Part shown: piece after piece, positions 1 through 40,974 of the stretch
Layout of the letters: every line of letters begins with the position of its first letter
Numbering within the stretch: the first letter of the stretch is position 1
Notes under the pieces: model-generated
What the model saw: the letters and a program-made list of their open reading frames with translations, nothing else
Databases searched by the model: none
Told to the model about the DNA's origin: nothing
Position numbers and translations under genes: made by a program
Assembly (NCBI GenBank): GCA_963719425.1
Contig: OY970382.1
Location: 201,888 to 242,861, forward strand
Direction of reading: 5' to 3'
Length of the DNA stretch: 40,974 bases
From: an uncultured bacterium
Lineage (GTDB): Bacteria; Patescibacteriota; Minisyncoccia; UBA6257; 2-01-FULL-56-20

Positions 1-627
1 GTGCAGAGAGACGTGGTTATTACGCATACGGCGTACACCACCCCGACAGCGATCTTCAAAATGCTGGAGAATGGTGTGGGATATCTGAAGATCTATTCCT
101 TCGACCCCCCGCTCACTGCAGACTTTGCGGCGATCGAGTCCACGCTTCGGAATGACGGCACGAAAAAACTTGTAATCGACCTTCGCAATAATCCCGGTGG
201 GGATGTTGACACAACGGTAGGGATCCTAAACAAATTTATCGACCAAGGCACTCTCTTTTCGGAACGGATTGGTTTATCGAAGCCGGTTACCTACCATTCA
301 GCGGGAAACGCGGTGTTCAAGGATGTAAAGCTCGCGGTGCTTGTGAACGGCTTTACGGCGAGCGCCGCGGAGCTTTTCGCCGTTGCGGCGCAAGAGGATC
401 ATCGGGGTATGCTCGTGGGCGCGACGACGACAGGCAAGGCGACGGAGCAGTCCTACTTCGAACTCGGCGACGGGTCGGCGATCCATATCACGGACGGCAG
501 GTGGTTCGCTCCGAACGGCGAATGGACCGACGGGAAAGGGGTCGCGCCCGATGTTCAGGTATCCGACGACGGTGGCGCGGTCGATAAGTCCCTTCAAACG
601 GCGATCGAGCTTTTGCAGAATATATGA
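1..627 (+). CDS. S41-family C-terminal processing peptidase (5'-partial)
   Basis: IDLRNNPGG, catalytic Ser motif TASAAE, Lys in TTGK, G(V)APD C-terminal motif; runs off the window edge. Confidence 0.88.
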   Translation: MQRDVVITHTAYTTPTAIFKMLENGVGYLKIYSFDPPLTADFAAIESTLRNDGTKKLVIDLRNNPGGDVDTTVGILNKFIDQGTLFSERIGLSKPVTYHSAGNAVFKDVKLAVLVNGFTASAAELFAVAAQEDHRGMLVGATTTGKATEQSYFELGDGSAIHITDGRWFAPNGEWTDGKGVAPDVQVSDDGGAVDKSLQTAIELLQNI

Positions 628-644
628 GCGGAAATGTAAATCCT

Positions 645-1664
645 ATGGCTAAAATTTCACTTGGGATCGTGGGGCTTCCGAACGTGGGGAAATCAACGCT
701 GTTCAAGGTTTTGACGAAGCAGGACATTGTGATCGCGAATTATCCGTTCGCGACGATTGATCCGAATGTGGGCGTCGTTGCGGTTCCCGACGAGCGGCTG
801 GAGAAACTGAACGTGTTGTCAAAATCAAAAAAGAAGATTCCGGCGGTGGTGGAATTCTACGATATCGCAGGGCTCGTGAAGGGTGCCTACAAGGGCGAGG
901 GGCTCGGTAATCAATTCCTTTCGCACATCCGCGAGACGCAGGCGATCGTCACGGTGCTCCGCGTGTTCCCCGACCCAGAGATCATTCATGTGGAAAATTC
1001 CGTGGACCCTCTGCGCGATTTGGAAATCATCAATTCGGAGTTGATGCTGAAGGATTTGGAAACGGTGGAAAAGCGGCTCACGAAAGCGGAGGCCGAGGCG
1101 CGGGCTGGGAAAAAGGAAGCGGCGCAAGACAAAGCACTTCTCGCGCGCCTTAAAAAATGCCTGGAGGAGGGGCAACTGCCGATCGGCGACGCGCCGCTTG
1201 TGCATGACCTTCACACCGATGGCCGCCTGAATGACCTCAACCTTTTGACATTGAAGCGCCAGATCTATCTTTTGAACGGCAAGGAGGGCGACGTGCCACA
1301 GGAGCTCGTCGCAAAAATAAAATCGCTCGGCGCCGATTATCTCATCGCCGATCTCGCAGGCACGGAAGCAGTGCCGGAGCTTATCAAGAAAGCGTACGAA
1401 GTGCTCGGCCTCGTGAGCTTTTTCACAACCGGAGAGGACGAGACGCGCGCGTGGACGATCGTACACGGTACGAAGGCGCCGCAGGCCGCGGGCGTCATCC
1501 ACACCGATTTTGAAGAGAAATTTATCCGGCTTGAGGTGGTAAGCTATGATAAGCTGATGGAAGCCGGCGGTTGGAACCAAGCGAAGCAAAAAGGATGGAT
1601 ACGGATAGAGGGGAAGGAATATGAAGTGAAAAACGGCGACGTGCTTGTTGTCCGCCATGGGTAG
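645..1664 (+). CDS. ychF: Redox-regulated ribosome-binding ATPase YchF
   Basis: GIVGLPNVGKST, ANYPFATIDPN, DIAGLV and C-terminal TGS (IEGKEYEVKNGDV); ATG at 645 chosen over 624. Confidence 0.95.
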   Translation: MAKISLGIVGLPNVGKSTLFKVLTKQDIVIANYPFATIDPNVGVVAVPDERLEKLNVLSKSKKKIPAVVEFYDIAGLVKGAYKGEGLGNQFLSHIRETQAIVTVLRVFPDPEIIHVENSVDPLRDLEIINSELMLKDLETVEKRLTKAEAEARAGKKEAAQDKALLARLKKCLEEGQLPIGDAPLVHDLHTDGRLNDLNLLTLKRQIYLLNGKEGDVPQELVAKIKSLGADYLIADLAGTEAVPELIKKAYEVLGLVSFFTTGEDETRAWTIVHGTKAPQAAGVIHTDFEEKFIRLEVVSYDKLMEAGGWNQAKQKGWIRIEGKEYEVKNGDVLVVRHG

Positions 1665-1686
1665 GACCGTGCCATAAGAAGTTTTT

Positions 1687-1731
1687 GGGCCACACGCCTT
1701 GCACGTTCTTCGCGCATTGTGCGTGTGGCCC
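1687..1731. repeat. 11-bp perfect inverted repeat between convergent genes
   Basis: GGGCCACACGC (1687-1697) and GCGTGTGGCCC (1721-1731), 23-nt loop; no U-tract after the stem on either strand. Confidence 0.5.
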
Positions 1732-1756
1732 TGCAGGACAGGAGACAGCAGCAGAC

Positions 1757-1996
1757 TTATTTTGGGAAGTGGAACGATCTTTGCCACCTCCTTTCTCTCG
1801 CGTGCCGGCCTGCCTTGACACCACCACGAACACCAAGGCGGCTGCAGATTTCGTGAAGTAAGAGGGGGCGCTGAACCGGGTCAAACACCCCATACGCGTC
1901 GAGCACCTTATAAGCCGCATCCGGGAGCGGGACGCCGGCGCGGCGTAAATCGGCGGTTGCCTTAATAAGACTGTCTAGGAGGGTAGGGCGCGGCAT
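1757..1996 (-). CDS. Hypothetical 79-aa protein
   Basis: Fills the ychF-recR gap; strong SD AGAAAGGAGG 4 nt before the ATG; no recognised motif. Confidence 0.55.
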   Translation of the reverse strand: MPRPTLLDSLIKATADLRRAGVPLPDAAYKVLDAYGVFDPVQRPLLLHEICSRLGVRGGVKAGRHARERRWQRSFHFPK

Positions 1997-2083
1997 AGCG
2001 CCTCCTTTCTGGTTGCTGCCCTTTGGGGTAGAAGAACCAGCCTAATCGTTGCACAAAGCTGCCCTGGAATCAAGATGGAAAGT

Positions 2084-2698
2084 TCAAGAGCGTTTCTCGA
2101 GGGCGCTTCTGAGCGTTTCGTCGTCGGCGAATTCTATTTCTCCGCCTGTAGGTAATCCGCGCCCGAGGCGACTTAGCTTTTTTGTAATCGGCGCGAGTTC
2201 TTTCGTAAGCAGCGACGCTTGGAGATTGCCGAGCGAGGTGGGATTGAAGGCGAGGATAATTTCATCGGCCTTGCCGCCAAGGCCGGCGGCCAAGGGCTTT
2301 TCAATAAAGCTTTTCAAACTTTGGAGGCGCAGCTTTTGCCAGTCCTCTAGGAATCCGGTCTTTGGAATTTCGCCAATAACGAAATAGCGCCCAGCGAACT
2401 TGCCGGTATTTTCCAGAGAAATGAGATCGGTTTCTTTTTCCACGATCATGATGATGTTCTGCGCGCGGTGGGGATTTTTACAGATATCGCAGAGCGCGCC
2501 GTCGTTTTGATGGATGAAAAAGCAGCGTTCGCAGATTTTTATGTCTCCGAGTTCGGCAATGCTCGTCGCAAGACCGCGGATATTTTGCTTCCCTTCGTTA
2601 ATTAAGTGGAACGCGAGCCGGATCGCCTGGCGTGGCCCGATGGAGGGAAGCTCGGAAAGCTCGTCAACGACTTTTTGGATCGGCGCGGGGAGCTTCAT
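2084..2698 (-). CDS. recR: Recombination mediator RecR
   Basis: HhH LPSIGPRQA, C4 zinc finger CERC..CDIC, TOPRIM, RGLPTGGEIEFAD. Confidence 0.95.
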   Translation of the reverse strand: MKLPAPIQKVVDELSELPSIGPRQAIRLAFHLINEGKQNIRGLATSIAELGDIKICERCFFIHQNDGALCDICKNPHRAQNIIMIVEKETDLISLENTGKFAGRYFVIGEIPKTGFLEDWQKLRLQSLKSFIEKPLAAGLGGKADEIILAFNPTSLGNLQASLLTKELAPITKKLSRLGRGLPTGGEIEFADDETLRSALEKRS

Positions 2699-2776
2699 GC
2701 AGAAATTGTAGCACGATTTCGGCGCGATGTGGCGTGTGGTAGCGCGGGGACGGGACTCTGCGATTCTTCTGTGATT

Positions 2777-4174
2777 CTACAACGCCGGAAGTTCGCTGTA
2801 CCGCTTTTCAACGCTCCTAAAGGTAACCCGTTCCGGATCAAAGGCGACCTCCACCTCGCCGATGGGGCCGTTCCTGTGTTTTGCGATGAGAATCTGCGTG
2901 ACGTTCTGGGTATCGCCACTCCCGCTGCTCGCATTGCCTTCGCCACCGATGTCAAACGTTTCGGCACTGCGGTCCTTGTGGTAGAGGAACATCACGATGT
3001 CAGCATCTTGCTCCAAGCTGCCACTTTCTCTTAAATCGGAGAGGCGCGGCACCTTGCGGTCGCGCTGCTCCACGCCGCGAGAAAGCTGCGATATGGCGAG
3101 CACGGGCACTTTGAGTTCGCGTGCGAGTGCCTTCAGGCCGTGCGAGATCTCCGTAACCTGCTGCACCATGTTGTCGGAGTTCGTGCGCGGGCGGATGAGC
3201 TGGAGATAATCCGCGATTAGGAGATCTAATCCGTGCTCCACTTGCAACCGCCGCGCCATAGAGCGCATCTGCATGATATTTAGGGACGGCGTGTCATCAA
3301 TGAAGAGCTTTGCTCCGGAAAGGCGATCCAGCGCCTGCTGGATCATGCCGAATTCCATATCGCTCTTGATGCGGCCAGTGAGGATATTCCAGAGCGGCAC
3401 CTGTGATTCCGCAGAAATGATACGGTCAATGACCTGCTCGCGCGACATCTCAAGCGAGAAAACGCCAATGGTATGGCCCGCAAGCGTGGCATTCCGCGCA
3501 ATATCCAACGCGAATGCGGTCTTTCCAGATGATGGCCGCCCGCCGAGAATGATGAGATCGGATTTTTGCAAACCAGACAGTTTGTTATCAAGTGCGGTGA
3601 AACCGGTGGGAACCCCGCGGAGCTTGTCGCCACCCTCATGGAGCTTCGCCATACGCTCCGCAGCGTTTTTCAATTCGTCTCTTACGGCGATGAAATTCTG
3701 CGGAGTGGATCTTTGCGAAATGGACAAAATCTTCTGTTCAATATTGTCCATCAGGTCTTCAAGCTCCTGCGTTGACCCGAACGCATCCTCCGTGATTTCG
3801 GCGGATGCTTTGATGAGATCGCGCAGCACCTTTTTTTCTTTCACGATGCCCGCGTAATGCTGTACGTGCGAGGCCGTCGTTACCTGGTTCGTGAGGTCCG
3901 CGAGATAGCTTGAGCCGCCAATCTGCGCGAGCGAGTCCCTTTCTTTGAGGTAGTTCGTCACGCTCAAAACATCAATCGGCTGCCGCTTTTCATAGAGCGC
4001 GAGAATCGCTTCGTAGATCTTTTCATGGGCAGGCGAATAAAAATCCTCTGGCACGATTATGTCCGCCACGCGGAAGATCGCGTTCTTATCTATCAGAATA
4101 CTTCCCAAAACCGCCTGTTCGGCTTCAAGGTTCTGCGGCGGGATTTTTAGTTGTGATTTTTTTGTTGCGGCCAT
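2777..4174 (-). CDS. dnaB: Replicative DNA helicase DnaB
   Basis: PPQNLEAEQAVLG, Walker A GRPSSGKT, DYLQL, SQLSR, LSDLRESGSLEQDAD; no intein. Confidence 0.96.
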   Translation of the reverse strand: MAATKKSQLKIPPQNLEAEQAVLGSILIDKNAIFRVADIIVPEDFYSPAHEKIYEAILALYEKRQPIDVLSVTNYLKERDSLAQIGGSSYLADLTNQVTTASHVQHYAGIVKEKKVLRDLIKASAEITEDAFGSTQELEDLMDNIEQKILSISQRSTPQNFIAVRDELKNAAERMAKLHEGGDKLRGVPTGFTALDNKLSGLQKSDLIILGGRPSSGKTAFALDIARNATLAGHTIGVFSLEMSREQVIDRIISAESQVPLWNILTGRIKSDMEFGMIQQALDRLSGAKLFIDDTPSLNIMQMRSMARRLQVEHGLDLLIADYLQLIRPRTNSDNMVQQVTEISHGLKALARELKVPVLAISQLSRGVEQRDRKVPRLSDLRESGSLEQDADIVMFLYHKDRSAETFDIGGEGNASSGSGDTQNVTQILIAKHRNGPIGEVEVAFDPERVTFRSVEKRYSELPAL

Positions 4175-5562
4175 AGGAAGGGTCCTTGTGGGGTATCCTC
4201 AACCTCATATCCTAGGCCGTTTATCTCTTTCCGCAAGCGGTCCGCCTGCTCAAACTGTTTATTATCTCTGGATTGCTCGCGCTCTTCGGCGAGTTTAGTG
4301 ATATTTTCTGGGACCTCTGGGGTTTTGAAGAAAAAACCAAGAGATTGCAGCTTGCTATTGAAATATTTGAAGTGGACTATGGCGTCGTGATGAGGCATAC
4401 CGTTTCGCATCAGCGGTTGAAATTCTAAAATTTGTTTGAATAATTCCGCAACGGCGGCGGCAGAATTTATATCATCTTCCAACGCGGTCCGAAATTGTTG
4501 GTCCGCTTCGTAAACAATTTTCTGATCTAGGTCCAAATGTCGAGATTCGCGCGATGCCCCACGACTTAAAATTTCAAGTTTTGCCAAGAATCGTTTTACG
4601 TTTTCAATCGTCGCTTCGGCTTGTTTGGCTAGGTCCTCCGAGTAATCGATAGGGGAACGATAGTGATGGGTCAACATGATGAGTTTCAAAACATCCGGCG
4701 AGTATTTTTTCAAGAAATCGCGAATGGTGATAAAGTTGCCCAAGCTCTTGGACATTTTTTTTCCCTCCGCGAGCAGCGCGCCGGTGTGCATCCAGATTCG
4801 CACGAAGGGCTTTTTCCCCGACGCGGATTCCTGTTGCGCGATCTCCGCTTCGTGATGGGGGAATTTCAGATCAACGCCGCCGCCGTGTATGTCGTATTGC
4901 GGTCCGAAATAGAAGTCAGCGATAGCGGTATCTTCAATGTGCCATCCGGGCCGTCCATTCCCGATCGCAGAGGGCCAGGCAGGCTCGCCGGGCTTTGAGA
5001 ATTTCCAGAGACAAAAATCACCCTTGTTTTTTTTGCCGACCGCCTCGTCAATGCGCGAGACGGCATCTTCCGCCTGCAGCGCGGTGCGGCCGGAGAGCTT
5101 CCCGTAATCGGGGAATTTTGCAATGTCAAAGTACCATCCGTCGCCGTCAATTTTGTACGCGCAACCCTTTTCAATGAGCCGCGCCACCTGCGCTACGATC
5201 TGCGTGATGAACTTCGTGGCAGGCGCATATTCGGTCACCGCATCCACGCCGAGCGCATTCATGTCTTCCCGATATGCTTCCGTGAAAAACTTGGCGAGCT
5301 CCTCGGGTTTTTTGTTCTCTTCCGCTGCACGCTTGATGATTTTATCGTCAATGTCCGTGACGTTTTGGAGGTAAAAAACGTCATATCCCTGCGACCGGAG
5401 ATATTTCGCGAAAAAATCAAAAAAAATGTAAGTTCGCGCGTGACCGATGTGCGCGTAATCGTAGACCGTCGGACCGCACACAAAGAACCGTATTTTTTTC
5501 TGGGCGCGCGGATCCGCCAACTCTTCTTTCTTCCGCGTGAGCGTATTATAGATCCTGATCAT
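4147..5562 (-). CDS. cysS: Cysteine--tRNA ligase
   Basis: CGPTVYDYAHIGHAR, GRPGWHIE, HGGGVDLKFPHHEAEIAQ, KMSKSLGN; overlaps dnaB start by 28 nt. Confidence 0.96.
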   Translation of the reverse strand: MIRIYNTLTRKKEELADPRAQKKIRFFVCGPTVYDYAHIGHARTYIFFDFFAKYLRSQGYDVFYLQNVTDIDDKIIKRAAEENKKPEELAKFFTEAYREDMNALGVDAVTEYAPATKFITQIVAQVARLIEKGCAYKIDGDGWYFDIAKFPDYGKLSGRTALQAEDAVSRIDEAVGKKNKGDFCLWKFSKPGEPAWPSAIGNGRPGWHIEDTAIADFYFGPQYDIHGGGVDLKFPHHEAEIAQQESASGKKPFVRIWMHTGALLAEGKKMSKSLGNFITIRDFLKKYSPDVLKLIMLTHHYRSPIDYSEDLAKQAEATIENVKRFLAKLEILSRGASRESRHLDLDQKIVYEADQQFRTALEDDINSAAAVAELFKQILEFQPLMRNGMPHHDAIVHFKYFNSKLQSLGFFFKTPEVPENITKLAEEREQSRDNKQFEQADRLRKEINGLGYEVEDTPQGPFLWPQQKNHN

Positions 5563-5574
5563 GGAGCGCCTGCG

Positions 5575-6456
5575 TTAAAACCATCCCTTGCGTTTGAAAT
5601 AGATCGCCATCACGATCATCGCGGCGGCCATGACGCCGGCCACGATCCAAAAGGCGCCCGGGAGACCTATGATGGGGGTGTCTTGCGTCCTCATGCTGAA
5701 GAGTCCGGCGAGGAGCACGAAGGGGAAGGTGAGGAACGAGAGCGCGGTGAATGTTTTCATCACGTTTGAAATTTTCAGATTCATCAGTTGGTTGTTGGTC
5801 TCCTCAAAATCAACGATAGTCTCGCGGTAGTCCTCCAGCTGGTTCACCACTTTCAGTTGGTCCCCGATGAGGTCGTTCAGGTATATTTCCGCATCGTCTC
5901 CCCAGAACTTTTTTCCTTTGGCAAGGAGTGAGCGGAGGATCGGCTCCTGAAGGCGCACGACGATGCGGTATTCCGACACGTCGCGCTTCAGGTACATGAT
6001 GCGGGCGAGGATTTCCTGCTCCTTCCCTTTGAAGATGTTCCGGCCGACACCTTCCACTTTTTCCCGGATGTGGCGCAGTTGCCGTTCTTCATAGGCGATC
6101 AGGTGCTCCACGATATGGCACATGAGCTCAAGAGAATTTTTTTCGTGCCGCACCGCAAAGTGATCCAGTGCTTCCGTGATTGGTTCGTAATGGACGGTAG
6201 CGACGGTATCCTTTGCGACAATGAAATCTATTTCCGTCCGCACCGATGTTTCATCATCTATATCGTACTTCGGGAAATAATAGACGAAGAAGAGATAGTC
6301 CTTATAAACCTCCGCGTGCGCCCGTGCGGAGGGGCCCTTGAGCTCCTCCACGATTACCGGGTGCAATCCGAACTTCTTCTTGAGCCATGCAAGGTCGCTT
6401 CTCGTTGGCCGTGCGATGTCGATCCATGCCACGCATTTGTTCCGCTCGGTATCCAT
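5575..6456 (-). CDS. CorA-family Mg2+/Co2+ transporter
   Basis: WIDI...GLHP N-terminus, NxVMKxFT, two C-terminal TM helices; FSMR in place of the canonical GMN. Confidence 0.85.
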   Translation of the reverse strand: MDTERNKCVAWIDIARPTRSDLAWLKKKFGLHPVIVEELKGPSARAHAEVYKDYLFFVYYFPKYDIDDETSVRTEIDFIVAKDTVATVHYEPITEALDHFAVRHEKNSLELMCHIVEHLIAYEERQLRHIREKVEGVGRNIFKGKEQEILARIMYLKRDVSEYRIVVRLQEPILRSLLAKGKKFWGDDAEIYLNDLIGDQLKVVNQLEDYRETIVDFEETNNQLMNLKISNVMKTFTALSFLTFPFVLLAGLFSMRTQDTPIIGLPGAFWIVAGVMAAAMIVMAIYFKRKGWF

Positions 6457-6463
6457 TGAAAAT

Positions 6464-6472
6464 ATTGTACCA
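6464..6472 (-). promoter_or_regulatory. Extended -10 promoter of corA-like gene
   Basis: Minus strand TGGTACAAT, 7 nt before the ATG at 6456. Confidence 0.55.
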
Positions 6473-6483
6473 TACCGCGCGTA

Positions 6484-6510
6484 TTAGCACTCTCTTGACA
6501 TGATTGCTAA
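6484..6510. promoter_or_regulatory. CIRCE operator (HrcA site)
   Basis: TTAGCACTC-N9-GATTGCTAA; one mismatch to the TTAGCACTC-N9-GAGTGCTAA consensus; directly upstream of hrcA. Confidence 0.92.
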
Positions 6511-6522
6511 TCGCGCTATAAT
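6495..6522 (+). promoter_or_regulatory. Sigma70 promoter of the hrcA-grpE-dnaK operon
   Basis: TTGACA-16-TATAAT; -35 lies inside the CIRCE spacer; ATG 7 nt downstream. Confidence 0.85.
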
Positions 6523-6529
6523 GGCCTGT

Positions 6530-7201
6530 ATGAACGAGCGGACGTTGCAAATCCTTGAGGCAGCGGTGCAGGGCTTCATTGCGACGGGGGAGCCCGTGAG
6601 TTCGGGTTGGCTTTTTGACCATTACGATTTCGGTATCAAGCCGGCGATGATCCGTTTAGAGCTTGACGCCCTGGAGGACGCGGGATATTTGGAACAGCCG
6701 CATCATTCGGCCGGACGCGTGCCGACAGATGTGGGCTACGAATTTTTCGCAAAGCGGCTTTTGGGCACCGTTCCGGAATCGCGCGAACCGACACTGGCTG
6801 AACTTTTTGAGGAGCGCGCCTGGCCGGATCTTTTGGGTCATCTTTCTGCGGAATTGCGGCTCATGAGCGTAGCCGCGGACCCTGCGCACGAAGCGGTGTA
6901 TAAGACCGGCCTTGAGGAACTTGTGGATTGCCTGGATTGGGAAAACCGCGACGAGATCCGCTCGGTGATTCGCGATTTTGAAGATGTGGATGAGCGTCTG
7001 CCGCGGGCGGCGGAGAAAGTTGGCCCGGCGGGCGAAGCGCCGAAGGTTTTCATCGGCAGGAAGAGCCCGCTCACGAAAAGTGAGAACCTTTCCGTGATCG
7101 GCGGGAATTACCGCGTGGGCGGTACCACCATTTCCATTTTTGCCATCGGCCCGAAGCGGATGGATTATAAAAAGGTCATACGGATTTTTAAAAGTTTATA
7201 A
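6530..7201 (+). CDS. hrcA: Heat-inducible transcription repressor HrcA (short form)
   Basis: wHTH ERTLQILEAAV..GEPVSS..PAMIR..LEDAGYLEQPHHSAGRVPTDxGY, C-terminal GPKRMDY; upstream of grpE-dnaK. Confidence 0.92.
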   Translation: MNERTLQILEAAVQGFIATGEPVSSGWLFDHYDFGIKPAMIRLELDALEDAGYLEQPHHSAGRVPTDVGYEFFAKRLLGTVPESREPTLAELFEERAWPDLLGHLSAELRLMSVAADPAHEAVYKTGLEELVDCLDWENRDEIRSVIRDFEDVDERLPRAAEKVGPAGEAPKVFIGRKSPLTKSENLSVIGGNYRVGGTTISIFAIGPKRMDYKKVIRIFKSL

Positions 7202-7210
7202 TATATAACC

Positions 7211-7777
7211 ATGGCGGAGGAAGCGCAAAAAAACGGGAATCAGAATGGCACCGCGGAGCCGAGTACGGCGGAGCAGGCGGAAGAGATAACGCAAGCACCG
7301 AAAGCGGCGCCGAGCGAGATTGACGATTTGAAAAAGAAGCTCGCCGAGGCGGAAAAGCAGCGCGACGAATATCTTGCGGGCTGGCAACGGGCGAAGGCGG
7401 ACTTCATCAATTACAAAAAAGAGGAATTCGCGCATCTGGAAGAAGTGGCGCGCTACGGGAGCGAGGATTTGATCGGGGACCTGATTACGGTGCTTGATAA
7501 TTTTGATCTTGGGCTGCGGGCGCTTGAAAAGAAGGGTGCCGTAGAAAAGGGAGTTTACCTCATCCGGTCACAGATAGAAGATATTTTAAAAAAACGCGGA
7601 CTTACAAAGATAATCATTAAGCCGGGCGACCCATTTGACCCCGCCGTTGCCGAAGCGATGACCGAAGTAGAATCAGAACAATCGCCCGGAACGGTCGTGG
7701 AAGAGATAGAGCCCGGATACAAATTACATGACAAGATATTGCGGGCCGCGCGCGTCATTATAGCAAAAGGTACATAA
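7211..7777 (+). CDS. grpE: Nucleotide exchange factor GrpE
   Basis: QRAKADFINYKK, FDPAVAEA, GYKLHDKILRAARV. Confidence 0.95.
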   Translation: MAEEAQKNGNQNGTAEPSTAEQAEEITQAPKAAPSEIDDLKKKLAEAEKQRDEYLAGWQRAKADFINYKKEEFAHLEEVARYGSEDLIGDLITVLDNFDLGLRALEKKGAVEKGVYLIRSQIEDILKKRGLTKIIIKPGDPFDPAVAEAMTEVESEQSPGTVVEEIEPGYKLHDKILRAARVIIAKGT

Positions 7778-7819
7778 AACCAGTCGAAAATAAAAATTAA
7801 ATAATTTTAAACAAAAAGT

Positions 7820-9706
7820 ATGGCAAAAATTTTGGGAATTGATTTGGGGACAACGAACTCTGCGGTCGCGGTGACCGAGGGCGGCGAGCCGCGCATTTTG
7901 GAGAACACGGAAGGGAACCGCACGACGCCCTCCATCGTCGCGATGTCAAAATCAAACGAGCGATTGGTGGGATTGCTCGCGAAGCGGCAATCGGTAACAA
8001 ATCCGAAGAACACTATTTTTTCGGTGAAGCGGTTGATGGGACGGAAATTTACCGATCCCGAGGTGCAGCGGGATAAGGCGTGGCTTCCGTACGATATCCA
8101 GGCGAGTGCGACCGGCGGCGTGGAAGTGAAAATGGGCGACAAGTGGTATTCGCCGGAAGAGATCTCTGCATTTATCCTTGGCAAATTGAAAGCCGACGCG
8201 GAAGCGAAGCTTGGCGAGAAGGCGGAAGAGGCCGTGATCACGGTGCCGGCGTATTTTGACGACTCGCAGCGGCAGGCGACAAAGAACGCAGGCGAGATTG
8301 CGGGCCTCAAGGTGCGCCGCATCATCAACGAACCGACGGCGGCGGCACTCGCATACGGCTTGAACAAGCAGAAAAGCGAAAAGATCGTCGTCTACGACTT
8401 CGGCGGCGGGACGTTTGATATTTCCGTGCTTGAGGTGGGCGACGATGTCGTGGAGGTGAAAGCGACCGGCGGTGACACGCACTTGGGCGGCGACGATTTT
8501 GATAAAGAAATTCAGCAATATCTCGTTGCGGAATATAGGAAGCAGGAGGGGATTGATATCTCCAAAGATCCGCTCGCGCTCCAGCGCTTGAAGGAGGCGG
8601 CGGAGAAGGCGAAGCATGAACTTTCCACGGTAATGGAAACGGAAATTAACTTGCCGTACATTTCGTCCGATGCCAATGGCCCGAAGCATTTCCTGATGAA
8701 ACTTTCGCGCGCGAAACTGGAATCGCTCGTGCAGAAGTACATTGACCGGTCCATCCAGTTGACAAATGAGACCGTCACATCGCCCGCGCCGAAGGGCGCC
8801 GGATTCAAAATGGGGGACATCAACGAAGTGATCCTTGTTGGTGGCCAGACGCGGATGCCCGCAATGCAGGAAGCCGTCAAAAAACTGTTCGGAAAGGACC
8901 CGCACCAAGGTATCAATCCTGACGAAGTGGTGGCGGCCGGCGCCGCGGTACAGGCGGGCATTCTGCAGGGCGACGTGAAAGATATTTTACTCTTGGACGT
9001 GACGCCACTCACGCTTGCAATTGAAACGTACGGTGCGGTCGCGACGCCAATGATCCAAAAGAACACGACGGTGCCGACCGCGAAGACGCAGATTTTTAGC
9101 ACCGCTGCGGATAATCAGACATCCGTGGAAGTGCATGTGGTTCAGGGAGAACGCCCGATGGCGGGGGACAACAAAACACTCGCGCGCTTCATGTTGGATG
9201 GAATACCACCCTCACCGCGCGGCATGCCGCAGATTGAGGTCACGTTTGACATTGACGCAAATGGGATACTGAATGTTTCTGCGAAGGACAAAGCGACCAG
9301 CAAGATACAGTCGGTGAAGATCCAGGCGTCCACGAACCTTTCTAAGGACGAAATTGAAAAATTGAGAAAGGAAGCCGCCGAGCACGCGGCCGAGGATGCC
9401 AAAAAGAAGGAATTGGTGGAAGCGCGCAACCAGGCCGAATCGCTCATTTATACGACAGAAAAAGCCATGAAGGATGCCGGCGAAAAATTGCCTGCTGATG
9501 TGAAGAGCGGTGTGACGGAAAAATTGGAAGCGTTGAAGAAAGTGAAAGACGGGGAAGATATTGCGGCGATCCAATCGGCCACGGCGTCGCTTTCGGCCGA
9601 GATTCAAAAAATCGGCCAGGCGTTCTATAATAAGAATGATGGAACTCAATCCGGCGACACTCACGGGACCGAGAACCCAGAGCCAAAACCTAATCAACCC
9701 CGCTAA
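7820..9706 (+). CDS. dnaK: Chaperone DnaK
   Basis: [41 protein letters not shown]. Confidence 0.98.
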
Positions 9707-9725
9707 GATACTGCCCTCTGCGGAG

Positions 9726-10667
9726 ATGGAAGGGTTTTGGAGGTCCCTCACGATTGATCTTTTGAGCGTCGCCTCCGCGCTCTGTTTCGGCTGGTTCTAT
9801 TTCCGCTATCTCTCCGTCGCTTCCTCGCCGTGGTATCTCTTCGCCGCGTTTCTCCTTTTCTCCGCGTGTTCCACCTTGCAGGTTTTTCTTGCAAAAAGGA
9901 TCGGGCGGCGGACGCTCGTTATTGTGGGCGAATCGGTGGCGCTCGTCGCGTGCTTCTTGTTTTACGATGCCTGGTTGATTGCCGGCATCGCGGGGTTCGT
10001 TGCGTTTGCGGTGCTCCTCTGGGGATATTTCGCGAGCCGTTCGGTGCTGCGCGGCAGCATTGAGATCCAATTCTTTAGGATAGCGCGAAGCGTGTTGGGG
10101 AAAGTGGTGACGGCTCTCGTTTTGGTCATGATTCTTGTGTACGTGCCGCAGGCGGAGAGTCAGGGGCAGCCGGTGTTCGTGGCACGTGGGGATTTCCATG
10201 TATTCTTTGATTGGGCCGCGGGTGTGGTGAATGGTTTCTACCCCAATGTTCCACTTGCGGGTTCCTTCGGGACGTTTGCGGAGAACATTGCAAGGAAGGA
10301 GCTTGAGCAAAACCCGGCGTTTGGATCGCTAAGCCAATCGCAGCAGAATGAGACAGTCGCGCAGGCTGCGGCGCAATTGACGGCGAGCGTGGCGCAGGCG
10401 ACCAAAGTAGCGCCGGCGTCCGATGAAACGGTGAGCGATGTGGCGTACGATTACCTTGTTGCCACTCTCGTCGGGTTGCGGGACCATTTTCAAACTCAAT
10501 TCATTGTGGTGTGGGCAATCATTTTGTTTTTCATCCTCCGCACGATCGGCATTGTATTCGTTTGGATTGCCGAGTTCGCATCGCTTGTCGTCTACGAAAT
10601 TTTGCTCGCAGCCGGATTCATGCACGTAGATAAGATTACGCAGACCCAAGAGGTCATTGCGTATTAA
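9726..10667 (+). CDS. Multi-pass membrane protein of unknown function
   Basis: About 5-6 hydrophobic segments plus a soluble domain; ATG at 9726 after the dnaK stop. Confidence 0.75.
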   Translation: MEGFWRSLTIDLLSVASALCFGWFYFRYLSVASSPWYLFAAFLLFSACSTLQVFLAKRIGRRTLVIVGESVALVACFLFYDAWLIAGIAGFVAFAVLLWGYFASRSVLRGSIEIQFFRIARSVLGKVVTALVLVMILVYVPQAESQGQPVFVARGDFHVFFDWAAGVVNGFYPNVPLAGSFGTFAENIARKELEQNPAFGSLSQSQQNETVAQAAAQLTASVAQATKVAPASDETVSDVAYDYLVATLVGLRDHFQTQFIVVWAIILFFILRTIGIVFVWIAEFASLVVYEILLAAGFMHVDKITQTQEVIAY

Positions 10668-10711
10668 CATTAATGGATTTTTAATGTCCGTGTAGTATCA
10701 TAGAAAGCACC

Positions 10712-11812
10712 ATGAAAGATTATTATCACATTTTGGGGATTGCGAAGAATGCTTCCGACGAGGAGGTGAAAAAAGCGTACCGCAAGCTCGCGCACCAGTA
10801 CCACCCGGACAAGCCGGGCGGCAACGAGAGCAAATTTAAGGAGATCAATGAAGCGTACCAGGTGCTCTCGGACAGGGGGAGGCGCGCCCAGTACGATCGT
10901 TTTGGCACGGCGGAGCCGGGAGCGGGGTTTGGTGGCGCCCAATGGGGCGGATTTTCGGGCGGAATGCCTAATTGGGAAGGATTCGGTTTTGATCCGCAGA
11001 ACGTGGGCGACCTGGGCGACCTCGGCGACATTTTTGAGAGTTTTTTTGAAGGGATGGGCGTGCGTCCCGCGCGAAAAACGTACGAGCGCGGTTCGGACCT
11101 TGAAATGCATGAAGAAATTACGCTTGAGGAAGCATTCCGCGGGGTGACGAAAACCCTGCACTTGCGTACATTCGTGCAATGCGCGAAGTGCGGCGGCAAA
11201 GGCGCCGAGGCGGGGAGCGGCTTTGAAAAATGTTCCACCTGCGATGGGCGTGGCGAGATCCGCGAGCAGCGCCGGACGTTCTTCGGCAGTTTCTCGCAGG
11301 TGAAGATCTGTGCGAAATGCCACGGCTCGGGTGAGGTTCCGAAGAAAGCGTGTGGTGCATGCAGAGGAGCCGGCAGGGTTGAGGCCGAGCGCCAGGTAAG
11401 TGTGGAACTTTTACCGGGCATTGAGGACAACCAGCTGATCAAGATGAAGGGGATGGGCGAGGCGGGTGAGCGTGGCACGGCTGCGGGAGATCTCTATATC
11501 CGCGTGCGCGTGAAACCGCATCACCTTTTTGAACGGCACGGGAATGACCTCATCGTCTCCCAGGAATTAAACATTGTTCATCTTCTCCTCGGCAAGAAAA
11601 TTGAGGTACCGACCATCTCGGGCGGGAAAATCACCGTGGAGATTCCCGCGCACTTCAACCTGAAAGAGAACTTGCGGATTCCGGGCGCAGGCATGCCGCG
11701 TTTCGGTGCCTATGGCCGCGGCGACCTCTTCGTGAACTTTATCGTGAAAGCTCCGAAGAAATTGAGCGCGAGTGCGAAGAAATTGCTGGAGGACTTGGAA
11801 GGGGAAGAATAA
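10712..11812 (+). CDS. dnaJ: Chaperone DnaJ
   Basis: J-domain with HPD, G/F-rich linker, four CxxCxGxG repeats. Confidence 0.97.
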   Translation: MKDYYHILGIAKNASDEEVKKAYRKLAHQYHPDKPGGNESKFKEINEAYQVLSDRGRRAQYDRFGTAEPGAGFGGAQWGGFSGGMPNWEGFGFDPQNVGDLGDLGDIFESFFEGMGVRPARKTYERGSDLEMHEEITLEEAFRGVTKTLHLRTFVQCAKCGGKGAEAGSGFEKCSTCDGRGEIREQRRTFFGSFSQVKICAKCHGSGEVPKKACGACRGAGRVEAERQVSVELLPGIEDNQLIKMKGMGEAGERGTAAGDLYIRVRVKPHHLFERHGNDLIVSQELNIVHLLLGKKIEVPTISGGKITVEIPAHFNLKENLRIPGAGMPRFGAYGRGDLFVNFIVKAPKKLSASAKKLLEDLEGEE

Positions 11813-11845
11813 TCAAGTTCATTCTTGCCGCCGGCTTGTGCTGTG

Positions 11846-12397
11846 CTATCTGGCAAAAAAGAGAGCGCATACGGCAGCGAGGAAAACAAGTAACTCGACG
11901 ATCGCATACGGATGGCATCTGAGGTAGATGTTCCGTATCCAATCCTTATCTCCATATTGTCGTGAGAGGCTGCGAACCTCTTCGGGGCTCCAAGAATAAA
12001 CTGCTTTTTGCGGCAATCCGTTTCTGGACGTGTCGTAGTGATAGAAAAATGCATAGTGATTTTTGGAAAATGGATATAACCACTGGATGCCCCACCCTAT
12101 GCCGATTGAGTCGTGCACGAAATGAAGGAGTGTTGTTATGCCGAACAAGAGCGCGTAAGGCAAATCAAAGAAAGAAATGACCGTCATTCCAAACAGCACA
12201 TAGGGAATGGGGTAATGAAGAAGGAGCCTGTGCTCGTGAGCGAGGGCGGTGTATCGTTTTTGAACCGCAAAAAGGAAATCGATATCAGGCAAAAGAGAAA
12301 ATAGGATTCCCGCTCCGACGAGAACCGGGCCTCCGACTCCGAAAAGGTGGTGTATGAAAATCGCAGAGAGAATTCCAATTCCAATATCAAGCAACAT
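11846..12397 (-). CDS. Membrane-bound metal-dependent hydrolase-like protein (YdjM-like)
   Basis: LPDID, H and LLHFVHD, GIQWLYPF motifs in a hydrophobic protein. Confidence 0.6.
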   Translation of the reverse strand: MLLDIGIGILSAIFIHHLFGVGGPVLVGAGILFSLLPDIDFLFAVQKRYTALAHEHRLLLHYPIPYVLFGMTVISFFDLPYALLFGITTLLHFVHDSIGIGWGIQWLYPFSKNHYAFFYHYDTSRNGLPQKAVYSWSPEEVRSLSRQYGDKDWIRNIYLRCHPYAIVELLVFLAAVCALFFAR

Positions 12398-12418
12398 AAT
12401 CCTAATATAGTTTGAGAA

Positions 12419-12433
12419 GAATGGGGTCCATTC
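12419..12433 (-). terminator. Short hairpin just after the outer tRNA 3' half
   Basis: GAATGG-ACC-CCATTC followed by a weak T-rich run on the minus strand. Confidence 0.35.
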
Positions 12434-12434
12434 G

Positions 12435-12472
12435 CGCCCCCACCAGGATTCGAACCTGGGACCATCTCCTTA
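12435..12472 (-). pseudogene. Outer tRNA-Lys 3' half (positions ~36-73)
   Basis: 12436-12472 is identical over 37 nt to 12524-12560 of the intact tRNA; discriminator position is G instead of A. Confidence 0.85.
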
Positions 12473-12489
12473 CTATTGGCAGCGAATTG

Positions 12490-12626
12490 AAAATGAAAAC
12501 ATAGTTTTTCTTTCGGGCAGAGTGCCCCCACCAGGATTCGAACCTGGGACCATCTCCTTAAAAGGGAGCTGCTCTGCCAACTGAGCTATAGGGGCACTCT
12601 GCCCAAAATAGCTATGTTTTCATTTT
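12490..12626. repeat. Inverted repeats flanking the intact tRNA-Lys
   Basis: AAAATGAAAACATAG (12490-12504) / CTATGTTTTCATTTT (12612-12626) and GGGCAGAGT (12515-12523) / ACTCTGCCC (12596-12604). Confidence 0.9.
12523..12595 (-). tRNA. tRNA-Lys(UUU)
   Basis: Full cloverleaf: GCCCCTA/TGGGGGC acceptor, loop CT-TTT-AA, GGTTCGAATCC T-arm; CCA not encoded. Confidence 0.93.
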
Positions 12627-12661
12627 TAATGAGCGAACCAATGGGCGAATTCTTATTCGCA

Positions 12662-12697
12662 AAAGGGAGTCAGCTCTCACCACTGAGCTATAGGGGC
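12662..12697 (-). pseudogene. Outer tRNA-Lys 5' half (positions 1-35)
   Basis: GCCCCTATAGCTCAGTGGTGAGAGCTGACTCCCTTT; same acceptor and D stem as the intact copy, different D loop; ends in the anticodon. Confidence 0.85.
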
Positions 12698-12707
12698 TTT
12701 CGTTGTC

Positions 12708-12736
12708 ATTGTAGGGGAAATATGGGATGGTTTCAA
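12708..12736 (-). promoter_or_regulatory. Sigma70 promoter of the tRNA-Lys locus
   Basis: Minus strand TTGAAA-17-TACAAT; predicted start a few nt before the outer 5' half. Confidence 0.7.
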
Positions 12737-12757
12737 CTCGTGATAGAATAATTGATA

Positions 12758-13168
12758 ATGGACAACGTCCCGATTCCGTCGCTTCCTATTTGTCCCGCGT
12801 GCCATCAGCCGGTGCAGCCGGAGTTTTATTTTTGTCCGAACTGCGGAAGGGCGCTTAAAGAGAAGCCGCTTTCCACGACGGCGGCGACGCAGGCGTGGAT
12901 TTATGCGTTGAGCATTGTTATGCCGTGGATTGCGTTCCTGGCGTTACATTATTGGCCGGGGGTCAAATATATCAGGTCCGACGATGAAAATGCGAAACAG
13001 ATCGGCATTATCGCTTCCGTGCTTATGGGAATCTCCACGATTGCCATGATGTGGCTCTTGATCGTGTGGACGCAACAGCTGGTCCAGTCGTCGTTGAACA
13101 ATATCGGGAATCTCGGAGGCTTTGGGCGGATGATAACAGAGCATGAGATGGATCGTTGGCATAGATGA
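12758..13168 (+). CDS. Zinc-ribbon membrane protein
   Basis: CPACHQ..CPNCG followed by two TM helices; TGATAGAAT 8 nt before the ATG. Confidence 0.75.
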   Translation: MDNVPIPSLPICPACHQPVQPEFYFCPNCGRALKEKPLSTTAATQAWIYALSIVMPWIAFLALHYWPGVKYIRSDDENAKQIGIIASVLMGISTIAMMWLLIVWTQQLVQSSLNNIGNLGGFGRMITEHEMDRWHR

Positions 13169-13739
13169 AGTTGGCCGCGGAGCGCTTGCGGGGCCAGTCG
13201 TGGTTGCTGCCGCAGCGGTGCCTGCCGGATTTAAGCCGCACAACCGCGCACTCGGCACATTAAAAGATTCCAAGAAATTGAGTGCGAAGAAGCGTGAAGC
13301 ATGGTGCGCGTATTGGAGCGAACGTCAGATTATAGCATTCGCTTTGGCGCGGGTGTATCCGCGCCAGATAGAGAAGCGAAATATATCAAGGGCTGCCAAC
13401 CTCGCGGCTGCGCGGGCTTTTGGAAGATTGACGGGGATAAGGAACTGTCACGTTTTCCTTGACGGCGGGCTCTTTTTAGGCAATGGCGAGCAGCCGAGAC
13501 GCGCAAAAACGATCGTGAAGGGCGATGAAAAGATAAATGCTATCAAGGCCGCCTCCATTTTTGCGAAGGTTCATCGCGACCGCTTGATGCGGCGCCTTGC
13601 GAAACGGTATCCCGCATACGGTTTTGAAATTCATAAAGGATACGGAACGAAAATGCATCGGAGGGCGCTCCAAGCGCACGGTCCCTGTCCCGCACATCGT
13701 TTGACGTTCGCTGCAAAGTCATCTATCATGGACGCATAG
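13143..13739 (+). CDS. rnhB: Ribonuclease HII
   Basis: GIDEVGRGALAGPVV, DSKKL, DG, KGD..I.AASI.AKV.RD, HKGYGT. Confidence 0.95.
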   Translation: MRWIVGIDEVGRGALAGPVVVAAAAVPAGFKPHNRALGTLKDSKKLSAKKREAWCAYWSERQIIAFALARVYPRQIEKRNISRAANLAAARAFGRLTGIRNCHVFLDGGLFLGNGEQPRRAKTIVKGDEKINAIKAASIFAKVHRDRLMRRLAKRYPAYGFEIHKGYGTKMHRRALQAHGPCPAHRLTFAAKSSIMDA

Positions 13740-13754
13740 ACACACGGCAAGGCA

Positions 13755-13907
13755 ATGGGAGGCGTACCAGTCAAACATCACTCAAAAGGGAAAGTGGGTC
13801 GGCGCCGTTCGCATTTGGCGATGAAAAAACAGCGCCTGTTCGTGTGTAAAAATTGCGGCGCGCCGAAATTGGCGCACCGCGCATGCGCCCAATGTGGAAC
13901 AAGATGA
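13755..13907 (+). CDS. rpmF: 50S ribosomal protein bL32 (50 aa, not in ORF track)
   Basis: MGGVPVKHHSKGKVGRRRSH...CKNCG...HRACAQCG. Confidence 0.93.
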   Translation: MGGVPVKHHSKGKVGRRRSHLAMKKQRLFVCKNCGAPKLAHRACAQCGTR

Positions 13908-13947
13908 GGGCGCGCGGGTAGCGGGGCGGTCAGTTCTTTAGAAACCA

Positions 13948-14409
13948 ATGGCAACCAGACACTTAATTCGGACCGTGATTCTCCAAACTCTCTACGAGTG
14001 GGATTTTTATGGCCGAAAAAAGGATGTGACGGAGATTTTGGAGCGGAACCTCGCTGAATTCGCCCCCGGCATTGATGAGCCGGAGTTCGCGTGGAAAATT
14101 TTGAAGGGCGTCGTGGAGCATACAAAACACATTGACAATGTGATTACGAAAGCCGCTCCCGAGTGGCCGCTGGACAGGATCGCCATTATTGACCGCAACA
14201 TCCTGCGCATCGGCCTTTACGAGCTTTTATACGCTGATCCCGAGGAGGTGCCGCCGAAGGTGGCCATTAACGAGGCGATTGAACTTGCAAAGAACTACGG
14301 CGGGCCGAACGCTGCGCGGTTCGTGAACGGCGTTTTGGGAACGATCTACCGCGAAGTGGGGGAGCGGAAAACAGCGGGCGAAGCACACGTCGTGCAAAAA
14401 AATAAATGA
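13948..14409 (+). CDS. nusB: Transcription antitermination factor NusB
   Basis: [38 protein letters not shown]. Confidence 0.95.
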
Positions 14410-15092
14410 ACACCGACGCATTACAGAAAAAACTCGGAATTTCATTCAAGAACGAAGATTTACTCACAGAAGCCCTGACCCATCGTTCGTACTTGAATGA
14501 GTTCCCGAGGTGGCGGTTGCCGCACAACGAGCGCTTGGAATATCTTGGCGATGCGGTTTTGGAATTGATCGTTTCCGAAGAACTTTTCGCAAAATTTCCC
14601 GATTATCCCGAAGGCAAGCTCACGGTGCTCCGCGCGGCGCTTGTGAACTATCAAATCTTGGCGCGCGTGGCGGAGTCCTTCAGCCTTGAGAATTTTATCT
14701 TGATGTCGCGCGGCGAGCGGAAGGATACCGGCAAAGCACGCGAGGTCATCCTCGCGAATGCGATTGAGGCCGTGATCGGCGCGATGTATTTGGATCAAGG
14801 GATTGAGAAAGTCTGTGCATTCGTGAAAAAAAACGTTATGAGCAATTTAGAGGATGTGATGAAAACGAGAAGCTACCGAGACGCGAAGAGCGAGCTGCAG
14901 GAATTGGTTCAGGAGAAGTTGCGTGTTACGCCGGCATATCGCGTGATAGAAGAGGCAGGCCCTGCGCACCGGCGCGTGTTCAGAATGGGCGTTTATTTCG
15001 GGGAAAGATTAGTTGCCGAGGGCGTTGGAGCGTCAAAACAGGAAGCAGAACTTGACGCGGCGAAGCACGCGCTCCAAAAACGCCTTCCGTGA
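14406..15092 (+). CDS. rnc: Ribonuclease III
   Basis: [26 protein letters not shown], dsRBD with GPAH and GxSKQEAE. Confidence 0.96.
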
Positions 15093-15096
15093 CGCC

Positions 15097-17322
15097 ATGG
15101 CACATTTTTTGAAACGGCTTGAATTGAATGGATTCAAATCTTTCGCAGGGAAGACAGTTTTGGAATTTCCGGCGGGGATTGTTGCAATCGTGGGGCCGAA
15201 CGGGTCAGGGAAATCAAATCTCGTTGATGCCCTGCGGTGGCTCCTCGGGGAACGCGATGCGAAAAACCTGCGCGGCGGCAAAGTGGAAGACCTTATTTTC
15301 TCGGGAACCCAGAAGCGTCCGCGCGTGGGTATGGCAAATGCGAGTTTGCACTTTGAGAACCGAAACAAGTTTTTCCCGGTGGATTTTGAGGAGGTCATGA
15401 TCACGCGGCAGGTTTCGCGCGGCGGCGACAGCAAGTATTTTTTGAATAAGGCGGAGGTGCTTCTCCGCGACCTTGTTGATTTCTTTGCAAAGGCGCGCAT
15501 GGGCTCGCGCGGGCTCATCATTATAGGCCAAGGCGACAGTGATCTTTTTGTCCGCTCAACGCCTATGGAGCGTCGCGAGATGATAGAGGAACTTTTAGGC
15601 CTCCGCGAATATCAGCTCAAAAAGGCGGATGCAGAACGGCGATTAAAGAACAGCCGGATCAATTTGGATAAAACGAAAGCGCTGGTTGAAGAAATCCTGC
15701 CGCACTTGCGGTCACTGAAGCGGCAGACGAACCGGTGGGAAAAGCGCGGCGCCCTTGAGGAGGAATTGCGCGGGCTGGAGGCGATTTTTTTCGGCTTCCA
15801 ATTAAAGGAGTTCACGTGGCGGAGCAGGGAAGTGGAAGAAAAGATTACGGCAAGCAAGAAGCAGTGGGAGATTTTGGACCGCGCGCGGCGCGGGGCAGAA
15901 GCGCGACAGGCGGAGATTGAAGCAAGCCAGCCGGCGGAGCAGAAGAGCCTTACGGCGATCCGCACCGAGATTGGGTCGTTGGGAGAGAAACGGAGTGCCC
16001 TGCAGAAAGATCTTGGGCGCTTGGAGGCGCAGATTGAGCTTGCAGAATCGGGAGAAGCTAGTGTGAAAGGCAGCAGTCCCACTGCAGAGCGCCTTTTGAG
16101 TCTGGTGCGTATGGTGAAGGAAGAGCTGGAACGTGCGCTTGAGGAAGATGCGCTTGAATTGCATGCGACGGCAGAAAATATCCTGGAGGAAATTAAGGAT
16201 GTCCTCGTAGAGAAAGAAAAGGAAGGCGGGAAATCGGAAGACGCGGAGGGCGGACTCAAGACGCAATTTGAGAAAATTTCCCATGACCTCGCTCAGTTGG
16301 AGAAAGAAATTCTTGCGCTCCGGGAAAAAGAAAAATCCTTTGAGCAAAGCCAGGAAAGCTTTTACAAGGTTTTCAAGGCCGCGGTTGCAAATGTGCAGGC
16401 GGCGAAGGACCGGATAGGGGAGTGGGAAAACGAGCATCGGGAGCATGTGCTCCAGAAAGAGCGGGTGGACTTGCGGCGCGGCGAGGTATTGCACCAAATT
16501 GAGCAGGCGGGGCGGCGCGCGGAGGAATTCGCACACGCAGAGGTTCCGGAGACGATGCACAATGACGGCCTTCGCGCGATGGAACAGCGGATTTTTCGGT
16601 TGCGTGGCGATCTTGCGTCTATCGGGGAGATCGATCAGGCGCTCATGAAAGAAGCCAAGGACACCGAAGCGCGATACGCTTTCCTTACGAAGGAATCCGA
16701 GGATCTTCTGAAGGCGGTTGCGGATCTTACGCGCCTCATGCAGGAGTTGAGTGAAAAGATAAAAACGGAATTTGATAAATCACTTGCGAAGATCAATGAG
16801 GAATTCGGCAAATTCTTCGCGCTTATGTTTGGTGGCGGCATGGCAAAACTGAAGGTGGAAAAGCCCAGGGTGGCGAAAGTGGAGGCGGGCGACGTGGAGG
16901 AAAGCGATACTGGTGAAGGAGCGGCGCGTGACGAGGGAGAGAAGGCCGAGGAGGAAATGGCGATAGAAAAAGACGGCGGCGTGGACATTGACATCCGCCT
17001 GCCGCGAAAAAAGGTTACGACGCTTGACATGCTCTCGGGCGGCGAGCGGAGCTTGGTCGGCATTGCCGCGCTTTTTGCGATGGTGGCCGTAAGTCCGCCG
17101 CCGTTTCTTGTACTGGACGAGGTTGACGCGCCGCTTGATGAGCGCAATGCCCGCCGCTTCGGCGACATGCTCAAGGATTTTTCAAAGCGGACGCAATTTA
17201 TTATCGTGACCCACAACCGCGCGACAATGGAAGTGGCGGACATCCTCTATGGCGTGACGCTCGGCGAGGACGGGACGTCGAAGATCGTCTCATTGAAGCT
17301 GGAGCCGGCGAGCTCCTCCTAA
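15097..17322 (+). CDS. smc: Short SMC-family ATPase (741 aa)
   Basis: GFKSF, Walker A GPNGSGKSN, LSGGE signature, Walker B/D-loop LDEVDAPLD, VTHN; no recognisable hinge. Confidence 0.85.
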   Translation: MAHFLKRLELNGFKSFAGKTVLEFPAGIVAIVGPNGSGKSNLVDALRWLLGERDAKNLRGGKVEDLIFSGTQKRPRVGMANASLHFENRNKFFPVDFEEVMITRQVSRGGDSKYFLNKAEVLLRDLVDFFAKARMGSRGLIIIGQGDSDLFVRSTPMERREMIEELLGLREYQLKKADAERRLKNSRINLDKTKALVEEILPHLRSLKRQTNRWEKRGALEEELRGLEAIFFGFQLKEFTWRSREVEEKITASKKQWEILDRARRGAEARQAEIEASQPAEQKSLTAIRTEIGSLGEKRSALQKDLGRLEAQIELAESGEASVKGSSPTAERLLSLVRMVKEELERALEEDALELHATAENILEEIKDVLVEKEKEGGKSEDAEGGLKTQFEKISHDLAQLEKEILALREKEKSFEQSQESFYKVFKAAVANVQAAKDRIGEWENEHREHVLQKERVDLRRGEVLHQIEQAGRRAEEFAHAEVPETMHNDGLRAMEQRIFRLRGDLASIGEIDQALMKEAKDTEARYAFLTKESEDLLKAVADLTRLMQELSEKIKTEFDKSLAKINEEFGKFFALMFGGGMAKLKVEKPRVAKVEAGDVEESDTGEGAARDEGEKAEEEMAIEKDGGVDIDIRLPRKKVTTLDMLSGGERSLVGIAALFAMVAVSPPPFLVLDEVDAPLDERNARRFGDMLKDFSKRTQFIIVTHNRATMEVADILYGVTLGEDGTSKIVSLKLEPASSS

Positions 17323-17352
17323 AATTTCAGGTGGTCGTGTTAACATTATCTC

Positions 17353-18249
17353 GTGAGCCCGCGCCTCTTTTTTCTTTTTCACGTTCATTCGGAAAGATCC
17401 CATGATAGCTCGACCACAATTCGCGAGTATGTGGCATACTTGGAAAAAACCCTGAAAGAAAAAGAATATGCGGTTTTGGGCATATCGGACCATAACGTAA
17501 TTCCATTATTGGTAAGCCAAGCGATAAGTTTTTCCACAGAAAAGGTATTGGTCATCCCGGGCATCCAGTGGAAAATTAAAAAGAGGGTAGCCGATGCCAT
17601 CTTAAAGATGGTTACGAGAAGGGAGTTGTTAACTTTCGGCAATCATGATGGCCTGAGGGGTTACATTGGGAAGCTTCATTACCGAATTCTGCCTAATGGA
17701 GAGATTTTTGCTAACCTCACCGAAGCAGAGTTTTTAAAGTACGTCGCACACAAACGGGAAATGATGATCATCGTCCCGCACCCCAAGCATTTCGTCGTCG
17801 ATTACTATGGGAGGAGGCAAATCAAACATCTAAAGGGAGAGTTGGATAAGCATCATATCCGCCTCCCATTTTTAATAGAGGATAAAACCGGGTACGATCC
17901 CTTCCCAAGAATTCTTTGTGCATACAAGGGAAAATATCTAACCATTGGTGATCCGGACGCACATGAAATATTCGGCATATTGGGGACGAAATCTCTCTTT
18001 TCCGTAGAAACGTTTATCAATGTCCCCGCGAACGAAAGAATAATTAATCTATGGCGAAAGGCTCTGCGCGCGAACAGCCACGAGTATTATCAAGAAACAA
18101 TTTTGGCGATATTCAAGCTGCTCGTCGAGCACAATGAGAGCATTTATGTTAAAAAACACTATCTGAGGGCATGGATCCACTTCTTTCATTCCGTACCGAT
18201 GTTCATCAGGAGAAGATTCAGCAACTTTCCCTATAATTTCCTGAAGTGA
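17353..18249 (+). CDS. PHP-domain (amidohydrolase-fold) phosphoesterase-like protein
   Basis: HVH, SDHN, PHP and DAH motifs in the PHP order; visibly AT-richer than its neighbours; GTG start uncertain. Confidence 0.65.
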   Translation: MSPRLFFLFHVHSERSHDSSTTIREYVAYLEKTLKEKEYAVLGISDHNVIPLLVSQAISFSTEKVLVIPGIQWKIKKRVADAILKMVTRRELLTFGNHDGLRGYIGKLHYRILPNGEIFANLTEAEFLKYVAHKREMMIIVPHPKHFVVDYYGRRQIKHLKGELDKHHIRLPFLIEDKTGYDPFPRILCAYKGKYLTIGDPDAHEIFGILGTKSLFSVETFINVPANERIINLWRKALRANSHEYYQETILAIFKLLVEHNESIYVKKHYLRAWIHFFHSVPMFIRRRFSNFPYNFLK

Positions 18250-18250
18250 G

Positions 18251-18278
18251 TTGAAACTTTTTTTTAAGGTGCTATTAT
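18251..18278 (+). promoter_or_regulatory. Putative promoter of the tRNA-Ala locus
   Basis: TTGAAA-16-TATTAT with extended TG. Confidence 0.5.
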
Positions 18279-18293
18279 CTTCTAAAGGAAACA

Positions 18294-18330
18294 GGGCCCA
18301 TAGTAAAGTGGCCTCCGCCCGAAGGGCGGA
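18294..18330 (+). pseudogene. tRNA-Ala 5' fragment capped by a GAA-triloop hairpin
   Basis: GGGCCCATAGTAAAGTGG matches 16/18 nt of the tRNA 5' end at 18376; then TCCGCCC-GAA-GGGCGGA. Confidence 0.65.
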
Positions 18331-18375
18331 TAAACATTTGATTAAGGGCTAAATTTCTTTACAATTTGATTCCAT

Positions 18376-18446
18376 GGGCTCATAGTATAGTGGTAATACG
18401 CCGCATTCGCATTGCGGAGACGCGAGTCCGATTCTCGCTGAGTCCA
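18376..18446 (+). tRNA. tRNA-Ala(CGC)
   Basis: Cloverleaf with G3:U70, A73, anticodon loop TT-CGC-AT; T-loop TCCGATT; no CCA. Confidence 0.9.
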
Positions 18447-18455
18447 CATTAATCC

Positions 18456-18767
18456 ATGAAAAAATCGGAATATCTCTCAAAGAGTTTGGTAAGCGCGGTC
18501 GGCACGTTCTTGTATGTTGCTGTGGTTGCCTGGCTCGGTTTCAATAGTCAAACGATCTTCGGCAAGACGACCAGCTTTCTTGCGCCGTTGTTCGCATTGT
18601 TGTTGTTTGTCATATCGGCTTCCGTCACGGGGTTATTGGTATTAGGAAGGCCCATGCACCTATACTTGAACGGTCTTAAAAAAGAGGCATTCGTCCTACT
18701 CTTTGCCACTTTGGCGTGGCTCATTCTGTTTCTCATTGGGGTTGTGATTGTGCTATTGCTACGGTAA
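18456..18767 (+). CDS. Small 3-TM membrane protein
   Basis: 103 aa, three hydrophobic segments. Confidence 0.7.
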   Translation: MKKSEYLSKSLVSAVGTFLYVAVVAWLGFNSQTIFGKTTSFLAPLFALLLFVISASVTGLLVLGRPMHLYLNGLKKEAFVLLFATLAWLILFLIGVVIVLLLR

Positions 18768-18775
18768 CCTATAGC

Positions 18776-18991
18776 ATGAAAACCATGTGGAAGTTTCTGA
18801 AATACATCACAAACAACGAGGAGAAATCGCGGCACGAGGAAATCTTTGACGCGATTTTTTGGATCATTGAAACGGTCATGCTCGTGTTCGGCACCTGGAT
18901 CCTTATTGCGATGCACGATCCGCAGTGGATCGCGTTTCTGTTCATTGAATACTGCTGGGCGATGGACAACCTGCGGCATAACCGGCCATAG
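18776..18991 (+). CDS. Small membrane protein (71 aa)
   Basis: ATG at 18776 after the upstream stop; hydrophobic C-terminal half. Confidence 0.6.
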   Translation: MKTMWKFLKYITNNEEKSRHEEIFDAIFWIIETVMLVFGTWILIAMHDPQWIAFLFIEYCWAMDNLRHNRP

Positions 18992-19024
18992 CCTGCCGGG
19001 AATTTTTTGATATACTGTAGTCCT

Positions 19025-19717
19025 ATGGATAAAATAACTCTTTGGTTCATTGTGGCATTTGTGGTGCTTGCGGTCGCGGTCGTGATTGTGGCGGGCGTGA
19101 TGTCGGGCGGGTTTTCCGCAGTGACGAACAGTAGCAGTACGCCCGCGGGGTTCGTGGCGACAACGGTACCCGCGATCGCGTCTTCCGACTGGACGCGCGG
19201 CAATGCGAACGCGAAGGTGACGGTGATTGAATATGCCGACTATGAATGCCCGGCATGTGCCGAATGGGCGCCGATCATGAGCCAGCTTGTGCAGAATTTC
19301 AGCAGCACGGTCATTTTCGCGTTCAGGAATTTTCCCCTGTATTCCGTTCACCCCGATGCGCAGATTTCCGCGCAGGCGGTGGAAGCGGCAGGGCTTCAGG
19401 GAAAGTATTGGGAGATGCACGACTTGTTGTATCAAAAACAAAATGAGTGGGTAGCCGCATCACCGGACGCGGTCGTGGGCCAGTATTTTGATGGATATGC
19501 TTCATTGCTCGGCTTGGATATGAACAAATTTAACCAAGACATTGGCTCAAGCGCGGTGACCGCGAAGATTGCTGCCGATGTGGCGAGTGGGAACGCCGCT
19601 TCCATTGACCACACGCCGACATTTTTCGTGAATCAGAAGCAAATTCCCAATCCGAACGGCTTTGATGACTTTAAAGCGGTGCTTGACCAAGCTTTGGCGT
19701 CGTCCACAGCCGGCTAG
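19025..19717 (+). CDS. Membrane-anchored DsbA-family thiol-disulfide oxidoreductase
   Basis: N-terminal TM, EYADYECPAC active site, cis-Pro TPTF. Confidence 0.9.
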   Translation: MDKITLWFIVAFVVLAVAVVIVAGVMSGGFSAVTNSSSTPAGFVATTVPAIASSDWTRGNANAKVTVIEYADYECPACAEWAPIMSQLVQNFSSTVIFAFRNFPLYSVHPDAQISAQAVEAAGLQGKYWEMHDLLYQKQNEWVAASPDAVVGQYFDGYASLLGLDMNKFNQDIGSSAVTAKIAADVASGNAASIDHTPTFFVNQKQIPNPNGFDDFKAVLDQALASSTAG

Positions 19718-19782
19718 GCTGAATCGGTTATAATAATAAGGTAGCCTAAAGGTCGACGGTTTTGGGGGTTTGTCATGAAATA

Positions 19783-20466
19783 ATGATAATACAGAGTTGG
19801 ACTGAATTTGTGGTAGCGTCGCTTCAGAGCGTATGGCTCCAGTTCGCGAGCTTTGTGCCGAACCTGATCGGAGCGATCATCGTTCTTATTCTCGGCCTTA
19901 TCGTTGCCGCAGCGCTGGGAACGCTCGTGGAAAAGATCTTTGAAGCGCTTCGCTTGGACAGGTTTCTTGAAAAGCTTGGCCTGAAGCCCTATTTTGAACG
20001 CGCTGGCCTTCGCCTTCAGGGATCGTACTTCCTCGGCCGCTTGGTCTACTGGTTCATCGTGATCGCGTTTCTGCTTGCGGTGTGCAGCAGCTTGGGTCTC
20101 TATGCACTCTCAAACTTCTTGGGCGCGGTACTCACATATATTCCGAACGTGATGGCGGCGGTGCTCATCATGCTCGCCGCGGTGGTCGTGGGACATTTCA
20201 TGCGGCGGGTCGTGATGGCGTCGGTTTTGAGTGCAAAGCTCCACGCGGCGCACTTCTTGGGGACGCTCACGTGGTGGGCAATCGTGATCTTTGGATTCCT
20301 TGCGGCGCTTACGCAGCTCGAGATTGCGGTTTCTATCATCCAGAGCATCGTGACGGGATTCATCGCGATGCTTGCCTTAGCCGGCGGTTTGGCCTTCGGC
20401 CTCGGCGGGAGAGAATACGCGGCATACCTTTTGGGAAAGTTGCGCGATCGCACGGAAGCGCGATAG
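19783..20466 (+). CDS. TM-helix repeat protein (CmpX / MscS N-terminal-like)
   Basis: PNLIGAIIVL and YIPNVMAAVLI repeats, AGGLAFGLGG C-terminus. Confidence 0.7.
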   Translation: MIIQSWTEFVVASLQSVWLQFASFVPNLIGAIIVLILGLIVAAALGTLVEKIFEALRLDRFLEKLGLKPYFERAGLRLQGSYFLGRLVYWFIVIAFLLAVCSSLGLYALSNFLGAVLTYIPNVMAAVLIMLAAVVVGHFMRRVVMASVLSAKLHAAHFLGTLTWWAIVIFGFLAALTQLEIAVSIIQSIVTGFIAMLALAGGLAFGLGGREYAAYLLGKLRDRTEAR

Positions 20467-20490
20467 ATTGCCTTCTTGTATTAAAGGATT

Positions 20491-20519
20491 CTAAAGCCCC
20501 GCTTGACGCGGGGTTTTAG
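20491..20519 (+). terminator. Intrinsic terminator overlapping the rpsP -35 box
   Basis: AAAGCCCCGC-TTGAC-GCGGGGTTTT. Confidence 0.65.
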
Positions 20520-20531
20520 AATTGCTACACT
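20503..20531 (+). promoter_or_regulatory. rpsP promoter
   Basis: TTGACG-17-TACACT with extended TG; ATG 7 nt downstream. Confidence 0.7.
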
Positions 20532-20538
20532 ATTCCCT

Positions 20539-20895
20539 ATGTTAGCGATTAAACTACAGCGTGTGGGCAAGAAGCACCAGCCGAGCTACCGGTTCATAGT
20601 GGCGGAAAAACGTTCCAAAATGGCGGCGCCGCCAGTGGAGGATTTGGGTGCCTACAATCCATTTACCAAGATAGCGACGCTCAATAGAGAACGCATCGTG
20701 CATTGGATGAAAATGGGCGCGCAGCCGACGCTTACGGTGCATAATTTGCTTGTAGCGCACGGGGTGCTTTCCCTTCCAAAGAAGATGGTGAAGATGAGAA
20801 AAAAAGCAAAAGTGGGGGAAAGGGCAGCAGTCGGTCCTGCGGCAGCTTCTGCAGACAAAGAGAAAATGGCTGAAACCGCCGTGGCGGCACAATAG
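20539..20895 (+). CDS. rpsP: 30S ribosomal protein bS16
   Basis: MLAIKLQRVGKKHQPSYRFIVA, LGAYNP, GAQPT; basic C-terminal extension. Confidence 0.95.
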   Translation: MLAIKLQRVGKKHQPSYRFIVAEKRSKMAAPPVEDLGAYNPFTKIATLNRERIVHWMKMGAQPTLTVHNLLVAHGVLSLPKKMVKMRKKAKVGERAAVGPAAASADKEKMAETAVAAQ

Positions 20896-20925
20896 CGAAA
20901 GGTCGAAAGCACAAACAGAAGTTCA

Positions 20926-21255
20926 ATGGCGAATTCATCTACTGCAGATCAGGAATTCCTTGAGTATCTGGTGAAGTCTCTCGTGGACCATCCCGAGGAC
21001 GTGAAGGTTGACCGCAAGGTTGACGAGATGGGCGTTTTGCTCTCGCTTCGCGTGAACGCGATGGATATGGGCCAGGTGGTCGGCCGGCAGGGCGCGACCG
21101 CAAAGGCCATCCGCTCGCTCTTGAGGATCGTAGGCGTCAAAAACAACGCCCGCGTGAATTTGAAGATTGAAGAGCCGGAGGGCAGCACACGGCCCCCGAG
21201 GACCGAACGGCCGAGAGGCGAAGGAAGACCGGAAGGACAGCGCGACGGGTACTAA
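20926..21255 (+). CDS. khpA: KH-domain RNA-binding protein KhpA
   Basis: LVDHPEDV, DMGQVVGRQGATAKAIRSLL; canonical position after rpsP. Confidence 0.88.
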   Translation: MANSSTADQEFLEYLVKSLVDHPEDVKVDRKVDEMGVLLSLRVNAMDMGQVVGRQGATAKAIRSLLRIVGVKNNARVNLKIEEPEGSTRPPRTERPRGEGRPEGQRDGY

Positions 21256-21281
21256 GAAAAACTCTTTCGCTGGATAAATTC

Positions 21282-21315
21282 AAAAGCCGCCCGGAGTTGC
21301 ATCCCGGCGGTTTTT
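21282..21315 (+). terminator. Intrinsic (possibly bidirectional) terminator
   Basis: AAAAGCCGCC..GGA-GTTGCA-TCC..GGCGGTTTTT. Confidence 0.65.
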
Positions 21316-21335
21316 GGTTTATAATCCTATCCGAG

Positions 21336-21899
21336 ATGGCACTTGCTTACACGGATCTCACCAAGGGGATTCTTTTTGTTATGGACGAGGCGCCGTACGA
21401 GGTGCTTGAGTCCCATTTTTTGCGTATGCAACAGCGGAAGGCCGTGGTGCAGACGCGCATCAAGAACCTGATCACAGGGAAGATTGTTGACCGGAATTTC
21501 CAGCCGAGCGATTTGTTTGAGGAAGCGGAGATTGAAAAGAAATCGGCGATGTTCATCTACGCGAGCCGCGGCGAGTATTGGTTCCACGAGGGAGGGAATC
21601 CTAAAAACCGCTTTTCGCTTCCCGTTGCTACGGTAGGGGAGCAAAGCCAGTTTTTGAAACCGAACACCAAGGTAACATTGTTCACATTCAACGACAAGGT
21701 TATTAAGGTGGACATTCCGATCAAGATGGAGTTCAAGGTACTTGAGGCGCCGCCGGCGATCCGCGGGAACACCGCGCAGGGTGGGACGAAGCAGGTGACG
21801 ATTGAGGGAGGGACAAAGATCAACGTGCCGCTCTTTGTGAACGAGGGCGAGACAATTCGGATCAATACCCAGACCGGCGAGTACGTGGAGCGGGTCTAG
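21336..21899 (+). CDS. efp: Elongation factor P
   Basis: KNLITG, PPAIRGNTAQGGTK, VPLFVNEGETIRINTQTGEYVER. Confidence 0.94.
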   Translation: MALAYTDLTKGILFVMDEAPYEVLESHFLRMQQRKAVVQTRIKNLITGKIVDRNFQPSDLFEEAEIEKKSAMFIYASRGEYWFHEGGNPKNRFSLPVATVGEQSQFLKPNTKVTLFTFNDKVIKVDIPIKMEFKVLEAPPAIRGNTAQGGTKQVTIEGGTKINVPLFVNEGETIRINTQTGEYVERV

Positions 21900-22516
21900 C
21901 GCCGTTCGGCGGTGTGACGTTGCCGTTGCGCGATGCGCCTCTCCTTTTTCCAGAGGACCAGATACGCGACGAGGATCGCGGAATAGTTTGCGATCATGAA
22001 CCATGGTGCGGCCCACGAAAATCCGTAGAGGAATTTCCAATGCGAGATTGGCCAAAAGAGCGGCGTGGGAAAGAATTGCGCCGAGTGCGTGGGGATGTCT
22101 ATAAGAATATGCAACAGCCAGCCGCCGAGTTCCCAGATTGGCCGCCGAAAAACGAGCCAGGCAAGGAAAAATGCCGCGCCAAAAACGATCAGGCTGTGAC
22201 TTATATCATAGAGGTTGTAGGCGAGCTGGAGGATTGGGATCCGCTGTTCCAAGACGCTTGTGGGCGCGGTTTGGGATCGGGGAATTTGTCCGAGAGATAT
22301 ATTACCCGAAAGCACTCCGAACGCGATCACGAAGAATGGAATTGTGAAAGCAAAAAGATCGGGGAAAATGCCCCAGAAGGCCGCGTGCCAAACGTTCAAT
22401 GGCCGGCGGATCAAGCGAGGGCGCTCGGTTTCCGGCTTTTTCCTGAGCCTCAGATTTACGGCGCGCGCGGCAGCGGCCGTCCAGAGCCCATGCGCGAAAA
22501 TATCCATACGCTTCAT
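21896..22516 (-). CDS. Membrane metal-dependent hydrolase-like protein
   Basis: AHGLW, FPDL, SHSL, LHILIDIPTH, LFWP in a hydrophobic protein. Confidence 0.55.
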   Translation of the reverse strand: MKRMDIFAHGLWTAAAARAVNLRLRKKPETERPRLIRRPLNVWHAAFWGIFPDLFAFTIPFFVIAFGVLSGNISLGQIPRSQTAPTSVLEQRIPILQLAYNLYDISHSLIVFGAAFFLAWLVFRRPIWELGGWLLHILIDIPTHSAQFFPTPLFWPISHWKFLYGFSWAAPWFMIANYSAILVAYLVLWKKERRIAQRQRHTAERR

Positions 22517-22542
22517 TATATGCTATCTTTTCAGCTAAAATC

Positions 22543-23646
22543 ATGATGATGGAAAAAAAGACCGTTTTTGTCGCCATGTCGGGCGGGGTGGACAGTTCCG
22601 TCGCGGCGATGCTTTTGCGGGACGGGGGTCACGATGTGGTCGGCGTTTTTATGCGTTGTTACAATCTGGACGGCTGCGCCGAACGGGACGCAGAGGATGC
22701 GCGCCGCGTGGCGGAGCATTTGGGGATCCCGTTCTACGTCTGGGATTTTGAGGAGGAATACAAACGGCGCGTGGTGGATTACATGATAGAGGGTTATCGT
22801 GCGGGTATCACGCCCAATCCGGATGTGATGTGCAACCGCGAGATCAAATTCGGAATGTTTTTAGAAAAGGCACTCGCCACGGGGGCGGATTACGTGGCGA
22901 CCGGCCACTACGTGCGGCGCAGCAAAAAGGAGGCCCCATCGGGCGGGGAGAGCTTTTCGCTTTTTATTGCAAAAGATCAGAACAAGGAGCAATCCTATTT
23001 TCTTTGGACGCTCACCCAGGAGCAGATCGCACATTGCCTTTTTCCGATTGGCGATTATTTGAAGCCCACGGTGCGCGCGATGGCCCGTGAAGCAGGATTG
23101 CCCACGGCCGCGAAGAAAGATTCGCAAGGGATATGTTTTTTGGGGAATATTTCGCTCGCGGATTTTCTGAAACGATATATCCCCGAACGGCGCGGGGCAC
23201 TCGTCACGGTCGCGGGCAAAAAAATCGGGGAGCACGCGGGCGCTGCATTCTATACGATCGGGGAGCGGCACCTGAACGCCGATTTCAAATTTCCAAAGAC
23301 CGGTATTGCGAAGGAGCGCAAGCCGTTTTATGTCGTCGCGAAAAACGTTACGGAGAACACGGTCACGGTCGCGGAAGGAAACGAAAACCAGGCCCTTTAC
23401 AGGAAGAAGATCAGGCTTATGGATCCAAATTTTATCTGCGGAGAAAGCACGGCGGAAGTCCCGGCGCGGGTTTTTGCGCGCGTCCGCTACCGGCAGCCGC
23501 TCGCGGCGGCAAAATTGTCAAAATCGGAAGGCGACGGTTACATGCTGGAATTCAGAGAACCCCAAAAGTTCGTGGCATCGGGACAATCCGCGGTTTGGTA
23601 TTCCAACGAGGGCGAAATGCTCGGGGGGGCGGTGATATCAGGCTGA
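22543..23646 (+). CDS. mnmA: tRNA-specific 2-thiouridylase MnmA
   Basis: AMSGGVDSS, TPNPDVMCN, ATGHY, KDSQGICF, YTIGER, RYRQ, GQSAV. Confidence 0.96.
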   Translation: MMMEKKTVFVAMSGGVDSSVAAMLLRDGGHDVVGVFMRCYNLDGCAERDAEDARRVAEHLGIPFYVWDFEEEYKRRVVDYMIEGYRAGITPNPDVMCNREIKFGMFLEKALATGADYVATGHYVRRSKKEAPSGGESFSLFIAKDQNKEQSYFLWTLTQEQIAHCLFPIGDYLKPTVRAMAREAGLPTAAKKDSQGICFLGNISLADFLKRYIPERRGALVTVAGKKIGEHAGAAFYTIGERHLNADFKFPKTGIAKERKPFYVVAKNVTENTVTVAEGNENQALYRKKIRLMDPNFICGESTAEVPARVFARVRYRQPLAAAKLSKSEGDGYMLEFREPQKFVASGQSAVWYSNEGEMLGGAVISG

Positions 23647-23659
23647 CCGGCCGGGCAGG

Positions 23660-23689
23660 TTGACAGGGCGCTTGCACTACAGCTATAAT
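23660..23689 (+). promoter_or_regulatory. 16S rRNA promoter
   Basis: TTGACA-18-TATAAT; boxA-like CGCTGTTTTACAA at 23710-23722. Confidence 0.8.
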
Positions 23690-23734
23690 AGAACCCGTGC
23701 AGAAATGACCGCTGTTTTACAACTGAATAGCAGT

Positions 23735-23757
23735 AGAGAGTTTTTTAGTTGTCCCAA
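23735..23757 (+). other. 5' strand of the 16S processing stalk
   Basis: Pairs over 23 positions (three G:U) with 25437-25459. Confidence 0.8.
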
Positions 23758-23855
23758 TTTATTCTTTTTTGGCAACGTTTTTGAGTGATCAAACAATGTT
23801 GTATGGAATTCGTTCGAACCCCTCTATAGAGGGTTTGAATGAAGATTCAAATCTT

Positions 23856-25405
<1,550 letters not shown>

Positions 25406-25436
25406 TAAGTCGATAACGCGCGGTCGCGCGTTAAGG

Positions 25437-25459
25437 TTGGGGCAACTAAAAAGCTCTTT
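25437..25459 (+). other. 3' strand of the 16S processing stalk
   Basis: TTGGGGCAACTAAAAAGCTCTTT is complementary to 23735-23757; preceded by hairpin AACGCGC-GGTC-GCGCGTT (25415-25432). Confidence 0.8.
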
Positions 25460-25488
25460 GCGAATGTGATACAATAAGCATTACGAGC

Positions 25489-25863
25489 ATGCCGCAGGGA
25501 AAGAAAGTTATGGTGATTGAGGACGACAAGTTCTTGTCTTCCTTGATCAAGGCGCGCCTTGAAAGGGATGGCTACACGGTCATCCAGGCGTTTAACGGCG
25601 ATGAGGCAATCCAGTCGTTGCGGAAAGAAAGACCGGATCTCATTACCCTTGACCTCGTCATGCCGCGCGTGACCGGATTTGAGGTATTACAGACGATCGC
25701 TATCACGCCGGGACTTGAAAAAGTCCCCGTCGTGATTCTTTCCAATCTCGCACAAGAATCGGATGTGGAGAAAGCACGGCAGCTGGGCGCGCAGGAATAT
25801 TTCGTGAAGGTGAAGATTTCCATTGATGATCTCATTGGAAAGATAGAATCGTTGGCACAATAA
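25489..25863 (+). CDS. Single-domain response regulator (CheY-like receiver)
   Basis: IEDD, LDLVMP phospho-Asp, ILSN, FVK; TGATACAAT upstream. Confidence 0.9.
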   Translation: MPQGKKVMVIEDDKFLSSLIKARLERDGYTVIQAFNGDEAIQSLRKERPDLITLDLVMPRVTGFEVLQTIAITPGLEKVPVVILSNLAQESDVEKARQLGAQEYFVKVKISIDDLIGKIESLAQ

Positions 25864-25864
25864 T

Positions 25865-26167
25865 ATGATTACAGAAGATGTTATGAAAAGGATAAAGCCC
25901 GGAGCCAAGGTCCGGGTGTATGAAGGCAAAACCCCCTTTGAGGGGCTTGTGATCGCGCGCAAGCACGGTGCGGAAGCCGGGGCGACCTTCACGGTCCGTA
26001 CGATCGTTGCGGGAGTCGGCGTGGAGAAAGTCTATCCACTGCACTCGCCCGCTATCCAAAAAGTGACGGTCGTTGTGAGTCCAAAGAAAGTGCGTCGTTC
26101 AAAATTGTATTTTGTCCGCGGCATCTCCGGCGCGCGCATCCGAGCAAAGCTCGACGTATCGGTGTAA
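25865..26167 (+). CDS. rplS: 50S ribosomal protein bL19
   Basis: PGAKVRV, FEGLVIA, TFTVR, GVEKVYPLHSP, VRRSKLYFVR. Confidence 0.93.
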   Translation: MITEDVMKRIKPGAKVRVYEGKTPFEGLVIARKHGAEAGATFTVRTIVAGVGVEKVYPLHSPAIQKVTVVVSPKKVRRSKLYFVRGISGARIRAKLDVSV

Positions 26168-26187
26168 CACGCACCTAAAACTTGTTC

Positions 26188-26218
26188 GCTCCTGCGAGGA
26201 CGAAGTCGCTCACAAGCT
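26188..26218 (+). repeat. 31-bp intergenic repeat, copy 1
   Basis: GCTCCTGCGAGGACGAAGTCGCTCACAAGCT; 29/31 identical to 32726-32756; sits in the loop of a long stem 26166-26231. Confidence 0.75.
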
Positions 26219-26260
26219 TTTGGAGCGTGTTGCGCGACTCTTGCGTGCTAGGGTGAGATT

Positions 26261-26908
26261 GTGAAATCATTTGGGAAAATCAAGCTTCAATGGTCGGCCG
26301 AATTCGCATATGCGATCGGGCTTTTGATGACGGACGGATGTTTGTCATCGGATGGACGGCACATTGATCTTACTTCCAAGGACGAAGAACAATTGTTGAA
26401 TTTCAAGAAATGTTTGGGCATCGGAACGAAAATCGGCTTTAAAACAAGCGGCTCCGGGAGAAAGGCCATGCGAGTTCAATTCGGCGATGTGAGTTTTTAT
26501 AATTTTCTTTTTGATATCGGGCTCATGCCGCGCAAGACAAAAATCATCGGAGCGGTAAAAATACCGGAAGAATACTTCTTTGATTTTCTCCGCGGCCATC
26601 TCGACGGTGACGACACCTTTTATTCGTATTGGGATCCGCGATGGCGGTCAAGCTATATGTTTTATACTGTTTTTCTCTCGGCAAGTCGTGCTCATATTGA
26701 ATGGATTAGGGCTAATGTCTTTGGAAAACTCGGCATCAAAGGCCACATGACGATAACTGGCAAGACGCCCATGTACGAAATGAAATATGCAAAAGCAGAA
26801 TCGTTGCAATTACTGCCAAAATTGTATTATAATCCGCATGTAGTTTGCCTTTCTCGCAAACGTGAAAAAATTGAGAAAGCGCTTGCGGTTGAGGGCAAAT
26901 GGTTATAG
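26261..26908 (+). CDS. Free-standing LAGLIDADG-family endonuclease-like protein
   Basis: Two motifs AYAIGLLMTDG and FLRGHLDGDD; GTG start; ends 2 nt before tRNA-Leu. Confidence 0.82.
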   Translation: MKSFGKIKLQWSAEFAYAIGLLMTDGCLSSDGRHIDLTSKDEEQLLNFKKCLGIGTKIGFKTSGSGRKAMRVQFGDVSFYNFLFDIGLMPRKTKIIGAVKIPEEYFFDFLRGHLDGDDTFYSYWDPRWRSSYMFYTVFLSASRAHIEWIRANVFGKLGIKGHMTITGKTPMYEMKYAKAESLQLLPKLYYNPHVVCLSRKREKIEKALAVEGKWL

Positions 26909-26910
26909 CT

Positions 26911-26991
26911 GCGCGGGTGGCGAAACGGTAAACGCGTGCGTTCGAGGGGCGCATGCCGAAAGGCTTGGAGGTTCGATTCCTCTCCCGCGCA
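26911..26991 (+). tRNA. tRNA-Leu(GAG)
   Basis: GCGCGGG/CCCGCGC acceptor, A73, long variable arm GCC-GAAA-GGC, anticodon loop TC-GAG-GG. Confidence 0.88.
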
Positions 26992-27076
26992 CAAAGACAA
27001 AAAGTATAGATTTTAATTGGGTAAAATAGGTTCGAACCCTGGAGCGAATCTATTTAAATAGGAGTATGATTAAGTC

Positions 27077-27244
27077 ATGAACTCCTCATATGTCGCAGCG
27101 GTCTTCGTTGTGCTGATGGTAGCCGTCATAATCGGCGTGGATATCCTATTCTTCAGGAACCTCTTTTGGGAACGGCTAGCTGTGAATGTGGGAATTGTTC
27201 TAATATTTATAGCATTCTACTTGAGATTCCTAAAGCATCTATAA
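27077..27244 (+). CDS. 55-aa two-TM membrane protein (not in ORF track)
   Basis: MNSSYVAAVFVVLMVAVIIGVDILFFRNLFWERLAVNVGIVLIFIAFYLRFLKHL; TATGAT 6 nt before the ATG. Confidence 0.75.
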   Translation: MNSSYVAAVFVVLMVAVIIGVDILFFRNLFWERLAVNVGIVLIFIAFYLRFLKHL

Positions 27245-27315
27245 ACGGATTTTCTGCATAAAATAGGTTCGAATTTGATCCGATCCTAAGGGCCATAAAA
27301 ACCTAATTACAAAAT

Positions 27316-27489
27316 ATGAAAAAATATTATATTGGGACTATCGCCGTAACCCTTGTCATATTGGCTGTCGGTTACTTCCTCGCCTCCGCCGCCACGTTTC
27401 ACGATATTTTCTCAGTTATCTGCGGTATCTGGATTGGATATGTCGCCGCGTGTGTGCACAGCTGGTACTACGCAAAGAAGTCGAAATAA
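27316..27489 (+). CDS. 57-aa two-TM membrane protein (not in ORF track)
   Basis: MKKYYIGTIAVTLVILAVGYFLASAATFHDIFSVICGIWIGYVAACVHSWYYAKKSK; basic residues at both ends. Confidence 0.7.
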   Translation: MKKYYIGTIAVTLVILAVGYFLASAATFHDIFSVICGIWIGYVAACVHSWYYAKKSK

Positions 27490-27569
27490 CGGCCGACCCT
27501 GTCAAACTATGGACTTAAAATAGGTTCGAACTTGGTTCGCTGTCCCGCACAAATTGGTATGATGGAAGG

Positions 27570-28103
27570 ATGCAGGAATACGTGACGGAGGCCGTCGTGT
27601 TGGAAAAGGAGCCGATTCGGGATTTTGATGCGCGGTATTCGTTTTTTACCAAGCGGTTTGGGAAATTGAAGGGAAAGGCGACGAGCGCAAGAAAGATTAC
27701 GTCCAAGCTTGCGGGGCATCTGGAACCGGGCACGCTCGCCAAGGTGCGCTTTGTGGCGCGGAGCGGCGAGAACGGCAACGGCGTGCAGATCGCGGATGCG
27801 TTGAAGTACGGGAGGCTTGCCGCGTCGCCGACCGACCTCCATTTTTTGAACAAGATGCTTCCGGAAGGGGAGCCTGACACCGCGCTGTGGAATGAACTCA
27901 CGCGGGAGCGCAGGGAGCAACGCTTCCCTTGGGGAAATGTGCTGCGAATCCTCGGCTGGGATCCGCGAGAAGCGGTTTGTGAAGAGTGCGGCAAGGGCAG
28001 AAAGGCCGCCGCGTTTTATATCCCGAAGCAGGAATTTTTCTGCGCCCCATGCGCTTCAAAATTGGAGCGGGATGCGTTACTATTACTAGGAGATGAGCCC
28101 TAA
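27570..28103 (+). CDS. recO: DNA repair protein RecO (short)
   Basis: OB-fold EAVVL..D....FFTKRFGKL..ARKITSKLAGHLEP, C4 motif CEEC..CAPC; TGGTATGAT 6 nt upstream. Confidence 0.88.
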   Translation: MQEYVTEAVVLEKEPIRDFDARYSFFTKRFGKLKGKATSARKITSKLAGHLEPGTLAKVRFVARSGENGNGVQIADALKYGRLAASPTDLHFLNKMLPEGEPDTALWNELTRERREQRFPWGNVLRILGWDPREAVCEECGKGRKAAAFYIPKQEFFCAPCASKLERDALLLLGDEP

Positions 28104-29988
28104 GTATAACCCGAACGCGGTTTGGCAGAGCAAAAAGAAAAAATTTGAATATGAGGCGCCGGAGCCTGTGCCGCCCAGGCCCAGATCTGCGCCGCCGAAA
28201 TCCGTGCCGCCGCAGCCTCCAGAGCCGGCCGAGGAGATTGACGAAGGAGAGCCGGCGAAGAGCCACGCCCTCATTTGGTTTTTAGTTGTCTTTGTCGTCC
28301 TCGTAAGCGCGGGTATCTGGTACTTTTTTCTTTTCAAACCGCCGGGAAGTCCCAATGTGAGCATCGGATTCCCGAACAAGCCCGATCAAGTGCTCGTGGG
28401 CGATCCTTTTACTCTGGCGGTTTCGTTCTCAAATTATTCTTCCAACATTCTGAAGGGTGCGACGCTTTCGGTCACCGTTCCCGATAACATTTCCTTTGTC
28501 GGACAATCTCCGGGCCAACGGGTCATGCAGCAGACGGTGGGCGATCTTGGCCCGGGCAGCATCAATGAGCAGGATTTCAATCTTATCGTGACGGGCGATC
28601 CGAAGAGCGTGAAGCACATTGACGCCAAGCTTACCTACAGCACGGACGCCGCCGCAAAAACGCAGTTTGAAACCGACGGGGGGGCGGACCTCGTCGTAGG
28701 TGACTTCGCGATCAGCGTGAGCGTCGTCCCTCCGACGAACGTGTTCAGCGGCCAGGATTTTGATACTGCGGTGACCTACACCAACAATACCTCGCACAGT
28801 TTTCTGAACGTGAAGCTTGCGCTCCAATACCCGCCGGTTTTTTCGTTCACGCGGAGCAGCATGTCGCCCGCAAGCGCAGGCAACAACTCGTGGGATTTGG
28901 GAACCGTCCCTGCGATGGGAAGTGGGACACTGACGGTCACAGGCAACGTCGTGGGGCCGCAGAATGCGACCTACCAGATGATAGGGAATTTGACAGGGGA
29001 AGTGATGGGTGAAACCTATGCCCTGAACGAACAGACGGCAAACCTTGCGATCAGCGCCTCGCCGCTTTCGCTTACCCTCACACTGAACAATACTTCCGAT
29101 TACGTGGCGCAGCCAGGCGATGCACTCACCTACGTTCTTTCCTACGCCAATAATTCAAATACGACCTTTCAAAACATGACGCTCACGGCAGCACTCGTGG
29201 GTGAGATGTTTGATTTCACGACGCTCCAGACAAACGGCGCGTTCAATTCCCTCACCGACACCGTTATGTGGTCGGCTGCCACGACGCCGCAGCTTTTGAC
29301 GCTCGCGCCGGGGCAGTCGGGATCGGTGAATATTCACGTAAGGACGGCATCGTCGTATCCCATCCGGCTTTTGAGCGACAAGGATTACGCGCTCAAGGTG
29401 AGCGCCCAGATTTCGTCGCCCACGGTGCCGCCGGACACGGCGGGGAGTTCCACGGTCTCCGCCGCGAGCATAGAGAACAAAGTAGGCGGGAACATTTCCG
29501 TTGCCGCGGATGGCTATTGGCGAGACGCGAATTCCGGCATTTTGAATTCAGGACCGTACCCTCCGACCGTGAACCAGGCGACGCAATATACGATTCATTG
29601 GGTTATCGTGAATTACGCCACGGATGCGCAAAACGTGACCGTATCGGCCTATCTGCAGTCGGGGACTGCGTGCACGGGCGTGATCCAGAGCAACATGACG
29701 ACGGCGCCATCTTGCAACGCGGCGACCGGTTTCGTCTCGTGGACTATTCCTGCGATTCCTGCGACGACCGGCATCACCGGTCAGCCCGCCGAGGCGATCT
29801 TTCAGGTGGCGAATACGCCGGCGGTCAACCAGGTGGGAAGCGCGGTGACATTGCTTGGTCCAACCGCGCTCCAGGCGATGGATGCATTCACAAGCTCAAC
29901 GCTTACGGCCTCCGCGCCCGCGGTTACGACCGACCTGCCTAACGACAAAACCATCAGTCCGGGTCAGGATCGCCGCGTCACGCAATAA
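28093..29988 (+). CDS. Membrane-anchored multi-Ig-like (DUF11-like) surface protein
   Basis: Pro-rich N-terminus, one TM, repeated V..GD..T..(V/L).Y.N..W.(L/I)..(L/I).PG beta-sandwich units, Ser/Thr-rich. Confidence 0.7.
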   Translation: MSPKYNPNAVWQSKKKKFEYEAPEPVPPRPRSAPPKSVPPQPPEPAEEIDEGEPAKSHALIWFLVVFVVLVSAGIWYFFLFKPPGSPNVSIGFPNKPDQVLVGDPFTLAVSFSNYSSNILKGATLSVTVPDNISFVGQSPGQRVMQQTVGDLGPGSINEQDFNLIVTGDPKSVKHIDAKLTYSTDAAAKTQFETDGGADLVVGDFAISVSVVPPTNVFSGQDFDTAVTYTNNTSHSFLNVKLALQYPPVFSFTRSSMSPASAGNNSWDLGTVPAMGSGTLTVTGNVVGPQNATYQMIGNLTGEVMGETYALNEQTANLAISASPLSLTLTLNNTSDYVAQPGDALTYVLSYANNSNTTFQNMTLTAALVGEMFDFTTLQTNGAFNSLTDTVMWSAATTPQLLTLAPGQSGSVNIHVRTASSYPIRLLSDKDYALKVSAQISSPTVPPDTAGSSTVSAASIENKVGGNISVAADGYWRDANSGILNSGPYPPTVNQATQYTIHWVIVNYATDAQNVTVSAYLQSGTACTGVIQSNMTTAPSCNAATGFVSWTIPAIPATTGITGQPAEAIFQVANTPAVNQVGSAVTLLGPTALQAMDAFTSSTLTASAPAVTTDLPNDKTISPGQDRRVTQ

Positions 29989-29989
29989 T

Positions 29990-31375
29990 ATGAACGCGCC
30001 GAAGAACGCCCTCATGGAAAAAATCGTCTCGCTCGCGAAGCGCCGCGGGTTCGTGTTCCCTGGATCGGAGATCTACGGCGGGCTTGCAAACTCGTGGGAT
30101 TACGGGCCGCTTGGGGTTGAATTGAAAAATAATATCAAAAATTTTTGGTGGGAGCGATTCGTGCACCGGCGCGACGATGTGATCGGGCTGGACTCCGCGC
30201 TCATCATGAATCCGCAGGTGTGGGCGGCGAGCGGGCATCTTTCCGCCGGCTTTGCCGATCTGCTCATTGAATGCAAAAAATGCAAGAAGCGATTCCGACA
30301 GGATCAACTGGATGATCTCATGCAATTTGACTACTACAAAGACCACCCCGAAGAAAAGCAAGATTTCTTGTCAAGAAAAAAGTGCCCGAACTGTGGCGGT
30401 AAATTTTCCAAGCCGCGCCAGTTTAATTTGATGTTCAAGACGTTCGTCGGGCCGGCGGAAGAGCAGGCGAACGTAGCATATTTCCGGCCGGAGACCGCGC
30501 AAGGGATATTTGTGGACTTCAAAAATGTTTTGGATACGATGCGGAGGCAGCTGCCATTCGGTGTCGCGCAGACGGGGAAAGTGTTCCGCAACGAGATCAC
30601 GCCGGGCAACTTCATTTTCCGAACGCGCGAATTCGAACTGATGGAGATCGAATATTTCGTGGCACCCCCCGCGCGCGCCGAGGACTGGAAAGATTATTTT
30701 GAAATGTGGCGGAAGGAGACGATGGTATGGATTGGCGATGTCGGCATTGACGTAAGTAAGGTGCACGAAGTGGAGATCGGAGTGGATGACCGCGCGCATT
30801 ATTCCAAGCGGACAGTTGACTTCGAGTTTGAGTATCCGTTCGGACAGAAAGAACTCTACGGCCTTGCGTACCGCACGGATTTTGACCTCAAGAATCACTT
30901 CAAGGAGCCGCCGTACCGCGACGCGCAGACGGGCGAGGCCTTCTGGCCGCACGTGATCGAGCCGACATTCGGCGTTGACCGCACGGTCCTTGCCATGCTT
31001 TTGAGTGCTTATGCTGAGGACGGTGATCGGGTGCTCCTGAAGCTCAGGCCGCACCTCGCGCCGTACAAGGCGGCGGTGTTTCCGCTGCTTGCGAACAAGC
31101 CGAAGCTTGTGGAGGTCGCAAGAAAGATATACGACAATCTCCGCAAACAGTTCATTGTGGCATGGGACGACCGTGGGAATATCGGCAAGCGCTATTACGC
31201 ACAGGATGAGATTGGGACGCCATTTTGTGTCACAGTTGATTTTGATACGGTTGGCGAGGGCGATGTGAAACTCAAAGATACGGTGACCGTACGCGACCGC
31301 GATACGGCGAAGCAGGAGCGGATTGCGGTTGATAAACTTGCCGAGTTTATTACAAAAAAGATTTCGGTTTCATAA
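29990..31375 (+). CDS. glyQS: Glycine--tRNA ligase, alpha2 (eukaryote-like) type
   Basis: KRRGF...SEIYGG, YFRPETAQGIF, FRNEITPGNFIFRTREFELME, VIEPTFGVDR, anticodon domain GNIGKRY..QDEIG. Confidence 0.95.
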   Translation: MNAPKNALMEKIVSLAKRRGFVFPGSEIYGGLANSWDYGPLGVELKNNIKNFWWERFVHRRDDVIGLDSALIMNPQVWAASGHLSAGFADLLIECKKCKKRFRQDQLDDLMQFDYYKDHPEEKQDFLSRKKCPNCGGKFSKPRQFNLMFKTFVGPAEEQANVAYFRPETAQGIFVDFKNVLDTMRRQLPFGVAQTGKVFRNEITPGNFIFRTREFELMEIEYFVAPPARAEDWKDYFEMWRKETMVWIGDVGIDVSKVHEVEIGVDDRAHYSKRTVDFEFEYPFGQKELYGLAYRTDFDLKNHFKEPPYRDAQTGEAFWPHVIEPTFGVDRTVLAMLLSAYAEDGDRVLLKLRPHLAPYKAAVFPLLANKPKLVEVARKIYDNLRKQFIVAWDDRGNIGKRYYAQDEIGTPFCVTVDFDTVGEGDVKLKDTVTVRDRDTAKQERIAVDKLAEFITKKISVS

Positions 31376-31400
31376 CGCGCGGGCGGTGAACGAACGAACC

Positions 31401-32705
31401 ATGGCGGAAAAATTCGTAATCAAAGGGGGCAAGCCGCTTTTCGGCGAGATTAAACTTGCCGGTGCGAAGAACGCGATCTCCAAAATGATGGTGGCGTCGC
31501 TCCTCACAGACGAGCCGTGCATCTTGGAGAACGTGCCGCAGATAGGGGACGTGGACATTGTCGTTGAGCTTTTGAAAACCATCGGCAGTGAGATAGAAAT
31601 CGTGGGGTCCACGGCAAAGATTGAGACACGCGAGATCAAGAATAGCCGCGTTTTGGAACTCACGCGGCGGAACAGGATTCCCATCCTTGCCTTGGGGCCG
31701 CTCCTTGTGCGCGCGGGAGAAGCGGAAGTGCCGGTCTTGGGCGGCGACAAAATTGGCGCGCGGCCCGTGGACATCCATCTGGAAGCGCTCGCAAAGTTCG
31801 GCGCGCAACTTCAGATTACAAAGAACAGCTATCATGCGTGGGCGAAGTATGGGCTCCACGGCGCGGAGATTGAACTTCGGTTCCCGAGCGTAGGCGCCAC
31901 GGAAAATACCATCCTCGCGGCGGTGCTTGCAAAAGGAAAGACGGTTATAAAGAATGCCGCGCTGGAGCCGGAGATCGTGGATCTCATAAAAATGCTCCAG
32001 AAGATGGGAGCGATCGTTGAGCTTGCGCCGCCGCGCACAATTACGATTGAGGGCGTGAAGCGCTTGCACGGCGTGACGCACCGGATCATACCGGACCGGA
32101 ACGAAGCGGTTTCTTTCGCCTGCCTTGCGATTGCGACGAACGGAAGGATTCTTGTGAAAGAGGCGCGGCAGGATGATCTCATTACTTTTTTGAATGTCGT
32201 GCGAAGGCTCGGCGCACAATACGAGGTGACAGACGGCGGCATTGCCTTTTGGCGGAAAAATTCATTGAAAGCACTTTCGGTGCGGACTGACGTGCATCCC
32301 GGTTTCATGACCGATTGGCAACAGCCGCTCTGCGTGCTCCTCACCCAGGCGAAAGGTACCTCAACGATCCATGAGACGATTTGGGAAGATCGCTTTGCCT
32401 ACGCGCACGACCTGAACGAAATGGGCGCGAAGATCGCCGTGGGAGCGGAGTGCCCACAGGGAGAAGAATGCCGCTTGGCCGGAAAGGGATTTCTCCATTA
32501 CGCGACTATAGAAGGGCCTACCCCGCTTCGGAGTGCAAACCTCACCGTGCACGATTTGCGCTCTGGAATGCTTGATATTCTTTCCACGCTCATCGCCGAT
32601 GGCGTTTCCGAGGTGGAAGGCATCCACGAGATAGACCGCGGCTACGAACACATTGACGGGCGGTTGCGCCAGTTGGGCGCGGACATCAGGAGGACTGCGC
32701 CCTAG
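31401..32705 (+). CDS. murA: UDP-N-acetylglucosamine 1-carboxyvinyltransferase
   Basis: GAKNA, GGDxIGARPVDIH, SVGATEN, EPEI.DL, PGFMTD.Q, DLRSG, IDRGYE. Confidence 0.95.
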   Translation: MAEKFVIKGGKPLFGEIKLAGAKNAISKMMVASLLTDEPCILENVPQIGDVDIVVELLKTIGSEIEIVGSTAKIETREIKNSRVLELTRRNRIPILALGPLLVRAGEAEVPVLGGDKIGARPVDIHLEALAKFGAQLQITKNSYHAWAKYGLHGAEIELRFPSVGATENTILAAVLAKGKTVIKNAALEPEIVDLIKMLQKMGAIVELAPPRTITIEGVKRLHGVTHRIIPDRNEAVSFACLAIATNGRILVKEARQDDLITFLNVVRRLGAQYEVTDGGIAFWRKNSLKALSVRTDVHPGFMTDWQQPLCVLLTQAKGTSTIHETIWEDRFAYAHDLNEMGAKIAVGAECPQGEECRLAGKGFLHYATIEGPTPLRSANLTVHDLRSGMLDILSTLIADGVSEVEGIHEIDRGYEHIDGRLRQLGADIRRTAP

Positions 32706-32725
32706 GTGCGGCGCGAAGCTCTATT

Positions 32726-32756
32726 GCTCTTGCGAGGACGAAGTCGCTCAAAAGCT
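32726..32756 (+). repeat. 31-bp intergenic repeat, copy 2
   Basis: GCTCTTGCGAGGACGAAGTCGCTCAAAAGCT; 29/31 identical to 26188-26218. Confidence 0.75.
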
Positions 32757-32789
32757 CCACGTTGGCTGACAGCGCACAGGCACGGGCGC

Positions 32790-32817
32790 TTGACAATATT
32801 CTATTTTATGCTATCAT
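32790..32817 (+). promoter_or_regulatory. Promoter of the 126-aa orphan
   Basis: TTGACA-16-TATCAT with extended TG. Confidence 0.65.
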
Positions 32818-32859
32818 TCTCTTCGGAGGGGAAATTAACAACGGAGGTGGCTGCAAAAA

Positions 32860-33240
32860 ATGCGAGATAAGATCCTTTGGGTAGTAACGGGCATTCTGTT
32901 CGTCGTTGTGGTTGGCGTGGTAGTGAAATACGACGCACCCAAGACCCTCAAGTTGAGGTGCGTCGAGGACGGCTGCGTCGGGATAGTAATTGCCCCCGAC
33001 GTGGCGAGAGCAGAAAAAGCCCCCACTTTCAAGTATTTAAAAGAAAGTTCAGACTTGGAGGTGGATTACTGTTTCAGAGAGAGAGGAGAACGGGCATGTC
33101 CTTCGTTACTCTTCGACCGCGATGGCGTTGACGAGCGAGGCATGTCCCGCCCACTTGCTCTCAATGTGAAGGGGATTGTATTCCAAGACGAGGGTGGGAG
33201 AGAGATAGGCGGCATCGCAGTATGGCCGCCACCTCAGTAG
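32860..33240 (+). CDS. Hypothetical membrane-anchored/exported protein
   Basis: N-terminal TM, four Cys; GGAGGT 11 nt before the ATG; own promoter and terminator. Confidence 0.65.
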   Translation: MRDKILWVVTGILFVVVVGVVVKYDAPKTLKLRCVEDGCVGIVIAPDVARAEKAPTFKYLKESSDLEVDYCFRERGERACPSLLFDRDGVDERGMSRPLALNVKGIVFQDEGGREIGGIAVWPPPQ

Positions 33241-33250
33241 AGAGGTTCTA

Positions 33251-33305
33251 GGGCGGGGGTCGCGACACGCGCTATGCGTTAACGACCCCGCCCGCTTTGC
33301 TTTTT
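33251..33305 (+). terminator. Intrinsic terminator
   Basis: GGGCGGGGGTCG...CGACCCCGCCC followed by GCTTTGCTTTTT. Confidence 0.65.
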
Positions 33306-33325
33306 AGGCCTTTTTACGTTAAATT

Positions 33326-34339
33326 ATGGGTATGTTCCGCAAGAAAATTGGCATTGATTTAGGGACGGCGAATACCGTCGTTTTTGTGCCTGGGAAGGGT
33401 TTTATTATCAACGAGCCGACGATCGTTGCCTTGACGCAGCCGGATAATTCGGTATTGGCGGTGGGGAGCGAAGCGAAGGAAATGATCGGCCGGACCCCGG
33501 AAGAGATTGTGGCTTACCGCCCGCTCAAGGACGGCGTGATTGCCGATTATTACATTACAAAGGCGATGCTCACGTATTTTATTTCAAAAGCTGTGGGCTG
33601 GTTCAATCTGGTAAAGCCGGACGTGGTGATTTCCGTGCCTGCGGGCATAACGCAGACCGAACGGCGCGCGGTGATGAACGCGGCGCGCGAAGCGGGCGCG
33701 GGGAATGCGTTTATCGTACGCGAGCCGATCCTTGCGGCGTTGGGCGCTGGCATCCCCATCAATGCGCGTTCGGGGAACATGATCATCAACGTCGGCGGCG
33801 GCACATCGGAACAGGCGGTGATTGCGTTGGGGAGTATCGTGTCATGGAATAGTTTGCGCATTGCAGGGAACAAATTTGACCAGGCGATCATGGATTACGT
33901 GAAGAAGAAATATGGCCTCGCGATCGGCGAACAAACTGCCGAGAACGTGAAGATTGAGATCGGTTCCGCGATGCCGACGAAGGAGAAAATGGAATATCAG
34001 ATCCGCGGGCGGGACCTCGTGACCGGACTTCCGAAGGACATCACGATCAATTCAAACGAAATCGCGGAGGCCTTGAACCCCTTTCTTATTGAGATCGCGA
34101 GTGCCATCCAAAACGTCTTCAATGTAACGCCGCCGGAGCTTGTGGCAGACATCATGGAAAAGGGCATCATCCTTTCGGGCGGCTCGGTGCAGCTTCACCA
34201 CATGCCCGAGTTTTTTGAGCGTTTCCTGGGTGTGCAGGCCTACGTGGCCGAGGATCCGCTCTTTTGCGTCGCAAAGGGCACTGGCCTCATCCTGAACCAT
34301 CTGGATACCTATAAGCGTACGTTGCTCAATAAGCGGTAA
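33326..34339 (+). CDS. mreB: Rod-shape-determining actin homolog MreB
   Basis: GIDLGTANT, RPLKDGVIAD, EPILAALGAG, GGGTSE, GILSGG-type motif, DPL.CVAKG. Confidence 0.94.
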   Translation: MGMFRKKIGIDLGTANTVVFVPGKGFIINEPTIVALTQPDNSVLAVGSEAKEMIGRTPEEIVAYRPLKDGVIADYYITKAMLTYFISKAVGWFNLVKPDVVISVPAGITQTERRAVMNAAREAGAGNAFIVREPILAALGAGIPINARSGNMIINVGGGTSEQAVIALGSIVSWNSLRIAGNKFDQAIMDYVKKKYGLAIGEQTAENVKIEIGSAMPTKEKMEYQIRGRDLVTGLPKDITINSNEIAEALNPFLIEIASAIQNVFNVTPPELVADIMEKGIILSGGSVQLHHMPEFFERFLGVQAYVAEDPLFCVAKGTGLILNHLDTYKRTLLNKR

Positions 34340-34343
34340 AACG

Positions 34344-35219
34344 ATGAGAGGGGTGATCGGGCATGAAAAGATAATCGGAGATCTTACGCGGCTCGCTCAC
34401 AATAGCGAGCTTTCGCACGGGTATATTTTCTACGGACTTCCTATGGTCGGGAAGCGTACGACGGCGCTCGCCCTTGCGCGTTATTTAGAAAAGGGCGCAT
34501 TTGAAGCGCCCTTTGAAAGCGAAGTTCTGCAGGATACGAAAGTGATTGACGTCGCATTTGCGAAGCAGCTGGATCCCAATTTGAAAGATTCCATCAGCAT
34601 TGATGCGGTCCGCGAGATTAAACATTTCCTTTGGCAAAAGCCGAATGTGAGCGCAAAGCGCACGCTTGTCATTGACGATGCGGAATTTTTGACGAATGAC
34701 GCGCAGAACGCGCTTTTGAAAATCACCGAGGAACCGCCGGCATCCTCGCTTTTGATTGTCGTCACCTCTGACTTGGAAAGCCTCATGCCAACCATCCTTT
34801 CGCGGCTGCAGAAGATTTACTTCGGCGCGGTGCCGGAAGCGGCAATCGCAGCATGGATGGAAAAAGAGCAGAGAGTTTCAAAGGCGAAGGCGGCGTCGCT
34901 CACAAAGAAGGCGCTTGGCAAGCCGGGGCTTGCGTGGCGGTTGCTCAATGATGAGGTGTTCCAAAAAAATCTTGCATGGGCAGAAACATTCTTGAAAGCC
35001 GCCCCCGCCGGACGGCGCGATGTTATCAAGCGATTGTTGGAGCCCGAGGAGTTCAACTTACGAAAATTTCTGGACGCGGTTATAATAATCCTAGCGTGGG
35101 AGAAGCCGTCCAAAGCGAATACTGCACTTTGGCACAAGGCGCTCGCGTTGTATCAGAATATCACCAACTTTGGTTTGAATCCGCGTTTGCAGTTGGAAAA
35201 TCTTCTTACTCCATCATGA
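34344..35219 (+). CDS. holB: DNA polymerase III delta' subunit-like clamp-loader AAA+
   Basis: HGYIFYG..VGK, ISIDAVR, IDDAE.LT..AQNALLK.TEEPP, TILSR. Confidence 0.85.
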   Translation: MRGVIGHEKIIGDLTRLAHNSELSHGYIFYGLPMVGKRTTALALARYLEKGAFEAPFESEVLQDTKVIDVAFAKQLDPNLKDSISIDAVREIKHFLWQKPNVSAKRTLVIDDAEFLTNDAQNALLKITEEPPASSLLIVVTSDLESLMPTILSRLQKIYFGAVPEAAIAAWMEKEQRVSKAKAASLTKKALGKPGLAWRLLNDEVFQKNLAWAETFLKAAPAGRRDVIKRLLEPEEFNLRKFLDAVIIILAWEKPSKANTALWHKALALYQNITNFGLNPRLQLENLLTPS

Positions 35220-35776
35220 CCACGGGAGAACAATTCATCAAAGACCTTGAGGCGGGGCTTGCGGCCGCCGTCCAAAAATTGAAGCAGGACTTCGGGCAGA
35301 TCCGCGGCAACCGGCCGTCGGTGGAGCTCGTGCAGGACATCAAAGTAAACTTGTATGATCAAATGCTCTCTGTCCGCGAGCTCGGCTCGTTAAGCATTCT
35401 CCCTCCACGCACCATTCAAATCACGGTGTGGGATCAGAACGCTCTCGGCGCCGTGATGAAGGCGATTGAAGGCGCGCACCTCGGGCTCTCAACGACGAAT
35501 AACGGCAATAACATTTTGGCGACGCTTTCGCCCCTTGGCAACGAGCGGCGCGAGGAATTGGCGAAACTTGTGAAAAAGACTGCGGAGACAGCGCGGATCC
35601 AGATTCGCGCGAAGCGCGACGAAACGATGAAGCACCTGAAGGGCGCAGAGAATAAAAAGGAAATCACCGAAGACGAAGCGTTCAAATCAAAGGAAAGGGC
35701 CCAGAAAGCGGTGGATAAGGCAAATGGGGGCGTGGAAGCACTCGTGAGCGGCAAGTTAACCGAACTCGGCGGGTAA
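35216..35776 (+). CDS. frr: Ribosome recycling factor
   Basis: IRGNRPS, TIQITVWD, PL..ERREELAKLVKK..E.ARIQIR; ATG overlaps the holB stop. Confidence 0.93.
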   Translation: MTTGEQFIKDLEAGLAAAVQKLKQDFGQIRGNRPSVELVQDIKVNLYDQMLSVRELGSLSILPPRTIQITVWDQNALGAVMKAIEGAHLGLSTTNNGNNILATLSPLGNERREELAKLVKKTAETARIQIRAKRDETMKHLKGAENKKEITEDEAFKSKERAQKAVDKANGGVEALVSGKLTELGG

Positions 35777-35790
35777 TTCGTATTTACCAT

Positions 35791-36846
35791 ATGCTCATCA
35801 TTATTCTTGTCATCGTCGGTCTTTCGCTCCTTATCCTCGGTCACGAAGCCGGACATTTTTTTGCGGCGAAGGCATTTGGTTTGCAGGTTGATGAATTCGG
35901 CTTCGGTTTTCCGCCGCGGATCAAGGCCTGGAAGAAAGGGGGTACGGAATATAGCGTGAATTGGCTGCCATTCGGAGGGTTCGTGAAAATTGCGGGCGAG
36001 CGCGGGGAGTTTGAGATGCTGGAACCGAGCGCCACTGCCACTTACGAGAAGGCCCCGGACGCGTCGCGCTTCCTTTATGCACAACCCGCGTGGAAAAAAA
36101 GCATCATCGTGCTCGCGGGGATCCTTGTGAATTTCCTCCTCGGATGGTTTTTTCTTTCGCTTACGCTTATGATCGGCGCGCCGCAGGCGCTCGTCGTGAG
36201 CGGAGTACAGGCGGATTCGCCTGCGTCGCAGGCGGGTATTATGGCGGGGGACGTGGTGAAAAATTTCACAAGTGCGCAGAGTTTTATTGATTTCGTCAAC
36301 ATGCGCCGGGGAGAAACGACCACGATTGCCGTATTTCGCAGCAACAAAGAAATTGATTTCAACGTCGTGCCGCGCGTGCAGACGGCGCCGGGCCAAGGCG
36401 CGGTGGGCGTGGCGCTTGCGGAAGCCGGCACGCCGCAGGAGGGATTTTTTGCAGCGCTCAAGGACGGTCTTATGGATGCGGGGATCATTGTGTGGCTCAC
36501 CGTCCTCGCGTTTTACCAGTTATTCGTACAGCTTTTTTTCCATGCCTCGCTCTTGCCAGGCGTGGTAGGGCCGGTCGGCATTTTCGGGCTCGCGGAAGAA
36601 ACAGGAAAAATCGGCCTCGTGTATCTGCTGCAGCTCTTCGGGGTGATCTCTCTTAATTTGACCGTCGTGAATTTCATCCCGTTCCCGGCGCTTGACGGGG
36701 GAAGGTTTCTGATGGCAATTCTTGAGAAAATAAAGGGCTCGGCGATTTCATACCGCACGGAGGCGTGGGTAAACAGTCTCGGTTTCGCCCTGCTTATTGT
36801 GCTTATGGTTCTTCTTACCATCCGCGACGTCAGCGGGCTGATATAG
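35791..36846 (+). CDS. rseP: RIP metalloprotease RseP (M50, one PDZ)
   Basis: HEAGH, FGFGFPP, PFGGFVKI, NFIPFPALDGG. Confidence 0.92.
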   Translation: MLIIILVIVGLSLLILGHEAGHFFAAKAFGLQVDEFGFGFPPRIKAWKKGGTEYSVNWLPFGGFVKIAGERGEFEMLEPSATATYEKAPDASRFLYAQPAWKKSIIVLAGILVNFLLGWFFLSLTLMIGAPQALVVSGVQADSPASQAGIMAGDVVKNFTSAQSFIDFVNMRRGETTTIAVFRSNKEIDFNVVPRVQTAPGQGAVGVALAEAGTPQEGFFAALKDGLMDAGIIVWLTVLAFYQLFVQLFFHASLLPGVVGPVGIFGLAEETGKIGLVYLLQLFGVISLNLTVVNFIPFPALDGGRFLMAILEKIKGSAISYRTEAWVNSLGFALLIVLMVLLTIRDVSGLI

Positions 36847-36881
36847 TAGGTTATGTCATCTTGTTGGCAGGGCATAAACCA

Positions 36882-37268
36882 ATGAACAAGAACAAAAAAC
36901 TGACCCCGGAGCAGCGCCGCGTGATGCGCGAAGGCGGCACGGAGGCGCCGTTTAGCGGTAAGTATGTAAACGAGCACGCGAAAGGAATGTACCGTTGCGC
37001 GGCATGCGGCGCGGGACTTTTTTCGTCCGATGCCAAGTTTGATTCCGGCACCGGCTGGCCGAGTTTCACTGAGCCGATGAATTTGGAGCACGTTGAACTG
37101 CGTCCGGACGCAAGTTATAGCATGCACCGTACGGAAGTGATTTGCAGGAATTGCGGCGCGCACCTCGGGCACGTTTTTGACGATGGGCCTAAGGAGAAAG
37201 GCGGCAAGCGGTATTGCATCAATTCGGTGTGCCTGGAACTGGAAAAGGCGGACGAAGCGAAAGATTAA
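36882..37268 (+). CDS. msrB: Peptide-methionine (R)-S-oxide reductase MsrB
   Basis: GTEAPF, CAAC, GTGWPSF, CRNCGAHLGHVFDDGP, RYCINS. Confidence 0.96.
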   Translation: MNKNKKLTPEQRRVMREGGTEAPFSGKYVNEHAKGMYRCAACGAGLFSSDAKFDSGTGWPSFTEPMNLEHVELRPDASYSMHRTEVICRNCGAHLGHVFDDGPKEKGGKRYCINSVCLELEKADEAKD

Positions 37269-37324
37269 ATTTTTATTAAAGGTTTGTTGACCTTTTTGTT
37301 TTGAGCGTTACTATGGAAGCCACC

Positions 37325-37660
37325 ATGGAAAAAATTCCAACGGGCATGTTGAATCCCGAGGCCGAGCGCTATTTCGGTGTTATCTTGGAACAGCTCAACG
37401 GAAAACTTGACCACTTGCTGGAGTATGTTCCAGTTTTGGATGAGAGGTTGAGGCAGTTGGAAATTCGTATTGAACGTATAGAAGCACATTTAGACGTCCT
37501 CGACGGGAGAGTTTTTGTGCTTGAGAAGTCGGCCATTAAAATCAAAGAAGAATTGGAGATGATACGGAAGAAATTAGATCGCCATATCCATGCCAGGGAA
37601 TACCTTATCTTGGAACGCCGTGTTACAAAGATTGAGAAAGCTTTGGCAATCTCGCATTGA
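37325..37660 (+). CDS. Small coiled-coil hypothetical protein
   Basis: Heptad pattern LDERLRQLEIRIERIEAHL; TTGACC-16-TACTAT promoter favours the ATG at 37325. Confidence 0.7.
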   Translation: MEKIPTGMLNPEAERYFGVILEQLNGKLDHLLEYVPVLDERLRQLEIRIERIEAHLDVLDGRVFVLEKSAIKIKEELEMIRKKLDRHIHAREYLILERRVTKIEKALAISH

Positions 37661-37674
37661 GTTATAATGGGGGT

Positions 37675-38856
37675 ATGATCCAGCGCGGGATTGCTTCGTT
37701 TGGGCTTGATTACGGCCGCTGTCCGCCGTGGCTTTTTGAGCGCATGGTGAAACTGGGCCGCGAGATGATGTATGTGCTCGTCGCGGAGTACGGGCCGGAC
37801 GAGTTCATCAAGCGAATTGCGGATCCGGTATGGTTCCAGTCGCTTGGCACGGTGCTCGCGTTTGACTGGAACGCATCGGGGCTCACGACGATACTAACGG
37901 CGGCGCTCAAGGAGGCCATCCGCGGCCACGAGCGCGACTTCGGCATTTTCATTTGCGGCGGGAAGGGGAAGACCTCGCGGAAGACGCCGGAGGAAATTGC
38001 CCAATGGGGTGAGCGCCTCTCACTTCCCGCACCCGCAGCAGCAAACCTTGTGTACAATTCCAAAATGAGCGCGAAGGTGGACAGCGCGCTCGTGCAGGAC
38101 GGTTTTCAGCTCTATCATCATTCGTTTTTCTTCTCGCGTAGGGGCGCGTGGGCGGTCGTGCAGCAGGGGATGAACAAGGAAGCGCGTTCGGCGCGGCGGT
38201 ATCACTGGTTCTCGGAGAACATCAACGATTTGGTTTGCGAGCCGCATTCGGGCATCTCGTCGCCCGTGGTGTTGAACCGGGTCTTGGACCTTACGGCAAA
38301 GCGCAGCGCCGAAACGCGGCAGATTTCCACCGAGCTTGTGCAAGCCGGCTACGCAACGCTTATGAAAGACATCAAACTCCTGCGCAAATATGCTTCGCCG
38401 CTTTCACAGATGGCGAAGTTTGAGAACAGCCGGGGAGAACAACTTACCCTTATGAACCTAAGAACGCGCGAGTTCAAGCGTCATCCCGTCGTGCACGAGG
38501 ATTTTTCAAAGAGCAAATATTTGGAAAAGGTTTTGGCGAGAGTGATGGACCGGAAGCCCGCGAATTATGAAAAACTGATTGCCATTCCCGGGGTGGGGCC
38601 GAAGACCGTCCGGGCGCTCGCGCTCGTTGGCGAGGTGATCTACGGAGCGAAGCCGTCCTACGAGGATCCCGCACGCTACAGTTTTGCGCACGGAGGCAAG
38701 GATGCAACGCCATATCCCGTGGACCGAAGGACGTTTGACCAGACGATCATGATGCTTGGCAATGCGGTGCGGAAGACGCGCCTCGCGCCGGAGCAAAAGC
38801 GAAAGGCGCTTGCGCGGCTCGGGAAGAGAGCAAGGAGTGCGGGGCAGATGCTATAA
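37675..38856 (+). CDS. DUF763-family protein
   Basis: LDYGRCPPWLFERM, DPVWFQSLG.VLAFDWNASG.TT, HhH IPGVGPKT, FAHGGKDA.PYPVD; TATAAT 6 nt before the ATG. Confidence 0.85.
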   Translation: MIQRGIASFGLDYGRCPPWLFERMVKLGREMMYVLVAEYGPDEFIKRIADPVWFQSLGTVLAFDWNASGLTTILTAALKEAIRGHERDFGIFICGGKGKTSRKTPEEIAQWGERLSLPAPAAANLVYNSKMSAKVDSALVQDGFQLYHHSFFFSRRGAWAVVQQGMNKEARSARRYHWFSENINDLVCEPHSGISSPVVLNRVLDLTAKRSAETRQISTELVQAGYATLMKDIKLLRKYASPLSQMAKFENSRGEQLTLMNLRTREFKRHPVVHEDFSKSKYLEKVLARVMDRKPANYEKLIAIPGVGPKTVRALALVGEVIYGAKPSYEDPARYSFAHGGKDATPYPVDRRTFDQTIMMLGNAVRKTRLAPEQKRKALARLGKRARSAGQML

Positions 38857-38857
38857 T

Positions 38858-40600
38858 TTGATTATTCAGACGCCTCAAACCAAAATCTGTCAGAATTGCA
38901 AAGCTCGGTTCACGATAGAACCGGACGACTTTGCGTTCTATGAGAAGATAAAAGTGCCACCGCCGACGTTCTGCCCGGATTGCAGACTGCAGCGGAAAAT
39001 GGCTCGCCGCAACGAACGGACGCTCTACAAGCGTGCTTGTGATTTTTGCCACTCGGACGTTATTTCCATGTATCCGAGGGGGAGCAAATTTAAGGTGTAT
39101 TGCAATGCATGCTGGTGGAGCGACAAGTGGGATCCGCTGGAATACGGCCGGGAATACGATTTTTCAAAATCGTTCTTTGAACAATTTTACGAATTGAGCC
39201 TGGCAGTTCCCCGGGTTGCCCTGTACCAGAAAAATCCGGTGAACAGCCCGTATACGAATCACACCGACCACCCCAAGGACTGCTATTTATGCGTTGATTC
39301 CGGCTTCAGTGAAAACGGGCTCTACTGCAAGTGGATCATCAACTGCCGCGATGTGATGGATTGCTACGGTGTTCTTGAATCGGAACTTTGTTATGAGCTT
39401 AATGAATGCGATAAATGCTCAAGAAGCAAATTTTTGTTCCTTTGCGCGGAATGTTTGGATTGCGCCTTTCTTTATGACTGCCGCGGATGCAACCATTGTT
39501 TTATGTCCTCAAACCTACGCAACAAAAGCTTTATGTTTGAGAACAAGCAGCTTTCAAAAGAGGAATACGAAAAAAGGATCGGTGCGATAAAAACTGGTAA
39601 TTCCCAAGTCCTCGCGCGGCTCCGGGAACAATTCGAAAATGAGGTGCTGAAGAAGAGCATCCGCAAGTATGCTACATTCAACAAGATCGTGAACTCTACG
39701 GGGGATTACCTCTTTGAATGCAAGAACGTAAGGCATAGTTTCCATGTCTACGAGTCCGAGAACGCTGCCTATAGTACAGACGCCGCAAATTTGAAGGATT
39801 GTTATGACGCTTATGAACCCGCGTTCAACTGTGAACAGCAATATGAATGTCATGCCGGTAATCGCCTGAGCTACTCCAAATTTTCCAGTATTTCCTACGA
39901 CAATCACCATCTTGAATACTGCGAAATGTGCCATGGCTCAAGCGACTTGTTTGGCAGCGTCGCCCTGCGGGATAAGCATTGTTGTGTTTTCAATAAGCAA
40001 TATTCCAAGGAAGAATACGAGATTTTGGTTCAAAAGATCAAAGGGCAGATGGCGCAGGTCCCCTTTCGAGATAAGGAGGGACGGCAATACCGATATGGTG
40101 AATTTTTTCCAATTGAGCACTCACCGTTCGCCTATGACGAAACGGTAGCTCAAGAATATTTTCCGCTTGATAAGGGTAATGCTCTCCGTCTTGGCTTTGC
40201 TTGGAGGGAGCGCGAAGAAAGAAACTACACCGCGACAAAAAGAGCTTCTGACGTGAAGGGACTGGACAATTCCTTATTGAACGAGATTTTTGAATGTGCA
40301 CACGGCGGCAAATGCCGCGAACAATGCACGGCGGCATTCCGTATTACGCCGGAAGAGCTTGTATTATATCGGAGATTTGAAGTCACAATTCCCGCGCTCT
40401 GCCCAAACTGCCGTCATTATGCACGGATCCGCCAACGGAATCCTCTTAAGCTTTGGCATCGATCCTGCCAGCGCCCCGGCGGCTCTGCGCTACATTTTCA
40501 TGGAAATCAAAAATGCCCCAACGAATTTGAGACAAGCTACGCCCCTGACCGGCCGGAGATTGTGTACTGCGAGCAGTGCTACAACGCGGAGGTAGCGTAG
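38858..40600 (+). CDS. Large Cys-rich zinc-ribbon/repeat protein of unknown function
   Basis: CQNCK, PPTFCPDCR, CNACW, periodic Cys repeats, C-terminal CP.CR and IVYCEQCY; TTG start is inferred. Confidence 0.8.
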   Translation: MIIQTPQTKICQNCKARFTIEPDDFAFYEKIKVPPPTFCPDCRLQRKMARRNERTLYKRACDFCHSDVISMYPRGSKFKVYCNACWWSDKWDPLEYGREYDFSKSFFEQFYELSLAVPRVALYQKNPVNSPYTNHTDHPKDCYLCVDSGFSENGLYCKWIINCRDVMDCYGVLESELCYELNECDKCSRSKFLFLCAECLDCAFLYDCRGCNHCFMSSNLRNKSFMFENKQLSKEEYEKRIGAIKTGNSQVLARLREQFENEVLKKSIRKYATFNKIVNSTGDYLFECKNVRHSFHVYESENAAYSTDAANLKDCYDAYEPAFNCEQQYECHAGNRLSYSKFSSISYDNHHLEYCEMCHGSSDLFGSVALRDKHCCVFNKQYSKEEYEILVQKIKGQMAQVPFRDKEGRQYRYGEFFPIEHSPFAYDETVAQEYFPLDKGNALRLGFAWREREERNYTATKRASDVKGLDNSLLNEIFECAHGGKCREQCTAAFRITPEELVLYRRFEVTIPALCPNCRHYARIRQRNPLKLWHRSCQRPGGSALHFHGNQKCPNEFETSYAPDRPEIVYCEQCYNAEVA

Positions 40601-40624
40601 TGGTGTGTGCTATAATAGAAATAC

Positions 40625-40903
40625 ATGGATACCTTGATCCACGCCGACATTTTCTTTTTTGTGACGACGATTGCAGTGGTTGTCGTGGCGGTGGTACTCA
40701 CGGTGGTGCTTATTTATCTTGCCAAGATTTTGAGCGATATCAAGAAAATCACGGCACAGGTGCATGAAGAAACCATCTTGTTCCGTGAGGACTTGCATGA
40801 TTTACGGATAGAAGTGCGGCGCGACGGGTTCAAGCTGCGGCATGTTATGGAATTTCTTGAGCGGCTCCGCCGCAGGAAGGCAACGCCAAGGTCGAGAAAA
40901 TAA
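40625..40903 (+). CDS. Small membrane protein (TM plus coiled coil)
   Basis: N-terminal TM; TGCTATAAT 8 nt before the ATG. Confidence 0.7.
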   Translation: MDTLIHADIFFFVTTIAVVVVAVVLTVVLIYLAKILSDIKKITAQVHEETILFREDLHDLRIEVRRDGFKLRHVMEFLERLRRRKATPRSRK

Positions 40904-40921
40904 ACCAAAAGATAGCACAAC

Positions 40922-40974
40922 ATGGTCATGAAGAAACGAATGAGAAAAATGGCGATGGAGGCCGGCGCGGGCGT
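40922..40974 (+). CDS. 3'-partial ORF
   Basis: MVMKKRMRKMAMEAGAG.. runs off the window edge. Confidence 0.4.
   Translation, partial: MVMKKRMRKMAMEAGAG

Follow-up and report, generated by a model that had tools for sequence, protein, structure and literature searches.

How a tRNA gene can be kept with a complete copy of the same tRNA lodged in its anticodon loop, and which of the two would then be the working gene, is the question raised by a locus in 40,974 nt of Patescibacteria DNA (the window, meaning the whole stretch analysed). Disrupted tRNA genes (with introns, split or permuted) are central to ideas on tRNA evolution and on how genomes protect and repair these targets; group I introns aside, they have hitherto been an archaeal and eukaryotic story. 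An earlier, sequence-only reading of the locus had offered three options: an insert that compensates for the gene it disrupts, a nested or split tRNA whose stalk is cut and whose outer halves may be ligated, or a relic of double integration.

Anatomy of the nested tRNA-Lys locus

On the minus strand, from 12697 to 12435, a tRNA-Lys(UUU) 5' half is followed by an insert of 188 or 189 nt and then by the matching 3' half. The insert consists of a hairpin and a long duplex with interruptions, which bears a complete tRNA-Lys(UUU) at its tip (12595-12523). We refer to the whole arrangement as the nest; its parts, in the direction of reading, and two neighbouring genes are as follows.

12708-12736, minus strand: sigma-70-like promoter TTGAAA-17-TACAAT of the outer (putative resident) tRNA-Lys, matching 10 of 12 consensus positions
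12662-12697, minus strand: outer tRNA-Lys 5' half (5' strand of the acceptor stem, D arm, 5' strand of the anticodon stem, C32 to U35)
12645-12660, minus strand: junction hairpin GCGAAT-AAGA-ATTCGC
12638-12644, minus strand: basal stalk helix, 5' strand CCATTGG, pairing with 12473-12479
12628-12637, minus strand: stalk internal loop, 5' side, TTCGCTCATT, invariant in all four nests
12612-12627, minus strand: long stalk helix, 5' strand, AAAAATGAAAACATAG, 15 perfect bp in the window and 16-17 in relatives
12596-12611, minus strand: CTATTTT, then GGGCAGAGT, the 5' strand of a 9-bp extension of the inner acceptor stem
12523-12595, minus strand: inner, complete tRNA-Lys(UUU), CCA not encoded
12515-12522, minus strand: acceptor-stem extension, 3' strand, CTCTGCCC
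12505-12514, minus strand: variable loop GAAAGAAAAA, the sole fast-evolving part of the insert
12490-12504, minus strand: long stalk helix, 3' strand, CTATGTTTTCATTTT
12480-12489, minus strand: stalk internal loop, 3' side, CAATTCGCTG, with the second TCGCT copy
12473-12479, minus strand: basal stalk helix, 3' strand CCAATAG, whose G is the last insert base
12435-12472, minus strand: outer tRNA-Lys 3' half, U36 to C72 plus discriminator, 37 nt identical to the inner copy
11846-12397, minus strand: ydjM-like membrane hydrolase gene (PF04307), 38 nt downstream of the nest on the same strand
14406-15092, plus strand: rnc (RNase III), 1.7 kb from the nest, with Pfam Ribonuclease_3 and dsrm on orthologues

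This anatomy, as the sequence-only reading had described it, was confirmed by ARAGORN, Rfam, repeat analysis and folding. The inner tRNA-Lys(UUU) was called at 12595-12522/3 on the minus strand (ARAGORN; Rfam RF00005, 69.2 bits). The 3' halves form a 37-nt direct repeat with 100% identity (12436-12472 and 12524-12560) and the 5' halves a 36-nt repeat with 78% identity (12560-12595 and 12662-12697), also in agreement with that reading; the discriminator is G in the outer 3' half and A in the inner copy. Two inverted repeats were found: the perfect 15 bp belongs to a 24-nt arm pair (88%), and the 9-bp arm together with the acceptor stem makes up an 18-nt pair (94%). The nested architecture is also the predicted fold of the 271-nt sense strand (-116.8 kcal/mol; z-score -7.96, equalled by 0 of 200 shuffles). 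The TCGCT of the 5' internal loop recurs in direct orientation on the 3' side, RNAalifold placed GC/GC and AUU/AAU pairs inside this loop, and CTATTTT pairs with an A-rich part of the 3' loop. Outside the embedded tRNA, one hairpin and one duplex account for all of the remaining 115 nt or so of the insert, and no ORF of at least 50 aa lies wholly inside it.

When the insert was removed in silico, ARAGORN called a 75-nt outer tRNA-Lys(ttt), as expected from the claim that the joined halves make a tRNA-Lys; with the inner tRNA masked, it called the outer tRNA with a 189-nt intron. Once joined, the outer halves would meet as ...GAGCUGACUCCCUUU to UAAGGAGAUGG. The outer 5' half starts 10 nt past the -10 box, has the D loop AGTGGTGA in the window (also given as AGUGGUGA), and carries there an extra nucleotide at position 26, where TG replaces A. 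No internal promoter for the inner tRNA was found by promoter scan or by eye. The junction had been read as able to slide by 1 nt. This holds for the window, where an extra T at 12661, inside a T-run, makes a 1-nt length difference and may be either U36 or the first insert base; it could be a homopolymer error. It does not hold for three relatives, in which the sequence CCCTTT/GCG...G/TAAGGAG fixes the junction between U35 and U36. Similarly, four of the five GCGAA/TTCGC copies noted earlier are conserved (the two hairpin arms and the direct repeat on the two stalk strands), and the fifth, which adjoins the 3' end of the outer tRNA, is not.

Downstream, no terminator lies between the nest and the ydjM-like gene, which may be co-transcribed with it. 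The rnc gene is context, outside the element, and its product is a candidate enzyme for cutting the stalk. We also considered the nest as a leader of the rnc operon, acting in RNase III autoregulation; the orientation suits only loci of the L011 type (see below) and not the window or L001, and the idea was rejected.

The nest is inherited within a small clade

The nest was found in four independent assemblies (the window and loci L001, L011 and L017) from different projects (an 888-kb contig, the 899-kb chromosome OY970175.1, GCA_009712145.1 and ERZ25039473). A search for orthologues by way of the downstream ydjM met with synteny that is not conserved: L002 to L007 had no tRNA-Lys, and only L001 was recovered, by genome scan. 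A half-collapsed nest is present in L009, and a plain tRNA-Lys lies behind the same promoter in L010, L012, L013 and L015. The promoter, another element of the sequence-only reading, has conserved counterparts in L001 and L013, in the latter ahead of a plain tRNA-Lys. The outer 5' half is orthologous to the 5' end of the plain L013 gene and, measured from the homologous promoter, begins as far downstream as that gene does in L013 (context A); the same spacing is found in L015 and L009 (context B). Judged by its sequence and position, the outer tRNA is the resident gene.

Nest sequences group as the window with L001 versus L011 with L017, as in the protein tree. The U before the insert and the G at its end are present in all four, and in L011 and L017 the junction hairpin is extended by a whole base pair (GCGGAAT/ATTCYGC). 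The inner tRNA of L001 has the same sequence as that of the window, and all relatives have a nearly identical one; that of L011 (VFSW01008099.1) has G33 in place of the near-universal U33 and scores 58.6 bits with Rfam, against about 70. G33 is an odd feature for a sole working copy. We conclude that the nest arrangement is real and inherited, in a small clade of ultra-small Patescibacteria (CPR bacteria).

Neither the 41-kb window nor 18 related loci, about 110 kb in total, contained the stalk a second time, and no further copy turned up in the scanned part of the genome, metagenome and viral collections. A DNA pattern for the hairpin plus the tRNA D arm had no match in viral contigs and, in metagenome contigs, only a chance match beside a tRNA-Thr gene (L008); a stalk pattern likewise had no match in viral contigs. 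BLAST against phages gave ordinary tRNA-Lys matches only, and exact look-ups found no record of the window proteins YdjM and L32 or of spurious ORFs that overlap the nest.

The stalk is conserved as a paired structure

Pairing in the stalk was kept in 97.2% of 142 pair cells (36 pairs), and compensatory double changes were found in 7 of the 36 pairs, small counts because they rest on four nests of related sequence in two sub-clades. Slid controls gave 0-1 double changes and 40-45% pairing. RNAalifold independently recovered the same stalk. Both the 15-bp and the 9-bp arms, the two singled out in the sequence-only reading, covary across the relatives that carry the arrangement. At one pair of the basal helix, U-A, U-G and C-G are all seen; in the long helix, 5 of 16 pairs show compensatory double changes; and in the acceptor-stem extension a G-C pair of the window is U-A in L011 and L017. 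The six non-Watson-Crick cells (3 G-U and 3 C-A/A-C) show no strand preference. Since relatives carry the nest and its arms covary, the locus is explained neither by an artefact nor by simple decay of a duplication, the two outcomes that were to undo the earlier reading. In particular, a single tRNA mis-assembled into a nested repeat would have to arise with the same architecture in four independent assemblies that differ by compensatory changes; we found nothing in favour of this and give it practically no credence.

The divergence of the stalk from the window sequence is 8-13%, as compared with 24-54% at fourfold-degenerate sites (P 3e-4 to 1e-23). The stalk is thus 4-6 times more conserved than fourfold sites, and the adjacent variable loop GAAAGAAAAA, used as an internal neutral control, is scrambled. 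This pattern of substitution indicates that the stalk is under selection for RNA structure. The leader-trailer duplex has a predicted energy of -46 to -61 kcal/mol in the nests (z = -8 to -12) and is absent from the tRNA-Ala and tRNA-Leu genes of the window and from the plain tRNA-Lys genes of relatives; a leader-trailer stalk as the organism's normal tRNA route was rejected, the other tRNAs tested having no such duplex. When the trailer was shuffled in silico, the probability of the inner acceptor stem fell from 0.96 to 0.07-0.21, and in half-nests the outermost halves were predicted to pair instead. A derivation of the leader from a decayed 5' tRNA fragment was also considered. ATAGCT.ATTTTGGGCAGAG resembles tRNA positions 6-24 only marginally; 26 of 1000 shuffles reach this similarity, a figure uncorrected for four comparisons, and this origin was rejected.

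The outer halves

In L011, and in the window with its extra nucleotide at position 26, the joined outer tRNA would have intact cloverleaf stems and the conserved G18G19, U33 and A58. In L001 it would have four broken pairs in the acceptor and T stems, an A1-C72 mismatch and no G18G19; in L017 there are two broken pairs and in L009 the change A58G. The outer changes in these three loci are only disruptive, and none is compensated. Judged by these sequences, the outer halves resemble a relic in decay rather than a second working tRNA. Even so, in all nests their conservation greatly exceeds that of neutral sites. Lineage-specific states are common to the outer and inner halves in L011 and L017, which points to gene conversion, and we attribute the conservation of the outer halves to this process, selection on them being also possible. 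Repeats in direct orientation, 35-37 nt long and about 100 nt apart, would be expected to be lost easily by deletion, so that their long retention hints at some benefit of the full nest.

Hallmarks of introns, ribozymes and mobile elements

Infernal searches of Rfam gave no match to a group I, group II or other intron or ribozyme, even at E<=10. Neither the window nor L011 matched the group I model RF00028, whether at the gathering score or at E<=10, and the earlier observation of the U/G splice-site rule without a group I core stands in all four nests. No hammerhead, twister, HDV-like, pistol, hatchet or hairpin ribozyme was among the E<=10 matches. By inspection of the four sequences and their predicted folds, a bulge-helix-bulge is not formable at the junctions, and the 5' exon end CUUU is unable to form a 4-bp helix with the insert 3' end RAURG. 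On the side of mobile elements, one MITE-like hallmark is present: a near-perfect inverted repeat of 15-19 bp and no coding capacity. Directly outside this inverted repeat, all nests have the direct repeat TCGCT(N), which could be a target-site duplication or, equally, a selected symmetric internal loop of the RNA. An att duplication flanking an element with an integrase was not found: a repeat of the tRNA 3' part is present, but the 49-nt spacer is stalk without a gene, and the 5' half is also duplicated. One hallmark of an RNase III processing stalk was found, in that a long, conserved leader-trailer complementarity encloses a mature tRNA.

Alternative explanations

The insert may be a non-autonomous element that is still mobile (MITE-like, or a recombination cassette), carrying its own tRNA and spreading horizontally into tRNA-Lys genes, in which case its high conservation would reflect recent transfer and not function. 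The inverted repeat of 16-19 bp around the tRNA core, with the 5-6-nt TCGCT(N) repeat outside it, has the look of terminal inverted repeats and a target duplication; nest and plain states both occur in two genomic contexts, the outer halves could serve as homology arms of 35-37 nt, and the locus is an insertion hotspot, occupied by a LAGLIDADG gene (L012), a serine recombinase (L013) or a repeat of a tRNA 3' end (L015). The single copy of the stalk in the window, the related loci and the scanned collections speaks against present mobility, as do insert differences that follow the species grouping and host-lineage variants shared by inner and outer halves. Moreover, the variable 3' loop has diverged like neutral DNA, which argues against recent transfer. 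We regard current mobility as unlikely. The earlier option of a self-compensating insert fits the origin, with an outer 5' half at the start of the plain tRNA-Lys and with inverted and direct repeats; of mobility at present no sign was found in the regions and collections searched. Alternatively, the nest could be a functionless relic of duplication or integration, its stalk devoid of an RNA role. Quasi-palindromes are homogenised by template switching, and covariation could come from such palindrome correction at the DNA level; the non-Watson-Crick cells without sense-strand preference and the decay of the outer halves would fit. However, bulges and internal loops are kept, not erased, with the 10-nt loop invariant in all four nests; the arms are about 110 nt apart; the stalk is conserved beside a scrambled loop; and fold predictions need the trailer for the inner tRNA when the leader is present. 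This makes a functionless relic distinctly improbable, and the double integration proposed earlier was set aside, as it leaves complementary, covarying arms, far above neutral conservation, unexplained.

It also seems conceivable that the nest is a nested or split tRNA spliced at the RNA level, with cuts between U35 and G and between G and U36, directed by the stalk and junction hairpin, and ligation of the outer halves by, for example, an RtcB-type ligase after an unknown nuclease or a new small ribozyme. The identical junction in all four nests, the conserved hairpin exactly at it, the intact outer halves of the window and L011, their conservation far above that of fourfold sites, and the long retention of unstable direct repeats are in favour of this. 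In addition, G33 is found in the inner tRNA of L011, where joining of the outer halves would give a canonical CUUUUAA loop. Against it stand the degraded outer tRNA of L001, where the stalk is still kept by compensating changes, the uncompensated disruptive changes of L017 and L009, the 1-nt length difference at the window's junction, and the lack of a group I core, bulge-helix-bulge or known self-cleaving ribozyme; furthermore, we know of no protein-dependent tRNA splicing in bacteria. We consider such splicing very improbable, and very doubtful too its fuller form, in which one transcript would give two tRNA-Lys, one freed from the anticodon loop of the other, and L001 would have lost the outer function recently. 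Cutting of the stalk, one part of the earlier second option, is plausible; ligation of the halves is unsupported, because the outer changes in L001, L017 and L009 are only disruptive and no splicing signature was found. If the outer halves do re-join, the locus would represent a new route of RNA splicing in bacteria.

Relation to known systems

We found no precedent in the literature on nested, split or intron-bearing tRNAs in CPR bacteria. The nest resembles the group I introns of bacterial tRNA, common in unnamed and CPR phyla, in being an anticodon-loop insert with U before it and G at its end, but it has no catalytic core and only about 115 nt besides the embedded tRNA, its cargo is a tRNA and not a homing endonuclease, and its outer exons decay in some lineages. 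In archaea, the bulge-helix-bulge intron of tRNA-Trp encodes a box C/D RNA, and Nanoarchaeum has split tRNA genes. As in those cases, a functional RNA lies inside a tRNA intron and long complementarity unites tRNA halves; here, in contrast, the host is bacterial, there is no bulge-helix-bulge, the position is 35/36 and not 37/38, a single transcript would contain both halves, the RNA inside is a copy of the same tRNA and nothing indicates ligation.

Intervening sequences in rRNA are cut by RNase III. Bacterial rRNA processing stalks are described as cut by the same enzyme (PMC6582327). The nest shares with these systems a long leader-trailer duplex around a mature stable RNA and an insertion that extends a hairpin loop, and excision without re-ligation would be the expected fate; unlike rRNA stalks, it encloses a tRNA, its stalk is itself inside another tRNA gene, and the other window tRNAs tested have none. 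Palindromic non-autonomous elements include MITEs, Correia elements and the Rickettsia palindromic elements, which insert into RNA and protein genes. They are likewise small, non-coding and in-gene, with long inverted repeats, a short flanking direct repeat and a long hairpin RNA, but the nest carries a complete functional tRNA, is single-copy in each sampled region, and is always at the same site of the same gene, with apparently vertical inheritance. Finally, integrative elements leave att-site duplications in tRNA genes, which also harbour genomic islands. The perfect repeat of a tRNA 3' part downstream of an intact tRNA is similar, and in relatives the locus hosts integrations (L013, L015), but only 49 nt separate the repeats, an integrase is lacking, duplication extends to the 5' half and the spacers are complementary and covary.

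A model for the origin and processing of the nest

We favour, with a probability of about 0.5, the explanation that an old palindromic insertion broke the resident tRNA-Lys gene and supplied its replacement, the inner tRNA working and the outer halves being relics. A non-coding palindromic insertion of about 190 bp would have split the resident tRNA-Lys(UUU) between anticodon positions U35 and U36, bringing a complete replacement tRNA-Lys(UUU) at its centre. This would have happened once, in an ancestor of the small Patescibacteria clade, with vertical inheritance since. The whole unit of about 265 nt would still be transcribed from the old promoter, as the position and conservation of the latter suggest. 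The leader and trailer of the inner tRNA fold together into an interrupted duplex some 45 bp long, a structure borne out by prediction and by the selection on it; in silico, this duplex appears to clamp the inner halves in register despite the competing duplicate halves. It would be a likely substrate for a double-strand-specific cut, possibly by the RNase III encoded nearby, after which the inner tRNA would be completed by RNase P, trimming of the 3' end and addition of CCA. The outer halves would not be re-joined; their substitution pattern suggests a dead gene, kept similar to the inner one by gene conversion and otherwise decaying.

On this conservative reading, a bacterial tRNA gene was broken at the anticodon by a non-ribozyme insert with a spare tRNA and was long kept, and the locus would be a clean natural case of gene disruption rescued by its own cargo. 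The stalk would be indispensable only through its setting, in that with an unpaired leader and trailer the duplicated halves would misfold. Standard tRNA finders report the inner gene only, so that such nests go unseen.

Under the favoured insertion model, recombination between the repeated halves would collapse the nest. The sequence of L009 is the exact product of recombination between the two 5' halves and may be such a collapse caught halfway; possibly, the plain tRNA-Lys loci are its end product.

A complete tRNA-Lys lies within a split tRNA-Lys gene

The nest is a tRNA-Lys(UUU) gene split at the anticodon (the outer tRNA) by an insert that carries a complete second tRNA-Lys(UUU) (the inner tRNA). 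Its features are as follows.

Features of the nest
12736-12708, minus strand: sigma-70-like promoter, TTGAAA-17-TACAAT, matching 10 of 12 positions of the sigma-70 consensus
12697-12662, minus strand: outer tRNA-Lys 5' half, 36 nt, ending C32-U33-U34-U35
12661/0-12473, minus strand: insert, 188/189 nt
12595-12523, minus strand: inner complete tRNA-Lys(UUU), mid-insert (ARAGORN and Rfam, 69.2 bits)
12472-12435, minus strand: outer tRNA-Lys 3' half, 38 nt, U36 through the discriminator

ARAGORN and Rfam, run on the locus as the sequence-only reading had proposed, called a single tRNA in the nest region, the inner tRNA-Lys(UUU). When the inner tRNA was masked, ARAGORN called an intron-bearing tRNA with a 189-nt intron, and upon deletion of the insert in silico it recognized a 75-nt tRNA-Lys(ttt) in the joined outer halves. 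A repeat finder showed that the outer and inner 3' halves share 37 identical nt and that the 5' halves are 78% alike. It also detected two inverted-repeat arms flanking the inner tRNA, one of 24 nt that includes a perfect 15 bp, the other a 9-bp extension of the inner acceptor stem. The predicted fold of the 271-nt strand has the nested shape (-116.8 kcal/mol, z = -7.96). The fold, the repeats and the acceptance of the joined outer halves as a tRNA thus confirm the nested anatomy first noticed from the sequence alone. A promoter scan of the window detected none belonging to the inner tRNA itself, which encodes no CCA.

The nest is conserved within a clade

Using the downstream gene, a ydjM-like hydrolase, as an anchor, we found one close relative, L001 (complete 899-kb chromosome OY970175.1), with the same nest; ydjM-based synteny was lost in the other relatives. 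A second anchor, the upstream zinc-ribbon gene, which is part of a conserved gene cluster (zinc ribbon, RNase HII, L32, NusB, RNase III, SMC), yielded eight further loci. Full nests are also present in L011 (GCA_009712145.1) and L017 (ERZ25039473). L009 is a half nest, with a tRNA, the 3' stalk strand and an extra 3' half, and with neither a 5' stalk strand nor a second 5' half. Plain tRNA-Lys(UUU) genes occupy L010, L012, L013 and L015/L016. Protein names among the homologues place the clade in the Patescibacteria/CPR. The nest is real and conserved within a clade, not limited to the window genome, and the suspicion that a single tRNA had been misassembled was not borne out. RNase HII, NusB/RNase III and SMC genes are split or fused in L010, L013 and L017 (ERZ25039xxx assemblies), which suggests indel errors of long-read assemblies; caution is therefore needed where lengths differ by a single base, as with the additional T at window 12661.

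Upstream alignments showed that the window, L001 and L013 have a homologous promoter, and that behind it the start of the outer 5' half in the first two coincides with that of the plain tRNA in L013. Likewise, the start of the outer 5' half of L017 coincides with the tRNA starts of L015 (plain) and L009. The upstream regions of these last three loci are mutually homologous and different from those of the window, L001 and L013, so that there are two genomic contexts. The matching starts in both indicate that the outer tRNA is the original gene, and that the insert with its own tRNA sits within this former resident.

The stalk bears compensated changes

The stalk comprises a junction hairpin and a duplex between the leader (5' side) and trailer (3' side) of the inner tRNA. 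On an alignment of the four inserts we named four helices: the junction hairpin, a basal 7-bp helix, a 16-bp helix and the acceptor extension. Standard pairs fill 97.2% of the 142 cells (four helices, four inserts). Covariation in the arms, a check suggested by the sequence-only reading, was found: double-sided changes that keep pairing affect 7 of the 36 pairs, against 0-1 double-changed pairs, with 40-45% pairing, when the partner was slid by 1-3 columns. The hairpin of L011 and L017 gains a whole base pair (GCGAAT/ATTCGC to GCGGAAT/ATTCYGC), and RNAalifold, given no structure, recovered this stalk, topped by the inner cloverleaf. As a neutral yardstick we used fourfold-degenerate sites in neighbouring genes, at which L001, L011 and L017 are 76%, 54% and 46% identical to the window. 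The stalk, one loop excluded, differs from the window by 10%, 13% and 8%, respectively (P = 3e-4, 4e-13 and 1e-23). The excluded 3'-side loop, of 10-13 nt, is scrambled between genomes; there has thus been time enough for unconstrained positions to change. Palindrome correction at the DNA level could imitate compensatory evolution; against it, bulges are conserved in the stalk, and the frozen stalk contrasts with the scrambled loop. Together, these comparisons indicate that the stalk is a selected structure.

The inner tRNA may depend on the stalk for folding

In all four nests the leader-trailer duplex stood out (z between -8 and -12); it was absent (z -1.2 to +1.4) around the window tRNA-Ala and tRNA-Leu, the tRNA-Arg of another related locus (L007), the plain tRNA-Lys genes and L009. 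Its absence around the other tRNAs tested rules out such pairing as the normal tRNA-making route of the organism. In thermodynamic modelling, the probability of the inner acceptor stem was 0.96-0.97 in native units and 0.07-0.21 with a shuffled trailer, and in either half-collapsed construct the outermost halves paired together instead. The models thus argue that, once duplicate halves and a structured leader are present, the inner tRNA would need the duplex to fold. Such a requirement would account for the selection on the stalk even if the outer tRNA had no role. The duplex, about 45 bp long and broken by small symmetric loops, is of the kind that RNase III classically cleaves, and an RNase III gene lies 1.7 kb from the nest. 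A double-strand cut of the stalk, with RNase III as the candidate enzyme, would free a short precursor that RNase P, 3' trimming and CCA addition could finish, the last step being included because no CCA is encoded.

The outer halves and the possibility of splicing

The outer stems are intact in the window and L011, the window sharing with L001 an extra nucleotide at position 26 of the outer half. In L001 the acceptor stem is mismatched at A1-C72 and A7-C66, two T-stem pairs are broken and the D loop lacks G18G19; L017 has lost one pair in the acceptor stem and one in the T stem, and the leftover 3' half of L009 carries A58G. All the outer-half changes in the nests and L009 are disruptive and none is compensated, while in the same genomes stalk pairing is kept through compensated changes, most numerous in L001. 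The outer halves (11-14% different) are nevertheless far more conserved than the fourfold sites, and those of L011 and L017 have lineage-specific states in common with the inner copy. Our reading is that gene conversion by the inner tRNA, itself under strong constraint, keeps the outer halves similar and that some decay now and then escapes correction, although selection may act on the outer halves in some lineages. They do not behave as a working tRNA everywhere and, most likely, are slowly dying.

That the outer halves are spliced together by a new route seems to us improbable, given this decay, yet several observations favour it. The window and L011 have halves that are wholly intact, and the junction, like its hairpin, is invariant. 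In L011 the inner tRNA (2815-2887) has G33, where U33 is near-universal, in a CGUUUAA loop (Rfam 58.6 bits versus about 70 in relatives), and the outer halves would rebuild a canonical anticodon loop. Moreover, direct repeats of 35-37 nt about 100 nt apart, usually deletion-prone, have been retained until fourfold sites are half-saturated. The most likely reading, more modest than a new splicing route, is an insertion that broke the resident tRNA-Lys gene and brought its own replacement, with an inner tRNA now reliant on the leader-trailer clamp and outer halves that are dying. The nest itself is better supported, being clade-conserved and covarying, than the sequence alone allowed.

Relation to known systems and origin

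The insert resembles a group I intron in its anticodon-loop position and U/G boundary; the splice-site rule noted earlier thus holds, as does the reported absence of a catalytic core, for which Rfam gave no match and for which the insert is too short. The intron model on which a survey of group I introns in bacterial tRNAs is based does not match the insert. Unlike archaeal-type introns, the nest has no bulge-helix-bulge motif, and no known self-cleaving ribozyme matches the insert. It differs from an att duplication in that no element lies between the repeats, both tRNA halves are duplicated and the spacers are complementary. Inverted repeats, a candidate target duplication and non-coding content recall a MITE, but in the limited DNA examined the nest is not multi-copy: no second stalk was found in the window, the 18 loci, or genome, metagenome and viral collections as far as scanned. 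In function, the nest comes closest to the processing stalks of bacterial rRNA and to rRNA intervening sequences. Literature searches turned up no account of one tRNA inside another, nor, for CPR bacteria, of tRNA inserts other than group I introns. The nest is a member of no known intron class and is related to disrupted tRNA genes and RNA-gene intervening sequences.

Insert differences group the window with L001 and L011 with L017, in agreement with a rough protein tree; a single insertion, inherited vertically, would therefore be the simplest history. L009 is the exact product expected from recombination between the two 5' halves; further recombination, between the two 3' halves, would give back a plain gene, and these two steps might be why plain loci are interspersed among nests in both contexts. 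An inverted repeat of 16-19 bp encloses the part of the insert that bears the tRNA, and directly outside it each stalk strand has one copy of a direct repeat, TCGCT(N). The layout, that of terminal inverted repeats next to a target duplication, hints at the insertion of a transposon-like element into a pre-existing hairpin, CCATCGG-loop-CCGATGG.

The locus is clearly an insertion hotspot in relatives. In L012 (2103-2965), orthologous to the nest, a free-standing LAGLIDADG_3 homing-endonuclease gene starts 2 nt past the discriminator of the plain tRNA-Lys(UUU). In L013 (678-2706), a large serine recombinase (Resolvase, Recombinase and Zn_ribbon_recom) and a 235-aa ORF directly adjoin the plain tRNA-Lys, and the region looks like an integrated element at the orthologous locus. 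In L015 (1346-2846; also L016, 1467-2967), 10 nt of the tRNA-Lys 3' end (GGTGGGGGCA) are repeated 1.4 kb downstream of the intact gene; the tRNA and this repeat bracket a 341-aa ORF with no Pfam match, in the manner of an att-like duplication left by integration.

Other features

In the window, the ydjM start codon follows the 3' end of the outer tRNA after just 38 nt (12398-12435), in which no terminator-like site occurs, so the tRNA promoter may drive ydjM too. The gene has an AGGA ribosome-binding site; if co-transcribed, its mRNA may have a 5' end marked by a tRNA-like 3' structure. The window 16S rRNA gene (23856-25406) has no 23S rRNA in the next 15 kb, and the rRNA genes are therefore unlinked; tRNA-Leu(GAG) (26911-26992) lies 1.5 kb downstream of the 16S gene. 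The SMC gene of L010 (5342-6315) contains a LAGLIDADG-domain intein (Pfam Intein_splicing and LAGLIDADG_3).

Follow-up and report, generated by a model that had tools for sequence, protein, structure and literature searches.

Is the 16S rRNA gene of this locus, in which the anti-Shine-Dalgarno (anti-SD) core CCUCC cannot be found, the working 16S gene of its organism, and, if so, by which signals are start codons recognised there? The gene lies in a stretch of 40,974 nucleotides (in the following referred to as the window), where it occupies positions 23856-25406 on the forward strand as a complete copy (Rfam RF00177, SSU_rRNA_bacteria; 1345 bits, model positions 1-1533). Very probably, the gene is authentic and functional and provides the sole 16S of a Parcubacteria/Paceibacteria (CPR) bacterium, in which the anti-SD core has been replaced by the A/U tail CAAUUAAACU and translation starts independently of the Shine-Dalgarno (SD) interaction.

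The absence of an anti-SD is a familiar feature of mammalian mitochondrial 12S rRNA, where it goes together with leaderless mRNAs. Among bacteria, 16S rRNAs without anti-SD occur in some Mollicutes and insect endosymbionts, according to the mention made in PMC9297842 of Lim et al. 2012 and Amin et al. 2018. The original prediction for this locus had placed the loss among those established for a few lineages, mostly of small-genome bacteria, which is correct but too general, for the loss has already been published for a subgroup of Parcubacteria. Tsurumaki, Saito, Tomita and Kanai 2022 (RNA 28:1041; PMC9297842) found the CCUCCU motif to be missing at the 16S 3' end in this subgroup, observed that the anti-SD-less group overlaps with the group lacking ribosomal protein uL1, and concluded that SD helices probably do not form in these bacteria. 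Their anti-SD detection rate for Parcubacteria is 48%; no mechanism is given, and the term 'leaderless' is absent from the text. Our literature search found no paper linking the anti-SD loss of Parcubacteria to leaderless genes. The genome studied here belongs to the same CPR/Parcubacteria clade and displays the same loss of CCUCCU together with the same absence of uL1: Pfam family PF00687 (Ribosomal_L1) is unmatched in the complete genome and was matched in all 14 control genomes, so that loss of uL1 and loss of the anti-SD co-occur in it. With the anti-SD loss already published for the group, this genome is one more well-documented case. Added here to the account of Tsurumaki et al. are the order-wide replacement tail, a negative test for a new anti-SD and a promoter signature at position -12.

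The 3' end of the gene is well defined. Helix 45 forms a 10-bp stem (25370-25379 with 25384-25393, forward strand) closed by a GGAA loop (25380-25383), is fully paired in the Rfam alignment and, when aligned with its kin, displays a compensatory change from A-U to U-A, as expected for a working rRNA. Past this intact helix, the 16S reads GGAUCAAUUAAACU in place of GGAUCACCUCCUUA. The 3' tail itself (25394-25406, forward strand) is GAUCAAUUAAACU, where the family consensus is GAUCACCUCCUUU, and within it AAUUAAAC (25398-25405) takes the position held by CCUCCUUA in other bacteria. The Rfam 3' alignment and direct reading agree in this, and they bear out the original prediction that the anti-SD tail is lacking after a well-formed helix 45. 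Its further statement that no CCTCC precedes the 3' processing stalk also stands, as a string search found none in 25300-25470; the sole pyrimidine run of at least five in that interval is CTCTTT at 25454, within the processing stem. The start of the stalk, previously placed at 25437, was 3 nt off: RNAcofold pairs 25434-25461 with 23733-23760 (both forward strand) over 28 consecutive base pairs to form the pre-16S processing stem. Since this leader-trailer stem starts at 25434, the mature 16S 3' end must precede that position.

Upstream of the gene, direct reading reveals a near-consensus promoter, TTGACA-N18-TATAAT (23660-23689, forward strand), which indicates that canonical sigma-70-type boxes are used by the organism. 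Downstream of the gene follow a receiver-domain gene (25489-25863) and rplS (25865-26167), as identified by Pfam. The trailer between tail and processing stem holds a G+C hairpin of 8 bp (AACGCGCG-GU-CGCGCGUU; 25414-25431, forward strand), shared, of the genus members compared, by this genome and G002 only; it is missing in two others, which points to a recent insertion. The 23S gene is unlinked and lies ~190 kb off at G000:C1:31615-36288; its span of 4.67 kb probably includes insertions. An LSU-like fragment of 90 nt elsewhere in the genome (322382-322471) was discarded, having scored 49.9 bits, below the cut-off, and not having been reproduced by cmscan of the locus.

The replacement of the anti-SD is shared far beyond this genome. 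Matches to a 48-nt pattern with CAATTAAAC at its end were obtained in 67 species-level genomes, the named ones being Candidatus Harrisonbacteria, Liptonbacteria, Paceibacterota and Parcubacteria. These names, together with genome size (0.5-1.3 Mb in the relatives, which often carry large 16S insertions, and 888 kb here), place the organism within CPR/Parcubacteria. Rfam, applied regardless of the tail, located the 16S of 18 relatives; AAUUA follows helix 45 in 16 of them, AAUUAAAC in 11 and CCUCC in none. Similarly, CCTCC is absent within 24-34 nt of the universal 16S sequence GTCGTAACAAGG in all of 151 genomes sampled evenly across the order, and the order's assembled 3' ends (~99) comprise 56 with AAUUA and 28 with AAUUAAAC, the remainder being other A/U-rich tails. 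The lone row reading CACCUCC among these ends was dismissed, as it stems from a MAG with three different 16S ends and hence from a mixed bin. Across many families the tail is conserved (AAUUAAA is kept) while the adjoining 3' spacer is variable. Judged by these alignments, the loss of the anti-SD is a lineage trait that extends over the order. In the wider class, about one third of ~100 tails are canonical, roughly half are without a pyrimidine core and some appear partly decayed (CAUCUCC, UUUCUCC, CACUUCU), proportions in line with the published figure of 48% detection in Parcubacteria (PMC9297842). A particular arrangement was seen in G189 (G189:C1:389300-391600), where the 16S tail reads GGAGUUUCAAUUUUAAUUUU and no CCUCC follows for ~280 nt; ~100 nt downstream of that tail lies ACAAUUAAAG, which resembles the tail of the order studied here.

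With the anti-SD core replaced, the ribosome cannot form an SD helix, and the genes of this genome carry no sign that it does. We examined 774 predicted genes of at least 80 aa, which cover 86% of the genome and were obtained with a dicodon model, the first start codon of each ORF being taken, so that the starts are crude. SD 4-mers occur at -20 to -4 in 10% of these genes versus 13% in far-upstream and coding control windows, and their positional profile is flat (13-18 per position versus a background of 13.8). The same script applied to 50 kb of E. coli returned 63% versus 13%; the method is thus able to see SD motifs where they are present. Strong SD 5-mers amount to 8.1 per position at -16 to -7 versus 5.9-6.7 elsewhere in this genome, and a search for a second, SD-using class of genes met AGGAG or GGAGG at -18 to -5 in just 26 of the 774 genes, without a difference in GC. 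Of the two components of canonical SD-led initiation, a 16S with CCUCC and a purine-rich motif that precedes the start by 5-10 nt, neither was found in this genome. The original prediction had inferred SD-independent initiation and had pointed to grpE, dnaK, dnaJ and nusB as core genes with A/T-rich upstream regions devoid of SD; the identities of all four are confirmed by Pfam, their upstream regions are indeed without SD (dnaK has an A/T-rich leader, and upstream of grpE a TATAAT starts at -14), and the genome-wide counts, together with the lack of pairing between tail and start regions described below, support the inference for the genome at large.

Two readings of the tail would nevertheless leave room for a docking of mRNAs by base pairing. 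According to one, the tail is a misassembly, the end of a pseudogene or a chimeric join, and the normal anti-SD of the working ribosome is encoded elsewhere. The rRNA regions of MAGs are frequently misassembled, and in a search of sequencing runs even the best DNA runs contain just 0.32 of the sampled words (RNA runs at most 0.12); four metatranscriptomes compared with 24800-25700 yielded only short conserved-16S pieces of other organisms, none of them extending past 25419. However, the assembly consists of one contig (887,956 bp) at 98.7% completeness, in which the 16S gene and GTCGTAACAAGG each occur once. A stray rRNA-like 3' fragment with CACCUCC was sought in the whole genome and is absent from it, and other 16S copies with CCTCC, the presence of which would have contradicted the original prediction, are likewise absent from this complete, single-contig genome. 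The compensatory change in helix 45 also speaks against an artefact, the leader-trailer stem encloses the 16S gene precisely, and the genome offers no SD motifs that a ribosome with a normal anti-SD could read. Above all, 67 species-level genomes that were assembled independently carry the identical tail, which recurs in no fewer than 12 families of the order, and with the same tail in dozens of independently assembled relatives a misassembly is very unlikely; we assign almost no probability to this reading.

The other reading regards the tail as a replacement anti-SD, such that the conserved AAUUAAAC pairs with an A/U motif (e.g. UUUAAUU) near the starts and docks mRNAs as CCUCC does. The conservation of the tail next to a variable spacer would be in keeping with such a function, and TTAAT and TAATT are commoner upstream of genes than in control windows. 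The duplex energies decide against it: the real tail reaches a mean best duplex energy of -2.35 kcal/mol in upstream, -2.31 in far-upstream and -2.32 in coding windows; in a first test shuffled tails bound the upstream regions better in 58 of 60 cases, and windows from -30 to +175 as well as the leaderless subset gave the same result, with the real tail performing worse than 37-40 of 40 shuffles. Moreover, the excess of A/T 5-mers is explained by -10 boxes (TATAAT, ATAAT and TATAA being the top k-mers), and TAATT and TTAAT have no positional peak. As pairing is not enriched in upstream over downstream or coding windows, we rejected a new anti-SD and consider it highly improbable. Hybridisation of the real tail to upstream regions accordingly reveals no genome-wide complementary motif, and the prediction that initiation is SD-independent is left standing.

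A partner within the 16S itself was also considered. The universally conserved GUUUAAUU at 24797-24804 (forward strand), which presumably corresponds to E. coli positions 954-961 beside helix 31, is fully complementary to AAUUAAAC in the tail (25398-25405), and the chance of some 8-mer match within 1.55 kb is ~2%. No covariation of tail variants with variant GUUUAAUU targets was found among the relatives compared, so this pairing was set aside, and the match may be a coincidence.

A positive signal, unseen by the original prediction, appears instead at a fixed distance from the start codons. In bacteria, leaderless genes can be recognised by a TANNNT that precedes the start codon by ~12 bp (Zheng et al. 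2011, PMC3160421), a criterion that has been validated experimentally in Deinococcus (PMC12340547). Here, TANNNT starts exactly at -12 in 93 of the 774 predicted genes versus 10.9 per background position, a significant excess by which these genes qualify as TA-led; the extended -10 form TGnTAnnnT is found there 45 times (1.2 expected), and strict -10 boxes at -14 to -12 number 123 (11.8 expected). TATAAT is the most enriched upstream hexamer, and the upstream composition is poor in G between -13 and -1, with conspicuous T at -12, A at -11 and T at -7. The 93 genes selected for TANNNT at -12 are likewise biased at positions that took no part in the selection: the frequency is 0.59 for T at -15, 0.70 for G at -14 and 0.76 for a pyrimidine at -1, with A at +1. 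This pattern points to an extended -10 promoter that is complete and has the A of AUG as its start site. Boxed genes exceed the background by a net 19-20% of all genes, and a -10 box lies within 24 nt of the start in ~30% of them. A preference for AUG is also evident, as 81% of the candidate starts for which a box lies at -13 or -12 are ATG, compared with 40% of all candidates.

Several examples are found in the window. The T of the TA in the recO promoter TGGTATGAT (27555-27563, forward strand) is at -12 from the ATG at 27570, and the promoters of recR (TGCTACAAT, 2705-2713, reverse strand) and corA (TGGTACAAT, 6464-6472, reverse strand) are at -12 from the ATG at 2698 and at -13 from the ATG at 6456, respectively. 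Pfam profiles align from residue 1 (RecO_N), residue 7 (RecR_HhH) and residue 9 (CorA) of the products, which indicates that these three starts are correct. The grpE gene (start at 7211) is a further case of a leaderless-type promoter, while the receiver-domain gene behind the 16S has an extended -10 box, TGATACAAT (25467-25475, forward strand), and a predicted leader of ~7 nt before its ATG at 25489. From sequence evidence, -10 boxes at -12, and hence leaderless-type promoters, would be the signal that stands in for SD. In ~20% of genes (~150 of 774) the first T of an extended -10 box is situated 12-14 nt before the start codon, so that transcription should begin on the A of the AUG or within 1-2 nt of it; the resulting leaderless mRNAs would presumably be bound directly by the ribosome with initiator tRNA and IF2.

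The leaderless signal accounts for about a fifth of the genes only. In the unboxed genes, 40-nt segments at the start fold with a mean energy of -5.1 kcal/mol, compared with -7.9 inside genes, and the G+C content of the start regions is 0.44 versus 0.54 in the gene bodies. Stop-start overlaps of 4 nt, of the ATGA type, occur in 43 genes. IF3 and bS21 are present in the genome, the latter in an open frame of 144 aa (the Pfam domain has 55 positions), and the sole protein with multiple S1 domains is a bS1 homologue of 363 aa with three such domains. As suggested by composition and folding energy, leadered and operon-internal genes would rely on G-poor, A/U-rich and weakly structured starts; they would probably also depend on the short three-domain bS1 and could use stop-start coupling, i.e. 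termination-reinitiation, to which the 43 ATGA overlaps point.

Such features recall the Bacteroidetes, in which SD motifs are rare, start regions are A-rich, G-poor and unstructured, and CCUCC is retained but sequestered. SD-independent initiation in Bacteroidetes/Flavobacteria has reportedly been described by Baez and colleagues in 2019 and by Jha and colleagues in 2021. One may therefore ask whether a regime of this kind dominates here, with leadered mRNAs recognised through A-rich, unstructured leaders and bS1, and with the -10 boxes near the starts merely giving rise to short leaders. A correctly placed -10 box is missing in ~80% of genes, upstream regions are A-rich, G-poor and weakly folded, IF3 and a bS1 homologue are encoded, and TANNNT is also in excess between -15 and -20, corresponding to leaders of 3-8 nt. 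Yet a sharp peak stands precisely at -12, with 93 occurrences versus 41, 41 and 23 at neighbouring positions, and is accompanied by the pyrimidine at -1, the A at +1 and the strong preference for ATG, an arrangement that fits transcripts beginning on the AUG. The Bacteroidetes and this genome have the non-use of SD in common, but the anti-SD that is retained there is gone here and replaced by another tail. Dominance of a Bacteroidetes-like regime is thus improbable, and SD-independent initiation with leaderless-type promoters in about a fifth of genes is the reading that we follow below.

How closely does the -12 peak follow the loss of the anti-SD? It is present in two genomes of the same order with the same tail, and in other anti-SD-less lineages (G189, G248, G280 and G289; weaker in G245 and G251). 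The first four anti-SD-bearing relatives were without it, which is compatible with a simple rule by which anti-SD-less genomes are leaderless and anti-SD-bearing ones are not. This rule had to be abandoned after 13 more genome samples, since the peak is missing in the anti-SD-less G196 and present in the anti-SD-bearing G181 and G190 (weaker in G246); it is therefore not tied one-to-one to the loss of the anti-SD. The SD signal is equally uneven. Half of the 12 anti-SD-bearing samples (G257, G246, G314, G197, G214 and G190) have no SD enrichment although all six carry the canonical GGAUCACCUCCUUU tail, and are thereby nearer to the situation in Bacteroidetes than is the genome studied here; the anti-SD-bearing G236 has a strong SD peak (50 versus 7.6 expected). 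On the strength of the six unenriched samples, SD use appears to be generally low in the class, which fits a relaxed selection on the anti-SD.

SD-like motifs were also encountered on the other side of this divide. In G125 (G125:C8:100001-300000), a Harrisonbacteria-type genome of the same order with an identical tail, an AGGAG/GGAGG-type motif lies 5-10 nt before the start in 20 of 203 predicted genes. The G+C content of the motif-bearing genes is 0.576 versus 0.494 for all genes, and this higher value suggests that they were probably acquired; something in this lineage may, however, still be reading SD-like sequences. Similar peaks at canonical spacing occur in the anti-SD-less G189, G196, G248 and G245; there is none in the genome studied here. 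As to the order of events, it is conceivable that across the class Paceibacteria an SD-independent, leaderless-rich initiation arose first and removed the selection on the anti-SD, which then decayed repeatedly, and that in this order the tail was subsequently fixed as AAUUAAAC by a new role, be it as a protein-binding or processing site or in a transient pairing with the 16S GUUUAAUU during 30S assembly. We regard this succession as rather unlikely and put it forward tentatively.

The promoter signature has its closest counterpart in the leaderless, TA-led genes of Actinobacteria and Deinococcus-Thermus (PMC3160421; Cortes et al. 2013, PMC3898074; PMC12340547), which likewise have TANNNT ~12 bp upstream of the start, make up ~20% or more of the genes and prefer AUG. 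In those bacteria the anti-SD is normal and most of the other genes rely on SD, whereas here there is neither an anti-SD nor a detectable SD regime; the promoters in this genome are, in addition, mostly of the extended -10 (TGn) type, unlike those of the TA-led genes in the two groups. With Mollicutes, endosymbionts and mitochondria, the organism shares a reduced genome and the loss of the anti-SD. By contrast to them, it represents an unrelated lineage with 53% G+C and normal sigma-70 promoters, and its tail is conserved rather than truncated or degenerate.

The finding bears on the evolution of anti-SD loss and opens no new question in itself, but it confirms from a complete genome that a free-standing bacterial lineage very probably runs entirely without the Shine-Dalgarno interaction. 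It also provides a sequence-level picture of the likely substitutes, namely extended -10 promoters that abut the AUG, A/U-rich open start regions and stop-start overlaps. For annotation, this means that gene callers which score ribosome-binding sites will tend to misplace starts in such genomes. Likewise, when Parcubacteria genes are expressed in other hosts, or foreign genes in Parcubacteria, the absence of SD would have to be allowed for.

Follow-up and report, generated by a model that had tools for sequence, protein, structure and literature searches.

A 561-bp low-GC islet that lies behind tRNA-Leu in a Minisyncoccia genome, has moved between genomes and holds two small predicted membrane-protein genes among three identical 15-mers

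The window, by which we mean the whole stretch of 40,974 nucleotides that was analysed, comes from an uncultured Minisyncoccia bacterium and contains, between a tRNA-Leu gene and recO, a short block of low GC content in which two very small genes alternate with three copies of one 15-nt sequence. We refer to this block as the islet and use handles (L002, L006, L030 and so on) for related loci in other genomes. The features of the locus are as follows.

26261..26908, + strand: LAGLIDADG-type open reading frame of low GC, left of the tRNA; present in L002, absent in L030
26911..26992, + strand: tRNA-Leu(GAG), to which the islet is anchored (ARAGORN; Rfam tRNA, 46.5 bits)
26983..26995, + strand: left direct repeat TCCCGCGCACAAA, the 3' strand of the tRNA acceptor with the trailer, placed by sequence; homology to L002 ends at 26992
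26993..27553, + strand: the low-GC islet, 561 bp, a block common to L030 and L006 and replaced in L002
27022..27036, + strand: repeat copy 1, TAAAATAGGTTCGAA, which together with its flank gives GGTTCGAACC, a 10-nt palindrome
27065..27070, + strand: TATGAT, a hexamer resembling a -10 box, 6 nt ahead of the ORF55 ATG; a putative leaderless-type promoter
27077..27244, + strand: ORF55, 55 aa with two hydrophobic helices (about 600 homologues, third-position-biased substitutions, hydropathy)
27259..27273, + strand: repeat copy 2; with its flank, 21 of 24 nt are equal to copy 3
27316..27489, + strand: ORF57, 57 aa with two hydrophobic helices (narrow lineage-restricted family, substitution pattern, hydropathy)
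27516..27530, + strand: repeat copy 3; positions 27494-27531 are unchanged across the window, L030 and L006
27543..27553, + strand: right direct repeat, or echo, TCCCGCACAAA, where the islet ends on the right in the window, L030 and L006
27555..27563, + strand: TGGTATGAT, resembling an extended -10 element and placed 6 nt ahead of the recO ATG; part of the host flank and kept in L002 and L006
27570..28103, + strand: recO, the host gene right of the islet (Pfam RecO_N, E = 1e-10, and RecO_C)

The 15-mer TAAAATAGGTTCGAA is found three times in exact form on the + strand, at 27022, 27259 and 27516, and no further site exists in the 40,974-nt window when two mismatches are allowed. In shuffled sequence it has a mean of 0.12 matches, and at least three copies were seen in 0 of 100 shuffles, so that the three exact repeats claimed in the initial annotation are borne out. 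The copies start 237 and 257 nt apart; the distances from the end of copies 1, 2 and 3 to the next ATG, when re-measured, agreed with the 40, 42 and 39 nt given earlier, the third ATG being that of recO. The left flanks of the three 15-mers are unrelated to one another and the right flanks weakly related. The sequence sharing with the T-arm of the adjacent tRNA-Leu that had been noticed is also there, in the form of AGGTTCGA; all six occurrences of AGGTTCGA in the window lie in tRNA T-arms, in a copy of the 3' half of tRNA-Lys or in the 15-mer repeats, and nothing else contains it.

Each interval between repeats holds, as had been claimed, one small open reading frame with two hydrophobic peaks. 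Judged by the substitution patterns of their homologues, which point to purifying selection, ORF55 and ORF57 are real genes. The ORF55 family is widespread and conserved, and sequences from CPR bacteria and from Actinomycetota reach 69% amino-acid identity; the locus draws notice to a widespread unannotated family of 55-aa membrane proteins. Searches for a function of ORF55 and ORF57 gave no match in Pfam, NCBIfam, PADLOC or PDB, and exact look-ups of the ORF55, ORF57 and RecO sequences of the window gave none either. The geometry of the -10 box of ORF55 recurs at RecR, CorA, YdjM, PHP and recO, and many genes in this genome apparently use a -10 box alone.

The islet begins at 26993, immediately after tRNA-Leu, which is left intact. 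On the right its boundary lies at CCCGCACAAA in three genomes (the window, L030 and L006), and CCCGCACAAA is a direct repeat of the 3' end of the tRNA with its trailer. A degenerate echo of the tRNA 3' end had been reported just after copy 3, and it can be recognised: TCCCGCACAAA matches TCCCGCGCACAAA with 7 exact nucleotides in common (GCACAAA), or 11 of 13 with a 2-nt gap, and coincides with the end of homology in three relatives. The block is AT-rich, as had also been stated, with a GC content of 41.5% versus 53.0% for the window, a value equally low in only 0.1% of all 561-nt windows. No terminal inverted repeats, as expected of a MITE or IS element, were found around the islet or its units. 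Elsewhere in the same genome a second scar of this kind lies 50 nt after tRNA-Lys and consists of an exact 36-nt copy of the 3' half of that tRNA.

Comparison with related loci demonstrated that the islet, foreign in composition, has moved between genomes. Its identity to L030 is 96.4% in the left spacer, 97.0% in ORF55 and 95.4% in ORF57, and outside the islet the tRNA-Leu body is 68.5% and nusB 77.8% identical, both outer flanks being unrelated. With L006 most islet segments are 96-100% identical and the right spacer 89%, versus 87.5% for recO and the region downstream. The gene content of the tRNA-Leu/recO interval differs as well. In L006 a 607-bp unit with a single deaminase gene is placed between positions corresponding to 27553 and 27555 of the window and ends in CAAAATCGTTCGAAG, a degenerate fourth repeat; in L002 the interval is filled by 184 bp of non-coding DNA with TAAAATAGGT on the left and TTAAATCTTTCGAAG and CCCGCGCACAAAT on the right, and this locus carries a better copy of the tRNA 3'-end repeat than the echo of the window; in L004 an unrelated open reading frame occupies the interval. 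The number of units at the site is thus two in the window, three in L006 and a filler in L002.

The same genes also occur behind other tRNAs. In L015 ORF55, its 3' spacer and TAACATAGGTTTGAA, which resembles repeat 2, lie behind tRNA-Tyr and are followed by a different gene and then by GAAAATAGGTCCGTA; ORF55 and ORF57 are found together behind tRNA-Arg, and ORF57 behind tRNA-Gln. In one context ORF57 is present alone, and there the homology begins at 27274, 1 nt after copy 2. Blocks of homology that comprise a single unit never cross a 15-mer into the adjacent unit. The motif is absent around the genes in several contexts (L022-L040, L136-L138), and ORF55 precedes ORF57 in 5 of the 5 contexts that hold both. 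We encountered no empty tRNA-Leu/recO site, no junction of a circle and no rearranged order, and the array looks stable. Of the three features whose variation at tRNA-Leu/recO was to be checked, number and identity of the genes differed among the relatives compared and order never did; of the two findings that the initial annotation had named as speaking against an array, we observed neither invariant content nor a motif standing singly upstream of unrelated genes. Conservation within the islet is uneven: copies 1 and 3 with their flanks are among its best-conserved parts in three genomes, and copy 2 of L030 is changed at 4 of 15 positions and has likewise decayed flanks.

A source of the islet was sought in collections of mobile DNA. 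A phage or viral donor was considered and rejected: the exact 15-mer has 95 single matches in IMG/VR, about the number estimated for chance, and these lie in unrelated DNA, to a large part in a single conserved stretch that recurs; none of the matches is extended. Neither ORF55 nor ORF57 was found on IMG/VR contigs, and the islet had no match in phage collections. In plasmid collections only the coding region of ORF55 was matched, in Streptomyces, Rhodococcus and Deinococcus.

Genomic islands at tRNA 3' ends, their decay to cis-mobilizable elements (CIMEs) and their tandem accretion have been reviewed (PMC5704250, citing Pavlovic 2004 and Bellanger 2011). The islet resembles such islands in its position at a tRNA 3' end and in the direct repeat of this end that delimits it, and it resembles both islands and CIMEs in its atypical composition, its sporadic distribution, a similarity between genomes that exceeds that of core genes, and the lack of an integrase of its own. 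The deaminase unit of L006, added exactly at the distal att-like repeat, is reminiscent of tandem accretion. With regard to what defines a CIME, the outer repeats are present and an internal att copy is weakly recognisable at repeat 2. The islet differs from tRNA islands in its size of 561 bp with one-gene units of 237-607 bp, whereas islands measure from kilobases to hundreds of kilobases; in its internal 15-mer, which does not copy the end of the tRNA and has only an 8-9-nt T-arm consensus in common with it; and in an exact tRNA direct repeat of only 7 nt. We know of no cognate integrase for it.

The explanation that we prefer, with a probability of roughly 0.45, is that the islet arose by successive site-specific insertions at a pseudo-site that resembles a T-arm and lies behind the tRNA, with a recombinase acting in trans and with a likeness to integrons in layout only. 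Behind the tRNA, a short element or a scar would have left a degenerate copy of the tRNA 3' part, made up of the T-arm-like AGGTTCGAAC, the acceptor echo CCCGCAC and the trailer AAA. Units of a single gene (ORF55, ORF57 and, in the sister lineage, the deaminase) would then have been inserted successively into this pseudo-T-arm by site-specific recombination, each insertion duplicating a 15-bp segment of identity, and the recombinase would have been supplied in trans to an islet without one. Stepwise insertion with a 15-bp duplication would account for n genes and n+1 identical 15-mers with otherwise unrelated flanks. We infer that the 15-mer is the recombination core and not a regulatory site, and the same applies to the order of events; the TAAAAT within the 15-mer may additionally serve as the promoter of ORF57.

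The breakpoints of homology are scattered over the spacers, and the 3 of about 17 that lie within 4 nt of the 3' edge of the 15-mer, against about 0.9 expected, form a post hoc and non-significant excess. The deaminase indel and the outer boundary of the islet are both located at the echo, 23-24 nt past the 15-mer. The earlier proposal of an array built by repeated recombination is favoured in part, by the variation, the transfer, the tRNA-linked genes and the echo boundary, and its component in which the 15-mer is the site of crossover is not. The search for the enzyme was negative: the window ORFs scanned against Pfam contained no integrase, resolvase or transposase domain, and the called genes of about 12 related contexts contained none either except for one IS3-like HTH fragment in L024.

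The likeness to an integron lies in units of one gene each that are separated by a repeated site, in co-orientation, in very small size and in a content that varied among the relatives compared. The initial annotation had already described the layout as integron-like without attC or intI features, and neither was found in the window. There is no adjacent intI (no Phage_integrase domain among the scanned window ORFs and the genes of related loci) and no attC, the RYYYAAC and GTTRRRY cores being absent from both strands of 26993-27569; the repeat is an exact 15-mer and not a folded imperfect palindrome; most units appear from their upstream sequence to bear a -10-like box of their own, whereas cassettes are promoterless and read from Pc; and the array is anchored at a tRNA, with a gene order that is constant in the few genomes seen. 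In the pdif (Xer-dependent) modules of Acinetobacter plasmids, one or a few genes lie between short recombination sites and the host recombinase is encoded elsewhere. The site described here differs from pdif in that it is not a 28-bp XerC/XerD dyad, its TTCGAA arms not being mutual inverted repeats by inspection, and in that its copies are all direct and do not alternate. Readings of the motif as a -35 element, an ECF-type promoter, a LexA box or a Xer/dif-like dyad were likewise inspected, and none fits.

CPR genomes are tiny and streamlined, and the routes by which these bacteria obtain genes are, to our knowledge, poorly understood. The 561-bp unit described here has moved between genomes, and its tRNA-linked location is one at which single genes are gained and lost. 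If the 15-mer is a recombination core, the site is a minimal platform for gene capture, far below classical tRNA islands in size and mechanistically unlike integrons; if it is only a promoter or operator, the islet is an ordinary decayed mini-island. A more ambitious proposal, which we regard as unlikely, is an undescribed way of gene capture in CPR bacteria (Minisyncoccia): circular single-gene units of about 240-600 bp would recombine at the T-loop-like TAAAATAGGTTCGAA core just behind tRNA genes by means of a chromosomal recombinase in trans and build integron-like arrays without IntI or attC, with the ORF55, ORF57, deaminase and peptidase units passing between sites at tRNA-Leu, tRNA-Tyr, tRNA-Arg and tRNA-Gln.

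The 15-mer could instead be a promoter/operator module copied before three starts, in which TAAAAT would serve as the -10 box of a sigma-70-type promoter and a dimeric regulator would bind the adjacent (semi)palindrome AGGTTCGAAC(CT) as its operator; the islet would be mobile all the same. We consider this regulatory reading somewhat doubtful, and it remains the live rival that the initial annotation had raised as a shared operator. Like repeated promoter modules, the motif has a -10-like hexamer with an adjacent palindrome, and all copies are oriented with the genes, 39-42 nt before the three starts. TAAAAT resembles -10 boxes found elsewhere in the genome (TACAAT, TATAAT, TAACAT, TAAAAT), and the key -10 positions are kept in the majority of the diverged copies (TAACAT, GAAAAT, CGAAAT, and TAAAAT in L002). 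The ATG of ORF57 has no good -10 box adjacent to it, and in other genomes its conserved 5' leader has different promoter-like sequence before it in the corresponding position, TATGAT in L136 and TTGACT followed by TATTTA in L137; AGGTTCGAACCT forms a perfect palindrome of 12 nt in L030, in L006 and at an unrelated intergenic site of L136.

Relatives do not preserve the spacing, their distance from motif to start being 17, 25, 46, 51 and 88 nt (L006, L140, L015, L001). Two of the three genes seem to have a leaderless-type promoter of their own: candidate TAnnnT boxes lie 6-7 nt before the ATG of ORF55 and recO, as well as of the L006 deaminase and the L015 peptidase and methyltransferase. Neither scanning nor inspection revealed a -35 element at the 15-mers. 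In L015 the motif goes with the upstream gene and is missing upstream of ORF55; copy 3 of L030 is perfectly kept though only a terminator and a convergent gene lie ahead of it and it faces no gene that it could drive; and copy 1 of L006 reads TAAAAC, with the key last T lost. A general promoter motif was rejected, no other copy with up to three mismatches being present in the 41 kb of the window or in the related loci, which amount to about 300 kb.

Serial insertion must also be weighed against the idea that the repeats are functionless relics of local duplication, that is, fragments of the tRNA T-arm copied during repair or held identical by gene conversion. The 9-mer AGGTTCGAA is a generic T-arm consensus, the partial duplication at tRNA-Lys provides another example in this genome, and copy 2 of L030, as described above, decayed freely together with its flanks. 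This idea is nonetheless improbable given that the three copies of the window are 15/15 identical amid unrelated flanks, that TAAAAT, the part not derived from the tRNA, is conserved too, and that copies 1 and 3 are so well kept in three genomes.

It is very improbable that the repeats act as RNA or as a single strand (a tRNA-like processing signal, a terminator or a folded attC-like site): they look T-arm-like and copy 1 is able to fold into an 11-bp hairpin (AAATAGGTTCG / CGAATCTATTT), but the three spacers fold no better than shuffles (z from -0.23 to +0.90) and into structures that differ among themselves, the hairpin is broken in L006 by a T to C change with no compensatory change, Rfam finds only the tRNA, and GTTRRRY/RYYYAAC cores and a U-tract are absent. 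The least credible explanation is that a LAGLIDADG homing endonuclease cuts here, with the repeats as recognition sites and turnover by break repair; in the window and in L002 the low-GC LAGLIDADG frame does directly precede the tRNA, but L030 has the full islet with three repeats and no such gene nearby, and L002 has the endonuclease gene without the islet. This reading frame is probably a separate mobile insertion. Its GC content, 43.5%, is also low, and the neighbouring tRNA-Leu(GAG) has C instead of U at position 33 in the ARAGORN fold.

The 15-mer TAAAATAGGTTCGAA occurs on the + strand of the window at 27022, 27259 and 27516 and has no further site there even when up to two mismatches are allowed; three matches were reached in 0 of 100 dinucleotide-preserving shuffles. 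The copies lie in a 561-bp islet directly 3' of tRNA-Leu(GAG), the GC content of which is 41.5% against 53.0% for the window, a value matched by 0.1% of windows of the same size. Each interval between repeats holds a single small ORF whose product has two hydrophobic peaks, and the next ATG follows the repeat end by 40, 42 and 39 nt (copies 1, 2 and 3), the third of these ATGs being the start of recO (Pfam RecO_N match). Each of the six AGGTTCGA sites in the window belongs to a tRNA T-arm, to a tRNA-Lys fragment or to one of the repeats. The initial annotation had reported the exact repeats, the one two-TM gene per interval, the spacing to the start codons, the AT-rich composition, an echo of the tRNA 3' end behind copy 3 and the sequence shared with the T-arm, and it is confirmed in each detail open to checking.

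Features of the tRNA-Leu/recO interval in the window
26911-26992, tRNA-Leu(GAG)
26993-27553, low-GC islet
27022, 27259 and 27516, + strand, copies 1, 2 and 3 of the 15-mer
27065-27070, TATGAT box of ORF55
27077-27244, ORF55, 55 aa, sole small ORF of its repeat interval
27316-27489, ORF57, 57 aa, sole small ORF of its repeat interval
27543-27553, echo of the tRNA 3' end, TCCCGCACAAA, to be compared with TCCCGCGCACAAA at 26983-26995
27555-27563, box of recO, TGGTATGAT

The genes around this site are ordered as response regulator, L19, LAGLIDADG ORF, tRNA-Leu, variable stretch, recO and DUF11 protein, a synteny kept in the related locus L002 (OY970175.1, RecO 88% identical); the RecO relatives belong to metagenome-assembled Minisyncoccia/Paceibacterota (Patescibacteria, CPR) genomes. 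Gene content behind tRNA-Leu proved to vary among relatives, as a recombination site would have it according to the initial annotation.

Content of the tRNA-recO interval in the window and in related loci
window, 561-bp islet with ORF55 and ORF57
L002 (RecO 88%), 184-bp filler without ORF55 and ORF57
L006, L001 and L007 (RecO 88%), islet and a further 607-bp unit
L004 (RecO 56%), unrelated ORF between tRNA and recO
L003, L008 and L009 (RecO 72%), Nudix and Ham1-like genes, with tRNA-Tyr 2.6 kb upstream

The L002 filler carries TAAAATAGGT after a hairpin, and TTAAATCTTTCGAAG and CCCGCGCACAAAT before recO. Between window positions 27553 and 27555, L006 has its additional unit, the gene of a dCMP/dCTP-deaminase-like protein, which is closed by the degenerate repeat CAAAATCGTTCGAAG; from there it is 14 nt to the recO promoter region.

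The islet is also found in L030, a 216-kb contig, in the order tRNA-Leu(GAG), copy 1, ORF55, decayed copy 2, ORF57, exact copy 3 and echo. Its neighbourhood there is different, with a HAD hydrolase gene upstream, a convergent 77-aa gene with a terminator downstream, and neither the LAGLIDADG gene nor recO.

Identity between L030 and the window
left spacer, 96.4%
ORF55, 97.0%
ORF57, 95.4%
tRNA body (5' end to variable arm), 68.5%
nusB, 77.8%
both outer flanks, forced alignment, ~45-48%, i.e., unrelated

The non-coding spacer surpasses both the neighbouring tRNA gene and a housekeeping gene in conservation by a wide margin, for which recent horizontal transfer of the islet to the same kind of site is the best explanation. 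Between L006 and the window, identity is 96-100% over most of the islet and 89% in the right spacer, with recO and the genes downstream at 87.5%. Homology of both L030 and L006 stops at 27553, the final base of the echo, and L002 departs from the window directly behind the tRNA, at 26992; an imperfect direct repeat, made of the tRNA acceptor 3' strand and a three-to-four-base trailer, thus encloses the islet, with GCACAAA exact at both sides. A 2-nt deletion in the echo is common to the window, L030 and L006, and thus the echo travels with the islet.

Sequence comparison shows ORF55 and ORF57 to be real genes. Most differences from their homologues fall at third codon positions, and the codon changes of ORF55 are 10 synonymous and 2 non-synonymous against locus L015, and 21 and 8 against L031. 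About 600 homologues of ORF55, nearly all of 54-56 aa with two hydrophobic helices, were found, on many CPR metagenome contigs and in Actinomycetota (Kitasatospora, Amycolatopsis and Streptosporangiaceae, 63-69% amino-acid identity); its coding region matches large Streptomyces, Rhodococcus and Deinococcus plasmids at 73-77% nucleotide identity, annotated there as "hypothetical protein". The family is unannotated everywhere (window 27077-27244; protein homologues P0048-P0065; loci L141, 3976-4143, and L142, 3982-4128), and ECF sigma factor genes adjoin its members in several contexts (L031-L040, L141). The ORF57 family is narrow: a word-indexed search gave 8 clusters, and an exhaustive search of 1.8 billion representatives gave two full-length 57-aa relatives and one E = 2e-10 match to an 899-aa protein, made up of 14 stretches. 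Neither protein had a match in family, defence-system or structure libraries that would indicate a function.

We consider it likely, with a probability of about 0.8, that this segment represents a mobile island of miniature size, placed at the 3' end of tRNA-Leu, where single-gene units are gained and lost. That the 15-mer is the core for serial site-specific insertion is a tentative proposal, to which we give somewhat less than even odds; it is made because n genes are accompanied by n+1 identical copies, with unrelated left and weakly related right flanks. About a dozen independent contexts of the units were compared. In L015-L021, ORF55 (96% identical) stands behind tRNA-Tyr and a terminator, and homology to the window spans 27055-27277, i.e., the TATGAT box, ORF55, a 14-nt 3' spacer and the copy-2-like TAACATAGGTTTGAA; a Peptidase_S51 gene, GAAAATAGGTCCGTA and a methyltransferase gene follow. 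L140 has the copy-1-like TAAAATAGATTCGAA and then ORF55, with neither a tRNA nor a downstream copy, and L138 has tRNA-Arg, ORF55 and, after 6 nt, ORF57, with no 15-mer. ORF57 is alone in L136, where homology begins at 27274, one base past copy 2, behind an ORF55-type TATGAT box; it follows tRNA-Gln in L137, and on one further contig it follows a class-I aminoacyl-tRNA synthetase gene (an upstream context shared with L015), a 71-aa ORF and a 55-aa ORF. Other ORF55 homologues (79-87% identical) lie in small-gene arrays lacking the 15-mer. In no case does the homology block of a single unit run past a 15-mer into the adjoining one. Block ends are scattered through the spacers, and three of ~17 lie within 4 nt of a 15-mer 3' edge against ~0.9 expected, a post hoc count that we do not regard as significant.

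The main rival, that the 15-mer is a promoter or operator module, appears somewhat less likely, and the two readings are not exclusive. The -10-like hexamer, the palindrome AGGTTCGAACCT and the 39-42-nt spacing to the starts would suit such a module; in relatives, however, this spacing varies, the 15-mer is linked to the upstream gene in L015, and the conserved copy in L030 faces no gene. The genes' own promoters would, moreover, make it redundant. Many window genes are preceded by a TAnnnT box, 6-8 nt from the start codon (RecR TACAAT, CorA TGGTACAAT, YdjM TATATT, PHP TAACAT, GrpE TATAAT; sites include 2699-2715, 6457-6476 and 12398-12414 on the minus strand, 17336-17352, 27065-27076 and 27555-27569), a geometry that suggests widespread leaderless transcripts. 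The boxes of ORF55 and recO have this geometry, as do those of the L006 deaminase and the L015 peptidase and methyltransferase genes, and none of these genes would need the 15-mer as promoter. ORF57 has no TAnnnT box before its start; its promoter may be TAAAAT within copy 2. The perfect 12-nt palindrome AGGTTCGAACCT is also present at L136 1551-1562, an unrelated intergenic spot of a related 914-kb genome, 14 nt past the stop of a very large ORF, which hints that it may be a recognised site in itself. The remaining candidates for the 15-mer were rejected: a known RNA (none was identified there), an RNA or single-strand fold that is stable or common to the copies (z-scores -0.23 to +0.90), an attC site (no core sites) and a genome-wide promoter consensus (neither the window nor ~300 kb of related loci holds another copy).

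As to the origin of the proposed serial insertion at the 15-mer, copy 3 and its flank resemble a decayed copy of the T-arm-to-trailer segment of tRNA-Leu (AGGTTCGAAC..CCCGCACAAA), and a comparable arrangement of tRNA, 50-nt gap and exact 3'-half copy exists at tRNA-Lys in the same genome. This likeness and this parallel favour a platform that would be a pseudo-tRNA 3' end behind tRNA-Leu, into the T-loop-like part of which units would be inserted by a recombinase supplied in trans. No recombinase gene was found in the window or within 4-5 kb in related contexts, and the phage and plasmid collections searched gave no element to which the 15-mer belongs. At tRNA-Lys(UUU) (12522-12595, minus strand; region 12436-12700), the exact 3'-half copy is 36 nt long and lies ~50 nt later, a diverged 5' half of a tRNA-Lys lies ~65 nt upstream, and an inverted repeat of roughly 30 nt flanks the intact gene; the region resembles an att-type scar or, alternatively, a tRNA gene split by an insert that carries a second tRNA-Lys.

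tRNA-linked genomic islands can decay to cis-mobilizable elements and grow by tandem accretion (PMC5704250), and an island of this history is the closest known kind. Like such islands, the islet lies at a tRNA 3' end, has a direct repeat of this end around it, is foreign in composition and has passed between genomes; in contrast to them, its size is lower by one to three orders of magnitude, and no integrase was found for it. Its likeness to integrons is one of layout only, since IntI, attC and promoterless cassettes were each tested for and not found.

Several further observations concern the surroundings. The LAGLIDADG-type ORF (26261-26908, + strand; free-standing, 215 aa, 43.5% GC) lies between rplS (L19) and tRNA-Leu, is conserved in L002 (5053-5708) and is probably a separate mobile insertion. 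U is almost universal at position 33 of tRNAs; in the ARAGORN fold, this position of tRNA-Leu(GAG) is C in the window (anticodon loop UCGAGGG, 26942-26948) and U in L002 and L030. In L015 (6929-7728), a 20-nt element, TAGAACCTATCT(C/G)AAAAATA, which has ATAGGTTC in common with the 15-mer, occurs in three copies. It forms inverted arms of 37 nt that enclose a 91-bp segment and others of 20 nt that enclose a MarC-family gene, an arrangement suggestive of an invertible segment or of a MITE-like structure. The stretch between corA and hrcA holds, at ~6460-6500, a CIRCE-like inverted repeat (TTAGCACTC N9 GAGTGCTAA). The 16S rRNA gene of L002 contains insertions of ~264 and 300 nt (2279-2543 and 3369-3671) without counterpart in that of the window (matching points 24079-24082 and 24908); these are CPR-type rRNA insertions.
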